Below the pieces are notes generated by a model, which was given only the letters and a program-made list of their open reading frames with translations, made no database searches and had not been told where the DNA came from. DNA of 63,294 bases, filler included. It is 8 parts of 8 records of this genome, joined end to end, with 100 filler letters (N's around TTAATTAATTAA, not from the genome) between each part and the next. Parts side by side here need not be neighbours in the genome. Positions count along the whole stretch, not along the records: positions 57,902 to 63,294 come from SRR31147125_66939; 7 more parts are not named here. One strand, given 5' to 3'. Position 1 is the stretch's first letter. Every line of letters starts with the position of its first letter. Shown here piece after piece: positions 1 through 63,294 of this stretch. The translations under genes were made by a program, and so were the position numbers.

Positions 1-1
1 C

Positions 2-1726
2 ATCAACGAAGATTCCTACCAAATGCAAAAACTCTTCCGGGCGGTGTTCAAAACCAACAACATCGATCATTGTGCCCGTACTTGACATGCCCCCACCGTA
101 GCCGGTCTGGCTACAAGTTTTGGCTCCGGTGCCATGACCAACTCATTCGGTGAGTTTGCCAAGGCAAAAATGTTTCTGGTGATCGGCTCCAACATGACTG
201 AGGCGCATCCTGTTGCATCGACATTCTTGAAAAATGCCGTTGAAAACGGTGCCGATCTAATCCTGGTGGATCCCAGGCGGCATAAACTGGCTGATTATGC
301 CAAAGTTCACCTTCCCCTGAAGGTGGGAAGCGATATTGCGCTGCTCAACGGTCTGATGCACGTGTTGATCACGGAAGATCTCTACGATCATGAATTTGTC
401 GAGCGCTACTGCGATGATTTTGAGGGCCTAAAAGCGTGCGTCATGACCTATCCACCGGAAAAAGCCGCTGAAATCAGCGGTATCGATGGCGATCTGATCC
501 GAAAGACCGCTCGACTTCTGGCATCGGTCAAGCCGGTGATGCTCTGCTACACCCTGGGCATCACGGAGCATACCTGCGGCAAAAACAACGTCATGTCCAC
601 GGCCAATCTACAGATGCTTCTGGGCAACATGGGCGTCGAATGCGGTGGTGTAAATCCGCTTCGAGGTCAGAACAACGTACAGGGCGCTTGTGATATGGGA
701 GCGCTTCCCAATGTATTTCCCGGTTATCAAGCGGTGATCGATCCCACGTCCAGGGCCAAGTTCGAAAAGGCATGGGGCGTAGAAAACCTGCCGGATAAAA
801 ACGGCCTGATGATTCCCCAGATGATGGACGGACTTGTCGACGGCAGTGTCAAAGCCTTTTACATATTTGGTGAAAACCTTGCCAACACGGAACCCGACAT
901 CCGAAAGGTGGAGCATGAACTGGCATCGGCGGAATTCTTAGTGGTGCAGGATATCTTCGAGAACGAGACCACGAAGTTTGCCGATGTGGTCTTTCCGGCA
1001 GCCGCATGGAGTGAGAACGACGGCACATTCACCAACAGTGAACGGCGGGTCAACCGTGTCAGGACCGTCAGTCCGGCACCGGGGTATGCCCAGCCCAACT
1101 GGTGGATATTCAAACAGATCGCCAAGCGGATGGGACACCATTGGGAGTCGGACAGTGCTCAAGCGCTTTGGAATAATGAAATCTCCGTGCTGGCCCCCAA
1201 CCTTGGCGGTATCAAATATCAGCGCATCCAAGGAGACGGCCTTCAATGGCCCTGTCCCACGGAATCCCATCCAGGCACCCCGATCCTACACACGGAAGGA
1301 CGGTTCACCAAAGGACGAGGCAGCTTCATGCCGGTGGAATGGACCCCGCCCGCCGAAGTTCCGGATGAGGCATATCCCTTTGTTCTCAGCACCGGCAGAC
1401 GCCTCTATCACTACCATACCCGAACCCAGACCGGACGTTGCGAAGGCCTGAACGAGATGCTGGGTGAAGAGACTGCGGATATTTCCATTGCCGATGCTGC
1501 GGAAATGAACATCGCTGACGGAGAAGTCATCAAGGTCAGCTCCCGTCGAGGCGAGGTAAAGGTAAAAGCCAGAGTGACGCCTGAAGTCCCCAAAGGCCTG
1601 GTCTGGATGGCGTTCCATTTTAGAGAAGGCAACGCCAACTGGCTGACCAATCCGGTCTTCGATCCGGCCACCCTGACGGCTGAGTACAAAGCGTGTGCTG
1701 TGGCTGTTGAAAAGATAGCATCATAA
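2..1726 (+). CDS. fdhA: Formate dehydrogenase alpha subunit (Mo/W-bisPGD), selenocysteine-containing, 5'-truncated
   Basis: Frame is open from base 2: NNIDHCART-TGA(83-85)-HAPTVAGL, the conserved C/U-H active-site context. Also RGQNNVQG motif and C-terminal molybdopterin dinucleotide-binding domain. Confidence 0.95.
98..114 (+). promoter_or_regulatory. Bacterial SECIS element
   Basis: GTAGCC-GGTCT-GGCTAC hairpin beginning 12 nt after the in-frame TGA, with a GGU-containing loop as in fdhF-type SECIS. Confidence 0.85.
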
Positions 1727-1757
1727 TCTGAATCACACATATTTTTTTATTTCATAT

Positions 1758-1793
1758 TCTCTCCCTCTTCATTCATGGAGAGGGGAGAGATTT
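1758..1793 (+). terminator. Probable terminator hairpin after fdhA
   Basis: TCTCTCCCTCTTC...GGAGAGGGGAGAGA imperfect inverted repeat. Confidence 0.55.
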
Positions 1794-2001
1794 CGTTACC
1801 AACGATTATTTCCGGTCATTAAAAAAAGGGGACACTCATCTGAATTCTATTTCATCATAGCAATATGGTAAATCGCGCTCCCATGAAAATATCCATCACC
1901 GTTTTGTGCTTGCTTCGATCATGTGGTAATAGGGGATAAGTTTTTTGAAAGATCCGATCCAATGAAAAACAATCCCCACCCCATGAACATCGGAGGCTGC
2001 A

Positions 2002-3153
2002 ATGGAACAGCAAAATCCCTTAGAAATAACGGAAACCCAGGAAGCACAAATTTCAGATCCCCACCACAGCGCCATCCCGGACAAACTCAACATCGCCCAC
2101 TATTTTCTCTTTCTACTCATCTCCGCATCGTTCTTCATGTGTTACAAGATGATGCACAGTTACATCGATCCCGTCATCATCGCCATCATTTTGGCCATCC
2201 TCACCAATCCCTTATACCTATGGATCGTGAAACGGTGCAATCACCGAAAAAACCTGGCCGCCTTCATTGCATGCGCCATCTTGACACTGGTGATCATCAT
2301 TCCCTTCTTCCTCATCTTCTCTGCCGTGGTACGTCAGGGAATCCTCTCTTTCAACGCCATCAACCACTGGATCGAAGGGGGCAACGTCGAGCGATTGACC
2401 CAAATGCCGTTCATCGCCAATGCCCTGGCCCTCGTCCAGAAACAAATGGAAGGAACGCTATTCAAGGGAATTGATTTTCACTCCCTCATGGTCACCCTAT
2501 CATCCAAAGCCGGAGAGATCATGGTGAGCCAGGGAAGCTTCATTATCTCCAACATCACGGCAGTGGTCGGGCAGTTCTGCCTGATGACCTTTGTTTTCTT
2601 TTTTGTGATTCAGGACCAGGATAAGCTTTTTGCCTATATTACCCATCTGGTTCCCCTTTCCAGCGAACATGAGAGCATCCTGCTGGATAAAATCAAAGCC
2701 GTGGCCAAATCAGCCATCCTCGGCACGTTGGTGACCGCTGTCTCCCAAGGCACGGCCGGAGGGATTGCCTTTACCGTTTGCGGGCTTCCCGGATTTTTCC
2801 TGGGGGCGGTCATGGCATTTGCATCCCTGGTACCTCTGGTGGGTACGGCCCTGGTCTGGGTACCGGCTGCGGGATGGCTCTTCATCTCGGGAAAATGGGG
2901 CTATGCCGTTTTTCTAATCATCTGGTCGGTGCTGGTGGTGGGGATGATCGACAACATCGTCCGCCCCCTGTTCATGCGGGGATCTGCCGGGATGAGCACC
3001 CTTCTCATCTTCTTCTCCATTTTGGGGGGATTGAACTATTTCGGTCTTACCGGACTACTTTACGGCCCCATGATATTCGGCCTCACCCTGGTGCTTCTCT
3101 ACATTTACGAGCTGGAATTCAACGCATTCTTAAACCGCCAGGATGAAATTTAA
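2002..3153 (+). CDS. AI-2E family transporter (PerM/UPF0118)
   Basis: Polytopic membrane protein; DNIVRP and GLLYGP motifs; GGAGG RBS. Confidence 0.9.
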   Translation: MEQQNPLEITETQEAQISDPHHSAIPDKLNIAHYFLFLLISASFFMCYKMMHSYIDPVIIAIILAILTNPLYLWIVKRCNHRKNLAAFIACAILTLVIIIPFFLIFSAVVRQGILSFNAINHWIEGGNVERLTQMPFIANALALVQKQMEGTLFKGIDFHSLMVTLSSKAGEIMVSQGSFIISNITAVVGQFCLMTFVFFFVIQDQDKLFAYITHLVPLSSEHESILLDKIKAVAKSAILGTLVTAVSQGTAGGIAFTVCGLPGFFLGAVMAFASLVPLVGTALVWVPAAGWLFISGKWGYAVFLIIWSVLVVGMIDNIVRPLFMRGSAGMSTLLIFFSILGGLNYFGLTGLLYGPMIFGLTLVLLYIYELEFNAFLNRQDEI

Positions 3154-3262
3154 GCCGCCCATTGCAGTTTCGCCTCTCATTTTGTATGATATTCAAACAG
3201 AGTCGAGTCTGTAACCGGTTTTCTTACCCCCCTGAAAACCCCCGTCAAGACTTATGATAGAT

Positions 3263-3304
3263 CGGCGTTTTTAGAGGGAGCTCCCTTTAACAAACGCCGT
3301 TTTT
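3263..3304 (+). terminator. Long hairpin with T tract
   Basis: CGGCGTTT-TTAGAGGGAG/CTCCCTTTAA-C-AAACGCCG followed by TTTTT. Confidence 0.55.
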
Positions 3305-3333
3305 CTTAACACGTATCAAACCCGGGAGGCGCC

Positions 3334-3806
3334 ATGATCACTGCAAAAGAAGTAATGGAAGTCAATGTTATTTCCGTCACGCCGGATACCGAAATCACTG
3401 CGGCAGCTGAAATTCTGTTGAACAATCACATCAACGGCGTTCCTGTGGTGGACCATAACGGAATGCTGGTGGGGATTTTGTGCCAAAGCGACCTGATCTT
3501 TCAGCAAAAGACCCTGTCGCTCCCTCCGATCCTCACCTTTCTCGACGGGATCATTCCATTGAGATCGTCAAAAAAATCGAATCGGAATTGGAAAAGATGG
3601 CCGCTGCCACTGTAAAAAACGCCATGGTCAAAGATCCGGTGACGGTGACGCCGGATACCCCCATCAGCGAGGTGGCCGCCCTGATGGTGGAGAAGCACTT
3701 CCACACCATTCCCGTGGTTGACGAAGGCAAAATCAAGGGAGTCATCGGCAAAGAGGATATTTTGAAAACCTTGATGGACAACAGTGGAGAGAACGCTTCT
3801 CTTTGA
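3334..3806 (+). CDS. Tandem CBS-domain protein (frameshift at A-run near 3570-3576)
   Basis: CBS1 (INGVPVVD..LVGIL) and CBS2 (HTIPVVD..IKGVI) lie in overlapping ORFs 3334-3615 and 3480-3806. Confidence 0.85.
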
Positions 3807-3840
3807 AAGGAAAAGTTGTTTCTGTGTGATGCGAGATCGG

Positions 3841-5713
3841 ATGAGTCGGGATGATAAAAAAATAGCTGCGAAACGTATAGCGGCGCTGGAGGCGGAACTC
3901 ACCTCCATGAAAGAGGCCTACCAAGACGCCCAAGTAGCACTTAAGACAAAGGATGCCGAACTTACAGAAGTGCGAACCGAGTATGCAGAACTATTGTCCC
4001 GATTTCAACAGCATTCCGAAAAAACGGTCCGAACCATCCAAGCAAAGCGGGATTTTCTGGCAAACATGAGCCACGATATCCGCACCCCCATGAACGGCAT
4101 TATCGGTATGCTTCACATGCTTAAGGAAACCTCTCTTTCCGAGGATCAGAAACAATATGCCGATATTGCCTTCTCCAGTGCAGAAGCGTTGCTGAACCTG
4201 GTGAACGATATTCTTGATTTCTCGAAAATCGAAGCCGGGAAATTGACATTTGAAAATCGTCCTTTCGATCTGCAGCACGCTTTGGAAGAAATAACCGCTC
4301 TTCCCGCCATCCAAGCCCAAAAAAAGGGACTTGATTTTTCCTGCAGCGTAGCGCCGGATGTTCCCCGTTATTACTTCGGAGATCCGGGAAGGATTCGGCA
4401 AGTGCTGGATAATTTGATCGGCAATGCCGTCAAATTTACGCCGGAGGGAAGAATCTCCGTCAAAGTGGCCCTGACCGGCGACGCTGGAATTAAAAAGAAA
4501 ACGGTCATCACCGTCATGTACACTTGACTTTTTCAATCTCCGATACCGGTATCGGCATCTCGGAAGAGAAGCTCGACATCCTTTTCAATCCCTATCGTCA
4601 AGCCGATACCTCCATCTCCAATCAGTTCGGAGGAACGGGCCTTGGCCTGACCATCGCCAAAATGCTTGTGGAGATGATGAACGGTAGCATTAAAGTAGAG
4701 AGCGATGAGTTACTGGGGACCACGTTTCGATTCACCATCAAATTAAAAAAACAGTCGGATGAGGACATAGAAAATCATCAGTTTTTCCCCTCTGATGCCA
4801 TCCCCCGCAAGTCAGCATCCGTATCGGATCGTATAAGTCTCCCCAGAATTCTCGTGGTGGAAGACAACGCAACCAACTTGACGGTAGCCATTCAATTACT
4901 TGCCGGTCTGGGATACCGGGCGGATAGCGCTGTAAATGGCCAAGAAGCTTTAGATAAAGTGAGGAAGACACCCTACGATCTCATCTTAATGGATTGTCGA
5001 ATGCCGGTTCTGGATGGATTCCGGGCCACAGCATCCATCCGAAAATTAGAACGCGAATATCGAGATCGAAAGCCTTTGAAAAAAGATGGGACCCAAATGC
5101 ATCATACCCCCATCGTCGCCATGACTGCCAATGCCATGAAGGGAGAAAAGGAGCGATGCATCAACGCCGGTATGGACGGCTATCTCACAAAACCTGTAGA
5201 TCCGAAAGTGCTTGCCGGGACATTGGCTCGCTTTCTTACGCCAACAGCGGCATCATCCCATCACTTCCAAGAAATTGAAACTCACGCAAATAAAATCAGT
5301 GTGCATAGGGACGATGAAAAAAATGAGAATCGGAGAGAACGCCCCATATTTGATCGTCCCGCTTTAATGATGCGGTTTAATGAGGATGAGGATGTCGTTC
5401 AAGAAATTCTTTCTTCATTTATTGATGATGGAAAGGCTCTGCTCGACAACTTAAGTGATGCTCTGAATACGTTGACCCCATCGGACCCATCCCCCCTTTA
5501 CCCCTGTCGACCGCATCCATTGTGGATATGTCCCATGCCTTGAAAGGTGCGGCATCCAATGTCCATGCCGATTATTTAAGCGGGTTGGCCCAACGTCTTG
5601 AAAATACTGTAAAACAGGCGTCAGGCGCTTCAGACATCCCTTCGCTATTGACTCTATTGGATGAAATCAAAGACGCATTTAACCGATTTGTAAGCGAGAT
5701 TGCCCATGATTGA
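3841..5713 (+). CDS. Cytoplasmic hybrid histidine kinase HisKA-HATPase-REC-Hpt (frameshifts near 4500 and 5500)
   Basis: MSHDIRTPMNG H-box, NAVKFT, DTGIGI and GGTGLGL, REC (LMDCRMP), Hpt (HALKGAA), spread over three ORFs. Confidence 0.85.
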
Positions 5714-6880
5714 TATTCACACCATGTCCGTTTTGATTGTCGATGATATGAGAAGCATGCGCCTCTCCATTCGAAACATGTTCAAACAGCTTGGCTTCGG
5801 CAGCACCATTGATCATGCGGAAAATGGCAAAATGGGGTTGAAAATGCTCAATGAGGGCCGATATGATCTGGCGATGATCGATTGGAATATGCCGATCATG
5901 AACGGTGTACAGCTTCTTGAAAATATCAGAAGTTCGAAAACGTTGCGTGACATGCCGGTCATCATGATTACGGCGGAGGCCGACCGCGCCACGGTGGCCA
6001 ATGTGGCGGAGACGGAAATCGACGCTTATCTGCTCAAACCGTTGACACCCAAATCATTGGAAGAAAAGCTCAAAATAGTCATCCATAATGCCAATCACCC
6101 GGACAGAGCCACGCAGTTACTCTATAAAGCAAGGGATTGCGAAGAGGCAGGTGATATCAAAGGTGCCATTCAAGCCATGCGTCTCGCCCTGAAAGAGAAA
6201 CCGAAGGCATCCAGAATCATGAGGAATCTCGGTTTGCTTTACGAATGGGATGACAACGACGACATGGCGGAAAAATGCCTGGTAAAAGCGGCTGCCATGA
6301 ATAGAGAAGATGATGCTTCCCGCCTCCATCTGGTAGAATTCTTTCTCAACAAAAACGACCTGAGAGGCGCACTGAACGCCTATGAAAAGGGAGAAATAAG
6401 AGGGAGGCGTTGATTCAAAAAGGAATGCTTCTCGGCGAGCGCCTCATGACTGAAGGACTGACTTCTGAAGCAACGACACTTTTTAACCGGTTCCAGGAAA
6501 AAATAAAAATTGCTCTTCCCATACAGGAGCGTATTGTCAATGTATGTCTAAAGAATAGAGAGTTTACTTATCCCAAAAAATTACTGGAAGAAATGGTGAA
6601 GTCACAGCCGGAACGGTATGATCTGATGCTGAAGCTCGCCAAGCTTTATGATGCGACTCAGGAAACAGACAAAGCATTTACCTGCTATGAGACCATCACC
6701 GCCAATGTTATGGTTGGAGAAGAGTTGAATTGGGAACAGCTGATTAATGCAAAGCTTTGGATGGCTCAATATTATATTAAGCAGAAGAAACCGTTTATTG
6801 CCGATGATTATATTAATCAGGTGTTAAAAATTGATAAAGACAATGAAACCGCTTTAAAATTGAGGCGACTTAATGCATAA
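5706..6880 (+). CDS. Response regulator receiver plus TPR repeats (probably one gene, frameshift near 6385-6393)
   Basis: CheY-like REC (IVDD, DWNMP, LKP) followed by helical TPR-like segments; the frame of the 6410-6880 ORF is open upstream (KGRNKREALIQKG). Confidence 0.75.
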
Positions 6881-7120
6881 TGCGTCATAAGTTCATGCTG
6901 ACTGCTCACCGATGCCCGGCGTGGGCACGCATAATATAAAACGGCACCCACTCCTACCCATCCCGATAGATTGTTTTGAACAATTTTTCGGGATATTTTT
7001 TGACGCGGTTTACAAGGCCCTTTTATCGAGAGTGGAATTAAGCAAACTAATCTTTTGTTCCATTTTCACCTTGGAAATGGATTTGCCCTCAATACAATAT
7101 TATGGTATGGATCCCGAATT

Positions 7121-7879
7121 ATGACAAAAATAATCAGCATATCCAATCAAAAAGGCGGGGTCGGCAAAACCACGACAGCAGTGAATCTCTCTGCTGCACT
7201 TGCCGATGACGGCAAAAAAACGTTATTGGTAGACTGCGATCCCCAGGCCAATGCAACCACTGCCATAGGCATCGATAAACCCTCCCTCTCCCACTCATTG
7301 TACCACGGACTGATCGGAGAGGCCTCACTGGAAGAGATCATCTGTAATACCGATACGGAACACCTCAGCATCATCCCCTCCCATGTGGAGTTGATCGGTT
7401 TTGAGGTGGAGATGATGTCCAGCAGAGGGCGTGAGGAAGTGCTCAAACGAATGTTGGCACCGGCCAGACAAGACTTTGACTACATTATCCTTGATTGCCC
7501 ACCTTCATTGAGTCTGCTTACCCTTAATGCCCTGACCGCTGCCGACTCGGTTCTCATTCCTCTTCAAAGTGAATTCTTTGCTCTTGAGGGACTCGGTCAG
7601 CTGCTCGAGACCATCAAACGAATCAAGCAGTCTTTTAATCCGGGGCTCAAAATTGAAGGAATTCTCATGACCATGTTCGACCGTCGAACCAATCTGGCAC
7701 GCCAAGTGGCCCAGGATGCCGAAACCTATTTCAAAGATATGCTTTTCTCCGCCAAAATTCCCAGAAACATCAAGTTGGGTGAAGCGCCCAGCTTCGGATT
7801 GCCAATCATCAGCTACGATCGAACGTCTGCCGGCTCCCAAAGCTATCTTGCCCTTGCACAGGAGTTGGTTGCCCGATGA
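7121..7879 (+). CDS. parA: Chromosome partitioning ATPase ParA/Soj
   Basis: [10 protein letters not shown] deviant Walker A, DCDPQAN, DCPPSL. Confidence 0.95.
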
Positions 7880-8769
7880 GTATGAAGAGAAAAACCGGAC
7901 TGGGCAGAGGCATTTCATCCCTGATCCCCGATTTCGACGGTTTGGACGACAGCAACCATTCCAATGATTTTCTAATGTGCCGGATCGACGACATTGTTCC
8001 CAATCGATACCAGCCCAGAAAAGCTTTTTCCGAAGAGGATCTCGAACGTCTGGCTCTCTCCATCAAGGAGCAGGGGGTTCTGCAGCCGCTTTTGGTCAGA
8101 AAAGATCCCCGGGGCGGATATGAACTCATTGCCGGCGAACGGCGACTCCGGGCCGCAAAGAAAGCCGACCTGGATCAAGTACCGGTTCTGGTCAAGGATC
8201 TTTCAGATGAACAGATGCTGGAAGTCTCCATCATCGAGAATGTCCAGCGGGCGAATCTCAATCCTTTGGAAGAGGCCGATGCCTACCATAAGCTGATCAC
8301 GGAATTCAACTACACCCAGGAAATGGTCGCCCGAAAAATCGGAAAGAGTCGCTCCAGCATTGCCAATTTCTTAAGACTCCGGGGCCTTCCGGATCCCATC
8401 CTCCGGAGCCTGTCGGATGAAGAGATCTCCATGGGCCATGCCAGGGCCATTCTCGGTGCCGGAAACGAAGAAAAGCAGATCCGAACCTGGGAGATGGTCG
8501 TGAAAAAAAGCCTCTCCGTCCGGGCAACGGAACAGCTGGCCAAAAAGATGAAGAACGCCCCGGATGCACCCGAACCGGACAATCCGGAACCCGAACCGGT
8601 CAAAGATCCGGAGCCGGATTACCTCAAGACCCTCTGCTCTGATCTCACCCGCCGCATCAATTACCCTGTCGCCATCAAGAAAAAAGGGGAAAAGGGCAAA
8701 CTTGAGATCCGTTTTCGAGACAACCATGAGTTTGAACGGATTATTGAACTGCTGAGCCAGGTCAATTAA
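7876..8769 (+). CDS. parB: Chromosome partitioning protein ParB/Spo0J
   Basis: GLGRG N-terminus, QPR, AGERR arginine patch, HTH; ATGA overlap with parA. Confidence 0.95.
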
Positions 8770-8982
8770 TCCTTGTAAGCCTTGTCATTCATGGCACTCA
8801 ACATTTTTGTCAATCGCTCTTTATCCCGGATCTCTTCAACATGTGACGAATTCAGCTTTTAAAGCTCACTTCGGTTCAAAACCGGTTCCGTTGATTGTTT
8901 TGACTGTCTCCATCGCCCCTCACACACGATCCCCATCAACGGTCAGCCGCATACAAGCCATCATGGAAACACACTAAGCAAC

Positions 8983-10734
8983 ATGAAAATTACCATCGCA
9001 AAAACAGCCGGTTTCTGTATGGGCGTCCGACGTGCCGTGGACATGGTACTGGATGCCGCCAACCGCACCACGGATCCCATCTGCACCTACGGCCCTTTGA
9101 TCCATAACCCCCAGGTGCTGGGCATGCTGGAAGAAAAAGGCATTCCAGCCATCAGCGACATCCCGGAATCCGGCAAAGGTACGGTGTTGGTGCGTGCCCA
9201 TGGTGTGCCGCCGGAGTCCCAACAGGCCCTAAAGACGGCCGGATTTGACGTAATCAACGCCACCTGCCCCAGGGTGATTCGGGTCCAGACCATCATCCGG
9301 AAACATGCGGAAAAAGGATTTGCCACCATCATCATCGGAGATAAAGACCACCCGGAAGTCAAAGGACTCATGGGATATGCCGCAGGAAACGGTCATACCG
9401 TATCATCCCTGAAAGAGCTCAATGCCCTTCCCTTATTTGAACAGGCTGTCATCGTTGCCCAGACCACCCAGGACACTTCATTTTACAAAGCGGTCAAAGC
9501 ATGGGCCCAAACCACCGCCCCCCACTATACCGTGTTCGATACCATCTGCGACTCCACTGAAAAACGCCAAGCCGAAGTCCGGAAAATCGCTCAGGATCAT
9601 GATGCCGTGGTGGTGGTGGGCGGCAAAGAAAGCGGAAATACCCGACGGCTTGCCCAGATTGCCGCAGAAACCGGCAAATTTGCCGTCCATATCGAAACCC
9701 TCGACGAGCTGGATAAAACAGATCTGGATACCCTATCCGGCATGAACGCCATCGCCATCACGGCCGGGGCGTCTACTCCCAATTGGATCATCAATAAAAC
9801 GTATCGGGATCTTGAGGCCCATCGTCAGAAGCGCCGCGGCATGGCATCCTTCTCTGCAGCCGGCCGAACCATCCGGGATTCTCTTTTGCGTACCAACCTG
9901 TTTCTATCCATGGGTGCGGCATCCCTTACGTATACCTGCAGCACCCTTCAGAAGATCAACGCCCACCTCTTTACCCATGCGTCGATTGCCATGCTCTACG
10001 TCCTCTCCATGCAGATCATGAACAATCTCTTCTCCATCACATCGGATCGATACAACAATCCCGGGCGGGCGGAATTTTACGGAAAGTATAAGTGGGGGCT
10101 CAGCGGTGTGGCCATTGCATGCGGGGCTGCCGGTTTGTTTCTCTCTTTTTCCATGGGCCCGATCCCGTTTCTTCTTCTTTCCATCATGAGCCTGTTGGGG
10201 CTTTTGTATAACAAAAAATTATTCGGAAGCGCTTTAAGGGCCAAGGCAGGACGTCAGATATCCAGAATCAAAGATATTCCCGGATCGAAAACCATTTTGA
10301 TTGCAGCGGCATGGGGAACGGTGACCTCCCTGCTTCCTGCGCTTTCCGTCTCTGCAGATGATCGGATCACTTGGGGATTTATCTTTCCGTTTATCTTCAC
10401 CACAGCCCTGCTCTTTTCAAGAACCGCATTTTTCGCTCTTCTTGAAATCCAGGGAGACCGCATCACCGGTAAAGAGACCTTACCCATCCTCCTGGGTGAG
10501 AAAAAAAGCCAGACCGTTATTCGTAACAGCTTATACCTTGCAACCGCCTCTCTTGTTTTGGCCTCAATCGTGGGGCTCAGCTCAAAAATCGGTCTGATTG
10601 TTGCTTTAATTCCCCTATCGATGCTTTATTTTATAAAATCTCATGAGCAGGGGAAAATATATCCGGGGATGCACCTTGAGTTCATCATTGAATCTCACTT
10701 TCTTCTATCCGGTATGATTGCTCTGATTTTTTAG
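8983..10734 (+). CDS. ispH: IspH (HMBPP reductase) fused to a UbiA-like membrane domain
   Basis: GFCMGV, ATCP, TICD cysteines, SGNT, TAGASTP; C-terminal half is polytopic with EIQGDRITGKETLP. Confidence 0.9.
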   Translation: MKITIAKTAGFCMGVRRAVDMVLDAANRTTDPICTYGPLIHNPQVLGMLEEKGIPAISDIPESGKGTVLVRAHGVPPESQQALKTAGFDVINATCPRVIRVQTIIRKHAEKGFATIIIGDKDHPEVKGLMGYAAGNGHTVSSLKELNALPLFEQAVIVAQTTQDTSFYKAVKAWAQTTAPHYTVFDTICDSTEKRQAEVRKIAQDHDAVVVVGGKESGNTRRLAQIAAETGKFAVHIETLDELDKTDLDTLSGMNAIAITAGASTPNWIINKTYRDLEAHRQKRRGMASFSAAGRTIRDSLLRTNLFLSMGAASLTYTCSTLQKINAHLFTHASIAMLYVLSMQIMNNLFSITSDRYNNPGRAEFYGKYKWGLSGVAIACGAAGLFLSFSMGPIPFLLLSIMSLLGLLYNKKLFGSALRAKAGRQISRIKDIPGSKTILIAAAWGTVTSLLPALSVSADDRITWGFIFPFIFTTALLFSRTAFFALLEIQGDRITGKETLPILLGEKKSQTVIRNSLYLATASLVLASIVGLSSKIGLIVALIPLSMLYFIKSHEQGKIYPGMHLEFIIESHFLLSGMIALIF

Positions 10735-10836
10735 AAATGGGTACGAAATAACTTTCAGGAACGGGGACAGATTTTAAATCCGTCTTCTGAATACACAAAT
10801 GAACAACTTGTTCAAGACCGATTCTTTAGCCTGAGA

Positions 10837-13010
10837 ATGACCAACCCTATGACAAATGCCGATTCAACAAGTCGTCCTGGACAAACCATTGGAGAACTGG
10901 CGGTTAAACACGGTCTCATCGGGATGCCGGAGTTTGAAAAGGCCATGAAGGCATGTCGTGGGCTTCAAAACCCGGATGAAGCCGTTCCCGAATATCTGAT
11001 GGCCCAGGGGATGATCACGGAAGAAGAGTGCCGGAAACTCGCTGCCATTGCCAAAGCCAAACAAGCCCGGCAATTGGACGTCAATTTTGGCCAAATGGCC
11101 ATTCAAAAAGGCTTTATCACCCCATCGATTCTACAGCTTGCCCTGGATGAGCAGACAACCGAACTAAAAACCAAAAAACGATACACCCTCCTCGGAAATA
11201 TACTGGTAGATGCGGGAATGCTCACCCCGCAGCAGCGGGACATCATCCTGACGGAACAAAATCGATATCGTGATGATGAGTATCCGCCGTTGGACACAAA
11301 ATCCTCAGAGAAAACGCTCCACAGCCCCACCGATACCATGACCGCAGCATCCGGCAGTGTCAAGCCGTCCGATCATCCAACGCCCACCATGCCTCATCCA
11401 AAAAATTATGCCTCTTCAGAGGTATTTCCTTCAGGAATCAAACTGATCATTCAGCAGGACGGCAATGCCGCGTTTCTTCTGAAAACCGATGATTTCAAGT
11501 CCAGCATCTCCATCGGACAAATCAAAGAGGTTCTCGCTTCCCGGAACATTCTTCACGGCGTAGTGGACGACAAGCAGATTCAACACTTTATCGATGCCGA
11601 CATTTTCCATGGAAAAGCGTTCACAATTGCAGAAGGCAATGCCCCAAACCCGACTCAAAATGCCACCATCAAATACTTTTTCACCCATCAACGATTGACC
11701 GCCGGCACCATTCGAGAAGACGGCACCATCGACTTTCGAGAGCGGGGCGACATCCCCCAGGTAAAACAGGGAGATGTATTGGCCGTCAAGAAAGATGCGA
11801 TTGAAGGCAAAGTGGGCAAAAACATCTTCAACGATACCATCCGCGTCCTTCCGGCACGGGATGTTCGGCTGAAGGCGGGAAAGGGCACCTATCTCTCGGC
11901 GGATCGCCTCCAGGTAATTGCTGCGGTTTCCGGCCATCCGAAAATTTCGAGGGACGGCACCATATTTGTCTATGAATCCTTTGTGGTGCAAGGGGATGTG
12001 GATTATGAGACCGGCAACATCGACTATCAGGGAGATGTGGTCATACGAGGATGCATCCAGAGTGGATTCAAAGTCAAAGGGAACAATATAAAGGCGGAAT
12101 CCATTGATGGCGCCACTGTGATTGCCGAGGGTAACATTGCCGTCTCCCAAGGCATCACCGATGCCACCGTTTCCACCCGAGGCTCCCTGGCAGCAAGATT
12201 CATCCAGACCTCCACAATCACCTGCCTGGGGGATCTTGGAACCGATAAAGAGGTGGTGGACTCCCAAATTGAGTGCAGCGGAACCGTGACCGTCAACGGC
12301 GTGGTGATTCATTCCCGGATTTCTGCAAAAATGGGGGTGTATGCCAGGCAAATCGGCATGGAAAAAGCTGCCGCCAGTACCATTCGGGTGGGCATCGACA
12401 GCTTTGCGGTGAAAGAGGCTGAAAGACTTGGGCATTCCATTGAGGAGATCAAGAAGGAAGAGCAGACGCTCATGGACGAACTTGGGAATCTCCATGACGC
12501 CATTCATGCGGCCCAATCAAAAATAGAGCGCATCTCCGTCACCCGAAACCGTTACGACGAAGAGCGAATGGAACTTCTCACCAGAGTGTCTGAGATGGAT
12601 GATACCGAAGGCAACCGGGAAAAGTCAACCCGGATGCAGGCGGAAATCAACCGCCTCATCAAAAGCGGCGATGAGCTCAACCTGACCATTCACCAATGCC
12701 GCGAAACCATCCGAAAAAAACAACAGGAAACGGCGCTTGCAGAAAAGAACATCAAAAAGGAAAGAGATGCCCTGCAAACTCTGATGGATGAAAAACAAAG
12801 CCTCACCCAATGGACGGAAAAAATCCGGGCTTTGCCATGATCAAAGTGGAAGGTAAACTGATGGCAGGCACCAAAGTATTTGGTTGCCACTCGGAGGAGA
12901 CCATCAAAAGCAGTGTCTCTGCCGTGGTACTAAAAGAGGATCTGGTGAGCCGCCCATCCGGACGGGATGGAGATGAGGGACTTTGGAAAATGTACATTAC
13001 CCGATTATGA
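10837..13010 (+). CDS. FapA/DUF342 protein with N-terminal MshEN-like repeats (frameshift near 12820)
   Basis: DGTIDFRE, GDVDYETGNIDYQGDV DUF342 signature, coiled coil; C-terminal IKVEGKLMAGTKV in ORF 12810-13010. Confidence 0.8.
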
Positions 13011-13101
13011 TGCGTTATTCTTGTTGCGATCTTGACACCCAAAGCGCGTACCGGGACTCATACTCACCCTGTCTGTTTAAGAGTCGGGAATCCCATAGAA
13101 C

Positions 13102-14046
13102 TCAGGCCGGGCTTCCCATATCCACACCTGCTGAAGTCTCTTTCCACTCACCGCGCTTCTCGGCGATGATCCCTGCGATCTTCTCATCCTTGGCTTTCCA
13201 CAAATCATTGAGCCATTCACAAAACCGAGCCTTTGCTTCAGCATCATTGAAGTAGTCTCCCCGAATCTCTTCTGAAACGGCAAGGACTTCCACATCCACC
13301 ACAATCTGTTTGATGCGTCCCGACATAAACCCCCAGAAACTGTCTGCGCCGTCGGGATAGACAATGGTGACATCGATAATCTTCCGGATGCAATCGCCCA
13401 TGGCACTCAAAACAAAAGCCACCCCTCCGGCTTTGGGATTGAGAAGATGGGCATAGGGAGACTGCTGACGGGCATGCTTTGCATCCGTAAATCGAGTTCC
13501 CTCTACAAAATTCATCACCGACACCGGCGTTCTCTTGAACTTTTCACACGCCTTCCGGGTGGTTTCCAGATCTTTGCCTTTCAAATGGGGGTTTTTCTCA
13601 AGAAACGCCCGAGAATATCGCTGCATAAAGGGAAAATCAAGCGCCCACCAGGCAAGTCCCAAGATAGGCACCCAAATGAGCTCCTTTTTCAAGAAAAACT
13701 TGAGCATGGGTATTTTTCCTCGAAACACCTTCTGCAACACCAGAATATCCACCCAGGACTGATGGTTGGAGAGTACTAAATACCAATCATCCGGATCCAG
13801 TGCATCCCCTCCACGGACTTGCCACTCAATGCGGTTAAAGAGCCCGGTATTGAGTCCGTTGCCCCCCACCCAATTCATAGCAATAAAAATGAGTACACGA
13901 TCGTAAAGCGGAACCAGGGAAGGTATGGGAAGCAACAGTTTGAACAGGGCCACGGAAAACAACACGAAACAGTGCAGAACCGTATTCAACACATACATCA
14001 AAAAGGATGCCGTCCCTTTCACGAAACCGGGTAAGAAGTTGAGCAT
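13102..14046 (-). CDS. yihG: PlsC-family acyltransferase, YihG type
   Basis: NHQSWVD (HX4D), FFLKKEL, FVEGTRF motifs. Confidence 0.88.
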   Translation of the reverse strand: MLNFLPGFVKGTASFLMYVLNTVLHCFVLFSVALFKLLLPIPSLVPLYDRVLIFIAMNWVGGNGLNTGLFNRIEWQVRGGDALDPDDWYLVLSNHQSWVDILVLQKVFRGKIPMLKFFLKKELIWVPILGLAWWALDFPFMQRYSRAFLEKNPHLKGKDLETTRKACEKFKRTPVSVMNFVEGTRFTDAKHARQQSPYAHLLNPKAGGVAFVLSAMGDCIRKIIDVTIVYPDGADSFWGFMSGRIKQIVVDVEVLAVSEEIRGDYFNDAEAKARFCEWLNDLWKAKDEKIAGIIAEKRGEWKETSAGVDMGSPA

Positions 14047-15757
14047 TTTTTCTTTTCCTCTTTATTTATATATTTTTTAACAGTACGTCGATCCAGGCCG
14101 GTTTTGCGGGCAACCGCTTCATATGTGCCGTGGACCTCGTACAGATACCTGCAATATCCGGATAACAGCTCTGCTGTATTGAGCGCACCGGTTTCAATAT
14201 CATGAACCCATCGCTCAAAAGGTTGTAATTGCTTGTAATCTTCTTGATCATGTTCTCGACAGCTGCCATTTTCACTGTGCCCATCTCGACCATGATCCCC
14301 AGCACCAGCATGGTCACGATCTCCCTCAAGAGCACGATCATGGCCATGCCGAATTTGCCCGGCATGGTTGACATTGGCATCACCGGAATGCTCACCGATG
14401 AAAGACGCCCCGTTTGATCGCCCTTCAGGTTGCGAGGCATTTAAATATCCAGTGGCATCGACCTGTTTCAGCCGGGGATGTCCCTCGTAACTTCGACGCA
14501 AAATGATCCGTTTGACGCACTGTTCCAGTTCCCGGACATTCCCCGGCCAGTGATAATCCTTTCCCGGTTGTCTGTCAATAATCCGAAGAAGCTTTTCAAC
14601 CAGTGCGTCTGATCGTCGACCCAGGATCCGCTCCACGGTGAATGAGAGAAGATCCATAAGTTCTTGGGGGTTTTGTTGAATCCTCAATCGGAGGGGCGGC
14701 ACCTCGAACATATCCGAACACAATCGATAATAAAAATCGTCTCGAAATACGTTTCCCGCCACAATATCTTTCATGGGACGATTGGTGGCGGCGATGATTC
14801 TCCCCGAAACCGAGACTGAGCATGGCTTCCTACGGGAGTGAAAATCCGCTCTTGAAGCACATGGAGCAACTTGATCTGCACATGCCCCGGTACCTCACCG
14901 ATTTCATCGAGAAAAATGGAGCCATGGCTGCTGCAGTGCTCGAACACCCCCTTGTGATCCTCCACTGCCCCGGTAAAGGCCCCTTTCTTATGCCCGAACA
15001 GCTCCGACTCTAAAAGCGTTTCCGGAAACTGGGAAAGATTGATGGGAATAAACGCTTTGGTAAAGCTCTCTTTAAAGCACCCTTTTTTCTCATCAAAGGG
15101 GATGTATCCGCTTCTGCCGATGGCCATGGCCGCAGTTCCCTTTCCCGTGCCGGTCTCTCCGACAATCAACGTGGAAAAATCCTCCATCCGGTTCCACAGC
15201 ACTTTGTCGTAAAGCTGGATATCATTGGTAAAGACATTGTTCCATAAATGGCGTTTGAGCTCTTTCATACAAGGGCTGGCGCCCACAAGAAACTTGGAGA
15301 TAAAAAAGAATGCACGGCGCAACTGATATGAAAACGAAAAATAGTGGAGAAAAAGGCTCTCCGGAATCCCCCGCCGGTGAAGGATGGCCATGGCCTCTTC
15401 AGCAAAGGATACAGGTACTGACACCTCCCCGGATTTAAGTTGCTCCATGATAAGCCGGTCGAATCGATCCCGGAATTTATGAAAAATATCGAAAAGAAAC
15501 ACCACCTGGATGATTTCACGATCCCTGCCGTGGAACGCCGCCACTGTGGCCCGCCCGTCTCTCTCCAGCTGTCTGATTCTGGCATCCACCTCTTGGATGC
15601 AGCGATCGGCACTCTCTCTTCTCGGAACATCGGGAAAGAGTCCGGCGATCTTCCGATCCAACTTCTCCCGAAGTTCGCCAAATGGATTGGCAAACGCGGC
15701 ATGGTAGACCGTCCTGAAAAATCGTTTCTCTTCACTGTTCAGCGATTTCGTTTTCAA
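14019..15757 (-). CDS. Sigma54-dependent transcriptional activator (frameshift near 14803)
   Basis: GETGTGK, GAFTGA, FLDEIG, WPGNVREL and C-terminal Fis-type HTH. Confidence 0.9.
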
Positions 15758-15940
15758 TACTCACTCTTTAGTTTTAACACTGTTCACACCAAATGTGCAA
15801 TCAATGAGCAGTCCGGGCCATTGGTGGCACGAACAATGAACACAGAATGCACAGTACATCCAAAGAGTAGCAAAGAGACCATTGAAAATCAATATTCGAA
15901 TTTCATTTTTATTACAATGCGTTATCAGTTTTTTTAAAAA

Positions 15941-16040
15941 NNNNNNNNNNNNNNNNNNNNNNNNNNNNNNNNNNNNNNNNNNNNTTAATTAATTAANNNN
16001 NNNNNNNNNNNNNNNNNNNNNNNNNNNNNNNNNNNNNNNN
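15941..16040. other. Artificial contig linker
   Basis: N44-TTAATTAATTAA-N44, with stops in all six frames. Confidence 0.99.
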
Positions 16041-16466
16041 TTTTTTGGAACGGCTTTCATTGACAAATTTACGCAGGTTTTCTTTAAAAGTCGTTTCAGG
16101 TTCGGTATAGCGGGTTGAATCGTAGGCTTTTTCGTCATTATGACTAAACTGGATAAAAACATAATCCCCTGCCCGAAGAGAATCCATTACGGTCTGCCAG
16201 CGACCTTCATCGATAAAACTTTTCGAGCTACGACCATTGCGGGCAAAATTAAGAATATTAACATCCTTCTGGAAAAACTGCGGTAAAGCCTGTCCCCATC
16301 CGGTTTCCGGAAATCGTTCCGCTTTTTTATCCGCCATTGTTGAGTCGCCGATCATCAATATTCGATAACTTTTATCAGTACAACTGGACAATAGCATAGC
16401 CGCTAAAAAGAGGAATGACATTAAACGCAACAACCTAATTTGATGTGAAATAAATCGTGTTCTCAT
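16041..16466 (-). CDS. SGNH/GDSL esterase lipoprotein (rhamnogalacturonan acetylesterase-like), 3'-truncated
   Basis: LSSC lipobox, GDST, GWGQ, GRSS, FSHND. Confidence 0.88.
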
Positions 16467-16583
16467 TTTTAGTTCCTTATTATTCTCGTTGAATTACCTG
16501 TGGATTGCCTTTTCAAAGGTCCCGATTTCCTGGAGAGGATGTAATTAACTTCCTGAACAATAAAGTTATAAAAATCCATATTT

Positions 16584-17279
16584 TTAATAGCCACTCTGCA
16601 CAGCTCGCTGTGCAGCAGCTATGGCAGCCTGCGCCTTCAGCATAACCCTGTAGGACTCGCGTTTTAGAATATATTCATTTTCTCTGGAGGTGGATTTCTG
16701 CCAGAAGGATTGTTGTGAATTCATGGCTTTTCTCCAGGCCTCGTCAGAACCGACAAAGCCTTGAAGTTTGGCGTTACTGATTTTCAATTTCCCGGTATGT
16801 TTGGTGAGAATATACCATTCAAAGCTGGAATGCAGGAAATCCGCTTTTTTTGTTTCCTGATCGATGTTTTTAGTGCGGCTATAATCATTACAAAAATAAG
16901 CCACTGCTTTTTTGGCAAAATTGGCATCCTACAATTTTTGCAGAATTTAACTCACAACGACAACAGGCGGACAGATTCCGGTCTGTTTATGGTATTTAAG
17001 TAAGTAGATGATCAATGCATCGGCCGCACTGAATTTTCCCGGGCCGGATTTGACGCGCGAGCCAACTGTAAATTCGGGCAGAGACATGCTGTTATCGTCG
17101 ATAACCTGTTTTGCCATGGTGATATCTGTGGCTGTCACTTTTATGTCAGGTCGTTTTATTTTCTGTGCCTGTGTCGGGCTTATAATCATGAAAAGGAAAA
17201 AGACACCTGAGAGGATAAATAATTTTCCAAATGCTTGTTTCCAATAACAGATACAACAGTGCTTTGTTTTCATAAACAT
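16584..17279 (-). pseudogene. Secreted hypothetical protein interrupted by two in-frame stops
   Basis: ORFs 16947-17279 and 16584-16904 are in the same frame, separated by TAA (16947-49) and TAG (16929-31); N-terminal signal peptide. Confidence 0.55.
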
Positions 17280-17489
17280 GGTGTTAAACCTTCCCTATTA
17301 TGATTGCTAAATTTTTGGGATGGTAACGTTTAATTGTAACACAAAAAAGATATAAAAACAATAAAAAGCCCAGATTATCAGAAACATAGAGAGCATTTTA
17401 ACATGTAAATTTAAAAATAATTCGAATATTATGTCATTTTTTTCATAACCGGTTCCCTGACTCAACTGGTCATGCATTATTGACTTTTA

Positions 17490-18674
17490 TTAATAGGAAT
17501 GACCAAACGCTTTTCTTATTTCATGTTTATTTTTATTATTGAGCAGACCAAAAGATAACCGCACTGACAAAACATTTCCTGATAAATCACTGCCCATTTT
17601 TGTTTGATAATCTACAAAATTATATCGAATTTGTAATCCAATATATCTACTGCTATATTTGTTATAATAATATCTGATCCCAAAAGCCGTGTTAAAATTT
17701 GTTGTCTCTATTCTCTTGACTTTTTGTCCTTTATCATTATCCTGGCTTACTGGTATTAAAGCATCCCAGGCAATGCCTCCCAGAACGTTAAAAGCCACAT
17801 GATTTGTCCTTAACAATTCATAACCACATTCAGCACCAACATAGGAGTCCTGAAATGAACTGGTTGTTTTTAACTTTCCTTCGTATTCAATGGAATATGG
17901 ATTTTTTGAGTCAAGGAAACGAACAGCTAAGGCAAGGTCAAGAAGGAATTTATTTAGTTTAATGCCAATTGTAGCACCTAATTGTGGATGATTACCCAAT
18001 AATTTATTATTACCTTTGGGAATCCAGGTGCCAGTGAACAGGGAGATATTTCCCTCCAGTTCCCGGGTTTTTCTTTCGATAAAATTATCACAATAATATT
18101 TTAGATCAGTGCCATCATATCTTCCACTTTTTAACTCATAAAAAAAGTTATCAAAATTATATTGATAAAAATGACAAAACAAATAGGATACGTCACCTTC
18201 TTTAACTTTGGTCTGCAATAAATCGCAAGCAAGTTTTGCTGTAAAAAGATTATAGTTATGGCCAATAAAGGTTTTATATCTTACACCATGTCCGAATGAG
18301 AAATAAGTTACAAGCCAATCCGATTCCTTTTGACGTATTTCATTTTCTTTTCTTTTTTTAAATACATCAAATATTCAGCAATGTTCTCATCATACAGTTC
18401 CTCTGAAAAACCATCATTATAAATGGCATAAAGTATTTTAAATCTGATGAGTGGTTCAATAATTCCACTCTTTTCTTCCCAGTAATTTAAAATTGTATTT
18501 ACAGAATCCAATTTATTTTCAGTAAAATATTTTTGGATTAACCTGGACGAGTTATTACAAATATCTTCCGGCCATAATGTATTTTCAAACATGAGGCTGT
18601 CCAGTTTAGTATATGTTTGAGCAGAAAGTATATGAGGTAAGAAAAGTACCAGAAGAGTCACTATTTTTTTTCAT
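17490..18674 (-). CDS. Hypothetical exported protein with probable C-terminal outer-membrane beta-barrel (homopolymer frameshifts near 18665 and 18355)
   Basis: Signal peptide; the frame of 17490-18218 is open back to about 18355; alternating beta-strand pattern. Confidence 0.6.
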
Positions 18675-18961
18675 TTTAAATCCGTATTAATGGGTTGGTA
18701 ATAGAAAGGTTTACCGGAATCTTTTCAAAGGAGAATACCGGGAGAAAGCTAAAGACAGAACCGTTGAAATTCCGAAAGCCACAATTTAGGCGCAGATTCA
18801 TTTTCTGTACATTTATTCCTTACTAAATTTTTGCATTGAACCTTTTTTCATCTTTAAATCAATAATCGCAATAAATGTAAACGGCGCTAATATATGTCCT
18901 CGTTTTTGCTTCAGTAAACTCTTAACATTAAAACTATTATTAACAACATCTTAACTCGACA

Positions 18962-19849
18962 TTACCGTAAAAATTGAGCTTTAATGAGCTCACTTTTGAT
19001 TTTTTCCACGTCTTGCGGTACAGGAACTCCAATTGGACTTTTAGCCTTGCCCACATCCCGGCTAAGAAGATTTAGTGCTGCTTTAAGCTTGCTGGGAAAA
19101 GCTTTACCCTCAATTGTTCTCCATACAGGCAGAATACGATAATGTATGTTTCTTGCCAGGTCAAGATCACCAGCCTTTACCGCATTCCATTGTTGAACCA
19201 AAAGTTCAGGAAAAAGACTGAGTATGGCAGAAATCGCTCCAACAGCTCCCAAAAGGTATGAAACATATAATAAATCATCCTGGGCAGAAAAGACAGACAC
19301 CTTGTCACCACAAACAGAAATCATATCTGTCAACGCATGAATTCCGCCATAACTTTGTTTAATTCCGATGACAAGTTCGATTTCACTGATTTTTTTCATT
19401 AATTGAGGAGAAATGGGATTGTTCTGTATCACATTGTAAACAATGATGGGCAGGCCAACTTTTTGCGCCAGGGTATAATAGAATTCGTAATTATGATCAT
19501 CAAATGCGCCGAAATAAAATATTGGCGTGACCATGAGCACATCTGCGCCTCTTTCTTTTGCGGCCAAACCTGCTTTTATGGCATCCTGTGTTGAATTCCG
19601 AATGATGCCACATACAACCGGGACGTTTTTTGTATTTTCTTCCCGGATAATCTCGATCCCCCGGGCCAGCTCCATTTCACTTAATACAGCGCCTTCCCCG
19701 GTACTGCCACCAAAACTAATCCCATGTACATTCGCATTAAGCATATAACGTACTTCCCGTCTCAGGGCTTTTTCATTCAATTCCTCGTTTTGCAAAAATG
19801 GTGTTACAATAGGTGGAATAATACCTTTAACCACAGGTTGAGTCATCAC
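18962..19849 (-). CDS. DHDPS/NAL-family aldolase
   Basis: GSTGE, YN, and GIKQS Schiff-base lysine. Confidence 0.88.
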   Translation of the reverse strand: MMTQPVVKGIIPPIVTPFLQNEELNEKALRREVRYMLNANVHGISFGGSTGEGAVLSEMELARGIEIIREENTKNVPVVCGIIRNSTQDAIKAGLAAKERGADVLMVTPIFYFGAFDDHNYEFYYTLAQKVGLPIIVYNVIQNNPISPQLMKKISEIELVIGIKQSYGGIHALTDMISVCGDKVSVFSAQDDLLYVSYLLGAVGAISAILSLFPELLVQQWNAVKAGDLDLARNIHYRILPVWRTIEGKAFPSKLKAALNLLSRDVGKAKSPIGVPVPQDVEKIKSELIKAQFLR

Positions 19850-19877
19850 TTGATCCTTTCATTTTGATCACACCGTA

Positions 19878-21167
19878 TTATTTAACAAGCAAATCAGGCA
19901 ACCAGGTAACCAAACCTGGAAAAACAATACAAAGCAATACCACTCCTAACATCACCAGCAGGTAAGACCATACAATCCCAAATGTTTCCTTTAGCGATAT
20001 GTTGGCTATACCACAATCCAGGCAGAGAATTAAGGATACGGGTGGACTTATAGTTCCGATAAGTGCTCCCATCACCAAAACTACCCCAAGATGAACCGGA
20101 TCGATACCGACGGACATACCAACTTCATATAATGGACTTGCCAGCATAATAAGTAATGGAGTTGTATCGATGGCCATTCCCAAGATAAAAACAATTATCG
20201 TTATCAAAAGAAGCACGTACGTAGGATTGGAGGTAATGGCATTGATCCCGGCAATTATTTTAGTTGTAAAATCTTCTCGTACCAAAACCTCTGCAAACAC
20301 GGTCGAAATCGCAATGACTGCCCAGATTACTGTTGTCGTATATGCTGCACTTTTTATCGAGTTTACTATTTTGGAAAAGGACAATTCATGGTAAGCAAGT
20401 CCGGCAACAATCAATGCTGCCGCGCAAGCAAGCACACCAGCCTCGGTAGGAGTGGCAATGCCACCGACTAATCCGACAACAATGATGATGGGAACCAAAG
20501 AAGCCGGCGCAGTTTCTATTCCGGTTTTGAATATCTTTTTCGGTGAACCCATTTTCTTTCTTGGATTTGTATATCCCCTTTTCAGCACCCAATAATGGGT
20601 AATACCCATAAGAGCAAGGCCCAGTATCAATCCGGGAATTGCACCCCCTAGAAATAACCTAGCAACTGACGTATTCGTAAGAAATGCATACAGGATCATC
20701 AGAATACTTGGCGGAATAATAGGACCTATACAGGATGACGTGGCTGTAACGACAACACTGAAATCTTTGTCATATTTTGCCTCAATCATTGCCGGAATCA
20801 TGAGACCTCCGATTGCGGCACTGTCAGCGGTCACCGAGGCTTGAATTCCTGCGAAGAGCATACTTACTAATATGTTTACCTGAGCCAATCCACCTCTGAT
20901 ATGTCCAATCAAAAGACTGCTAAATTGAATAAGCTTTTGAACCAGGCCGCACCGGGCTAATATTTCCGCCGCTAAAAGAAAAAATGGAATGGCAGCAAGC
21001 ACGAATGAATCAACACCTTTGAACATTCGGGCAGGCAGCAAAGCCAGGTTCACATTGCTTTGATCAATAAGAATAACTGTCGCAGCAATCCCTATGCTGT
21101 ACACCAGTGGAATCCCCAGGATAATCAAAACAAACATTATCAGAAAGAGCAGGAGAATGGTCATCAT
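19878..21167 (-). CDS. dctM: TRAP transporter large permease
   Basis: AIPFF, IIPPSI, TPTEA motifs; ATGA overlap with dctQ places the start at 21167. Confidence 0.9.
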   Translation of the reverse strand: MMTILLLFLIMFVLIILGIPLVYSIGIAATVILIDQSNVNLALLPARMFKGVDSFVLAAIPFFLLAAEILARCGLVQKLIQFSSLLIGHIRGGLAQVNILVSMLFAGIQASVTADSAAIGGLMIPAMIEAKYDKDFSVVVTATSSCIGPIIPPSILMILYAFLTNTSVARLFLGGAIPGLILGLALMGITHYWVLKRGYTNPRKKMGSPKKIFKTGIETAPASLVPIIIVVGLVGGIATPTEAGVLACAAALIVAGLAYHELSFSKIVNSIKSAAYTTTVIWAVIAISTVFAEVLVREDFTTKIIAGINAITSNPTYVLLLITIIVFILGMAIDTTPLLIMLASPLYEVGMSVGIDPVHLGVVLVMGALIGTISPPVSLILCLDCGIANISLKETFGIVWSYLLVMLGVVLLCIVFPGLVTWLPDLLVK

Positions 21168-21664
21168 TTCATTTTTACCTTTTCTATTTTCCTTAGCCTG
21201 TGAAATATCAGAAAGAGATGCTCGACAAGTACTAAAAATAAGCCGACAGGAATAACAATGTAGACGATACCCATTGGTAGCCACCTGAAGGAATCCGTAC
21301 TGTACAACATTGTTGTTGGAAGATATTTTATAGATCCCCAAATAATAATACAGGCAAAAAGAATCGTTAAAACATTATTGAACAATTCGAACACCAATTT
21401 CATCTTACCAGTATATTTGCTCGTAAGGACATCGACAACAAAATGTGAGCCTTTCCGATCATTCAAATGCCATAACAAAAATACAATCCAGATAAATGAA
21501 TATCGGCTAAATTCTCCAACCCACATCCATGGAGCACTTGTATTTGTATATCGAAAAAAGATATTCAATATCTGTACAACAACGACAATAATAAATATAA
21601 AAACCACAAAGGTTTCTATTACTAATTTAGTAAAATCCTGGTAGTTAAAATCTTTCATCTTCAT
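21164..21664 (-). CDS. dctQ: TRAP transporter small permease
   Basis: Four TM segments, FFRY..W.GEFSRY, HFVVD. Confidence 0.88.
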   Translation of the reverse strand: MKMKDFNYQDFTKLVIETFVVFIFIIVVVVQILNIFFRYTNTSAPWMWVGEFSRYSFIWIVFLLWHLNDRKGSHFVVDVLTSKYTGKMKLVFELFNNVLTILFACIIIWGSIKYLPTTMLYSTDSFRWLPMGIVYIVIPVGLFLVLVEHLFLIFHRLRKIEKVKMK

Positions 21665-21747
21665 ATGTTAAAGTGGCTTTCTGTTAAGCTAGCTCATAAT
21701 TCAGAATTAATTCTATCAAATGTACTGTTTTCTTTTCATCTTTATAT

Positions 21748-22860
21748 TTACATCAGAGACCTTCCGGTTCGTTCTTCTACATATTTGATCCAGTTTTTAT
21801 AAAACTCGTAAACCTCGGGCCCCTTATTTTCCATATACTCTTTCCTGAATGTGGGCACTTGATTATACAGAAGAGACAAATCTAAATCCTCATGTTCAAC
21901 GAAAGTAACCCCTGTTTTAATCATTTCCTTTTTATATTCATTGTATTGTTTTTCTATTTCTACAAGATTATATTCCTCACTTTCGGTACACACATTTAAA
22001 AATATTTCTCTCAGGTCAGGCGGCAAACCTTCCAGCCACTTTTTTGAAGTCAGCATAAAACTTTCACTGGAAACCAACCTTGTATCCAGGAAACATTTTA
22101 GTACTTCATGCCAATTTGCTGCAGCTGCATTTGTCACGGCTGCTACCACGCCATCACACACCCCTGTTTTAAATGCCATATAAGCGTCTGCATAAGGCAT
22201 GGGATTTGGTATAGCCCCATAGAGTTTTGTAATCTCGATCCAAAATTCAGCATTCACAGATCTGAACTTGGCTCCTTTAATAGCATCTAAAGAGGTGACA
22301 GGTTTCTTATACCAGACGCCCCAATTATCACGGATATCCAAACCAACCGGATAAAAACCTTTTCGAGCTGCAATTTTAATAAATTCAGGCCAGTAGCCTT
22401 TAATAACCTCTCTTGCCTCTTCCCTGCTTTGCCATTCATATAAGGGAAGTTCGACAACATTTGCTTCAGGGCAATAGTGATAAAAGTAGCTGCCAGCACC
22501 AGACATTAATTCCAGGTTTCCCAGCAAAAGGTCTTCCAATTGCTCCTTTTCTCCTCCAGCAATTCCACCGTGAAAAACCTGGCATTGAAAACGATTACCG
22601 CTTCTGGTTTCAAGGTTCTGTGCTATCCAGTCCAACCTTTTACCAAGATAATGATCTTTACTAAACAGGACAGCCATTCTCACTTTGACGGGATTGGAAT
22701 CTGTTATGGATTTTTGATCATCATTTTGTTGAGAGCAATTGTTTAACATTAAAATAAAGACTGAAAGGATACCGAGAAAAGGTCTAAGAAGAGAGTGGTA
22801 CAAATTGAAACGTTTTTTGCAAACACACCATATTTGTTGAATCGATTTAAGCATAAACAT
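21748..22860 (-). CDS. dctP: TRAP solute-binding protein
   Basis: GAKFRS with the conserved carboxylate-binding Arg, PMPYADAYMAFKTGVCDG. Confidence 0.88.
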   Translation of the reverse strand: MFMLKSIQQIWCVCKKRFNLYHSLLRPFLGILSVFILMLNNCSQQNDDQKSITDSNPVKVRMAVLFSKDHYLGKRLDWIAQNLETRSGNRFQCQVFHGGIAGGEKEQLEDLLLGNLELMSGAGSYFYHYCPEANVVELPLYEWQSREEAREVIKGYWPEFIKIAARKGFYPVGLDIRDNWGVWYKKPVTSLDAIKGAKFRSVNAEFWIEITKLYGAIPNPMPYADAYMAFKTGVCDGVVAAVTNAAAANWHEVLKCFLDTRLVSSESFMLTSKKWLEGLPPDLREIFLNVCTESEEYNLVEIEKQYNEYKKEMIKTGVTFVEHEDLDLSLLYNQVPTFRKEYMENKGPEVYEFYKNWIKYVEERTGRSLM

Positions 22861-23345
22861 CTCCCTTTTACTTTATCAAGTTGTTTAGAGAAACATTTCA
22901 AATGATTTTTAAATTAGAGATAATCGAACTTTATGGCATTACATTTAATATTTCAATTTTAAAATACAGGATTGGTATAATCAAAAATGAGTGGGGTACG
23001 GCTCGACGGAGTTTATTAAAACTTTCTGTCGATAAATCTGTGTATACTAATATGATACACAGACAACAAGCAAAAGTCAAGTTTAATCCTATCCGCCAGG
23101 TGTAAAAATCAAAATATTTTAATATTTATTCAATAGATACGGGATGACGAATAACAGGTAACGGATACAGGTACCGGATCACGCATCCCGCCAGCATGTC
23201 ATTCACAGAAAGTGGTTTCCATAGAGGGATATTTTCATTTTTTTGTAAATCATTCAAAATGGAGTATGTTTGAAGGTTTTGGCAAGAGGCAGTGAGAGGA
23301 CATACCGGGCACAAAACGTGCCCGGCATATTTTATATAGCGAGTA

Positions 23346-25871
23346 TTACTTTTTAAAGAACAGATTCTTAGCCAGCTCTGTTTTTTCGCCGCCTGGTGTT
23401 TTAAAATGGGCGTTGAGTCCTTGTCCGCCGGCACCCTGGAAAAAGGTAATCTTGATCGGGAACAGGCCGGGTTTCAATGCGACCTGGCCGCTTTTTTCTT
23501 CGAGGCCGTGGGTAAAGTCATTGTTGACCACCTCCCGGGAACCGATATAGAGCTTACTGCCGTCATCGGACGTGGTATAAAAAGTATAAATGCCCTCTTT
23601 TTCAGCTTTAAAATAGCCTTCAAAAACGAGTCCGAATTTATCCTCTCTTTTTGCTATTTCCAGATCAACTTTTTGAGAGACGCGGCTATCCACGGCTTTG
23701 AGTTTGTCAAAGTCCGGCAGTTCCAGCCATTTTGATTGCTCTGTTTCATAGTATTTGACAAACACGCCTTTTTTGACATCCTTTACATTTTCCGGATTTT
23801 TTGGCGTGACTTTTTCAAAATAATAATCGTTGACCGCGCTGGTAATTCCATTGCGGAAAAATGAGCGGGCTTTGACGGTCACGGATTTTGTAATTTCGAA
23901 TGGTTTTTCATAAAGTCTTGACTGCAGATTCGGTTCTGAACCGTCCAGGGTATAGCGAATGTCTGCTTCGGGGCGGGCAGACTTGCACTCAACCATCAAT
24001 GATTGCAGGAAAATATCAGCATTGGCGAGAATGACCGGGGGCAAATATCCCTGGTTAATAGCAGAGATATTTTTGGGATCCATTTTGATGACAGCCCGGT
24101 CATAGGTAAGCAAGCCATTGACTTCAATTTCTACATCCGTGGTTTGAGTATAAACTGCGGCAGATAGTCCTTTTTCTTTCAGTATTTCCAACCTGGTCAT
24201 CAATTTCAGATAAGCTTCAGTGAGGGCTTGAGAATCTTTATAGTTTCGATAGCCCCAATTGTCTTTATCCTTCCAGGTATGGTTTTCCACGGGCAAGCCA
24301 AGGCCGCCGAACTCGCCCAGGACAACCGCTCTTTTTTCTTCGAGCTCCGGCATATCCGGCCCGGGATAAGAGTGCATATCATTGACATCTCCGACCATTC
24401 TGTCTGTCCAGCCACTGGCGTGATTAACCAGCCTGGTCGGATCCCAGGCACGGATTAATTCAACAATGCGAGGTGTGTCCCATTGTCCCCAGCCCTCATT
24501 ATAAGGCACCCACATAACGATACTGGGATGATTGTAAAAACCATCAATCATGCGTTTGAGTTCATACTCGAATTGTTTCGCAGACTCTTCGGTTCGTTCA
24601 ATATCCGGATTTTGCCGGCCGATATATTTTTCACCACTGGGCATATCCTGCCAGACCAGCAGTCCAAGTTTGTCGCACCAATAGTACCAGCGGGCAGGTT
24701 CAACTTTGACATGTTTACGGGCCATGTTAAAACCAAGCTCTTTGGTTATTTCAACGTCATATTTCAGAGCTTCGTCTGACGGGGCGGTGTACAAGCCGTC
24801 CGGCCACCAGCCCTGGTCAAGAGGTCCGACCTGAAAAACAAACTCGTTGTTTAGCATTATGCGGGCAATGCCTTTGTCGTCTTTACCCAAAGCAATTTTG
24901 CGCATACCAAAATAACTGTTTATTTTGTCCACCTGCGCCGATTCTGCATCCAGCAGCTCAATGTCAAGATCGTAAAGAAAAGGCGATTCCGGCGTCCAAA
25001 GCTTCGGTTGGGCAATGAAGATGGAAATGGAATTGTTGACCGGTGCTGTAAAATGGCCTTCTTCTTTACCAGAGCCTTTGACAGTCACTTTAACACGATA
25101 ACTATCATCCACGCCATTGCATTCGGGCGTGATATAAACATAGTTTTCATCAATGTCGGTGACAACTTTGAATGCTTTAATATAAGCTTTGCTGACTGGT
25201 TCCAGCCAAACTGTTTGCCAAATTCCGGTCACAGGCGTGTACCAGATACCACCTGGTTCGGCAACCTGTTTTCCTCTCGGCTGATAACCGGCATCGGTCG
25301 GGTCCCATACAGAGACAACCAGTTCCTGTGAACCGGATTTTTTGAGAGCGTTTGTGATGTCAAAAGAAAAAGCATCATAACCGCCTTTGTGGGAACCGAT
25401 CTGTTTTCCATTAACCCAGACGGTTGTGTGCCAGTCCACAGCACCAAAGTTTAACAGAATATTCTGACCTTTCCAATCTTTGGGCAGAATAAATTCCCGT
25501 TTATACCACAGCGTATTGTTTGCCCCCACGGTTTTGCCCACACCGGACAGTGCCGATTCCACGGGAAAAGGCACGAGAATTTCACCATCAAAAGTTTTTG
25601 GGGATTTGTTTGATTTGGGTAAAATAGCATATTGCCAAAGTCCGTTCAAGTTCAACCATTGTTCACGAACCATTTGGGGTCGCGGGTATTCCTTGTGCAC
25701 CGTGTTTGGATCGATTGTTTTGGCCCACCTGGTCATCAACGGTCCTGGTGCGGGTTTCCAATCGGCTGCCATAGTTGTGTTTCCCAGCGCATTCAGTACA
25801 AGCATTGTCATGAGTAGCACCCATCCTTTTTTAAAACGGTAACAGATTAAAAAATTAGACATTTGTTTCAT
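23346..25871 (-). CDS. Glycoside hydrolase family 2 with FN3-associated and PA14 domains
   Basis: Signal peptide, LNFGAVDW, LDQGWWPDG, YNEGWG and GEFGG catalytic Glu contexts, YTLDGSEP, SDDGS. Confidence 0.9.
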   Translation of the reverse strand: MKQMSNFLICYRFKKGWVLLMTMLVLNALGNTTMAADWKPAPGPLMTRWAKTIDPNTVHKEYPRPQMVREQWLNLNGLWQYAILPKSNKSPKTFDGEILVPFPVESALSGVGKTVGANNTLWYKREFILPKDWKGQNILLNFGAVDWHTTVWVNGKQIGSHKGGYDAFSFDITNALKKSGSQELVVSVWDPTDAGYQPRGKQVAEPGGIWYTPVTGIWQTVWLEPVSKAYIKAFKVVTDIDENYVYITPECNGVDDSYRVKVTVKGSGKEEGHFTAPVNNSISIFIAQPKLWTPESPFLYDLDIELLDAESAQVDKINSYFGMRKIALGKDDKGIARIMLNNEFVFQVGPLDQGWWPDGLYTAPSDEALKYDVEITKELGFNMARKHVKVEPARWYYWCDKLGLLVWQDMPSGEKYIGRQNPDIERTEESAKQFEYELKRMIDGFYNHPSIVMWVPYNEGWGQWDTPRIVELIRAWDPTRLVNHASGWTDRMVGDVNDMHSYPGPDMPELEEKRAVVLGEFGGLGLPVENHTWKDKDNWGYRNYKDSQALTEAYLKLMTRLEILKEKGLSAAVYTQTTDVEIEVNGLLTYDRAVIKMDPKNISAINQGYLPPVILANADIFLQSLMVECKSARPEADIRYTLDGSEPNLQSRLYEKPFEITKSVTVKARSFFRNGITSAVNDYYFEKVTPKNPENVKDVKKGVFVKYYETEQSKWLELPDFDKLKAVDSRVSQKVDLEIAKREDKFGLVFEGYFKAEKEGIYTFYTTSDDGSKLYIGSREVVNNDFTHGLEEKSGQVALKPGLFPIKITFFQGAGGQGLNAHFKTPGGEKTELAKNLFFKK

Positions 25872-26112
25872 TTTACGTTATCCTTTCAGACGAATAGATA
25901 TTTTTTCTATAACATTTAATGCGAAATTATCCTATGACATAACCGGATCAATCAGAATTACAGATAAATTAATGAACATGAAAAAATATGACTCATTTAG
26001 CTACAAGCATTCGGTCGGTTCATTATCTATCCAAAAAGCAAACAATTTATGCTGACGAAAACGAAACAGGTAATATTAATTTAACGCTTGAACGGTTTGC
26101 ACAGTAATTTTA

Positions 26113-26212
26113 NNNNNNNNNNNNNNNNNNNNNNNNNNNNNNNNNNNNNNNNNNNNTTAATTAATTAANNNNNNNNNNNNNNNNNNNNNNNNNNNNNNNN
26201 NNNNNNNNNNNN
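26113..26212. other. Artificial contig linker
   Basis: N44-TTAATTAATTAA-N44. Confidence 0.99.
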
Positions 26213-26214
26213 AA

Positions 26215-28425
26215 AACGGTCGAGCTCAAGTTTCGTATGATGTATCAGCTGGTTTCTCACAGGTAGCTAACACCCTGGATGTTCTATCTCCAGACCAATA
26301 TCGCCAAACGGTTACTGATTTGTTTGGAGCAAGTACCCTTGATGATAAAGGGGCGAACACAGACTGGCAGGAAGAGATTTATCGCACAGCTTACCAACAA
26401 AATCATTATTTATCAGTATCAGGAGGTAACGATAATACCAGCTATCGCGCATCTTTGGGATATGGAACTCAGGATGGGGTTATGCTTTCATCAAGCATCG
26501 AGCAGGAAAACATGCGTGTTAATATTAACCACAAGGCTTTGGATGGAAAGTTATCATTTGATCTTCGCATGAACTATGGTCAAAATATGGCTGATCAATC
26601 TGCAATTTCAAATACTGTTGGTAGTGAGTTTGGATCAAGTTTGAACTATGAAGCCTACGTATATAATCCAACTTACCCAATTTATAATGATGAAGGCAAT
26701 TTTTATCATATTCCTCCATTCCGTGTCAATCCTGTTTCATATTCATCTGAAGTAACAGATGAACGTGAGAATACACGCTTCTTGGGTAATTTCTCTACAA
26801 CGTATAAAATTATTGAGCCTTTAAGTGTAAAAGTAAACTTGGGTTATAACAAACAAACAATCGATCGGAACTCATATATCAGTAAATTGAACCCTCAGGG
26901 AGAAGGTCAAGGTGGATACGCAAGTGTGCAAAAACTGCAGGATTATTCTAAGTTGATCGAGACTATTTTAACATTCGATAAAACGTTTGGTAAACACACA
27001 ATTAATGCAGTTGTAGGTTATTCTTACCAATATTTTAAAAATGAAGGATTAAGAAATACAGCTTCGGGCTTTTTATCTGATGAATTCAAATGGTATAGTT
27101 TGCAAGCTGCAAGTACGATTGAAAGTGTGACAAGTTATTTGGAAAGCAACAAACTGATCTCTGAGTATGGTCGTCTGAACTATAATTTCGATAACCGCTT
27201 TTTAATTACAGCAACTGTTCGTCGCGATGGTTCTAGCCGTTTTGGATCTGGAAATAAATGGGGACTTTTCCCTTCAGGGGCAGCATCATGGAGAATTTCT
27301 CAGGAAGAATTCTTTAACAGTGGGACTATTTCAGATTTGAAACTTCGTGCCAGCTATGGTGTTACCGGTAATCAGGAGATTGGTAGTTACAGGTCAATTT
27401 CTACATTGGGTGCCAGCTCTTCAGGATATCTTATTGGTGGAAACCGAATTACAATTGTGTTGCCACAGCAATATGCAAACCCAGACCTAAAATGGGAGGA
27501 AACTTCTCAGTTAGACATTGGTTTGAACTTTGGTTTCTTTAATCAACGCATTTTTGGTAGCATCGATTATTACCGAAAGAAAACGTCAGATCTTTTGTAT
27601 GATATTCCTGTTCCTTCTCCTTCTCCTATCCGTACCCAATTGGCTAATGTGGGTAGTGTTGAAAACAAAGGGGTAGAATTTGAATTGACAGCAAAAGTTG
27701 TAGACAGGACTGACTTTTCCTGGAATGCCAATTTTAATATCAGTGCAAACAGAAATAAAATCCTAAGCCTTTCTAACGATAAATGGCAGGGAGATGATAT
27801 GCAAACTGCACCTGCACAGGGACAAGGACTTTCGGGGACTTACACCCAGCTTATTACACCGGGAGAACCTTTGGGTACTTTCTATGGGAAAGTTTATACA
27901 GGAACAGTTGATGGTGTGGAGCAATTCGAAGAAGAAAATCAGGTAATTGGAAATGCACAGCCTGATTTTACGTTTGGTTTGTCTAATACATTCACATACC
28001 GGAACTGGGATTTATCCATTAATTTCCGAGGTTCGGTTGGAAACGATGTGTACAATGCTACTGCGAACAACCTTGCATATCTTGGGAACTTACCCGGTAG
28101 AAATGTTCTAACTGAATCTCTTTCTAATGGGATAGATGAAGATCAACCTAAAATATTTTCATCCAGATGGATTGAAGATGGTTCATTTGTACGTCTAGAT
28201 AATTTAACACTTGGCTACAACTTTGATATCAGAAATACTTTCTTGTCGAATGCAAGGGTATATCTTACCGGACAAAACCTCTTACTTATTACTGGTTACA
28301 AAGGACTTGATCCAGAAGTGAACTCAGATGTTTCCGGAGGTTCAGGCGTTCTTCCACTGGGAATTGACTACCTGGCCTATCCGAAAGCTAGAACCATTAG
28401 CATTGGAGCAAATATTACTTTCTAA
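26215..28425 (+). CDS. susC: SusC/RagA TonB-dependent transporter, 5'-truncated
   Basis: RRDGSSRFG, LKLRASYG, NPDLKWE, C-terminal Phe. Confidence 0.93.
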   Translation, partial: NGRAQVSYDVSAGFSQVANTLDVLSPDQYRQTVTDLFGASTLDDKGANTDWQEEIYRTAYQQNHYLSVSGGNDNTSYRASLGYGTQDGVMLSSSIEQENMRVNINHKALDGKLSFDLRMNYGQNMADQSAISNTVGSEFGSSLNYEAYVYNPTYPIYNDEGNFYHIPPFRVNPVSYSSEVTDERENTRFLGNFSTTYKIIEPLSVKVNLGYNKQTIDRNSYISKLNPQGEGQGGYASVQKLQDYSKLIETILTFDKTFGKHTINAVVGYSYQYFKNEGLRNTASGFLSDEFKWYSLQAASTIESVTSYLESNKLISEYGRLNYNFDNRFLITATVRRDGSSRFGSGNKWGLFPSGAASWRISQEEFFNSGTISDLKLRASYGVTGNQEIGSYRSISTLGASSSGYLIGGNRITIVLPQQYANPDLKWEETSQLDIGLNFGFFNQRIFGSIDYYRKKTSDLLYDIPVPSPSPIRTQLANVGSVENKGVEFELTAKVVDRTDFSWNANFNISANRNKILSLSNDKWQGDDMQTAPAQGQGLSGTYTQLITPGEPLGTFYGKVYTGTVDGVEQFEEENQVIGNAQPDFTFGLSNTFTYRNWDLSINFRGSVGNDVYNATANNLAYLGNLPGRNVLTESLSNGIDEDQPKIFSSRWIEDGSFVRLDNLTLGYNFDIRNTFLSNARVYLTGQNLLLITGYKGLDPEVNSDVSGGSGVLPLGIDYLAYPKARTISIGANITF

Positions 28426-28456
28426 AAGCTGATAGAACGAATAAAATTAGAACGAT

Positions 28457-29974
28457 ATGAAAAATAAAATATATAAAATTAAAATATTAGTACTTCTGAG
28501 CATTGTATTAGCAGCTTGTACGAACTTGGATGAGGAGTTTTACGGCAGGTTGTCGCCTGATAACTATTACAATACAGAAGAGGAAGCATTGTCTTCAGTA
28601 GTTGGTGTTTATCAGAAATTCTCAAGTTTTGCCAACATTGGTGATGTCTTTCGTCCACAGGAATTCGGAACTGATGAGTTTTTTGTTCCCGGGAGAACAA
28701 GTGGAGGATGGTTTAGTCAGGATAATATTGACATTACTCGTCATGAGACAAAGGCTAATAATGGAACAATCCTTAGAGCATGGAACTATGTATTTCCTAT
28801 GATTGGAACAGCCAATGCAGTTATTGAAAGTTTGGAATCATCTCCAAGTGCCGAAAACTTTAAAGGACTTATTGCAGAAACAAAGGCGATGCGTGCTTAT
28901 GGTTATTTTTATGCCATGGATTTTTGGGGCAACATTCCAATTTTTACCGATGCAAGGGTTGATCCCAATAACTTACCTGCAACCAATTCACGAACTGAAG
29001 TTTATGATTTTGTTGTTACTGAAATGTTGGCTGCCGCTAATGATCTTCCATCTGTAAATGAGGTTGACAGGGCTAGTTACTATCCGCGTCTTACCAAAGA
29101 GGCAGTTTACTCTGCTTTAGCTATGATTTATTTAAATGCTGAAGTGTATACAGGAACTGCACAATGGAGTAGTGCGATTGACATGTGCGACAGGGTTATA
29201 AATACAGGGGCTTTTGGTTTAGAGGCTAGCGTTGGGGATATTTTCCTTTCAACCAATGAAAATAATAATGAGGTAATCCTAGCATTTTCGATGGACCCAA
29301 CAAAGAATGCAGGAAACAATCAATATATTCTTTACACCAATCATGCATTGGATAAATTGAGGTACAACTTGCCATTTTCACCTGCTGATGGCTATAGCAC
29401 AGATACAGTGGCATTAAACAGATATGAGGATATCGATGAGCGTAAAAGTTTGATTCAGTATGGTCCTCAATATTATTTAGATGGAACAACCCCATTAGCA
29501 GACGCAGATGGTAACCAATTGGTTTTGATCCAACTTACCAGCATTACAGCAGCAGAAGATCATGAGGGTTTTAAAGTAATGAAATACTCTCCTGTTGGGG
29601 CTAAGTGGTCTGGTTTTAATGCAGATAATGACCTTGTTCTAATGCGTTATGCCGATATTATTTTAATGAAGGCTGAAGCCTTATTTAGAACAGGAAATAG
29701 TGGAGACGCATTAAATCTTGTTAACCAGATTAGAGAAAGAAGCAATGCAACTCCTTATTCCGACTTAACTCTGAAAAAGATTGAGAATGAGAGGGCAAGG
29801 GAGTTTCTTTGGGAAGGTTACCGAAGAAGGGATATGATCCGTTTTGGAAGTTATTTCAATGAAACCTGGAGTTTCAAAGAAAACACAACTCCTGAATGGA
29901 GAGGTATTTATCCGATACCAGCTATTCAGGTAAGTAATAATCCAAATTTGATTCAAAATCCTGGATATGAATAG
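28457..29974 (+). CDS. susD: SusD/RagB lipoprotein
   Basis: LAAC lipobox, RYADIILMKAEA, ERAREFLWEG.R, QNPGY. Confidence 0.93.
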   Translation: MKNKIYKIKILVLLSIVLAACTNLDEEFYGRLSPDNYYNTEEEALSSVVGVYQKFSSFANIGDVFRPQEFGTDEFFVPGRTSGGWFSQDNIDITRHETKANNGTILRAWNYVFPMIGTANAVIESLESSPSAENFKGLIAETKAMRAYGYFYAMDFWGNIPIFTDARVDPNNLPATNSRTEVYDFVVTEMLAAANDLPSVNEVDRASYYPRLTKEAVYSALAMIYLNAEVYTGTAQWSSAIDMCDRVINTGAFGLEASVGDIFLSTNENNNEVILAFSMDPTKNAGNNQYILYTNHALDKLRYNLPFSPADGYSTDTVALNRYEDIDERKSLIQYGPQYYLDGTTPLADADGNQLVLIQLTSITAAEDHEGFKVMKYSPVGAKWSGFNADNDLVLMRYADIILMKAEALFRTGNSGDALNLVNQIRERSNATPYSDLTLKKIENERAREFLWEGYRRRDMIRFGSYFNETWSFKENTTPEWRGIYPIPAIQVSNNPNLIQNPGYE

Positions 29975-29994
29975 TCGGTTTTTTTGTAAATATT

Positions 29995-30029
29995 AAACGG
30001 GTTCTCCGAAATGGGGAACCCGTTTTTTT
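29995..30029 (+). terminator. Rho-independent terminator
   Basis: AAACGGGTTCTCC-GAAAT-GGGGAACCCGTTTTTTT. Confidence 0.85.
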
Positions 30030-30305
30030 AAACTTCAAAATAATGCTTCTAAAATGAACAAGACATTTTTTCTTAAATTGCACCGATTTTGCATGATGAC
30101 GTGCTAATCCTTTTGTACAGCCTCTTTTGTATTTGTGTTTATTTGAAAGTATTGATATTGGTGATACCAATGTCATTTCAGGAATTAGGCATCCTAAAAT
30201 ACTTTAACATTATTTCTGTTGTGGATTTGTTGAGTCTTGCGGGAAAAGTTATATGAATAGCTTTCCAATTCTCTTATCTTTGTCAGCTCGAAAAAAGGAT
30301 AAGAT

Positions 30306-31262
30306 ATGCAAAATAGAATTACAAGTTTGTTTGGAATTAAATATCCAATTGTTTCAGGAGGAATGGTTTGGTGCAGTGGGTGGAAACTAGCTTCAGCAGT
30401 GAGCAATAATGGCGGACTCGGTTTAATTGGAGCGGGTTCAATGCACCCTGAAACTTTACGAGAGCATATACAAAAAATTAAAAAAGCTACAGATAAACCT
30501 TATGGTGTAAATGTTCCTCTTTTATATCCTCAAATTGAAGATATAATGGAGATTATTGCGCAAGAAAAAGTGCCAATTGTTTTTACATCTGCAGGTAGTC
30601 CAAAAAAATGGACTTCGTGGTTGCAGCAAAAAGGAATTATGGTGGTGCATGTAATCGCAAGCTCTTATTTTGCTAAAAAATGTGAAGAGGCTGGCGTAGA
30701 GGCAATTGTTGCTGAGGGATTTGAAGCAGGAGGACATAATGGACGGGAAGAAACTACGACCATGTCACTTATTCCATCGGTTAGAAAAGCTACTAAACTA
30801 CCACTATTAGCTGCTGGTGGTATAGGTAGCGGGCAGGCTATGATAGCTGCAATGGCACTTGGCGCTGATGGTGTACAGATTGGATCACGTTTTGCAATTA
30901 CAAAGGAATCATCAGCACATGACGAGTTTAAAAAGTTAGTTACTGGACTTATCGAAGGTTCAACAAAACTGTCGCTAAAGAAACTTGCCCCGGTTCGTTT
31001 AATTAAGAATGAGTTTTTTAAGCAAGTTGATGAAGCTGAGATTCGAGGTGCTAGTATCGAAGAATTGAAAGAATTACTAGGCCGCGGTCGTGCTAAGAAA
31101 GGAATTTTTGAAGGCGATATGGTAGAAGGTGAACTCGAAATAGGACAAGTAGCTGCTCAGATTGATGATATTCCTACGGTTGAAGACGTGATGAGCCGGA
31201 TTGTAAAAGAATACCAACAAATCAAGTCAGAAATAGAGGGTGCTTCAAATTTTAACTTCTAA
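30306..31262 (+). CDS. Nitronate monooxygenase / FabK-like flavoprotein
   Basis: EGFEAGGH, AAGGI, GADGVQIG; Bacteroidota -7 box TATCTTTG at 30275-30282. Confidence 0.88.
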   Translation: MQNRITSLFGIKYPIVSGGMVWCSGWKLASAVSNNGGLGLIGAGSMHPETLREHIQKIKKATDKPYGVNVPLLYPQIEDIMEIIAQEKVPIVFTSAGSPKKWTSWLQQKGIMVVHVIASSYFAKKCEEAGVEAIVAEGFEAGGHNGREETTTMSLIPSVRKATKLPLLAAGGIGSGQAMIAAMALGADGVQIGSRFAITKESSAHDEFKKLVTGLIEGSTKLSLKKLAPVRLIKNEFFKQVDEAEIRGASIEELKELLGRGRAKKGIFEGDMVEGELEIGQVAAQIDDIPTVEDVMSRIVKEYQQIKSEIEGASNFNF

Positions 31263-31264
31263 GT

Positions 31265-32500
31265 ATGATTAATTTCTCTCGTCATCAACTGGCAAATGGC
31301 CTGCAAATTCTTGTTTGTCCCGATCGATCTACACCAATGGCAGCACTAAATATTTGTTACCGTGTTGGATCAAGAAATGAGCACCCTGACAGAACCGGTT
31401 TTGCCCACCTTTTTGAACATTTAATGTTTGGAGGTTCTGCTAATATTCCCGATTACGATTTGCCATTACAACAAGCTGGAGGTGAAAATAATGCTTATAC
31501 TACAAACGATCTTACCAATTATTACTTAACAGTTCCGAAAGAAAATATTGAGACTGGGTTTTGGTTGGAATCTGATCGTATGTTGGAACTTGACTTTTCT
31601 CAGAAAAGTTTGGATGTTCAGAAAAATGTGGTGATTGAAGAGTTTAAGCAGCGAAACTTGAATCAGCCATACGGTGATGTTTGGGCATTAATTCGTGAAT
31701 TAGCATATCAGGTTCATCCTTACCAATGGGCAACTATCGGAAAGGAAATTAGTCATATTGAAGAGGCATCTTTGAAAGAGGTGAAAGATTTTTTCTTTCG
31801 CTTTTATGCCCCAGATAATGCGGTTTTAATTGCGAGTGGTAATGTTGATGAAGACCAAATTCTTCAATTGGGTGAAAAATGGTTTGCAGATATTCCAAAT
31901 CGGAATGTCAATAAATTAATTTTGCCTGTAGAACCAGATCAAAAGGAATTTAAGGAAAAAACAGTTGAGCGAAATGTGCCGGATTCATTGTTGTATCTGG
32001 CTTTTCATATGCCTGCTAAATTGGATAGGGGCTATTATGTTTGTGATTTAATTTCTGATGTTTTGTCTAACGGTAATTCATCCAGAATGTACCAAAAGCT
32101 TGTTAAAGAAAAACGATTGTTTGTAGAGCTTGATGCATATATTTCAGGAGATCATGATCCTGGATTATTTTTGGTTTCGGGGAAACTATCCAAAGGTGTT
32201 TCAATTGAAAACGCAAAAAAGGCTGTATGGCATGAATTAAATGAAATTCAGCAAGAACTTGTTTCAGAAAATGAACTTCAGAAGGTGAAAAATAAATTGG
32301 AGGCAAATTTGGTTTATGGTCGAATGAATTATTTAAATGTTGCGCAGGATTTGGCTCATTTTGAAAATCTTCAAAAGGCAGAGTTAATAAATACTCAATT
32401 AGAAACTTACCGTTCAATTACAGCTGAAGAACTCAGAAAAACCGCACAAAATCTTTTCAGAATTGAGAATTGTTCACAACTGAATTATCTGGCTAAATGA
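31265..32500 (+). CDS. M16 family zinc peptidase (active subunit)
   Basis: HLFEH inverted zinc motif. Confidence 0.92.
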   Translation: MINFSRHQLANGLQILVCPDRSTPMAALNICYRVGSRNEHPDRTGFAHLFEHLMFGGSANIPDYDLPLQQAGGENNAYTTNDLTNYYLTVPKENIETGFWLESDRMLELDFSQKSLDVQKNVVIEEFKQRNLNQPYGDVWALIRELAYQVHPYQWATIGKEISHIEEASLKEVKDFFFRFYAPDNAVLIASGNVDEDQILQLGEKWFADIPNRNVNKLILPVEPDQKEFKEKTVERNVPDSLLYLAFHMPAKLDRGYYVCDLISDVLSNGNSSRMYQKLVKEKRLFVELDAYISGDHDPGLFLVSGKLSKGVSIENAKKAVWHELNEIQQELVSENELQKVKNKLEANLVYGRMNYLNVAQDLAHFENLQKAELINTQLETYRSITAEELRKTAQNLFRIENCSQLNYLAK

Positions 32501-32963
32501 CAATATTACGAAGCATACAACCCAAGTTGAAGATTACAGGAAAGCCTGCATTCAATCCCCCAAAATTTGTTAGCCTGGATAATGGGATACCTGTAAATTT
32601 ACTGGATTCAGGAACGGAGGAAGTAACCCGTATTGAGCTTGTTTTTGAGGCAGGAACATGGCATGAGAACTCTCAATTGCAAGCTGCCATAACAAATGCA
32701 ATGTTACAAGAGGGGAGTACTAACTTCAATTCCAGTGAGATTGCAGAAGTATTTGATTTTCATGGAGCATATATTCAATTGTATGCTGATTTTCATTTCG
32801 GGATGATTAGTATTATTGCATTAAATAAGCATTTACCTAAAATTCTCAAGGTTGTTGAGGATGTCATAAAATCTTCTCTTTTTCCTGAAAATGAATTTCA
32901 AACGCTTTTGCAACGTAGGAAACAGCGTTTCTTGCTTGAAAATGAGAAAGTAAAAGTTCTTAC
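32497..32963 (+). CDS. M16 peptidase partner subunit lacking HxxEH, 3'-truncated
   Basis: LDNGIPV, MLQEGS; ATGA overlap with the upstream gene. Confidence 0.85.
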
Positions 32964-33063
32964 NNNNNNNNNNNNNNNNNNNNNNNNNNNNNNNNNNNNN
33001 NNNNNNNTTAATTAATTAANNNNNNNNNNNNNNNNNNNNNNNNNNNNNNNNNNNNNNNNNNNN
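32964..33063. other. Artificial contig linker
   Basis: N44-TTAATTAATTAA-N44. Confidence 0.99.
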
Positions 33064-33218
33064 GGGCAAGTTATTAAAGACCGATTCCTAACTTATTTAT
33101 AACTTATTTAAACCCATTTCCTAAACAAACACGAAACAATCTAAGACAGCCCCCTTTCTTCACCTGTTTTAAGTGGGTTTGTTAACTTCTTTGAAGAAAG
33201 CTGAAGGATCGAATCATA

Positions 33219-34091
33219 ATGGTAATTTCAAATTTTAAAGAGAGAGTGGTGGTCTATGGAAGAATGATCAAATTCTCCCACACCATTTTTGCCCTCCCCT
33301 TTGCTTTGGCCGCCGTGGTGATGGCGTGGCGGGATCATGCCCCCCAAATCGGGGACCTGATATGGATTTTGCTGGCCATGGTGGGGGCAAGATCCGCTGC
33401 CATGGGATTTAATCGGATGGTGGATGCCGACATGGATTCCGCCAATCCCAGGACGGTCATCCGGGAGATTCCCGCCGGCCTTCTCAGCCAAAAGGATGCC
33501 GCTCTCTTTGTTGTCGGGTCATCGCTGCTCTTTGTCCTTTCGGCCGGAATGCTTGGGAAACTGTGCTTTATTCTCTCATTTCCCGTCTTATTCTTTCTTC
33601 TTTTTTATTCTCTCACAAAGCGCTTTACAAAATATTGCCATCTTTATCTCGGTGCCGCCATCTCCCTGGCACCCAGCGGCGCATGGATTGCCGTTACCGG
33701 ATCGCTGTCATGGTCGGTAATTTTTCTCACGTTGGCTCTTATGAGCTACATTGCCGGTTTCGATATTCTTTATGCGTGTCAGGACATTGACTTCGATAGA
33801 AGTCAGGGGCTCCACTCTCTTCCTTCCAAACTAGGTCCCATCCGCGCCATGATCGTCTCATCGCTGCTTCACCTCATGACGTTCATCTGTCTTGTCATCA
33901 TGCACTTTACTTTTGGCATGCATCCCATCTTTTTCCTGTTTTTATCTATCATCGGAATTTTGCTTGTGGCGGAACATAAGATTGTCTCTCCGGATAATCT
34001 GGAAAGAATCGATATGGCGTTTTTCAATATCAACAGCTGGATTTCGGTGTTACTTTTTGTGGGTGTACTTGTCAGTACACGACTCTCTTAA
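33219..34091 (+). CDS. mqnP: UbiA-family polyprenyltransferase (MqnP type, futalosine pathway)
   Basis: IKFSHTIFALPFA, NRMVDADMD..NPRT, FDILYACQD.DFD. Confidence 0.85.
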   Translation: MVISNFKERVVVYGRMIKFSHTIFALPFALAAVVMAWRDHAPQIGDLIWILLAMVGARSAAMGFNRMVDADMDSANPRTVIREIPAGLLSQKDAALFVVGSSLLFVLSAGMLGKLCFILSFPVLFFLLFYSLTKRFTKYCHLYLGAAISLAPSGAWIAVTGSLSWSVIFLTLALMSYIAGFDILYACQDIDFDRSQGLHSLPSKLGPIRAMIVSSLLHLMTFICLVIMHFTFGMHPIFFLFLSIIGILLVAEHKIVSPDNLERIDMAFFNINSWISVLLFVGVLVSTRLS

Positions 34092-34118
34092 TGATGAGAT
34101 ACTAAGCGTGAGTTTGCT

Positions 34119-35671
34119 ATGGATGCCTCCCTTTCCCCCATCGATCCAACAAAATTGAACGATTCTCACAGGTTTCATAAATTGCTTCATACAAACCGTT
34201 ATGGCAAGCGGGGAAGACAACGCCATCAGCAATACGAAAGCGCCCTAAAAATCGTCCACCAGCTCCACACTAACGGATTCAAAGCATATTTTGCAGGGGG
34301 ATCCGTGAGAGACATGTTGAGTGACCGACTTCCACCGGATTATGACATCGTCACCAATGCGCCTGCCGATCTGGTACCCAAGCTGTTCAATAAAAAACGG
34401 GTGAATGCCGCCGCCGTTGGAAAAGCGTTTCCCATTAGCATTATTGACGGCATTGAAGTGGCTTCCGGTAGAGCGGGTATCCCTTTCAACGGTATCAACG
34501 TTGACAAGCCCCGATCCCCTACCAGCCTCCAAACGGCCCATAACAGCTTTCAAACAAATCACTCAAAACAGATTGCAGATAATTTTCCGGCATGCGACCT
34601 TGCCCACAGAGATCTGACCATTAACAGCATGGCTTATGATCCCATTTCCCATCAACTGATTGATCCTTTCGCCGGGCAAAGGGACCTTAAGAATAAAACG
34701 ATCAGGTTTACCGGTAATCCGGACCATCGAATTATTGAAGATCCCTTACGAATGGTACGCGCCTGCCGTTTTCTTGCCGCCATAGAAGGGGCATTCGAGC
34801 CTTCCACTCTACAAGCCATACGATCCAACATCTTCACATTTACAAAACATACGGCATCGGAACGAATCCGGACGGAAATCCTCAAAGCGATGGAACTAAG
34901 ACACCCCTCACTCTTTTTCAAGGCACTGCATACGGCAGGGCTGCTTGGGTTGATTTTTCCATCCCTCAGTCGATGTGTCGATCTTGACGGCGGCCCCCAT
35001 CATGGAGAGAGTGTTTTCGAGCACTGCATGCTCACCGGAGACGCCCTCTCCCCGAAAATGCCTCTGCTGCGGTTAGCCGGTTACCTTCATGATACCGGCA
35101 AATACGATGCTGCCGTCATGACGGAAGACACGCTCTCGTTTCCAGGCCATGAGACCATGGGAGACCAAGCCGTCAAAGATCTGGAAATCCTCAGATTCAG
35201 CACCCGGGAAATTAAATATATCGATGCCGTTATCAAAACGCACATGCGACCGCTCACACCGGACAGCACCCCCAAAGCGGTTCGACGCCTGTTGGCTTTT
35301 TTAAAAAGCATGAAGTCACCTGGCAGGAATTCATGCGAATTCGGATTGCAGACAAATCCGCCAATCTTGCAAAATCTCCCTACACGCTTTCGGATATTAA
35401 ATTAAGGGTGGAAAAAATAAAAAAGGAGATCGAAGGATGCAAAGAAAAGACGTTCTCATTGAAAGATCTGGCCATTGATGGCCGTGACATCATGGAAATT
35501 CTCGACATTTCCCAAAGCAAAAAAATCGGAATGATTATGAACGCCCTCTTTGAAGTTGTTTTGGATACCCCTGAAATGAATACGCATTCTATACTGACAT
35601 CATATCTTCAAAAAAAATATCAAACAGATGTGTCAAAAAAGAGGCACAGGTCTCGGAGCGGTGAGAGGTAA
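34119..35671 (+). CDS. Class II tRNA nucleotidyltransferase with HD domain (frameshift near 35305)
   Basis: GGSVRD..DYD, RDLTINS, EDPLRMVRA.RF, ERI, LHD; C-terminal LAIDGRD in ORF 35333-35671. Confidence 0.85.
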
Positions 35672-35745
35672 GAGACAAATAGATGAGTGCTCACCATTCA
35701 TTGGAGGAGATGGCAAGAGGTGGGTCATAAGAGGTGAAAAACGAC

Positions 35746-36331
35746 ATGAAAAATCCCCCCAATCAAGGCTTTTCATCGCCATCTCTCTCCCCCATCGACA
35801 AAGGAGTTTCTGCGAAAGCTCCAAGGTGAAATCAGACAAGAGCTCCCCGGTATGTCAGCCTCATGGCCAAAACCGGAACGCATGCATCTGACGCTTAAAT
35901 TCCTCGGAGAGACGCCCAAAGATAAAATTCCTGCCATTCAATCCGCGATGGCCGAGGCCGCGTCTCAACATCCTTGTTTTCAACTCCAAGCCGGAGGGGT
36001 CGGGCTGTTTCCATCCGTAAAAAAACCCCGTGTCCTCTGGAGCGGGGTAAAAGGAGACATGCAAAGACTTTCCCGTTTGCATGCCACGCTTGAAAAAGAA
36101 CTTCAACGATGTGGTTTTCCCAAGGAGAAGCGAAGATTCTCACCCCACTTCACCTTGGCCCGTCTCAAAGGCAGAAACAATCCCCGCCGATTTTTAGAAT
36201 TAATTTCAAAATATCAACGTCACACAGCTGAACCGTTTCACTGTGATTTTTTTCAGCTTTTTGAAAGTGAATTGAAATCCTCCGGTGCTGTCCATACCCC
36301 TCTTTTTCACATGTCACTGAAGCAGTCCTGA
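35746..36331 (+). CDS. thpR: RNA 2',3'-cyclic phosphodiesterase (2H family), N-terminus frameshifted
   Basis: RLFIAI, two HxT motifs (HLTL, HFTL), PRVLW. Confidence 0.88.
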
Positions 36332-36345
36332 TGTCACTGTTACCG

Positions 36346-37074
36346 TTAACAGCGTGACTCTGCAAACTTTTGTATACATTCCGGATAGAGCTCCCACTCC
36401 AGTGCAAGCCCCTTTTTCTTGATGTCGTCCAACGTTTCTCCATCTTCGATCTGAAAGGCACGCTGACCAATGATGGGACCGGTATCCTCTCCATAATCGA
36501 TATAATGCACGGTACACCCCCCGACCTTACATCCATATCGAAAGGTATCTCCGTATCCATCCGTACCTGGAAAAGATGGAAGAAGGGCGGGATGAATGTT
36601 CATGATTCTTTTTTGATCCGGGTTGACATTGATTCGATCGATAAAATAGGGCGTCAATGTCCGCATAAATCCAGCCAGAACCAAGAGATCAATTTTGTAA
36701 TCGTTGATTTTTCCCAAAAGCGTTCTTTCTGCCACGGCTCTTGATTTTAAGAAAAAATCCACCGTGACACGTTGGGTATCTGCTTTTATTAACGTTTGTT
36801 TTTCGTTGATCTCATCCAAATCGAAATCCGGGGGAAGATCCTTGGTCAACTGCTCCGGATCTTCCCGATACCCTTTGATCAGCGCCGCGTAATCCACAAC
36901 AAAGGTATCAATTCCGGCGTTCTTTGCCCGCTCCAGTCCTTTCACACCTGGTGTATCCGACCCGGTAAATACCACCTGAGCATCAATCTGCTCATCGGCG
37001 CAGGCATCGATTATAGCCTGAAGATTGGTTCCTCCACCTGAAATCAGTGTCCCCACACGTAGCTTTTTTGTCAT
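36346..37074 (-). CDS. purN: Phosphoribosylglycinamide formyltransferase
   Basis: SGGGTNLQA, LAGFMR, NIHPALLP, DTGPII. Confidence 0.95.
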   Translation of the reverse strand: MTKKLRVGTLISGGGTNLQAIIDACADEQIDAQVVFTGSDTPGVKGLERAKNAGIDTFVVDYAALIKGYREDPEQLTKDLPPDFDLDEINEKQTLIKADTQRVTVDFFLKSRAVAERTLLGKINDYKIDLLVLAGFMRTLTPYFIDRINVNPDQKRIMNIHPALLPSFPGTDGYGDTFRYGCKVGGCTVHYIDYGEDTGPIIGQRAFQIEDGETLDDIKKKGLALEWELYPECIQKFAESRC

Positions 37075-37185
37075 TCATTTTCCTCCAATCGTTCATTTTT
37101 CATTGTGTTGACAAAGTATATCTAAACCCATATATTTACCAAACAGTTTTTTGCCCACATCTAAAAATTATTAAGGAGATACCCA

Positions 37186-37512
37186 ATGTCAGAACATATT
37201 ATGGAAATCGACGATGATGCCTTTGAAAAAGAAGTTCTCCAATCTTCCCTTCCGGTTTTGGTTGATTTCTGGGCCCCTTGGTGTGGTCCCTGCCGAGCCA
37301 TTGCACCAACCATTGAAGAGCTTCAAAAAACCTATGACGGAAAAATGAAATTCGTCAAAGTCAATGTAGACGATAATCCCATATCTCCCAGCAAATACGG
37401 TATTCAGGCCATTCCCACTCTTATCTTTTTCAAAGGCGGCGACGTATCTGAACAGATCACCGGTATGGTGGCAAAAGCCAAACTTGACGAGACCATCAAA
37501 ACGCTCATCTAA
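37186..37512 (+). CDS. trxA: Thioredoxin
   Basis: WAPWCGPC. Confidence 0.97.
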   Translation: MSEHIMEIDDDAFEKEVLQSSLPVLVDFWAPWCGPCRAIAPTIEELQKTYDGKMKFVKVNVDDNPISPSKYGIQAIPTLIFFKGGDVSEQITGMVAKAKLDETIKTLI

Positions 37513-37550
37513 AGACGACGGATCGGGCGTTAGAGGAGAATTACAAAGTT

Positions 37551-38474
37551 ATGTCACAAACTGATTATGATCTTGTCATCATCGGTGGCGGCCCCGGCGG
37601 ACTGACAGCAGGCATTTATGCAGCCAGGGCACGATTGAATGTTATTCTGTTTGAAAAGGCCGCCCCCGGCGGCCAAGTGATCATCACCGACTGGGTGGAA
37701 AACTATCCGGGATTTCCCGAAGGGATCAGTGGATATGATCTGGGGGAAAAAATGCTGACCCAGGCAAAGAATCTGGGACTCTCCATTGAAGCGGAAGAAG
37801 TCACTTCCGTTGAGTTCAGTGCAGACCGAAAGGTGATCCATCTTGGAGAGGAAAAATCCGTTACGGCCAAAACCGTCATTATCGCCTCCGGTGCCTCTCC
37901 CAAAACATTGCATGTCGGTGAAGAAAAGTTTCATGGGAAAGGGGTTTCCTATTGCGGGACATGCGACGGACCGTTTTTCCGTGAAAAAACCGTTGTGGCT
38001 GTCGGCGGTGGAGATACTGCGGTTCAAGAAGCCATCTTTTTAACCAAGTTTGTTGATAAAGTCTATTTGGTGCATCGCCGGGATGAGTTACGTGCCACGA
38101 AAATCCTGCAGGAACGCGCGTTTGAAAACGATAAAATCGAATTTGTGTGGGATTCCGTAGTGACGGGAATGGACGGTTTCTTTTCACTGGAAACAGTCAC
38201 CATTAAAAATGTGAAGACCGGTGAAGAGAACTCATTGAACGCCAACGGCTGTTTCATCTGGATCGGAATCAATCCCAACTCCGATTACATCGGGGATACC
38301 TTGAAAAAAGATGAGTGGGGGTTTATTTACACGAACGATCAGATGGAAACCTCAGTCCCCGGGGTGTATGCAGTTGGGGATGTCCGTACCACCCCCTTGA
38401 AACAGATTGCTACGGCTGTTGGAGATGCTGCCATCGCGGCTGTGGCTGCAGAACATTATGCTGAAGCCCACTGA
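37551..38474 (+). CDS. trxB: Thioredoxin reductase
   Basis: GGGPGG, CGTCDG, GGGDTA, HRRD. Confidence 0.96.
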   Translation: MSQTDYDLVIIGGGPGGLTAGIYAARARLNVILFEKAAPGGQVIITDWVENYPGFPEGISGYDLGEKMLTQAKNLGLSIEAEEVTSVEFSADRKVIHLGEEKSVTAKTVIIASGASPKTLHVGEEKFHGKGVSYCGTCDGPFFREKTVVAVGGGDTAVQEAIFLTKFVDKVYLVHRRDELRATKILQERAFENDKIEFVWDSVVTGMDGFFSLETVTIKNVKTGEENSLNANGCFIWIGINPNSDYIGDTLKKDEWGFIYTNDQMETSVPGVYAVGDVRTTPLKQIATAVGDAAIAAVAAEHYAEAH

Positions 38475-38636
38475 GACGAATCATTGAGGCATTTCTGCAT
38501 CATTGAACAAAGGCAAGGCATTGTTTTCAGCAATTCGGAGGCTTTTGACAGGTGTACGCGAACGCGGATGACGATACGCCGTCCACTATGCAGCAACCGC
38601 CATATTCAGTGATCAGACCCAACACATAAAAATTAT

Positions 38637-38671
38637 AAATAAGCTGAGATATTTCTCAGCTTATTTTATTT
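38637..38671. terminator. Bidirectional terminator
   Basis: AAATAAGCTGAGA-TATT-TCTCAGCTTATTT. Confidence 0.75.
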
Positions 38672-38734
38672 GTTCTTCAAGCGACCACCCTAGTACAGCT
38701 CGGAGTAAATCATCCACTGCTTTTTCAGGGCGAA

Positions 38735-38834
38735 NNNNNNNNNNNNNNNNNNNNNNNNNNNNNNNNNNNNNNNNNNNNTTAATTAATTAANNNNNNNNNN
38801 NNNNNNNNNNNNNNNNNNNNNNNNNNNNNNNNNN
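38735..38834. other. Artificial contig linker
   Basis: N44-TTAATTAATTAA-N44. Confidence 0.99.
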
Positions 38835-39971
38835 CGGCAGTGTAATATTTGAAGTTGACCCTAGGATGAGAACTCTGCTTGATTTTAAGTATAGGCAAAA
38901 ATACATTGCCGAAGACGGAGCTAAAGGCGAAACCAACAATAGAACAGGCAAAAAGGGAGAAAATTTAGTAATCTACGTTCCGTTAGGAACTGTAATAAAG
39001 AATTCAGACGGAGATATAATAGCCGACTTAAGCGAAGACAATACAAAAGTGACTGTATTGCGAGGCGGCGGCGGCGGCAGAGAAACGCACGCTTTGCAAC
39101 TGCAACCCGCCAAACGCCAAACTTTTCCCAGCCGGGCAGAAAAACTAGAGCTCATACCATAGTTTTAGAGCTAAAAATGATAGCGGATGTGGGTTTTATA
39201 GGCTTCCCTAACGTAGGCAAGTCCACTTTACTATCCGTTATAACCAGCGCCAAGCCTAAGATTGCAAATTATCATTTCACTACATTAAGTCCTAATTTAG
39301 GTGTAACACAGGTCAATGATACATCTTTTGTAATTGCAGATATCTCAGGACTTATTGAAAACGCAGCAGAAGGTGCAGGATTAGGTCACGATTTCTTGCG
39401 TCATATTGAGCGGACAAGATTATTGGTTCACGTGCTGGATGCATCGGGAATAGAGGGACGTGACCCTGTGGAGGATTATCACAAAATCCGAAATGAACTG
39501 CATACCTATTCCGAACAATTAACAGAGCGCCCTGAAATAATCGCCGCAAATAAATGCGACCTGTCGGATGCGGAGGCAGGATTGGAGCTGTTGCAGGAGC
39601 AATTACCAGAGAAAAAGATTTTGCCTATCTCTGCAGCAACCAAACAAGGCATAGGTGATTTATTGCAGGAGATTGCACGTCAGCTTGAAAAGCTGCCGGA
39701 AACTGAGGTTTTCTCAGCCAACCAAAACACCATGCTTGACCAAAGGATTGCAGAGGATTATGACATATTTGTAGACGGCGATACTTATTATGTGGAGGGC
39801 GGATTAGTTGACAGGCTAATTGATTCTGTCAATTTATATGACCGACACTCTATGGCACACTTCCAAAAGATGCTTGTGGAGCACGGCATAATTGATAAGC
39901 TGCGTGAACTAGGGGCAAAGGACGGCGATACAATAAATATGAATGATACGGAGTTTGACTTTACTGACTGA
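38835..39971 (+). CDS. obgE: GTPase ObgE/CgtA, 5'-truncated, frameshifts at about 39060-39175
   Basis: TLLDF, GFPNVGKS, YHFTT, NKCD, Firmicutes-type C-terminal domain. Confidence 0.93.
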
Positions 39972-40086
39972 TTAAGTAAGGGACTGTCCGGCTTTATGAG
40001 GACGTTCTGAAGAGTAATATCCTGAAAACAAAGTGTGCTATCATATTTGAATATCTTCATTTTTCTAAGTGATTAAGGAATAAAAA

Positions 40087-41097
40087 ATGAATATTGAGAA
40101 AATAAAAGAAACAGTCAACATCTCAGAAGACTTTTCAGGAGTAATTCACATATCAGAAAAAGGCGAGACTATGCTTAGTGTGGCTAAAGGCTATGCTAAA
40201 ATGTTTGATAAAATTCCAAACAAAGCAGATACATCCTTCGGCATAGCTTCAGGCACAAAAGGCTTCACTGCTCTTGCAGTGCTTAAATTAATAGATGAAG
40301 GCAAACTATCATTAAATGATAATGTTTTTGAAATATTGCCCTATGATTTTCCTAACGTTAAAGAACAAATAACAGTTAGACATCTGCTTAATCATACATC
40401 CGGAATATATGATTATTTTGATGAAGATGTTGTAGAGGATTTTTCAAAGCTATTTGAATGTATACCTATCAGCAAAATATTAGGTCCTAGTGATATGTTA
40501 TCTATGCTTACAAAAGGCGACTGCTACTTTTCTCCCGGAGAAAAATTTAAATACTGTAATTCAGGGTTTGTAATTTTAGGTATTTTAATTGAGGTTGTTT
40601 CGGGAATGAAATATTCCGATTATTTAGAAGAAAAAATAATAAAACCTTTAAGCCTATCTAAAACAGGCTGTTATAAAACCAATCAGCTGCCTGAAAACTC
40701 GGCGCACGGATATATATTAGATAAAGATAATAATTGGTATTCTAACATTTTTGAAATACCCACTGCCTGCACTGCTGACGGCGGATTATACACAACTGCC
40801 AATGATGTTGCAAGCATGTGGAACGGTTTTATAGGCGGCAGCCTAATCAGTGAAGAACTTAAAAATGAAGCATTAAACATACAAGCTCATATCAGCGAAA
40901 ATGATTATTATGGATTGGGTTTTTATATAACTAATGATGAAGATGGTAATATAAAATATTACGAGCTGGTAGGCTGTGACACAGGCGTTAGCTTTTTAAG
41001 TCGATACTATGTGAATACCGAATGCATTTTAACAATCATAAGCAATACGGATTTTGGTGTTTGGGATTTGGCTAGAAAAATAAAAGAATATTTATAA
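40087..41097 (+). CDS. Serine hydrolase, beta-lactamase class C / PBP-like
   Basis: SGTK (SxxK), LLNHTSG, YCN. Confidence 0.88.
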   Translation: MNIEKIKETVNISEDFSGVIHISEKGETMLSVAKGYAKMFDKIPNKADTSFGIASGTKGFTALAVLKLIDEGKLSLNDNVFEILPYDFPNVKEQITVRHLLNHTSGIYDYFDEDVVEDFSKLFECIPISKILGPSDMLSMLTKGDCYFSPGEKFKYCNSGFVILGILIEVVSGMKYSDYLEEKIIKPLSLSKTGCYKTNQLPENSAHGYILDKDNNWYSNIFEIPTACTADGGLYTTANDVASMWNGFIGGSLISEELKNEALNIQAHISENDYYGLGFYITNDEDGNIKYYELVGCDTGVSFLSRYYVNTECILTIISNTDFGVWDLARKIKEYL

Positions 41098-41250
41098 CTT
41101 TACTTTACAGTTAAGCACCTGCTAAATGCAAGGTGCTCTTTTTTCTGCAGTATTTTTCATTTTTTTACAATATAAATCATTATGCGCACATACCAAATAA
41201 CCTTTACATATCTTATTGTATACAAAACTAATGTAAAAGGAGAATCACGT

Positions 41251-41457
41251 ATGCCATTAGATAATTGTCCTGATGAAAACAACATGGATAATGAGCCATG
41301 TATACCGCAGGAGACAGAAATTAAAAATGTTAAACTAGCACATGCATATGTGCCTATTGAAAAACTATGTAAAACATTCACGCCTATGGAATCACTAAAA
41401 AAAGGAACGGCTTTTCCGCCGCTTTTAAATATGTATCAATGGAAACGCGGAAATTAG
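41251..41457 (+). CDS. cotJA: Spore coat protein CotJA
   Basis: LAHAYVP..GTAFP; AAGGAG RBS places the start at 41251. Confidence 0.88.
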   Translation: MPLDNCPDENNMDNEPCIPQETEIKNVKLAHAYVPIEKLCKTFTPMESLKKGTAFPPLLNMYQWKRGN

Positions 41458-41469
41458 GAGGGTTAGACT

Positions 41470-41742
41470 ATGACTAGAGAACAACTTTTAAGAGAGCTTT
41501 CTGCTTTGGATTTTTATACGGTAGATTTACAATTATATCTTGACACTCATCCATATGACCGCTGTGCCCTGTCAAAATATAATGCTGTTGTCACCCAAGC
41601 CAATATTCTGCGCAAAGAGTTTGAAGCAAAATACGGGCCGCTGACTTCCTTTAGATCGACAAGTAAATACCCGTGGCAATGGATTGATAACCCATGGCCG
41701 TGGCAAAATGAATTTAATTTTAAATTGGCAGGAGATGATTAA
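41470..41742 (+). CDS. cotJB: Spore coat protein CotJB
   Basis: LYLDTHP, YGPL, WQWIDNPWPW. Confidence 0.93.
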   Translation: MTREQLLRELSALDFYTVDLQLYLDTHPYDRCALSKYNAVVTQANILRKEFEAKYGPLTSFRSTSKYPWQWIDNPWPWQNEFNFKLAGDD

Positions 41743-41745
41743 TAA

Positions 41746-42336
41746 ATGTGGGTATACGAAAAAAAACTTGAATATCCCGTAAAAATAAAAAAACCAGACC
41801 CAAGAATGGCAAAGGTAATTATTACCCAGTACGGCGGACCTGACGGTGAGCTAGGCGCAGCACTCAGGTATCTGAGTCAGCGTTTTTCGATGGTTACGCC
41901 GGAAGCAAAAGCAGTCCTGAATGATATAGGCACAGAGGAATTAGCTCACCTTGAAATGATAGGTACAATGGTAAGACAGCTTACAAAAGATGCCACAATA
42001 GAAGAAATCAAAAGAGCAGGTCTTGCTCCATACTATGTCGACCATGATAAGGCAGTATATCCTGTAAATGCTGCGGGAGTACCGTTTACGGCAGCATATC
42101 TACAGTCAAAGGGTGACCCTATAACCGACCTGTATGAAGATATGGCAGCAGAGCAAAAAGCCCGTTCAACTTACGAATATATTCTAAATCTGGCAGATGA
42201 CCCGGATGTTATTGATCCAATTAGGTTTTTACGGGAAAGAGAAGTCGTTCACTTTCAACGGTTCGGAGAATCGTTACGACAGGTTCAGGAGTATTTGGAG
42301 GATAAGAAACGATTCAGTATGCCTTACAGGCAGTAA
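41746..42336 (+). CDS. cotJC: CotJC manganese catalase family protein
   Basis: QYGGPDGEL, IGTEELAH, REVVHFQRF. Confidence 0.95.
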   Translation: MWVYEKKLEYPVKIKKPDPRMAKVIITQYGGPDGELGAALRYLSQRFSMVTPEAKAVLNDIGTEELAHLEMIGTMVRQLTKDATIEEIKRAGLAPYYVDHDKAVYPVNAAGVPFTAAYLQSKGDPITDLYEDMAAEQKARSTYEYILNLADDPDVIDPIRFLREREVVHFQRFGESLRQVQEYLEDKKRFSMPYRQ

Positions 42337-42442
42337 GCGAAAACACTTTTGCAAAGTAAATAACCACAAAAAAGCACCTAATCCTCTAAAACCTAAGACT
42401 AGGTGCTCTTTTACATTATTATTACTTAGTTTTAAAATGATA

Positions 42443-43776
42443 TCAATTTAATATTAATTTTAAAATAAATAGTACATCGACAACCCATAGCAGAGGGCTG
42501 ACTTCTTTAGCTTTGCCTGTTACTAGCTTAATTAAAGTATAAGCAAGGAAACCAATCAAAATACCATTTGCAATACTTGATGTTATGGGCATAAATATGA
42601 TTGTTAACAGCACGGGAACTGCTACTGACATATCCTTAAAGTCAATTTCTTTCACTGCACGCATCATTAGCGCGCCAACGATAATCAATGCAGCTGCTGT
42701 TGCAAATGCAGGGATTGTCAAGAAAATTGTTGAGAAAAATAATGAGATTAAAAACAGTATTCCTGTTATTAGTGATGTCAGTCCTGTACGTCCGCCTTCT
42801 GCTACACCTGCTGATGACTCAATGTAGGATGTAACTGTTGATACACCTAGACATGAACCCGCTGTTGTGCCGATAGCATCGGATAACAATGCTTTGCCGG
42901 CACGTGGTAATTTGTCTTCTTCATCCAGTAAATCAGCTTGCTTTGCAACGCCAACTAAAGTGCCAACCGTATCAAACATATCAACCATTAAGAATGTGAA
43001 TGCTATAACGATAAAGTCAATCCCAAGCTTCCATGCACCAGCAAAATCAAACTTTAAGAAAATTGGCGCAATTGATGGAGGAGTTTTTACCAATTCGGTC
43101 CATACGGGAATTAACGAATAAACTCCAGCCTCATCATTGGGAACATACCAGCCGATAAGTTCAGCACCCATGCCTAAAATCCATGTTCCGAGGATACCCC
43201 ACAGGATAGCTCCCTTAACTTTTAGCTTCATCATAATAGCAATTGCAACTACGCCGACAAAGCATAGTACAACACTTGGAGCTAATAATTCATTTTCTAA
43301 TAGTGTTGTGCCGTCATATGAAATAAACATTCCTGCTGATTTCATACCTAAAACTGCTATAAACAGTCCGATACCCGCCGTTATTGCCAGCTTCAAATTG
43401 TGAGGAATAGCGTTGACTATTTTTTCTCTGAACTTGAAGAAGGACATAAGAATAAAAATAATACCTTCAATTAAAATTGCTGTCAGTGCAATTTGCCATG
43501 TTGTTTGTCCTGTTGCAACTATTGCGAAAAACGCATTCAGTCCCATGCCGGATGCAAGTGCTATTGGATAATTTGCAATAAATGCCATGCAAATTGTACC
43601 AATTGCAGCCGCTATTGCTGTAGCTGTAAACAGTGCTCCTTCGTCCATTCCTGTAGCTGATAAAACTTCTGGATTGACCGCCAAAATGTAAGCCATTGCC
43701 AAAAAAGTTGTAATACCAGCAACAATCTCGGTTCTTAAATTTGTGTTATTTGCTTTTAACTTAAAAGCTTTTCCAT
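42443..43776 (-). CDS. NCS2/AzgA purine permease (frameshift near the start)
   Basis: EIVAGITTFLAMAY, GMGLNAF, YIESSAG..GGRTG; GGAGG RBS before ATG 43776. Confidence 0.9.
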
Positions 43777-44070
43777 ATAATAATACCTCCTACTAATCTT
43801 TTTATCCAAAAAAGATAAAACAATACCGTACTATTATAAGATAATTAATGAAAATGTTCAACTATTTATGGTAAATAGTATGACATTTTGATATATTTTT
43901 GTCTTCACATAAATTAATTGACATTATACCGATTGTTCGTAATACTAACTTATTTCTTGCCGAGGCTTTATAATCATTTGTGTAGTGCAAATAATAAGAC
44001 TATGTGATATAATATCAGCGAATATTATTTAATATGTTTTTTGCACAAATGAAAGGAAAAACTTTTCTTA

Positions 44071-44365
44071 ATGAAGGATATCAATACAAAACAAAGGGCG
44101 CAACTTCGCTCCATGGCAAATAGATTAAACCCAACTATAATAATCGGAAAAGGCGGCATAACCGATAATCTGATTAATCAAATTGATGTGGAGCTGGAGA
44201 CTAGGGAATTAGTAAAAGGTTCAATACTAAAAACCGCCCTTCTGGATTCAAAAACCGTGTGCAACGAGATGGCAAGAAAAACTTAAAGCCCATGCCATAC
44301 AGGCAATAGGCTCAAAGTTTGTATTATATAGAGAATCAAAGGAGAATAAGCAAATTTTTCTTTAG
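44071..44365 (+). CDS. yhbY: YhbY/CRM RNA-binding protein (frameshift near 44281)
   Basis: QRAQLR, IGKGG, ELVK, then QAIGSKFVLYR in the shifted frame. Confidence 0.88.
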
Positions 44366-44368
44366 ATT

Positions 44369-44608
44369 CTACTTTGATGTTCTTTTTAAATGAGGGAAGA
44401 ATAACAGAAGAACAAATATACCAAGACACACGCCGCCGCTGATTATGTAGAATGTGTCAAAGGGCATAAATGCTGCGGTTATAAAAAGCATAATTCCGCA
44501 GAATAGATATCTTATTGCTGGGAACATCTTGACAAAGGAACGACGGGATTTTATGCTTTGATTGATTTTTATGCGCGCACTCTGCATGTATTTTTCAATC
44601 TCAATATC
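44369..44608 (-). CDS. 3' end of a membrane protein
   Basis: Two hydrophobic segments; open to the contig edge. Confidence 0.5.
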   Translation of the reverse strand, partial: DIEIEKYMQSARIKINQSIKSRRSFVKMFPAIRYLFCGIMLFITAAFMPFDTFYIISGGVCLGIFVLLLFFPHLKRTSK

Positions 44609-44708
44609 NNNNNNNNNNNNNNNNNNNNNNNNNNNNNNNNNNNNNNNNNNNNTTAATTAATTAANNNNNNNNNNNNNNNNNNNNNNNNNNNNNNNNNNNN
44701 NNNNNNNN
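44609..44708. other. Artificial contig linker
   Basis: N44-TTAATTAATTAA-N44. Confidence 0.99.
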
Positions 44709-44709
44709 C

Positions 44710-44835
44710 CCGCCCAGGGGCTGCCATTTCCATCCCCGGTGCCCCCATGCCACGGCCCCGTGCAAAAAGATCTACCCGGCAACAAAGGCCCTGGGCAGCG
44801 GCCACCAGGTGGCCTGCCATAATTTTCCCGGCTGA
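44710..44835 (+). CDS. C-terminus of an oligopeptide/dipeptide ABC ATPase (not in the ORF track)
   Basis: Manual translation PPRGCHFHPRCPHATAPC...HQVACHNFPG*, the Cys-rich OppF/DppF tail. Confidence 0.85.
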   Translation, partial: PPRGCHFHPRCPHATAPCKKIYPATKALGSGHQVACHNFPG

Positions 44836-44851
44836 CTGAAAAGGAAGAGAA

Positions 44852-46057
44852 ATGATACAGACCATCCCCTTACTCCACAACAGTCATACCCACCCCTGTA
44901 TATTCGCCGCCATGGGAACCGGGGTGGACATCAGTTGCGCCCCCACCAAAGCCGATGCCCTGGCAGCCATTGAGGCGCACAGGGGGGACTTTATCCTGGT
45001 TCTGGGATGGCACAGCACCCGGTATCTCTTTAAAACAGAGGAGCTGGACCATCTGCCTCCGGTGCTGGTCTGCAACGTATCCCTCCACGAATTTATCCTG
45101 AATACCCCGGCCCGGACCGCATTTGCAGATGCATATCCCGAACTCGTCCGGAACATTGACAGCACCGACTGGGTGGAGGGAAACCTGCACCAGATCCTCA
45201 AATTCATTGCGGCAAACGCCGGTGTGACAGCCGCCCGCCTTAAAGCATTTTACCAGGGGCTGGCCAAAGAAGGGGTATGGGGGGCTGACGAAATGCTCCT
45301 GCCCGGCCGGAAAATGATCTCTGTCTATGAAGAGGCCGGATGCTTGGACCGGACAAGGCTATGGGCCGACCCGGATTCATTTGCCGCCCTGGATGCTGAC
45401 GACCGGTCCAGGGTCTTCGGCATCAAGCTCTTTCTGGACGGGGCCGTCGGGGCCAGGACCGCAGCCCTGGCCCAGCCCTATGACACCGGCGGCACCGGCC
45501 TGCTCCTGAAAACCGACCGGGAGCTGGAGGGGGACCTGGCCCGGGCCGCCCGATGGGACAAACCCGTGGCCATCCACAATATCGGGGACCGGGCCACGGC
45601 CCAGGTGATCGCGGCACTCAGGGCCCTGAAAACAAAAAACGCCCCCCTGCCCCCCATGGTGCGGCTGGAGCACTGCCAGTTTATCTCTGAGGACCTGGCC
45701 AGGACAGCGAAATCATTAGGCATGATCCTTTCCATGCAGCCCAATTTCAGCCAGGATTCCATCCAGTACAAAGAAAGACTGCCCCAAGGCTATGCCCCAA
45801 AAAACAACCCCTTTCGCATGCTCATGGACCAGGCCGGATTCATTCCAGGCAAAGACCTTTTCTTCGGCACTGACGGCCCGCCCCACGGTGTTGAAGCCGC
45901 CCTTGCCGCCTGCCTCTTCCCGCCCCTGGACAGCCAGCGTCTCACCCTGGATGAATTCATTGCCGGGTACTGCATTGCAGGAAGGGAAAAAGGCCGGATC
46001 GAGGTTGACATTGATGAAACGAGCCGGGCGCTTACGGCACGGGTAATTTTAGCTTAG
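44852..46057 (+). CDS. Amidohydrolase 3 (YtcJ-like)
   Basis: HTH, KLFLDG..GARTA, HNIGD, RLEH, FGTD. Confidence 0.85.
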   Translation: MIQTIPLLHNSHTHPCIFAAMGTGVDISCAPTKADALAAIEAHRGDFILVLGWHSTRYLFKTEELDHLPPVLVCNVSLHEFILNTPARTAFADAYPELVRNIDSTDWVEGNLHQILKFIAANAGVTAARLKAFYQGLAKEGVWGADEMLLPGRKMISVYEEAGCLDRTRLWADPDSFAALDADDRSRVFGIKLFLDGAVGARTAALAQPYDTGGTGLLLKTDRELEGDLARAARWDKPVAIHNIGDRATAQVIAALRALKTKNAPLPPMVRLEHCQFISEDLARTAKSLGMILSMQPNFSQDSIQYKERLPQGYAPKNNPFRMLMDQAGFIPGKDLFFGTDGPPHGVEAALAACLFPPLDSQRLTLDEFIAGYCIAGREKGRIEVDIDETSRALTARVILA

Positions 46058-46090
46058 CTTCCGGGAAACAGAAAGGTTCTTCCTCTGTTT

Positions 46091-46560
46091 TCAGAATCTG
46101 TACGCCAACTGCACCCCGGCCTCTCTTCCCGGGGAGTGTATTCTATAATAACCGCCATAAACGCCGATGCTGTCATAATTTTCATCAAACAGATTGTCGG
46201 CATACAGGTAAATATCAAATCTGTCGGCCCCATATCCGACCTTTGCATTGACAAGGCGATAGGCTTTTCTATAATTTGTAATTTACAATGTCAAAATAGG
46301 TCTTGCCATAGCCAATAAAATCAGCCCTTGCATAATATCCTTGCGGACTCCTGTATTGAGCGCCTAAGTGGAAATTATATTTAGGCACATGGGGGTTGGT
46401 ATTGCCTTCATAATTCCCCTTATAGTCCTGAAAACTGTCAAATTCTGTTATATTATATCCCACGGATGCGAATATCTCCAGGCCGCCGCTTACCTTTGCC
46501 GTGGCTTCCTGTTCAAACCCTTTTGAGGTTGCCTCTGCCGCATTCGACATATAGGACAAG
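46091..46560 (-). pseudogene. C-terminal remnant of a TonB-dependent receptor
   Basis: SNAAEATSKGFE.., then after a break AYRLVNAKVGY..NLFDENY..GVQLAYRF* with terminal Phe; no plug or N-terminal barrel. Confidence 0.8.
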
Positions 46561-46620
46561 CTGATTGAAAAACCAATCACATGACCTTCATTACAGGACT
46601 AATTCTTCGAAGAGGTTAAT

Positions 46621-47465
46621 ATGGAAAAATGGAAAACAACATTTATTATCATCAACTTAGGATTATGCAATTGTCTTATATGCCTGGCCCTTGCAACCAA
46701 TAATATTTCAAACGCAAATGGGCTTTTCCCTAAAAAAGTACATATTATAAATAGACAAAATGCATCTTATCACACGCCCGAAGAAACATATACCTCAATG
46801 CTTTCATCATTGTATAATAAAAATTTAAATTGGTATTATGAGACATTGACGACAAAGGCCGCTTTACGAAATAAAGAATTATATGAAAAGGCAGGCGTTT
46901 CTCCCCTAAAAAAGTTTGAGACAATTAATGATCAAAAGGAATTTTATATTTTAAAAAATTCCCTTATAAAGACGGATTAGTTCTCATTATACGAAGCCAA
47001 AAAACGGATGGTACAATCCTGCAGGGTCCTTCAACAATGATCAAGAAAGGCAACGAGTGGAAAATTACCAACCGCTATTCTTCAGATGAAAAAATGCATG
47101 AGTATATGGGTTATTATAAAAGATCACCTGTCAAAACCACGACAGAAGTTACATACAGCGGAGTCCGCTATAACAGGAGAACCAGGCAGTTTTACTCTGC
47201 CGTCACGGTCACCAATATATCAAATCAGAAAATGGAGGGCCCGGTATGGTTAAAAATCAAAAATCTCCGGCCCAAAGGAGCCATACTCGCCAATGCCGAT
47301 GGTACGCATTTTGACGAACCCTATGTCATTCTGCTGGATGAGGAGAAAAAATGGCCGCCCGGCGGAAAACTGCCGGCAAAGACATTGTATTTCAAGAACC
47401 CTGTCAGGCAAAGGCTCAGTTTTGATGACCAGGTCTTTGCAGTCGTTCCGGAAGAGAGCCCCTAA
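46621..47465 (+). CDS. Secreted hypothetical protein (frameshift near 46955)
   Basis: Signal peptide; the frame of 47037-47465 is open back to about 46960; beta-rich C-terminal module. Confidence 0.6.
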
Positions 47466-47482
47466 AACCCAAGGAGGTAGAG

Positions 47483-47804
47483 ATGTGCATGTTTAGAAGA
47501 ATTTTAAAACCATACCATTTTATTTTATTGATTCTTGTGACAGCCCTTCTCTGCCCCAATACGGCATGGCCCACTCCCATTGACCTAACCGCTGCTACAG
47601 GTGGGTTCAGCGTATCTGATCCAGGTTTTGTGGCCTTTGGCCCGGCAATTAACCAGGCGGACCTGCTGGAAGATAACTGATGCGGTATTAGATATTGCAA
47701 ATGTATACCTCAATGAGAAACCGACCACGATTCCCGAACCCTCTGCTATTATCCTGTTTGCATCAGGGCTTCTTTGGATGTTTGAAATATGTCGAGGTCA
47801 TTGA
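47483..47804 (+). pseudogene. Collapsed PEP-CTERM protein
   Basis: AGGAGG RBS, signal peptide, then out-of-frame IPEPSAIILFASGLLWMF sorting signal. Confidence 0.65.
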
Positions 47805-47830
47805 TGGATGATGATTTCCGTCCAAAGCCC

Positions 47831-48883
47831 TTATTCCGACAAAGCAGTCAGTAAAAACAGGGTGGGGGTATCCGGAGATCCGGTTTGTTCAAGAAAGTAC
47901 CGGCGCTGGAATCGGATTAATGCCCGGGTCAGTTCGGTGTCAACAACACCGTCTATTTTATGATCGTATAGATTAATTTTATGCAACATGGCCTGCACCT
48001 GCTTGATCTGTTTCCCTTTAACCCCATCTTCATATTTTGATATCACCGGGCTCGGTTTCCAGAATAGAAAAAAGCGGCTTTGTAAAGGGGTCAAAGAGAG
48101 TGTTTCCAGAATGTGATACCGTTTTTTAACAGCTGCAGGTACTGAAGTAAAATGAATCAGCATCAGTCCGGTTTCATGATGGATTTTACGGGTAATTTCA
48201 CTGAAATCTTCTGATAGGAGTGCGTTTGAAAACAGGGGTTCGTATGTTTGAAGCTTATATGCGGTTAAAAATTCCATCACCGGGTCATCTGTATATGGGA
48301 CCGGCTTCCTGGCTTTTTTTTCAGGGGAAGGAGGTGCTGTTGTCCGGGAAGGCCCAGGGGTCGGTATATAAATTTTTCTGGTGACAATTGTTTTCGGTTC
48401 AGGCGTATCCGCCCCTTTTCCCTTCCAAAAGACCAGGGCTGTGCCAATCAAAACGGATAATACGGCAGCACCGATCAGTATCAGGATCACCGGATTGAAT
48501 TTTAAGGCTTTTATCCGCTTCCACCCCTTCGGCACATCAAAAAATACATTTTCCACATATTTTTTGCTGATAACCCGGGTGCGGTCCGCAAATGCCTTAT
48601 GAAGTGCCCGGTCCATAATGATCTTAATCTGGTCAACGCTGCCCAGGGTTAAGCGGTACAGCTCTTGATGGGCTTCTTCTTCAATAATGATTCGATTGTC
48701 TGCCCCGGCTGCATTTAACACAACCTGAATATAAACCATGACCTGCTCTTCACTTAAAGGCTGGTTCCTATTCAGATTAAAATTTCGGAAAAACTCCAGA
48801 TTCTCCTGTTCAGAAGAAAAGGGATTTGTCTTTAACCGAAAATAATCTAAAAACCCGGTGTTATCAAAATCAGACCCGCTCAT
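47831..48883 (-). CDS. ExeA/GspA-like membrane protein with peptidoglycan-binding domain, lacking the AAA core
   Basis: DYFRLKTNPFS start, PLSEEQ..YI lid region, one TM segment, IKQVQAML..IDGVV..ALIRFQ..TG PG-binding motif. Confidence 0.75.
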   Translation of the reverse strand: MSGSDFDNTGFLDYFRLKTNPFSSEQENLEFFRNFNLNRNQPLSEEQVMVYIQVVLNAAGADNRIIIEEEAHQELYRLTLGSVDQIKIIMDRALHKAFADRTRVISKKYVENVFFDVPKGWKRIKALKFNPVILILIGAAVLSVLIGTALVFWKGKGADTPEPKTIVTRKIYIPTPGPSRTTAPPSPEKKARKPVPYTDDPVMEFLTAYKLQTYEPLFSNALLSEDFSEITRKIHHETGLMLIHFTSVPAAVKKRYHILETLSLTPLQSRFFLFWKPSPVISKYEDGVKGKQIKQVQAMLHKINLYDHKIDGVVDTELTRALIRFQRRYFLEQTGSPDTPTLFLLTALSE

Positions 48884-49053
48884 AGGCTATACAAACTTTA
48901 ATACTACAATGTGCAGGGAAAAATTCCCAAGGTTGCATAAAATGTTTACAAATTTAAAAAATGATTTCAAATGACCTGTAGAAAATTCAAACAGAATGAC
49001 AAGATTAAAGCAAGTACTAATGGTATTTACCCGATCACGGTAAAGCGGTTTTA

Positions 49054-50445
49054 TCATAGAGAGTTCTTTTTTAGGTCAATTCCGTGTTTTTTCATCCGGT
49101 GCCAGACCGTAACCCTGGAGACCTTGAGCAGTTCGGCGGCTCTGGTCTGGTTCCCATTGGTCTGCCGCAGGGCATGGATTAAAACCTCTTTTTCATTTAA
49201 GGGCTTTGTGTCTGCGGGTTTTAGGGCGGGCACAGGATCACAAGCCTTCTTGGGGGAAAGGATATTTTGGGGCAGGTGGCTGAGTCCGATGAAATCCCCT
49301 TCGGCAACTACAAAGGCGAATTCCATGGCGTTTTTCAACTCCCGGATATTACCGGGCCATGGGTGGTCCATGAAAAGGGCCATGACATCCTTGTCCACCC
49401 CGCGTATTAATTTCCCTGTTTTTCGGTTTAACCCTTTGATAAAGGAGGTGACCAGGAGGGGGATGTCTTCTTTTCTTTCCCGCAGTGGGGGCAGGTGGAT
49501 GGGGATGACATTAATTCTGAAAAAAGTCCTGGCGGAATAAATCTTTGGCGATGAGTTGCTCAAGGTTCTTATTGGTGGCTGAAATGATCCTGACATCCAC
49601 CTTGATGGGAACAATGTCACCCACCCGCTCGATCTGCCCGGATTCAAGCACCCGGAGAAGTTTTGTCTGGATAGAAAGAGGTATATCCCCGATTTCATCC
49701 AGGAAGAGATTCCCCTGGTTGGCAGCTTCGAATCGGCCGATCCGATTGCTGTAAGCCCCTGTAAACGCCCCCTTAACATGGCCGAACAATTCGCTTTCCA
49801 GCACCGATTCATTGAGGGAGGCGCAGTTGAGCTGGATAAAAGGACCGTTTTTTCTGGTGCTGCAGATGTGGATGGCATTGGCCACCAATTCCTTTCCGGT
49901 CCCGCTCTCCCCCAGAATAATCACAGGGGCCCGGCTTTCGGCCGCCTTGCGGATCATCTCGAACACAGTCCGCATTTGGGGGGATTTTCCCACGATTCCC
50001 ATAAAACCGTTTTCCCCTTCAAATTGCCTGGAAAGGATATGGATTTTTTCGTCCAGTTTGACCAGTTCGGATATATCGGTCAGGGTTTCCACCACGCCCA
50101 AAGCCTTGTTCTGTTCATCCCAAAAAACAGATGCATTCTTTAAGACCGGCAGGAAACCGCCGTCTTTTTCCTTACCAGGCACCGGCATTTTTTCATCTCT
50201 TCCCGGCCCTCCTGGAATAATTGGCACCATGCAGACTGCTTTCCGGTTTCCATAAATCGTTCGCAGGCATCGCACCCGAGTATGGTGCAGGGCATGCCGA
50301 TGGCCTCCTGGGAGGAATAGCCCGTAAGGGTTTCAAAGGCCTTGTTCACCATTAAAATGGAGCCTTCCGGGCCGATGAACATCAGACCGTCATTAATAGT
50401 GTTGACAATCTTATTCCAGAAAACATTCATTTCATGGTCTTTCAA
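49054..50445 (-). CDS. PAS-domain sigma54 activator (frameshifts near 50165 and 49520)
   Basis: PAS (VNKAFETLTGY), GESGTGK, GAFTGA, WPGNIREL, HTH; GAGGAGG RBS before a TTG start. Confidence 0.9.
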
Positions 50446-50487
50446 GGATTCCCTCCTCTAATGTCCGGGATGGCCGATTGAATATAC

Positions 50488-50539
50488 AAATGTTGTTTAA
50501 ACACCTGTTAAATTCTTAACAGGTGTTTAAACAACATTT
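50488..50539. promoter_or_regulatory. Perfect 24-bp-arm palindrome, candidate enhancer (UAS)
   Basis: AAATGTTGTTTAAACACCTGTTAA-ATTC-TTAACAGGTGTTTAAACAACATTT. Confidence 0.7.
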
Positions 50540-50627
50540 AACGCTTCTTTGGGTCAAAACGACAAGATGGGTTTTATTTTAAGCGCAAAAACAAGGACTT
50601 GTCAAATTATGATAAAATTCATCCGCC

Positions 50628-50643
50628 GGGCACGGCAGTTGCT
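50628..50643 (+). promoter_or_regulatory. Sigma54 -24/-12 promoter
   Basis: GGGCAC-N5-TTGCT with exact GG/GC spacing, next to a sigma54 activator gene. Confidence 0.8.
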
Positions 50644-50687
50644 GTTACATCTTGATGACCATTCAACCTAAGAAATCTGGAGTCCAA

Positions 50688-50907
50688 ATGGCATCTAAAA
50701 TTGTACTGGATCTTAAAGGGGTGATCTCTCCTTTGGATTTATTAAAGTGCAAAAGCCGGCTTAATTCCATGGAACCGGGGCAGATACTCGAGGTCCTGCT
50801 GGCGGATGCGGATGTGGCCCAAAATCTGGTGACCATTATCAACAGGTCCTATGACCGGGTGATGTATAAAAATCTGCGTGATGAAAGCATTTGTATAGGA
50901 ATTAAAA
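50688..50907 (+). CDS. TusA/SirA-like protein without the CPxP cysteine, 3'-truncated
   Basis: LDLKGVISPLDLLK..MEPGQILEVL.D pattern. Confidence 0.75.
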
Positions 50908-51007
50908 NNNNNNNNNNNNNNNNNNNNNNNNNNNNNNNNNNNNNNNNNNNNTTAATTAATTAANNNNNNNNNNNNNNNNNNNNNNNNNNNNNNNNNNNNN
51001 NNNNNNN
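50908..51007. other. Artificial contig linker
   Basis: N44-TTAATTAATTAA-N44. Confidence 0.99.
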
Positions 51008-51946
51008 TTCTTTGTCTTCTCCAAATTCTTTTAAAGCCGGAGCAAGTACAATTAATTCAGCATCGTCGGCCAAAGCCATTCGGGTGCGGTAAACACTTTT
51101 ATTACCGAGCCAGGTACTTTTAAATTCGGTTGGATCGAGCCAAACAACTGCCTTTTTAATTGGCTTGTCGAGCATTTCGAAGTTAACTTCCAACGAAAGT
51201 TTGGCAGCTTTTTCGAACACCTCAAAATCATCGCCAATAAACAGCCCGTAGGTTTGTAGTTTGCCTTCTTCGTTCAATCCAACTACGGTTTGTACATATA
51301 CAATTGGTAAGTGGTTCGAGAAATTCTCAGAGGCATAATTAAACACCTTTCGAACCGGAGTATCGGCACGTCCCATCATTTTTTCCATGCCGTAAGCTGC
51401 ACCAATAAAATGACTTTTGTTTATGCCTTCAGAGCCGCCGGTTCCCACAAAAATATTTTTATTGTAGTTGGCCATTCCCACCACTTCGTGCGGAACAACC
51501 TGCCCGATGGAAAGAATGAGATCGAAATTTCCATCGACCAATAATTTATTTACCTGTGCAGGCCAGGAATAATTAACTGCTCCATCCGAAACTTCTTTAA
51601 CAAATTCTGCTGGAACTGTTCCTAAAGTAACTACATCGTTGTGCCAGTCGTGCTCGCGAATAAGGTCGGTTGGCATTTTGCCAAACATGTGGCTTATCTG
51701 CTCCATGGTCATAGGCGTGTGAGTGCCCAATGCCGGTAGAACATCGGTAAGTTTATCTCCAAAATATTCCCATGTATATTCAGTTAATTCCCCGGCACGC
51801 GAGGGTAAACGGGTATAATCGGGCGGAATTGCAAGGACTTTTTCTTTGCTGCCCATTTTTTCGAGGGCTTCAAAAAGGCTTTGTTTTAGGTCTTGACTGC
51901 TTAAAGCCGTTTCAGTTGAACCTTTTTCAAAATAAATCATATCCAA
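51008..51946 (-). CDS. LarA/DUF2088 lactate-racemase-domain protein, 3'-truncated
   Basis: PPDYTR, ALGTH, PHEVVG, KN motifs. Confidence 0.85.
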
Positions 51947-52025
51947 TATTTTTAACTAATGTGTTCTATTGTGTCTAATGTGGTGTAAATTGAACCACAG
52001 TAGACACATAGTTCACAATAGATTG

Positions 52026-53098
52026 TTAGCGTTTAACGCGGGCATTTCCACCCCAAATACTCCAAACTTGTTCTTCGTCGGCAGGTTGTGCGTAGTCGGT
52101 GAGAAAAGTGGCTGCCATGGCACCGGTTGCCCATCCAAATTGTGGCCATTTTTCGGCATCCCAGCCTTTTAGAATTCCGTAAAGCATTCCGCCAACAAAT
52201 CCGTCGCCACCACCAATGCGGTCGAGTACAGTAATTTTTTTCGGTTCAACCACGTGCCAATTGTCGCCTTCTAACATAATGGCGCCCCAAAGGTGCTCGT
52301 TAACACTGACAACTTCGCGTAGTGTTGTTGCAAAAACAGAAGCATTGGGGAAAGTTTCTTTAACACGGGTAATCAGTCCTTTAAATCCGTCGATTTTCGC
52401 TTTTAAACCTTCTCCGCCAGCTTCGGGGCCGGCAATACCAAAGCAAAGTTGAAAATCTTCTTCGTTACCAATAAGTATATCGGATACAGAAGCAATTTCA
52501 GTAAAGTCTTTGCGGAGTTGTTCTTCGCGGCCTTTCCAGAATGAGGCACGGTGATTTAAATCGAATGAGATTTTTGTACCGTGCTTTTTTGCTGCACGTG
52601 CAATTTCAAGGCAGAATTGAGTAGTTTCTGGAGAAAGTGCTCCAATTAAACCAGACAAGTGAACAATTTGAACGCCTTCTTCTCCGAAAATTCGGTCTAA
52701 ATCGAAATCTTTAACATTTAAGGTGCGGCCAATTTCTCCGGCACGGTCGTTAAAAACGCGAGGTCCGCGGGTGCCGTAACCACTATCTGCAATGTTAATC
52801 TGGTGACGATATCCCCAGGGATTTCCTGCTCAACTTCCGGCCCTTCGTAATCCATGTGTCGCGACTTCAGGTTGCTTTTTAAGAATGCCGCAATTGGGCT
52901 ACCTTCCACAAAGGTTGTCAGCACTTTTACCGGTAATCCGAGGTACGAAGAAATGCTGGCAACATTGGTTTCGGCGCTGGTTGCATAAAGCGTGAATTTG
53001 TCGCTGGCATGAACAGGTTGCCCGTTATCGGGAGTAATTCGAGTTCCCATGCTGGTTGGTACCAACATTGCGTATTTGCAGTTTTGTTTTAGTTCCAT
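52026..53098 (-). CDS. kdgK: PfkB sugar kinase, 2-keto-3-deoxygluconate kinase type (frameshift near 52820)
   Basis: AETNVA, FDLNHR, GNEED, DRIGGGDGF. Confidence 0.85.
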
Positions 53099-53242
53099 CT
53101 TTTTTAGTTTTTAGCTGTAAGACGCAAGTTTATACAGCGTAGTTAATATTTTAGTTTTATTCTATCGGTTTTTTATTCACCCGGTGACTTTTATGTCAAC
53201 GGGTGAATACCTTAAAGTTCGTAGCCCGAGGCTCGAAACTTC

Positions 53243-54466
53243 TTAATCATTAAATACCGCTCCGCTTTTTTCAATACCCATTTCGAGACCACGAAGTTCG
53301 GCCATTCCGCGTAAAAGACCAATTGCCGAATAACCCGGATTTGTTTTTTTATTCAAGTCATCCAGAATTGTGTGACCGTGGTCGGCACGCATCGGAATAG
53401 AGTGGTCGGGACGGTAAACTGCCTGACGTTTGCGTTGTTCTTTCAGAATGGCCAGCATTACGCCGTACATATCTACATCTCCCTGCAGGTGACTTGCTTC
53501 GTGAAATCCTTTCAATTCATCACGTTGAGTACTACGAAGATGGGCAAAGTTTAGTTTTGCTCCATGGCGTTTTACCATTCCAACAAGGTCGTTATCGGCG
53601 CGAACACCGAACGAACCGGTACAGAGTGTAAATCCGTTGTAAATACTATCGTAAACACCTAATAAAAATTCCAGGTCTTTTTCGGTACTAACCACACGTG
53701 GTAATCCGAATAATGAAAATGGTGGATCATCAGGATGGATAGCCAGTTTAATGCCACTCTCTTCGGCAACCGGAGCTACTCTTTCCAAAAAGTATTTCAG
53801 GTTTTCGCGGTAAGTTGCATCGTCAATATCTTTGTATTCATCCAGTTTTTCCTGAAATTGTTGCAAAGTGTACGATTCTTCTGCACCCGGCAAACCAGCC
53901 AAAATTGTATGTTCCAGCTCGTAGCGTTCTTCTCTGTTCATCGATTCGAAACGGTTTTGAGCTCTTTCTATTACCGCTTTGTCGTATTCGGCTTCTGCAC
54001 CTTTTCGGCGTAAAATAAATACGTCGAAGGCTACAAAGTCAACCATATCGAAACACAATGCACGGGCACCATCGCCCAATTCCATATGTAGATTGGTTCG
54101 TGTCCAGTCTACAACCGGCATAAAGTTGTAGCAAAGTACCGGAATCCCAGCTTTGCCTGCATTGCGAACACTCTCAATATAAGTTTCAATAAGCTCGTCG
54201 CGATTAGGACGCGCTTGTTTAATATCTTCGTGCACCGGAATACTTTCGATAACCGACCATGTTAAACCCCTTGGTTTTGCAGGTTTTTGGTTGTCGTCCC
54301 ATTCAATAAAACGTTTTCTTTCAATTAACGCTTTTTCGCTCCAAACTTCACCGTTGGGAATTTCGTGTAAAGCAGTTACAATTCCTGTTGCTCCTGCCTG
54401 ACGGATGTCTTGCAGGGTTACCGGGTCGCTTGGCCCGTACCATCTCCATGTTTGTTCTAATGACAT
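53243..54466 (-). CDS. uxuA: Mannonate dehydratase
   Basis: WRWYG, CYNFMP, HPDDPP, RADHG. Confidence 0.96.
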   Translation of the reverse strand: MSLEQTWRWYGPSDPVTLQDIRQAGATGIVTALHEIPNGEVWSEKALIERKRFIEWDDNQKPAKPRGLTWSVIESIPVHEDIKQARPNRDELIETYIESVRNAGKAGIPVLCYNFMPVVDWTRTNLHMELGDGARALCFDMVDFVAFDVFILRRKGAEAEYDKAVIERAQNRFESMNREERYELEHTILAGLPGAEESYTLQQFQEKLDEYKDIDDATYRENLKYFLERVAPVAEESGIKLAIHPDDPPFSLFGLPRVVSTEKDLEFLLGVYDSIYNGFTLCTGSFGVRADNDLVGMVKRHGAKLNFAHLRSTQRDELKGFHEASHLQGDVDMYGVMLAILKEQRKRQAVYRPDHSIPMRADHGHTILDDLNKKTNPGYSAIGLLRGMAELRGLEMGIEKSGAVFND

Positions 54467-54513
54467 TTTTCTAATCCTAAACTTTTACTATTTCTATATA
54501 AACTAATTTTCTT

Positions 54514-54527
54514 CGTTAGCGTTAACG
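54514..54527. promoter_or_regulatory. Candidate LacI-type operator upstream of uxuA
   Basis: CGTTA-GCGT-TAACG palindrome just downstream of a minus-strand TAnnTTTG box (54537-54544). Confidence 0.5.
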
Positions 54528-54592
54528 GAACCTTTGCAAAAATAAGCCAAATCATTAAAATTTGGCTTATAAGCATTATCTCTTAACGTTTT

Positions 54593-55444
54593 TTAAACTC
54601 CTCCAAAGGCGCTGTAACCACCATCAACCGGAATTACAATACCTGTAATAAAGTTAGAAACATCAGAAATGAGGAATAACGTTGCTCCTTGCAAATCTTC
54701 TGGTTCGCCAAATTTACCCATTGGAGTGTTGTCAACAATTTTTTGTCCGCGAGGTGAAAAATTACCCGTTTTTTCATCGGTAACTAAAAAGCGATTTTGG
54801 TTGGTGATGAAAAAGCCGGGAGCAATTGCATTCACACGAATTCCAACTTTTGCCAGGTGAACCGAAAGCCATTCAGTAAAATTATTGATTGATGCTTTTG
54901 CTGCCGAATAAGCCGGAATTTTGGTAAGTGGTTTGTACGAGTTCATCGAAGAAACGTTTAGTACAACACCTTTTTTCTTTTTCAGCATGTCTTTTGTGAA
55001 AACCATTGTAGGTAACAAAGTTCCTTTAAAGTTCAATGCAAAAACTTTGTCGAAACCTTCCATTTCCAATCCGTAGAACGAGTCTTCCAAATTGTCGATG
55101 TTGTCTTCTGTCAATGTTTCTACTTTTGTTGTAGCCTGCGGGCTGTTACCTCCGGCACCATTGATAAGAATATCGATGTCGCCAAGTTTTTCGTTGATTT
55201 CAGCTTTGGCTGCTTCAAGCGACGCTTTGTCTAATACGTTGGCTTTAATACCAATAACCTCGGCACCCGATTCTGCCGCTATTTCTGCCGCTACTTTATC
55301 AGCTACTTCTTTATTAATATCGGCAATTGCTATTTTTGTTCCAACTGAGGCAATAGATTTAACCATTGCTGTGCCCAATACACCGGCTCCACCGGTAATA
55401 ACACATACTTTTCCTTTTAGGTCGTTAAATGATAATGCTTGCAT
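54593..55444 (-). CDS. uxuB: SDR D-mannonate oxidoreductase
   Basis: TGGAGVLG, NGAGGN, PAYSAAK; adjacent to uxuA. Confidence 0.85.
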   Translation of the reverse strand: MQALSFNDLKGKVCVITGGAGVLGTAMVKSIASVGTKIAIADINKEVADKVAAEIAAESGAEVIGIKANVLDKASLEAAKAEINEKLGDIDILINGAGGNSPQATTKVETLTEDNIDNLEDSFYGLEMEGFDKVFALNFKGTLLPTMVFTKDMLKKKKGVVLNVSSMNSYKPLTKIPAYSAAKASINNFTEWLSVHLAKVGIRVNAIAPGFFITNQNRFLVTDEKTGNFSPRGQKIVDNTPMGKFGEPEDLQGATLFLISDVSNFITGIVIPVDGGYSAFGGV

Positions 55445-55458
55445 ATTTATTTATTTAT

Positions 55459-56514
55459 TTATTTAAATTCTTTATAATAACTAATATTTTCTTTGGTTAT
55501 AATATCGATAGAGGTATAGTTTTCTTTTTGAATTTCGCGTTTCTGTACAATATTTCGAAACAGTTTATTTATTGAATTATATCCCTGTTCTTCAGGGCTT
55601 TGGCAAATAAGAAACTGAACCATGTCATTTTTCAGACATTCGATATTTTCCTTCAATAAATCGTGCCCAATAACCTTAATATTTTTAATATTATATTGTT
55701 TCAGTAATCGTCCAATATAAAATACTTTAGAATTGGTAACGAATATTCCTTTTATGTTGTTGTTTTCAATTTTTGCTACTACTTTTTCCATCCACCTGCT
55801 TGTTTCTGTATCAGGAACATCGGTTGTGAAAAGTTTGTGAGGATTGTTTTCTTTTTCTTTAAACCATTCGTAGAATCCTTTTTCGCGCTGAACAAGGTGG
55901 TTTTGGTTATCCATTTCTTTGGCAAAGTGAACAACTAATATGTTTCCTTCCGGAAGAATTAAATCAAGAAGTTTTCCTGAAACCAGTCCACTTTGATACG
56001 AATCTTGTCCAATATAACTAAGCTGTCCTGCATTTTTTATTTCTGAATCGATAAAAACAAATGGAATTTCCAGAGCTTTTAATTGGTCGATAAATTTTAA
56101 CGCTTCTTTTTTGTAGAAAGGAGCCATAACAACTCCGTCAGGTCTCAACTCCAGAATTTTAGCAGCTTCCGATGCAAAACTTTTTGAATTACTTTGGGTG
56201 AATGTAAAAGGCTGAATTTGAACTCCATATTGTTTGAGTTCGGCAATTCGTTTTTTAACACCCACAAATGGTTTGTTCCAGTATCCTTCAGCCGTTGGTG
56301 GTTGCGGAAAGAGGGTCGCAAAAACCGCAGCTTTTTTCGACGCAAGCGTACTTGCCAAAATATTAGGTTGATAATCGAGTTCTTCAATTATTTTCCGAAT
56401 CTTTTTTTTGGTTGATTCTGCTACCTCACCCCGATTGTGTAAAACGCGATCGACTGTTCCAATGGAAACTTTAGCCTTCTCTGCAATGTCTTTAATTCTA
56501 ATTTGTTTGTTCAA
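55459..56514 (-). CDS. LacI-family regulator
   Basis: IKDIAEKAKVSIGTVDRVLHNRG HTH, YQPN. Confidence 0.92.
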   Translation of the reverse strand: MNKQIRIKDIAEKAKVSIGTVDRVLHNRGEVAESTKKKIRKIIEELDYQPNILASTLASKKAAVFATLFPQPPTAEGYWNKPFVGVKKRIAELKQYGVQIQPFTFTQSNSKSFASEAAKILELRPDGVVMAPFYKKEALKFIDQLKALEIPFVFIDSEIKNAGQLSYIGQDSYQSGLVSGKLLDLILPEGNILVVHFAKEMDNQNHLVQREKGFYEWFKEKENNPHKLFTTDVPDTETSRWMEKVVAKIENNNIKGIFVTNSKVFYIGRLLKQYNIKNIKVIGHDLLKENIECLKNDMVQFLICQSPEEQGYNSINKLFRNIVQKREIQKENYTSIDIITKENISYYKEFK

Positions 56515-56597
56515 ATCTGTAATAGCTTGTTAAATAGTTTGTTAGCAATTTGTTGATTGCTGGTAGACATGCAAATGTACAGATTTTTTTGATTCGT

Positions 56598-56611
56598 CGT
56601 GTTCGTACACG
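56598..56611. promoter_or_regulatory. Candidate LacI-type operator upstream of the regulator gene
   Basis: CGTGT-TCGT-ACACG palindrome near a minus-strand TACATTTG box (56572-56579). Confidence 0.55.
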
Positions 56612-56658
56612 GTAAAATTTGAACAAAAATATTATACAACAGATTTTGTTGCTACTTA

Positions 56659-57483
56659 CTAAAATTTTGCGTTTGAAGGATCTGGAGCTGTTTCCAGAAC
56701 TTGTGGATTTTTTAACAGGTATTTTATGTGGCGGAATAATCTACCTCCGTGTGAGCCGTCAACAACGCGATGGTCGAGTGTAGCTGAAAGCTGCATAATT
56801 CTTCGGGGAACAATTTCTCCGTTAACTACTGCAGGTTTGTTTTGGATTGCTCCGAGAATCATAACCACAGAAACATTTGATGCAGGCAGAAGAGAACCGT
56901 AACCAGTGTCGAGGCCTACTGTTCCAATGTTTGAAACTACATACGAACCAAAACTACTTGAGTCGAGTCCGACGGCCGGAATTGAAATGCCCCAATCGAT
57001 TGTAACTGTTTTATATAAGCTGAACAACCATTTGCGGAATGGCCATGGAATTTTTGCCAACATGCCTTTCGATTGCATTGTATCGTTTTCGTCGCCTTTT
57101 CGCGATTCGCGGATGCGTTGTGCAATTTCGTCAGTAACTTCCTGAATGGTGCGTTGGTCGGCACTTTCAACACGTACAGTTCCCATTTCTCCACCGGGAA
57201 GCAATACGCTTACCATGGCATCTATATTTTTGCGTTGCGTAATTTTGCCTCGTTTTACAAAGGTGTTTAACTGCGGAACTTCGTTACGAATGGCTCTACC
57301 TATAATTAACGACATAATATAAGTAAGCGTAGTTTTTAATCCTTCTTTACGCTTTTGGGCAATAAATTTTTCAATGTCGGTAACATCCAATTCTACTGTC
57401 CCGTATATTTTCGAGTCGGTAGGTTTTTTGTAAATGGTCGACGCTACTGTGCGCCATTCTGAATTATAATCAATAGAGCTCAT
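56659..57483 (-). CDS. Stand-alone 2-oxoacid dehydrogenase E2 catalytic-domain protein
   Basis: SNIG and DHRVVDG; no lipoyl domain. Confidence 0.85.
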   Translation of the reverse strand: MSSIDYNSEWRTVASTIYKKPTDSKIYGTVELDVTDIEKFIAQKRKEGLKTTLTYIMSLIIGRAIRNEVPQLNTFVKRGKITQRKNIDAMVSVLLPGGEMGTVRVESADQRTIQEVTDEIAQRIRESRKGDENDTMQSKGMLAKIPWPFRKWLFSLYKTVTIDWGISIPAVGLDSSSFGSYVVSNIGTVGLDTGYGSLLPASNVSVVMILGAIQNKPAVVNGEIVPRRIMQLSATLDHRVVDGSHGGRLFRHIKYLLKNPQVLETAPDPSNAKF

Positions 57484-57801
57484 ACAACGATTTTTTTTTA
57501 GTATTCAATCGTTTTCAATAAAAACATTCGAATAATTACGGCTTTGGGCACAAATGTAATTTTTTAATCGGAAAAGAGGTATTCCCCTTTTGAATATATT
57601 AAAAAGAATTTTTGTTCAGTTTTAATTACAGCTTTTGCGTAACAAAGTTTCGGACGATTTTTGTTAGCGTTTTATTGTTTGAAATGATTTTAAATAGAAG
57701 TTTTAGTTTTGAATAACTTGCAATAATACATACTTTTACAAAGTAGCACAGGGTATCATAGCGTGAGTTTGTGTACTACAGAACGAAATCATAATCAATG
57801 A

Positions 57802-57901
57802 NNNNNNNNNNNNNNNNNNNNNNNNNNNNNNNNNNNNNNNNNNNNTTAATTAATTAANNNNNNNNNNNNNNNNNNNNNNNNNNNNNNNNNNNNNNNNNNN
57901 N
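57802..57901. other. Artificial contig linker
   Basis: N44-TTAATTAATTAA-N44. Confidence 0.99.
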
Positions 57902-57902
57902 T

Positions 57903-58916
57903 TTTTGTAGTGTAAATTTTAATAAAAGTAGTATTTCTTTTACAGAAGCAAAGTTTATCGAAGGCGATGTTTCCTTTCTTGGTACAAATTTTGATAAAAC
58001 AAAATTTATAAAAAGTAATGTTACTTTTACACTCACTAAATCAACTGAAGTAAATATTTCTTTTGAAAGATCAAGATTTAAAGAAGGAAATATTTCTTTT
58101 CAAAAATCAGAGTTAGGAAAAGGAAAAGTTTCTTTTCAAAAAGCAAAGGTAGAGGATGTAATGTTTTTTCTAACAAATCTCCTTTCTATTAGTGATTTTA
58201 GTTTTAAGGAATGTAATAAATTATCAATAATGAATTGCGTTATTGATGGTACATTAGACTTGCAAAGTAAGATTAACATACTTCAATTAAAAAATGTAAA
58301 AAACCTAGGCAAAATATATCACGATTGGAATGAACATAATCTAAAACAAGCAACTTATAATCAAGAAGACGAAATAATTTATCTTGAAAAAGCAAAACAA
58401 TTTCGATTGCTCAAAGAAAAATTTAGTAACATTGGTCAATATGATGATGAGGATTGTGCATACTTTGAATTCAAACGATGTATGCGTTTATCGAAGAAAC
58501 TTGGAGAGGGAAAAGAGGAGGAAAAGTTTAGGTGGCTTAGATCACCGTTTAGAAAACTAATATCTTTTATCCAGTATATTATCTTTGAAAAAATAGGCGG
58601 TTACGGAACTAAGCCACGAAATGTGTTTGTGACTATGCTCATAACGGTCTCAATATTTGCATTGATTTACATGTTTGTTCCTTACCTAACCTTTGAGCAA
58701 GGCATTAGTGATGCATCAGGTAACGAACTCATTACGACTATTCAGTCTTTCACGAATGCAATTTATTATAGTGGAATAACATTCTTAACAGTAGGTTACG
58801 GAGATATTTCCCCAGTTAGTACAGCTGCAAAACTTTTATCTGTAACAGAGGGTTTTATGGGGATTTTCCTCATGTCCTACTTTACAGTTGCGTTTGTTAG
58901 GAAGTTGTTGAGATGA
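57903..58916 (+). CDS. Pentapeptide-repeat protein with C-terminal 2TM potassium-channel domain, 5'-truncated
   Basis: Open from 57903 with repeated [IV]SFxx[AS]xF units; TVGYGD selectivity filter. Confidence 0.88.
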   Translation, partial: FCSVNFNKSSISFTEAKFIEGDVSFLGTNFDKTKFIKSNVTFTLTKSTEVNISFERSRFKEGNISFQKSELGKGKVSFQKAKVEDVMFFLTNLLSISDFSFKECNKLSIMNCVIDGTLDLQSKINILQLKNVKNLGKIYHDWNEHNLKQATYNQEDEIIYLEKAKQFRLLKEKFSNIGQYDDEDCAYFEFKRCMRLSKKLGEGKEEEKFRWLRSPFRKLISFIQYIIFEKIGGYGTKPRNVFVTMLITVSIFALIYMFVPYLTFEQGISDASGNELITTIQSFTNAIYYSGITFLTVGYGDISPVSTAAKLLSVTEGFMGIFLMSYFTVAFVRKLLR

Positions 58917-58944
58917 TAATTTGATTTAAGTTGTTGATAAATAG

Positions 58945-58992
58945 AAAATTACTATAAGGATGTGTAATTGTACACATCCTTATAGTAATTTT
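58945..58992. terminator. 22-bp-arm perfect inverted repeat between convergent genes
   Basis: AAAATTACTATAAGGATGTGTA-ATTG-TACACATCCTTATAGTAATTTT. Confidence 0.75.
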
Positions 58993-59013
58993 GAAATTTC
59001 TACTTCCTAAAAA

Positions 59014-59208
59014 CTATTTGTCAAAATGGAATAGAATATTACCATCTTCGTTATCATATGTGTCTTGAATTTCTTGAGGGTTACCAGAAATCTTCTTTTT
59101 TTTAATTTCTTTCTTACCATCACTTCCAACGTGTGTTTCAACACATGTCCATTTTTCCTTTCCCGGTGCCTTTTCTTTGTCAAAGCACACTACACTAATT
59201 ACTGCCAT
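59014..59208 (-). CDS. Hypothetical 64-aa protein
   Basis: AAGGAGG RBS; upstream TTGACT-17-GATAAT promoter (59340-59312). Confidence 0.7.
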   Translation of the reverse strand: MAVISVVCFDKEKAPGKEKWTCVETHVGSDGKKEIKKKKISGNPQEIQDTYDNEDGNILFHFDK

Positions 59209-59338
59209 TTAATTCCCTCCTTTTTATATTGTGTCTAAAATAATATATGCAAAATTATAATTTTTCCTTTTTAAAATGTTTGGCAATCCTCCCTTCTTAA
59301 ATTCCTCACAAATTATCCTCCCCGATAAATGATAAGTC

Positions 59339-59405
59339 AAAAATAAAAAATGCAGAGCAAGGCTCCGGAACCTTCTCTGCGGCGGGGTCGATAACCGTCG
59401 TTATC
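59339..59405 (-). ncRNA. Candidate structured small RNA or attenuator
   Basis: GC-rich island with two hairpins (59390-59405 and 59352-59380) ending in a U-rich tract on the minus strand. Confidence 0.4.
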
Positions 59406-59534
59406 AAAAAATAACACTAAATCAAATTAACTATTAATTTGACTTAAGTTTACAAAATAAAAAATATTTAGCTAATTTGAAATTTTATGGTATATTTTTG
59501 TAGAGGTTTACTTGATTTAAGGGAGGAAATAAAA

Positions 59535-60725
59535 ATGACAAAAGATATTTTTAATGAAGTTGAAATTGTAGAGATGAATGATAAGTCTCTTGATTTTTCT
59601 TTATATGAATCATTAGTGCAAGGTGAATTTTTGTATTTAATTCGAAAAGAGCGATTTGAAGAATACAATAAGCAGTTTGAAGAATTATATTATCAAACTA
59701 GAGATATTAATGCTCATATTTCATATGATTATTATCAAAGTAAAGTATACGATATTATGCTTGAAAATAAGGGGAAGAAATTCAAATTAAAACATGAAAT
59801 AGGTAAGCATGTTTCTGGTTTAGAAGAAAATGAATATATTATTTATAAGCAAATATATGGATTGAGATTTGAAGAGGAAATAGATAGAATATCTCTAGAA
59901 AAATTTGAAATTATATCCTATAAAAAAAATAAAGGCGAAATTGATTTACATTGTAACTTTTTATCTCATCCAGCTTTGATGCCTGATGAAGATAGTTATT
60001 TCATTTCGGTAAAGATATCTAGTAAAGAAAGTTCAAAAGCTAGTGAAATAGCGAATGAAGAGTTTGAAAATTTCAAGTGTTTTTTTAGAGTAATGTTAAA
60101 TAGCCCTTTAGCTAATCTATCTTTTGGATTTGTGCCACAAGGGAGAAAATATAACAGAACTTATTGTTTTGGAAATGGATGTGTTCTAGAATCAGTTAAA
60201 ACAGAAAATATCAAGTATAATGTCAAACTTGATAATGAATTTTTTCAAAAAAATATGAACAGACATTATAGCAAATTACTAAAGATATTATGTAAAACAA
60301 ATCAAAATGAAATAGAAAGTAGAATTATTAAATCTCTAAGGTGGTTAAGTGATTCCCTGTTTGAGGAAGAGCTTCAAATGAAGTTTTTAAAAGGGATGAT
60401 AGCGTTTGAGGTATTATTTACATTTAGCGAAAAAGGTTATTTGGTAAATCCTGGAATTGCCAATCAAATTTCTGAGACTACAGCTTTTGTAATTGGCGAA
60501 AATTCTGCTGAAAGGTTAGAAGTAGAAAAGGGAATGAAAAAACTATATGGAACGCGTAGTAGCATTACACATAGTGGTAAGAACGAAATAAAAGATGAAG
60601 AATATCAACTGCTTTTCAAATATGCATGCAATGCATTAATTTTGACAATTGAGGAAAAGTTTAAAGTTGATTCGGTTAAAGAGTTTTATAATGTTATTAA
60701 AACTATGAAATATAAAGTAGAGTAA
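59535..60725 (+). CDS. ApeA-like HEPN domain protein (putative RNase / Abi effector)
   Basis: GGAGG RBS; C-terminal FL..MIAFE.LF..KKLYGTRSSITHSG with R-X4-H at 60555-60572. Confidence 0.8.
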   Translation: MTKDIFNEVEIVEMNDKSLDFSLYESLVQGEFLYLIRKERFEEYNKQFEELYYQTRDINAHISYDYYQSKVYDIMLENKGKKFKLKHEIGKHVSGLEENEYIIYKQIYGLRFEEEIDRISLEKFEIISYKKNKGEIDLHCNFLSHPALMPDEDSYFISVKISSKESSKASEIANEEFENFKCFFRVMLNSPLANLSFGFVPQGRKYNRTYCFGNGCVLESVKTENIKYNVKLDNEFFQKNMNRHYSKLLKILCKTNQNEIESRIIKSLRWLSDSLFEEELQMKFLKGMIAFEVLFTFSEKGYLVNPGIANQISETTAFVIGENSAERLEVEKGMKKLYGTRSSITHSGKNEIKDEEYQLLFKYACNALILTIEEKFKVDSVKEFYNVIKTMKYKVE

Positions 60726-60734
60726 GGAGGCAAA

Positions 60735-61133
60735 TTGAAGAGAAAAGTTATTAAAGTTATTATTTTTTTAGCAATCAGTATTTTTGTATTTTCTGATAAT
60801 AAAATGAATTATGACTATTCAACGGAAAAAACATTAAGAGATTCAAACTATACAGATTGGATTTTTGGAGGTAAATATCCACCTATTTTTCAATTAGATA
60901 ATGATGCTGATTTTATAGAATCAATTAATTTAGCTTTGAAATCTATTAATCTACCTGAAATAAAAAGAGTTGTAAAAGAAAAAGAAGAAATTACAGGAAG
61001 TCGTTGGGATAGAGGGATATATGAATGGCCAGATTATGAACTTGGAATACTTCAAATTGAAAGAACAACAAGTAGTGATAAATCATTTAATTACTATAAT
61101 GCAATATGGAAAATATCTTTACAAACAAAATGA
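60735..61133 (+). CDS. Hypothetical exported protein
   Basis: AAGGAGG RBS, TTG start, basic-then-hydrophobic signal peptide. Confidence 0.75.
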   Translation: MKRKVIKVIIFLAISIFVFSDNKMNYDYSTEKTLRDSNYTDWIFGGKYPPIFQLDNDADFIESINLALKSINLPEIKRVVKEKEEITGSRWDRGIYEWPDYELGILQIERTTSSDKSFNYYNAIWKISLQTK

Positions 61134-61136
61134 CTT

Positions 61137-61164
61137 AAAACCACGACTAACCTCGTGGTTTTTT
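61137..61164 (+). terminator. Rho-independent terminator
   Basis: AAAACCACGA-CTAACC-TCGTGGTTTTTT. Confidence 0.8.
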
Positions 61165-61218
61165 CACGTATTACATCCTATAATTTTAATTACTCTACAA
61201 AAAGTACAATAAAAAAAC

Positions 61219-61263
61219 TTGACATGTTAGTCACATATGCTGTATAGTTTGTATGTGACTAAC
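61219..61263 (+). promoter_or_regulatory. Sigma70 promoter overlapped by a 12-bp-arm operator
   Basis: TTGACA-18-TATAGT; GTTAGTCACATA (61226-37) and TATGTGACTAAC (61252-63). Confidence 0.8.
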
Positions 61264-61276
61264 GGGGAGGCACATA

Positions 61277-61450
61277 ATGGAAAAAAGAGAACTAAATGTT
61301 TCTTTTTATAAGGCTGGAAATGGTGTTGCAACGAGAATTAATCTTCCTAAAACTTGGGTTAACAAACTTAATGTGACAGAAAATGACAGAAAAGTTATTG
61401 TTGAATTTGATGAAGAAAAAGAAATAATAACAATTTGTAAGAAGAAATAA
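61277..61450 (+). CDS. 57-aa AbrB/MazE/SpoVT-like DNA-binding protein (not in the ORF track)
   Basis: GGAGG RBS; MEKRELNVSFYKAGNGVATRINLPKTWVNKLNVTENDRKVIVEFDEEKEIITICKKK matches the swapped-hairpin pattern (R.I.LPK.W...L.....V). Confidence 0.8.
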   Translation: MEKRELNVSFYKAGNGVATRINLPKTWVNKLNVTENDRKVIVEFDEEKEIITICKKK

Positions 61451-61514
61451 AAAGTGCCCCTGAACTAGTCGGAACCAGAACAAGGGCAAGCATGTTAAAA
61501 TAACATACCGTGAC
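61445..61514 (-). ncRNA. Predicted counter-transcribed antisense RNA of about 70 nt
   Basis: Minus-strand TTGAAT-17-TAAAAT promoter with extended TG (61549-61521); terminator TGCCCTTG..CAGGGGCA followed by a U tract. Confidence 0.6.
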
Positions 61515-61570
61515 AAGTATATTTTAACATGCTTGCCTTAAAAATTCAATATTTTAAGGAGGAATACGGC

Positions 61571-61699
61571 ATGAATATGAAGTTTTTAAAAAACGGATGG
61601 ATTGAAGTTACTGTCAAAGGACTATCAGGAAAATTTTTAGTTGAAACACCAGAACTAGCACAAGAAATTGCATGGAAGCTAGGGGGTGGCATGGCATGA
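61571..61699 (+). CDS. 42-aa leader ORF coupled to the antirepressor (not in the ORF track)
   Basis: AAGGAGG RBS; MNMKFLKNGWIEVTVKGLSGKFLVETPELAQEIAWKLGGGMA*; ATGA overlap at 61696-61699. Confidence 0.7.
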   Translation: MNMKFLKNGWIEVTVKGLSGKFLVETPELAQEIAWKLGGGMA

Positions 61700-62298
61700 T
61701 GGATTTAGTAGTTCAAGAAAAAGGAAATGATAGAGTTGTATCCGCGAGAGATTTATATGAGTTTTTAGAAGTAAAAAGTAAATTTGCGGATTGGATTAAG
61801 AGGAGATTATTAAAATATCAATATGCTAAAGAAAATGTAGATTACTCAATTATTTTTATCGCTTCTCAAAATAGAGAAGCGATAAAAGGTGGTCAAAATA
61901 AAAAGGATTATATTTTGAAATTAGATCTAGCCAAGCATATTTGTATGATGGAAGATACAGAAAAAGGTTGGCAAGCTAGACAAATATTTATTGAAGTTGA
62001 AAAAAAGTATAATGAGAAACTTCAACAAGAATTAGAAGAGAGTAGAGATGAACTTGAAACTATTTCCGAAAGTAAAGGAGACAATACTGTTGAAGCTACC
62101 CTTATAGAAATAGGAAGATTGGAAGCAAAAATTGGTAGAGAGTTATCTATTTTGAAAAGAATGTATGCAGAGATAGGAGTTTTCTCTGAAAAGAAAATTG
62201 ATTGGATAAAGCAATTAGGATTCAAGACAGACAAAATTAAGAGAGCTGTCATGAATGGAGAACCGTATGTGATGCAGTGCTTGGATGAAAAAGAGTAA
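61696..62298 (+). CDS. Phage antirepressor, AntA/AntB family
   Basis: VSARDLYEFLEVKSKFADWIK..ENVDY..DYILKLDLAKHICM..KG.QAR..FI. Confidence 0.9.
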   Translation: MMDLVVQEKGNDRVVSARDLYEFLEVKSKFADWIKRRLLKYQYAKENVDYSIIFIASQNREAIKGGQNKKDYILKLDLAKHICMMEDTEKGWQARQIFIEVEKKYNEKLQQELEESRDELETISESKGDNTVEATLIEIGRLEAKIGRELSILKRMYAEIGVFSEKKIDWIKQLGFKTDKIKRAVMNGEPYVMQCLDEKE

Positions 62299-62303
62299 AT
62301 TTG

Positions 62304-62327
62304 AGAGCCAAATTATTTCGGCTCTTT
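62304..62327 (+). repeat. Terminator-like hairpin, copy 1 of a 24-bp direct repeat
   Basis: AGAGCCAAATTATTTCGGCTCTTT, 23/24 identical to 63132-63155. Confidence 0.8.
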
Positions 62328-62386
62328 GTTTTGAGATATATCAAAAATATGGTATAATCTATATTATTAAATGGAGGCATAAACAT

Positions 62387-62906
62387 TTGGAAAATCAACA
62401 GTTTATAGATATTATTATAGATGAACTAACTCCCTGTTTAATTGATAGCGAAACAGGAGAAGTATTAGATACAGAGATAGAATCAATTAAAGTAAAAAAG
62501 ATAGATATTATATCTAAGTTTCAATTTGATTGGCTAAAAATTCAAAATGAGGGAGCAAAAAATTTTTGCTCTTAAATTGAAAGGTTTAAAGGAAATAGAA
62601 GGACTTATTGCGTATAATATAGATGAAAGTAGTAATGGAATTGTAATTCGATTAGTCGAATCGACTAGAAAAAATATTGGAAAACAAGGTAAATATAAAG
62701 GTGTTGGAGGACATTTGTTTGCTTTTGCCTGCAAACAAGCTAAAGAACTTAATTATGATTGCGTTTATTTTGTTGCTAAGACTAGATTAAAAGAACATTA
62801 TCAAAAAACTCTTGGAGCAGAAGTAGTTTTCGGCGATACTATGATTATAGAGGAAGAATCATTTGAGTCTTTGATAAAAAAATATTATGAAGAGGAGGAA
62901 TGTTAA
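62387..62906 (+). CDS. GNAT-fold acetyltransferase-like protein (frameshift at A6T5 near 62560)
   Basis: TGnTATAAT promoter (62350-58), GGAGG RBS, TTG start; KYKGVGGHLF acetyl-CoA motif-A-like segment and HYQKTLG motif-B-like segment. Confidence 0.7.
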
Positions 62907-63119
62907 ATGTTAAAGAGAGATATTAAAAAAGATATTGCTGCTTGGAATAAAATTGATGAAATTTCTCAAGGAATTTATGTGATTCCTCAAAAGAGTAATG
63001 TCAAAATGGGAGAAGTAAGAAAATACTGCAAACTCCACAATAAAAAGTATTCCGAACTTACAGATGCGGAATGGGAAAATTTTACAACTAATGCAGGAAT
63101 GTTAGTTTGTGCTAAATAG
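62907..63119 (+). CDS. Hypothetical 70-aa protein, candidate partner or antitoxin
   Basis: Starts directly after the GNAT stop codon; GAGGAGG RBS. Confidence 0.75.
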   Translation: MLKRDIKKDIAAWNKIDEISQGIYVIPQKSNVKMGEVRKYCKLHNKKYSELTDAEWENFTTNAGMLVCAK

Positions 63120-63131
63120 AAAAATTATTTA

Positions 63132-63157
63132 AGAGCCGAATTATTTCGGCTCTTTTT
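63132..63157 (+). repeat. Terminator hairpin, copy 2 of the 24-bp direct repeat
   Basis: AGAGCCGAATTATTTCGGCTCTTTTT. Confidence 0.85.
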
Positions 63158-63223
63158 ATATACAACTTGCTAACTCTTTACAAATATGTTATCATTACAA
63201 AAACTAAATTAGAGGTGAAACTA

Positions 63224-63294
63224 ATGATTACTAATGAAGATATAGAGAGAAAAATGAAAGTAAGAAACAAGTTTTTGGGGGCACATGTAAGTGC
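63224..63294 (+). CDS. Start of a small hypothetical protein (truncated by window end)
   Basis: TTGCTA-17-TATCAT promoter (63167-63195), GAGGTG RBS, MITNEDIERKMKVRNKFLGAHVS. Confidence 0.6.
   Translation, partial: MITNEDIERKMKVRNKFLGAHVS

Follow-up and report, generated by a model that had tools for sequence, protein, structure and literature searches.

Between positions 61219 and about 62333 of the window (the whole analysed stretch of DNA, 63,294 nt long) lies an operon that is complete in itself and belongs to a mobile element of Fusobacteria type; in it two locks, an AbrB-fold repressor and an antisense RNA acting via an anti-SD switch, probably hold an Ant-class gene off. A known design, that of phage P22 (repressor, antisense RNA and antirepressor), appears to be rebuilt here from different and unrelated parts in a distant phylum, and to be repeated across many Fusobacteria genomes. 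The mobile element that carries the cassette is probably a prophage; integrase and structural phage genes are absent from the 5.5-kb cassette contig.

The window consists of separate contigs joined by N linkers, with the cassette on one of them. Because it is a chain of unrelated contigs, host composition cannot be claimed from it, and the AT-rich host proposed in a preliminary description of this DNA had to be given up. Other parts of the window look Bacteroidales-like (the UxuA encoded there shares 93% identity with unnamed proteins and 70-72% with named ones) and, being separate contigs, have no bearing on the cassette contig.

Layout of the operon and its protein-coding parts

The cassette opens on the plus strand with a sigma-70-type operon promoter (61219..61248; TTGACA at 61219-61224, an 18-nt spacer and TATAGT at 61243-61248; 11 of 12 matches), and a TTGACA-type -35 stands at the equivalent place in related loci. 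The -10 is flanked by an operator-like, perfect 12-nt inverted repeat (61226-61237 / 61252-61263, arms 14 nt apart). On re-inspection of the sequence all features of the preliminary description were located where it had placed them, including this promoter straddled by a 12-bp-arm palindrome, of which both elements are present and the arms perfect. Of 17 loci, 16 have a promoter inverted repeat with at most one mismatch, and in 14 of the 17 it begins -1 to 4 nt from the -35 and flanks the -10; its position is conserved in the related loci, while its sequence varies around a common core. The repeat is presumed to be the binding site of the protein encoded directly downstream, which would make this protein the presumed autorepressor of the operon.

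That protein (61277..61450, plus strand; ribosome site at about 61264-61270) is 57 aa long and of AbrB/MazE/SpoVT fold. The preliminary description had termed it AbrB-like, a call now supported by its AF2 model, by VIA-align and by a PDB profile match. The model (pLDDT 92) has the order strand-strand-helix-strand-strand and aligned to AbrB, SpoVT and MazE with Z of 5.0-5.8 (the best structural matches having an rmsd of 1.6-2.6 Å over 44-52 residues); the best 24 VIA-align rows all came from the AbrB/MazE/SpoVT superfamily, with Z still only 5-6. The PDB profile match to the AbrB N-domain reached E 0.003, and a Foldseek search of the model against the PDB returned nothing with E <= 0.001. At the sequence level the resemblance to AbrB/MazE/SpoVT proteins is low (12-23% identity), and the Pfam match to MazE_antitoxin (E 5.6e-4, 20.2 bits) falls under the cut-off of 24.7; the protein also matches phrog_2329 (E 2.3e-17), a family without assigned function. 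In the AF2 model the fold's last strand is directly followed by the end of the protein, which leaves no C-terminal tail of the toxin-binding type.

Downstream of a spacer of about 120 nt follow a 42-aa ORF (61571..61699, plus strand) and an AntA-domain protein of 200 aa (61696..62298, plus strand; PF08346, E 2.1e-23; phrog_5817, E 2.8e-31), the stop of the former overlapping the start of the latter at 61696 (ATGA). The 42-aa ORF had been described as a leader ORF with an ATGA overlap: the overlap stands, while the notion of a mere leader fails, since the ORF belongs to a conserved family of 41-43-aa proteins (31 clusters; 9 invariant columns in 5 sequences) whose members overlap or abut the next gene in five of five instances. 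From other loci it is absent, or replaced there by an unrelated 84-97-aa family. AntA is assumed, from its family name only, to act on a phage repressor. All 14 AbrB-type cassette loci scanned carry cargo of the Ant/Bro-N/KilA-N/Rha/P22_AR_N type, which spans at least five domain families.

The unit is delimited on its left by a terminator-like hairpin of 10 pairs with T-runs on both sides (61137..61162, also an inverted repeat), which ends the preceding unit, a 132-aa ORF (60735-61133) co-directional with the cassette. On its right, 3' of AntA, a terminator-like hairpin with a T-rich tail (62304..62333, plus strand) was read from the sequence, since the loop limit of the terminator scan (8 nt) caused the scan to omit it. 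An almost identical hairpin, listed by the terminator scan, is situated at 63131-63154. The four parts named in the preliminary description thus form one unit between terminators, and their arrangement is kept in many related loci. The recurrent order begins with a sigma-70-type promoter whose -10 is enclosed by an inverted repeat, continues with an AbrB-fold protein of 56-58 aa and a spacer of about 120 nt with a convergent promoter and terminator (from which an RNA of 61-70 nt is predicted), and closes with a small ORF and an Ant/Bro/KilA/Rha-type gene.

The predicted antisense RNA and the leader fold

Within the spacer, the minus strand bears a candidate promoter (61521..61549) with the -35 TTGAAT at 61549-61544, a 17-nt spacer and an extended -10 (TAAAAT ending at 61521, with TG before it). 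As promoter-like matches are common in AT-rich DNA (23 sites in 2.7 kb versus 14.0 +/- 4.2 in shuffles), this promoter, with 9 of 12 consensus positions matched, is not significant in the window alone; what gives it weight is that related loci keep it in the same position. In 15 of 17 loci a strict pattern search recovered it at the corresponding site, and in alignment A4 its -35, 17-nt spacing and -10 make up the spacer's best-conserved columns.

From this promoter we predict an antisense RNA of about 67 nt (61448..61514, minus strand; start site predicted). It would consist of a 5-nt 5' tail, a first hairpin (SL1, 61489-61509), a terminator hairpin (SL2, 61455-61488) and, running into the stop codon of the 57-aa ORF, a U-run (61448-61454). 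Among the listed sequencing runs that contain this DNA, none is recorded as an RNA run. The RNA from 61514 to 61448 folds at -27 kcal/mol (z -5.65), and none of 200 shuffles was as stable; its terminator was omitted by the promoter/terminator scan, again because of the 8-nt loop limit. The predicted RNAs of all 16 representative loci fold likewise as tail, hairpin, terminator and U-run (z -3.4 to -7.9). The strand preference is pronounced, the minus-strand form being the stabler one for the terminator hairpin in all 16 loci (mean -8.1 kcal/mol; 45 G-U among 232 pairs) and for the first hairpin in 15 of them. A covariance model of the spacer (R1) matches 61449-61550 on the minus strand with 68.9 bits, and no Rfam family reached its gathering threshold (the best, rli48, had 27.4 bits against a threshold of 100).

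Complementarity between the predicted RNA and the first half of the spacer is complete (about 65 nt), and the promoters of the RNA and of the operon are convergent, about 300 nt apart. The antisense RNA of the preliminary description, itself still a prediction, is hence supported by a conserved promoter, by hairpins whose stability is strand-specific and by covariation, and strong sequence evidence argues for it as a putative second lock. The loop of its terminator holds, at about 61460-61470, an AGTC-type motif; the half-site of a locus agreed with its own spacer at an average of 6.11 of 8 positions, as against 5.77 for other loci (permutation fraction 0.021, 18 loci); this points weakly to a third operator-like site.

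On the plus strand, the spacer can form a long leader hairpin (61483..61539), in which a perfect 18-nt repeat (61485-61502 / 61520-61537) is extended by two pairs. Because the right arm contains the antisense -10, both arms occur together only in the mRNA. In 16 loci 91.1% of the cells of the leader helix are paired. Shuffles give 80.0%, with none of 500 as high as the observed value, and slid controls 35-50%; double changes affect 10 of the helix's 14 pairs (again 0 of 500 shuffles). The 18-bp-arm inverted repeat reported for the spacer is therefore present, perfect and covarying in related loci, and the homologue search for synteny and spacer covariation, proposed as a check at the time, returned a conserved layout and a covarying leader helix.

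Constrained folds and a shuffle control further indicate an anti-SD (61536-61543), followed by a loop and a partner (61552-61559), within 61536..61562 of the plus strand; the partner overlaps the ribosome site of the 42-aa ORF (61557-61562). The anti-SD and its two alternative partners are conserved across loci. Since the overlap with the antisense RNA (predicted start, 61514) ends about 43 nt before this ribosome site, the RNA cannot mask the site directly. When the antisense target was blocked in the folds (the duplex being modelled simply as unpaired bases), the cost of opening the ribosome site rose on average by 2.75 kcal/mol, as against -0.58 in mononucleotide shuffles, with no more than 5% of the shuffles reaching the observed rise in 12 of 16 loci. 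In the window the cost went from 1.2 to 5.2 kcal/mol, a rise that none of 100 shuffles attained. The model had no clear effect in the remaining 4 of 16 loci, and in several loci constrained folds found the ribosome site already closed without the antisense RNA. The modelling suggests that the antisense RNA closes the ribosome site indirectly, through the conserved anti-SD.

Two further candidates were rejected. Attenuation by a plus-strand terminator finds no U-run after either the long leader hairpin or the anti-SD hairpin, and a plus-strand promoter of its own for the 42-aa ORF, sought in the spacer, showed only 9 of 12 matches and, on inspection, no conserved -35 in other loci.

Distribution, proposed mechanism and alternative explanations

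Inspection of 35 loci fetched via the AbrB-like protein identified the full cassette in 27, a single locus ending at the stop codon and 7 without the cassette; as the loci are related, these counts do not represent independent events. More cassette copies were found in Fusobacteriota genomes, of which 36 out of 151 were matched by the spacer model R1. An AbrB-like gene adjoins 31 of 50 R1 matches, and at other matches its place is taken by a CopG/Arc-type ribbon-helix-helix gene (RHH_1, CopG-family, exceeding the Pfam cut-off in sister loci L061 and L067). Judged by gene content, putative ribbon-helix-helix repressors can thus replace the AbrB front end in sister loci. Of 12 further loci examined, 4 have the spacer element, without a small repressor, ahead of a 2-hydroxyacid dehydrogenase gene, so that the element is not tied to the control of Ant.

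At the DNA level, matches of the cassette contig to Fusobacteriota genomes fall mostly on the promoter and the AbrB gene (about 66-77% identity); one match, G096, extends through the spacer, and the other matches are short and weak. A search of a phage collection with 59400-63294 yielded one short match, phiCDKH01, and the C. difficile phage homologues of the 57-aa protein lack the antisense element. The preliminary description knew of no described example, and our literature search (supplements aside) likewise came upon no description of the cassette: PMC11005410 contains nothing on prophage antisense RNAs, and the paper on phiCDKH01 (supplements aside) does not mention the AbrB-like gene.

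We reason that the two locks would operate as follows. In the first, the 57-aa protein would bind the two 12-bp half-sites around its own -10 and thereby limit transcription of the whole operon. In the second, the convergent promoter of the spacer would give rise to the RNA of about 67 nt, with its terminator abutting the repressor stop codon. In the modelled free mRNA the long hairpin holds the anti-SD on its upstream partner, and the ribosome site of the 42-aa ORF stays accessible; the antisense RNA, by pairing, would take away this partner, so that the anti-SD would shut the site, and translation of AntA would drop together with that of the 42-aa ORF because its start overlaps the 42-aa stop. 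The repressor would be made while Ant is off, and a burst of Ant would be possible only when both regulators are scarce (e.g., right after entering a new cell).

A broader reading, which we put forward tentatively, sees in the spacer a portable riboregulator family of Fusobacteria, one that joins the gene of a cis-antisense RNA to a leader able to fold in two alternative ways and would decide during transcription whether the ribosome site further on remains open, behind interchangeable AbrB-fold or ribbon-helix-helix repressors and before varied cargo. The genes found behind the spacer encode Ant-class proteins of five domain families and a large protein that looks secreted; in four species a chromosomal 2-hydroxyacid dehydrogenase gene takes this place. 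If true, the spacer would be a general gene-silencing cassette, beyond phage immunity, and the AGTC-type motif of the terminator loop might be a third binding site joining the protein and RNA locks.

Long RNA duplexes are substrates of RNase III. The module and its antisense RNA could be as described and the RNA act, not by closing the ribosome site, but via RNase III cleavage of the 65-bp duplex (which would set a stable message for the repressor apart from an unstable one for Ant); alternatively, convergent transcription could interfere with read-through into the Ant genes. We regard this explanation as rather unlikely. It would account for the complete complementarity over about 65 nt, for an antisense RNA that does not reach the ribosome site, for promoters that face each other about 300 nt apart, and for the loci in which the switch model is null (4 of 16) or the site is closed anyway (several). 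It leaves aside the conservation of the anti-SD and its two alternative partners and the rise in opening energy that beats the shuffles in 12 of 16 loci, and neither cleavage nor interference alone requires covariation of the leader hairpin. Ribosome-site closure, cleavage and interference are not mutually exclusive.

It seems quite improbable that the cassette is toxin-antitoxin-like, with an AbrB-fold antitoxin that binds a harmful Ant/KilA-type protein and an antisense RNA as an added safeguard. AbrB/MazE/VapB folds are typical of antitoxins, the order is antitoxin-first and the operon is predicted to be autoregulated; moreover, the available part of PMC2701414 notes TA-like pairs of a repressor with Bro/Ant proteins, some Ant-domain proteins being toxic. 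The same part of that source judges the pair to be regulatory rather than a true TA system, and in the cassette the 57-aa protein has no C-terminal toxin-binding tail, the genes are 120 nt apart and usually have another ORF between them, and a single small binder is unlikely to fit cargo of at least five families.

It is very unlikely that there is no antisense RNA at all, the post-stop hairpin just ending transcription and the minus-strand promoter being a chance match in AT-rich DNA. The modest promoter of the window (9/12) and the frequency of promoter-like sites (23 versus 14 expected) would allow for this, but in all 16 loci the hairpin is far stabler on the minus strand, where it also has its U-run, no columns of the spacer are better conserved than the -35, 17-nt spacing and -10, and the R1 element recurs in 36 of 151 genomes.

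Gram-positive type I pairs commonly overlap at their 3' ends, which would favour a SymE/SymR-like system with the AbrB-fold protein as toxin and the antisense RNA over the 3' end of its message as antitoxin. We give this hardly any credence, for although the phage phiFN37 homologue bears the depositors' annotation 'toxin SymE' and SymE is presented in the available part of PMC1891008 as MazE/AbrB-like and antisense-controlled, the SymE family is not among the Pfam matches of the 57-aa protein at E up to 0.1 (phrog_2329 being without assigned function), the gene has its own palindromic operator-like repeat and an open, strong ribosome site, the RNA is clear of the coding region and the 5' end, ribbon-helix-helix repressors take the place of the protein in the same cassette, and the C. 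difficile phage homologues come without the antisense element.

Fusobacteria are medically important, and the control of their prophages is almost unstudied. The cassette offers a conserved and testable regulatory unit. It brings a candidate RNA family that Rfam lacks and two small-protein families still without a name, and it puts a minimal AbrB-fold protein in a new role; in it the protein lock would be swappable and the RNA lock retained. With control DNA of about 350 bp it is compact, and it might be of use as a tight expression switch in Fusobacterium genetics.

Comparison with known systems

The closest parallel is the immI region of phage P22, whose annotated record shows the operator within the promoter and arc (53 aa) at the head of the genes, with ant and a terminator behind; sar (70 nt, 15021-15090) has its terminator overlapping the arc stop (15022). 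Order and orientation in the window are alike and sizes nearly so: a small repressor gene comes first, an operator-like repeat (binding presumed) lies inside the promoter, and a convergent antisense RNA of about 70 nt, predicted in the window, has its terminator at the repressor stop. The sister loci come closer still, with ribbon-helix-helix repressors and, in L006, cargo with a P22_AR_N domain. The analogy drawn in the preliminary description accordingly stands for the geometry and falls for direct masking of the ribosome site, since sar reaches the base before the ant start, whereas the RNA of the window leaves the ribosome site uncovered and a conserved anti-SD is found instead. The repressor fold also differs (AbrB-type as opposed to the ribbon-helix-helix Arc), as do the spacer (about 120 versus 68 nt), the antisense promoter (upstream of the ribosome site in the window, inside ant in P22) and the Ant family (AntA is distinct from P22 Ant). 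Unlike in P22, a small protein gene is usually inserted before the ant-type gene of the cassettes, and no Mnt-like divergent repressor was detected upstream (no divergent ORF of >= 25 aa with a family match).

In pMV158 (copG-RNAII-repB), as described in the available parts of PMC5717011 and PMC4485353, an autorepressor is cotranscribed with its target and a short antisense RNA is directed against the intergenic region. The cassette shares with it the pairing of autorepressor and antisense RNA, and a logic that would yield a burst on entering a repressor-free cell. CopG is a ribbon-helix-helix protein, the target in pMV158 is a replication initiator and that of the window an AntA-domain protein, and RNAII, an inhibitor of repB translation, consists of a single hairpin with a 17-nt tail, whereas the predicted cassette RNAs have two hairpins and a 4-6-nt tail. 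Hence the cassette would work like the pMV158 control without being a member of it, because its target is AntA and not Rep.

The antisense RNAs of the R1 copB-copA-tap-repA system (not to be confused with our covariance model) and of P1 c4-icd-ant act on a small upstream ORF that is translationally coupled to the regulated gene, tap and icd being seen mainly as devices for coupling. The way in which the 42-aa ORF overlaps AntA resembles this arrangement; unlike tap and icd, the 42-aa ORF represents a conserved protein family and is absent or replaced in other cassettes.

To our knowledge, no member of the AbrB/MazE/SpoVT superfamily occurs in a cassette of repressor, antisense RNA and ant, and our literature search found none. 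The 57-aa protein has its size (about 55 aa) and the order of its elements in common with C68 of pSSVx and C56 of pSSVi, small regulators of archaeal virus-plasmids. The E. coli pair SymE/SymR, according to the available part of PMC1891008, also combines an AbrB/MazE-like protein with a cis-antisense RNA, SymR overlapping the 5' end of symE and symE being LexA-controlled; in the cassette, by contrast, the predicted RNA lies beyond the stop codon and faces the downstream genes, and the protein has an operator-like repeat of its own.

Anatomy of the cassette and its contig

The elements that a preliminary description had listed for the cassette (promoter and operator, 57-aa AbrB-like ORF, spacer with antisense RNA, 42-aa ORF and AntA gene) were all found in place. 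A plus-strand promoter (11/12 matches), the -10 of which is flanked by a perfect, operator-like inverted repeat of 12 nt, precedes the 57-aa ORF (61277-61450); the spacer holds a perfect 18-nt inverted repeat and a minus-strand promoter with an extended -10, and from 61514 to 61448 on the minus strand folding predicts two hairpins followed by a U-run over the stop codon of the 57-aa ORF. The predicted fold of this antisense RNA has a z-score of -5.65, equalled by none of 200 shuffles. The 42-aa ORF (61571-61699) overlaps the start of AntA (61696; PF08346 match, E 2.1e-23), and two hairpins (61137-61162 and ~62304-62333) bracket the unit. Since the antisense promoter has 9/12 matches and promoter-like sites occur frequently in this sequence (23 near the cassette vs 14.0 +/- 4.2 expected), the window alone does not prove the antisense RNA.

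Seven linkers (15941-16040, 26113-26212, 32964-33063, 38735-38834, 44609-44708, 50908-51007 and 57802-57901), each composed of 44 N, a 12-nt spacer with stop codons in all frames and another 44 N, cut the window into at least eight separate contigs of 29-53% G+C, so that gene neighbourhood across them is meaningless. The cassette lies on the last piece (57902-63294; 29% G+C vs 35-53% in the others), which is one 5556-nt contig in sequencing run X1, ending at 63294; X1 is the probable source of the DNA. Sugar-acid genes on neighbouring pieces are Bacteroidales-like and say nothing about the cassette host. No integrase or terminase gene was found on the cassette contig, and its first gene (57902-58916; potassium-channel domain, Ion_trans_2) may be cut, because the repetitive coding-like sequence before it reaches the contig start. 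Compared with the window, the X1 contig has TTT added after 60639, an A added after 61210, within the run of A that precedes the -35, and one base fewer at 62557 (in an A-run); by reading of the frames, this loss would make a single gene of ~170 aa out of the ORFs 62387-62575 and 62547-62906. In run X2, a 256-nt contig (depth 2) joins 61019 straight to 62266, and the 1246 nt skipped comprise the end of a 132-aa ORF, the whole cassette and most of AntA, which weakly hints at an insertion or deletion of the cassette unit between related elements.

AlphaFold, supplied with a 47-homologue alignment, modelled the 57-aa protein as strand-strand-helix-strand-strand (pLDDT 92). Foldseek returned no significant E-value for a model of so small a protein; its best rows, once re-aligned, were all AbrB, SpoVT, MazE, VapB or archaeal AbrB-like proteins (Z 5.0-5.8), and the family profile matched the AbrB N-domain (E 0.003). 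As it stops at the last strand, the protein would be a bare DNA-binding domain. Inverted repeats with at most one mismatch occur in 16/17 loci (L031 has two mismatches); in 14 of the loci the repeat starts -1 to 4 nt from the -35 and flanks the -10, while L025 and L028 have their best repeat at a greater distance. The arms have a common core and differing inner halves, as would be expected for operators of diverged relatives. Judging from this promoter and operator anatomy, the 57-aa protein probably represses its own gene, a reading that gains weight from the repressor swap at the same spacer (see below). An AGTC-type motif resembling an operator half-site lies in the antisense terminator loop (window ~61460-61470), at the same place in other loci; it scores marginally higher against the operator of its own locus (6.11 of 8) than against those of other loci (5.77; permutation fraction 0.021) and may be a third binding site.

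The predicted antisense RNA and the leader of the message

Quantitative work was done on 16 representatives (the near-identical L016, L017, L021, L022, L029 and L032 were dropped); the loci are relatives and counts over them overstate independence. Distinct spacers numbered 20 among the 28 cassette loci compared. The strict promoter pattern (TTG plus three bases, 16-18 nt, TA...T hexamer) was recovered on the minus strand at the homologous place in 15/17 loci, the two misses (L015, L016) having an extended -10 and a weak -35, and the conserved columns of the minus-strand alignment are the -35, the -10 and the first transcribed bases, the remainder being variable. The predicted antisense RNAs (61-70 nt) are alike in 16/16 loci, with a 3-6-nt tail, a hairpin (loop 3-6 nt), a long terminator hairpin and a U-run (z -3.4 to -7.9). 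When both strands were folded, the minus strand gave the more stable terminator in 16/16 loci (mean difference 8.1 kcal/mol; 45 G-U among 232 pairs) and the more stable first hairpin in 15/16, a bias which argues that the structure is selected in the minus-strand transcript. An Rfam search with the predicted RNA yielded no fitting family. The covariance model of antisense promoter and RNA, R1, matched the window at a single place (61449-61550, minus strand, 68.9 bits) and Fusobacteriota 50 times, in 36/151 genomes; comparing coordinates by hand from two tables, we found an AbrB-like gene adjoining 31 of these 50 matches on the opposite strand.

The spacer inverted repeat of the preliminary description proved to be shared and covarying: RNAalifold predicts the equivalent helix in 16/16 loci (20 pairs in the window), where it pairs the antisense -10 region with part of the first hairpin. 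Pairing is possible in 91.1% of cells vs 80.0% in shuffles (reached by 0/500), with changes on both sides in 10/14 pairs (again 0/500), and sliding the partners as a control lowers it to 35-50%. Because the antisense -10 lies outside the antisense RNA, both arms occur only in the plus-strand message. A C/U-rich stretch able to base-pair with the next ORF's ribosome site follows just downstream of the helix at every locus (61536-61543 with 61552-61559 in the window's plus-strand leader, by folding). We compared the cost of opening this site between the free leader and a leader whose antisense target was kept unpaired to mimic the duplex: it rose by a mean of 2.75 kcal/mol, and by >0.5 in 12/16 loci. 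In shuffles of the segment from RNA start to ribosome site (100 per locus, preserving base composition only) the mean change was -0.58, and the observed rise was reached by <=5% of shuffles in 12/16 loci; the free state resembles shuffles (4.28 vs 4.10), whereas the bound state differs (7.03 vs 3.51). Four loci lack the effect, and several have a ribosome site that is already closed when no antisense RNA is present. This modelling supports a predicted block of translation by the antisense RNA (itself with a predicted start site) that would act indirectly, through closure of the ribosome site.

Relatives, cargo and exchangeable parts

The 57-aa protein family is modest (97 representative clusters at E up to 0.001; also phrog_2329). 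The 35 loci fetched through it came from phage records (3), genomes (2), viral contigs (7) and metagenomes (23), and inspection of their flanks bore out the conserved synteny for which the preliminary description had proposed a homologue search: the arrangement is complete in 27/35, ends with the contig at the stop codon in one and is absent in seven. These seven comprise C. difficile phages along with further, more distant homologues, in which the gene is placed after a small membrane-protein gene or has other genes directly downstream. In phages phiCDKH01 and phiCD24-1 (L001, L002; 3333-3677) a 55-aa gene, which in phiCD24-1 is annotated as encoding a membrane protein with two helices, comes immediately before the homologue; integrase and lysis genes lie on either side of the pair, and there is no antisense element. 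Fusobacteriota genomes supplied more copies. Of 190 Fusobacteriota species genomes, 59 were matched by the protein profile, a single genome having as many as five copies. All relatives that carry a name belong to the Fusobacteriota: Fusobacterium species, F. necrophorum phage phiFN37 and F. gastrosuis, together with Ilyobacter polytropus for the 42-aa protein. Locus L044 carries two AbrB-type cassettes in tandem, ~240 nt apart (reverse strand, 615-788 and 1026-1202), the first with a cargo stub only; in L043 a frameshift interrupts the repressor gene. The AbrB-like domain of the family also occurs as 4 to 9 repeats in proteins of 224-1886 aa (P0010, P0022, P0024, P0083, P0092).

The 42-aa ORF had been taken for a leader, and the overlap of its stop with the AntA start stands; it is, however, a conserved protein family and not a mere leader (31 clusters, mostly 41-43 aa; 9 invariant columns among five members from cassettes). 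As 5/5 members have a stop that overlaps or adjoins the start of the next gene, translational coupling is plausible. Other cassettes have at this place an unrelated 84-97-aa family or nothing, and neither family has a match in Pfam or PHROGs. The next gene is Ant-class in 14/14 AbrB-type cassette loci scanned, with AntA, Bro-N with KilAC, KilA-N, Rha with or without ORF6C, or P22_AR_N domains. An integrase gene lies two genes later in two loci and a small terminase subunit follows in one; those copies lie in prophages.

R1 had 19 matches that lacked an AbrB-like neighbour, and we fetched 12 of these. Upstream of the spacer, L061 and L067 have an RHH_1 (CopG-family) gene above the Pfam cut-off, L064 and L066 a ribbon-helix-helix-like ORF below it, L060 a divergent AbrB-like gene (hhalign probability 96%), L068 probably another (by eye only), and L070 and L071 a promoter only, with a 40-aa ORF downstream. 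The RNA part is thus the constant one, and the putative protein lock is exchangeable. In four Fusobacteriota genomes (L062, L063, L065, L069) the full element (promoter, two hairpins, U-run and anti-SD complement; ~1480-1640) directly precedes a conserved 356-aa 2-hydroxyacid dehydrogenase gene, with no small repressor gene or other small ORF upstream. The L060 cassette (reverse strand, ORF from 1560) precedes a >480-aa protein with a signal-like N-terminus that is not Ant-class.

Rival readings and known systems

We considered whether the cassette is a toxin-antitoxin pair. Repressor and Bro/Ant pairs were discussed as toxin-antitoxin-like and judged regulatory by Makarova and colleagues (PMC2701414). 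Such a pair is made less likely by the absence of a C-terminal tail on the 57-aa protein, by the length of the spacer and by the variety of the cargo. A SymE system is unlikely, there being no SymE family among the Pfam hits (E up to 0.1) and the RNA lying at the wrong end; one homologue is labelled 'toxin SymE', which reflects the common fold. The predicted double lock on an Ant-class gene, as originally proposed, is largely supported by the comparative evidence. Read from sequence, the unit is a putative P22-immI-like cassette of Fusobacteria with an AbrB-fold repressor (ribbon-helix-helix in sister loci), and the predicted antisense RNA family is undescribed, with a putatively indirect, anti-SD-based mode of action.

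The R1 tap and P1 icd arrangements are among the known systems with which the cassette was compared. The annotated P22 record has arc (14861-15022), sar on the other strand (15021-15090) and ant (from 15091), followed by a terminator, with the arc operator inside the promoter, the sar terminator over the arc stop and the sar promoter inside ant. The proposed likeness to immI holds for order and sizes, which the cassette repeats, but not for the repressor (AbrB fold), the spacer (double the length, its antisense promoter lying ahead of the ribosome site), the inserted small protein gene or mnt, which has no counterpart in the cassette. The same circuit of autorepressor (CopG) and antisense RNA (RNAII) operates in pMV158 (PMC5717011, PMC4485353), its target there being a replication gene.
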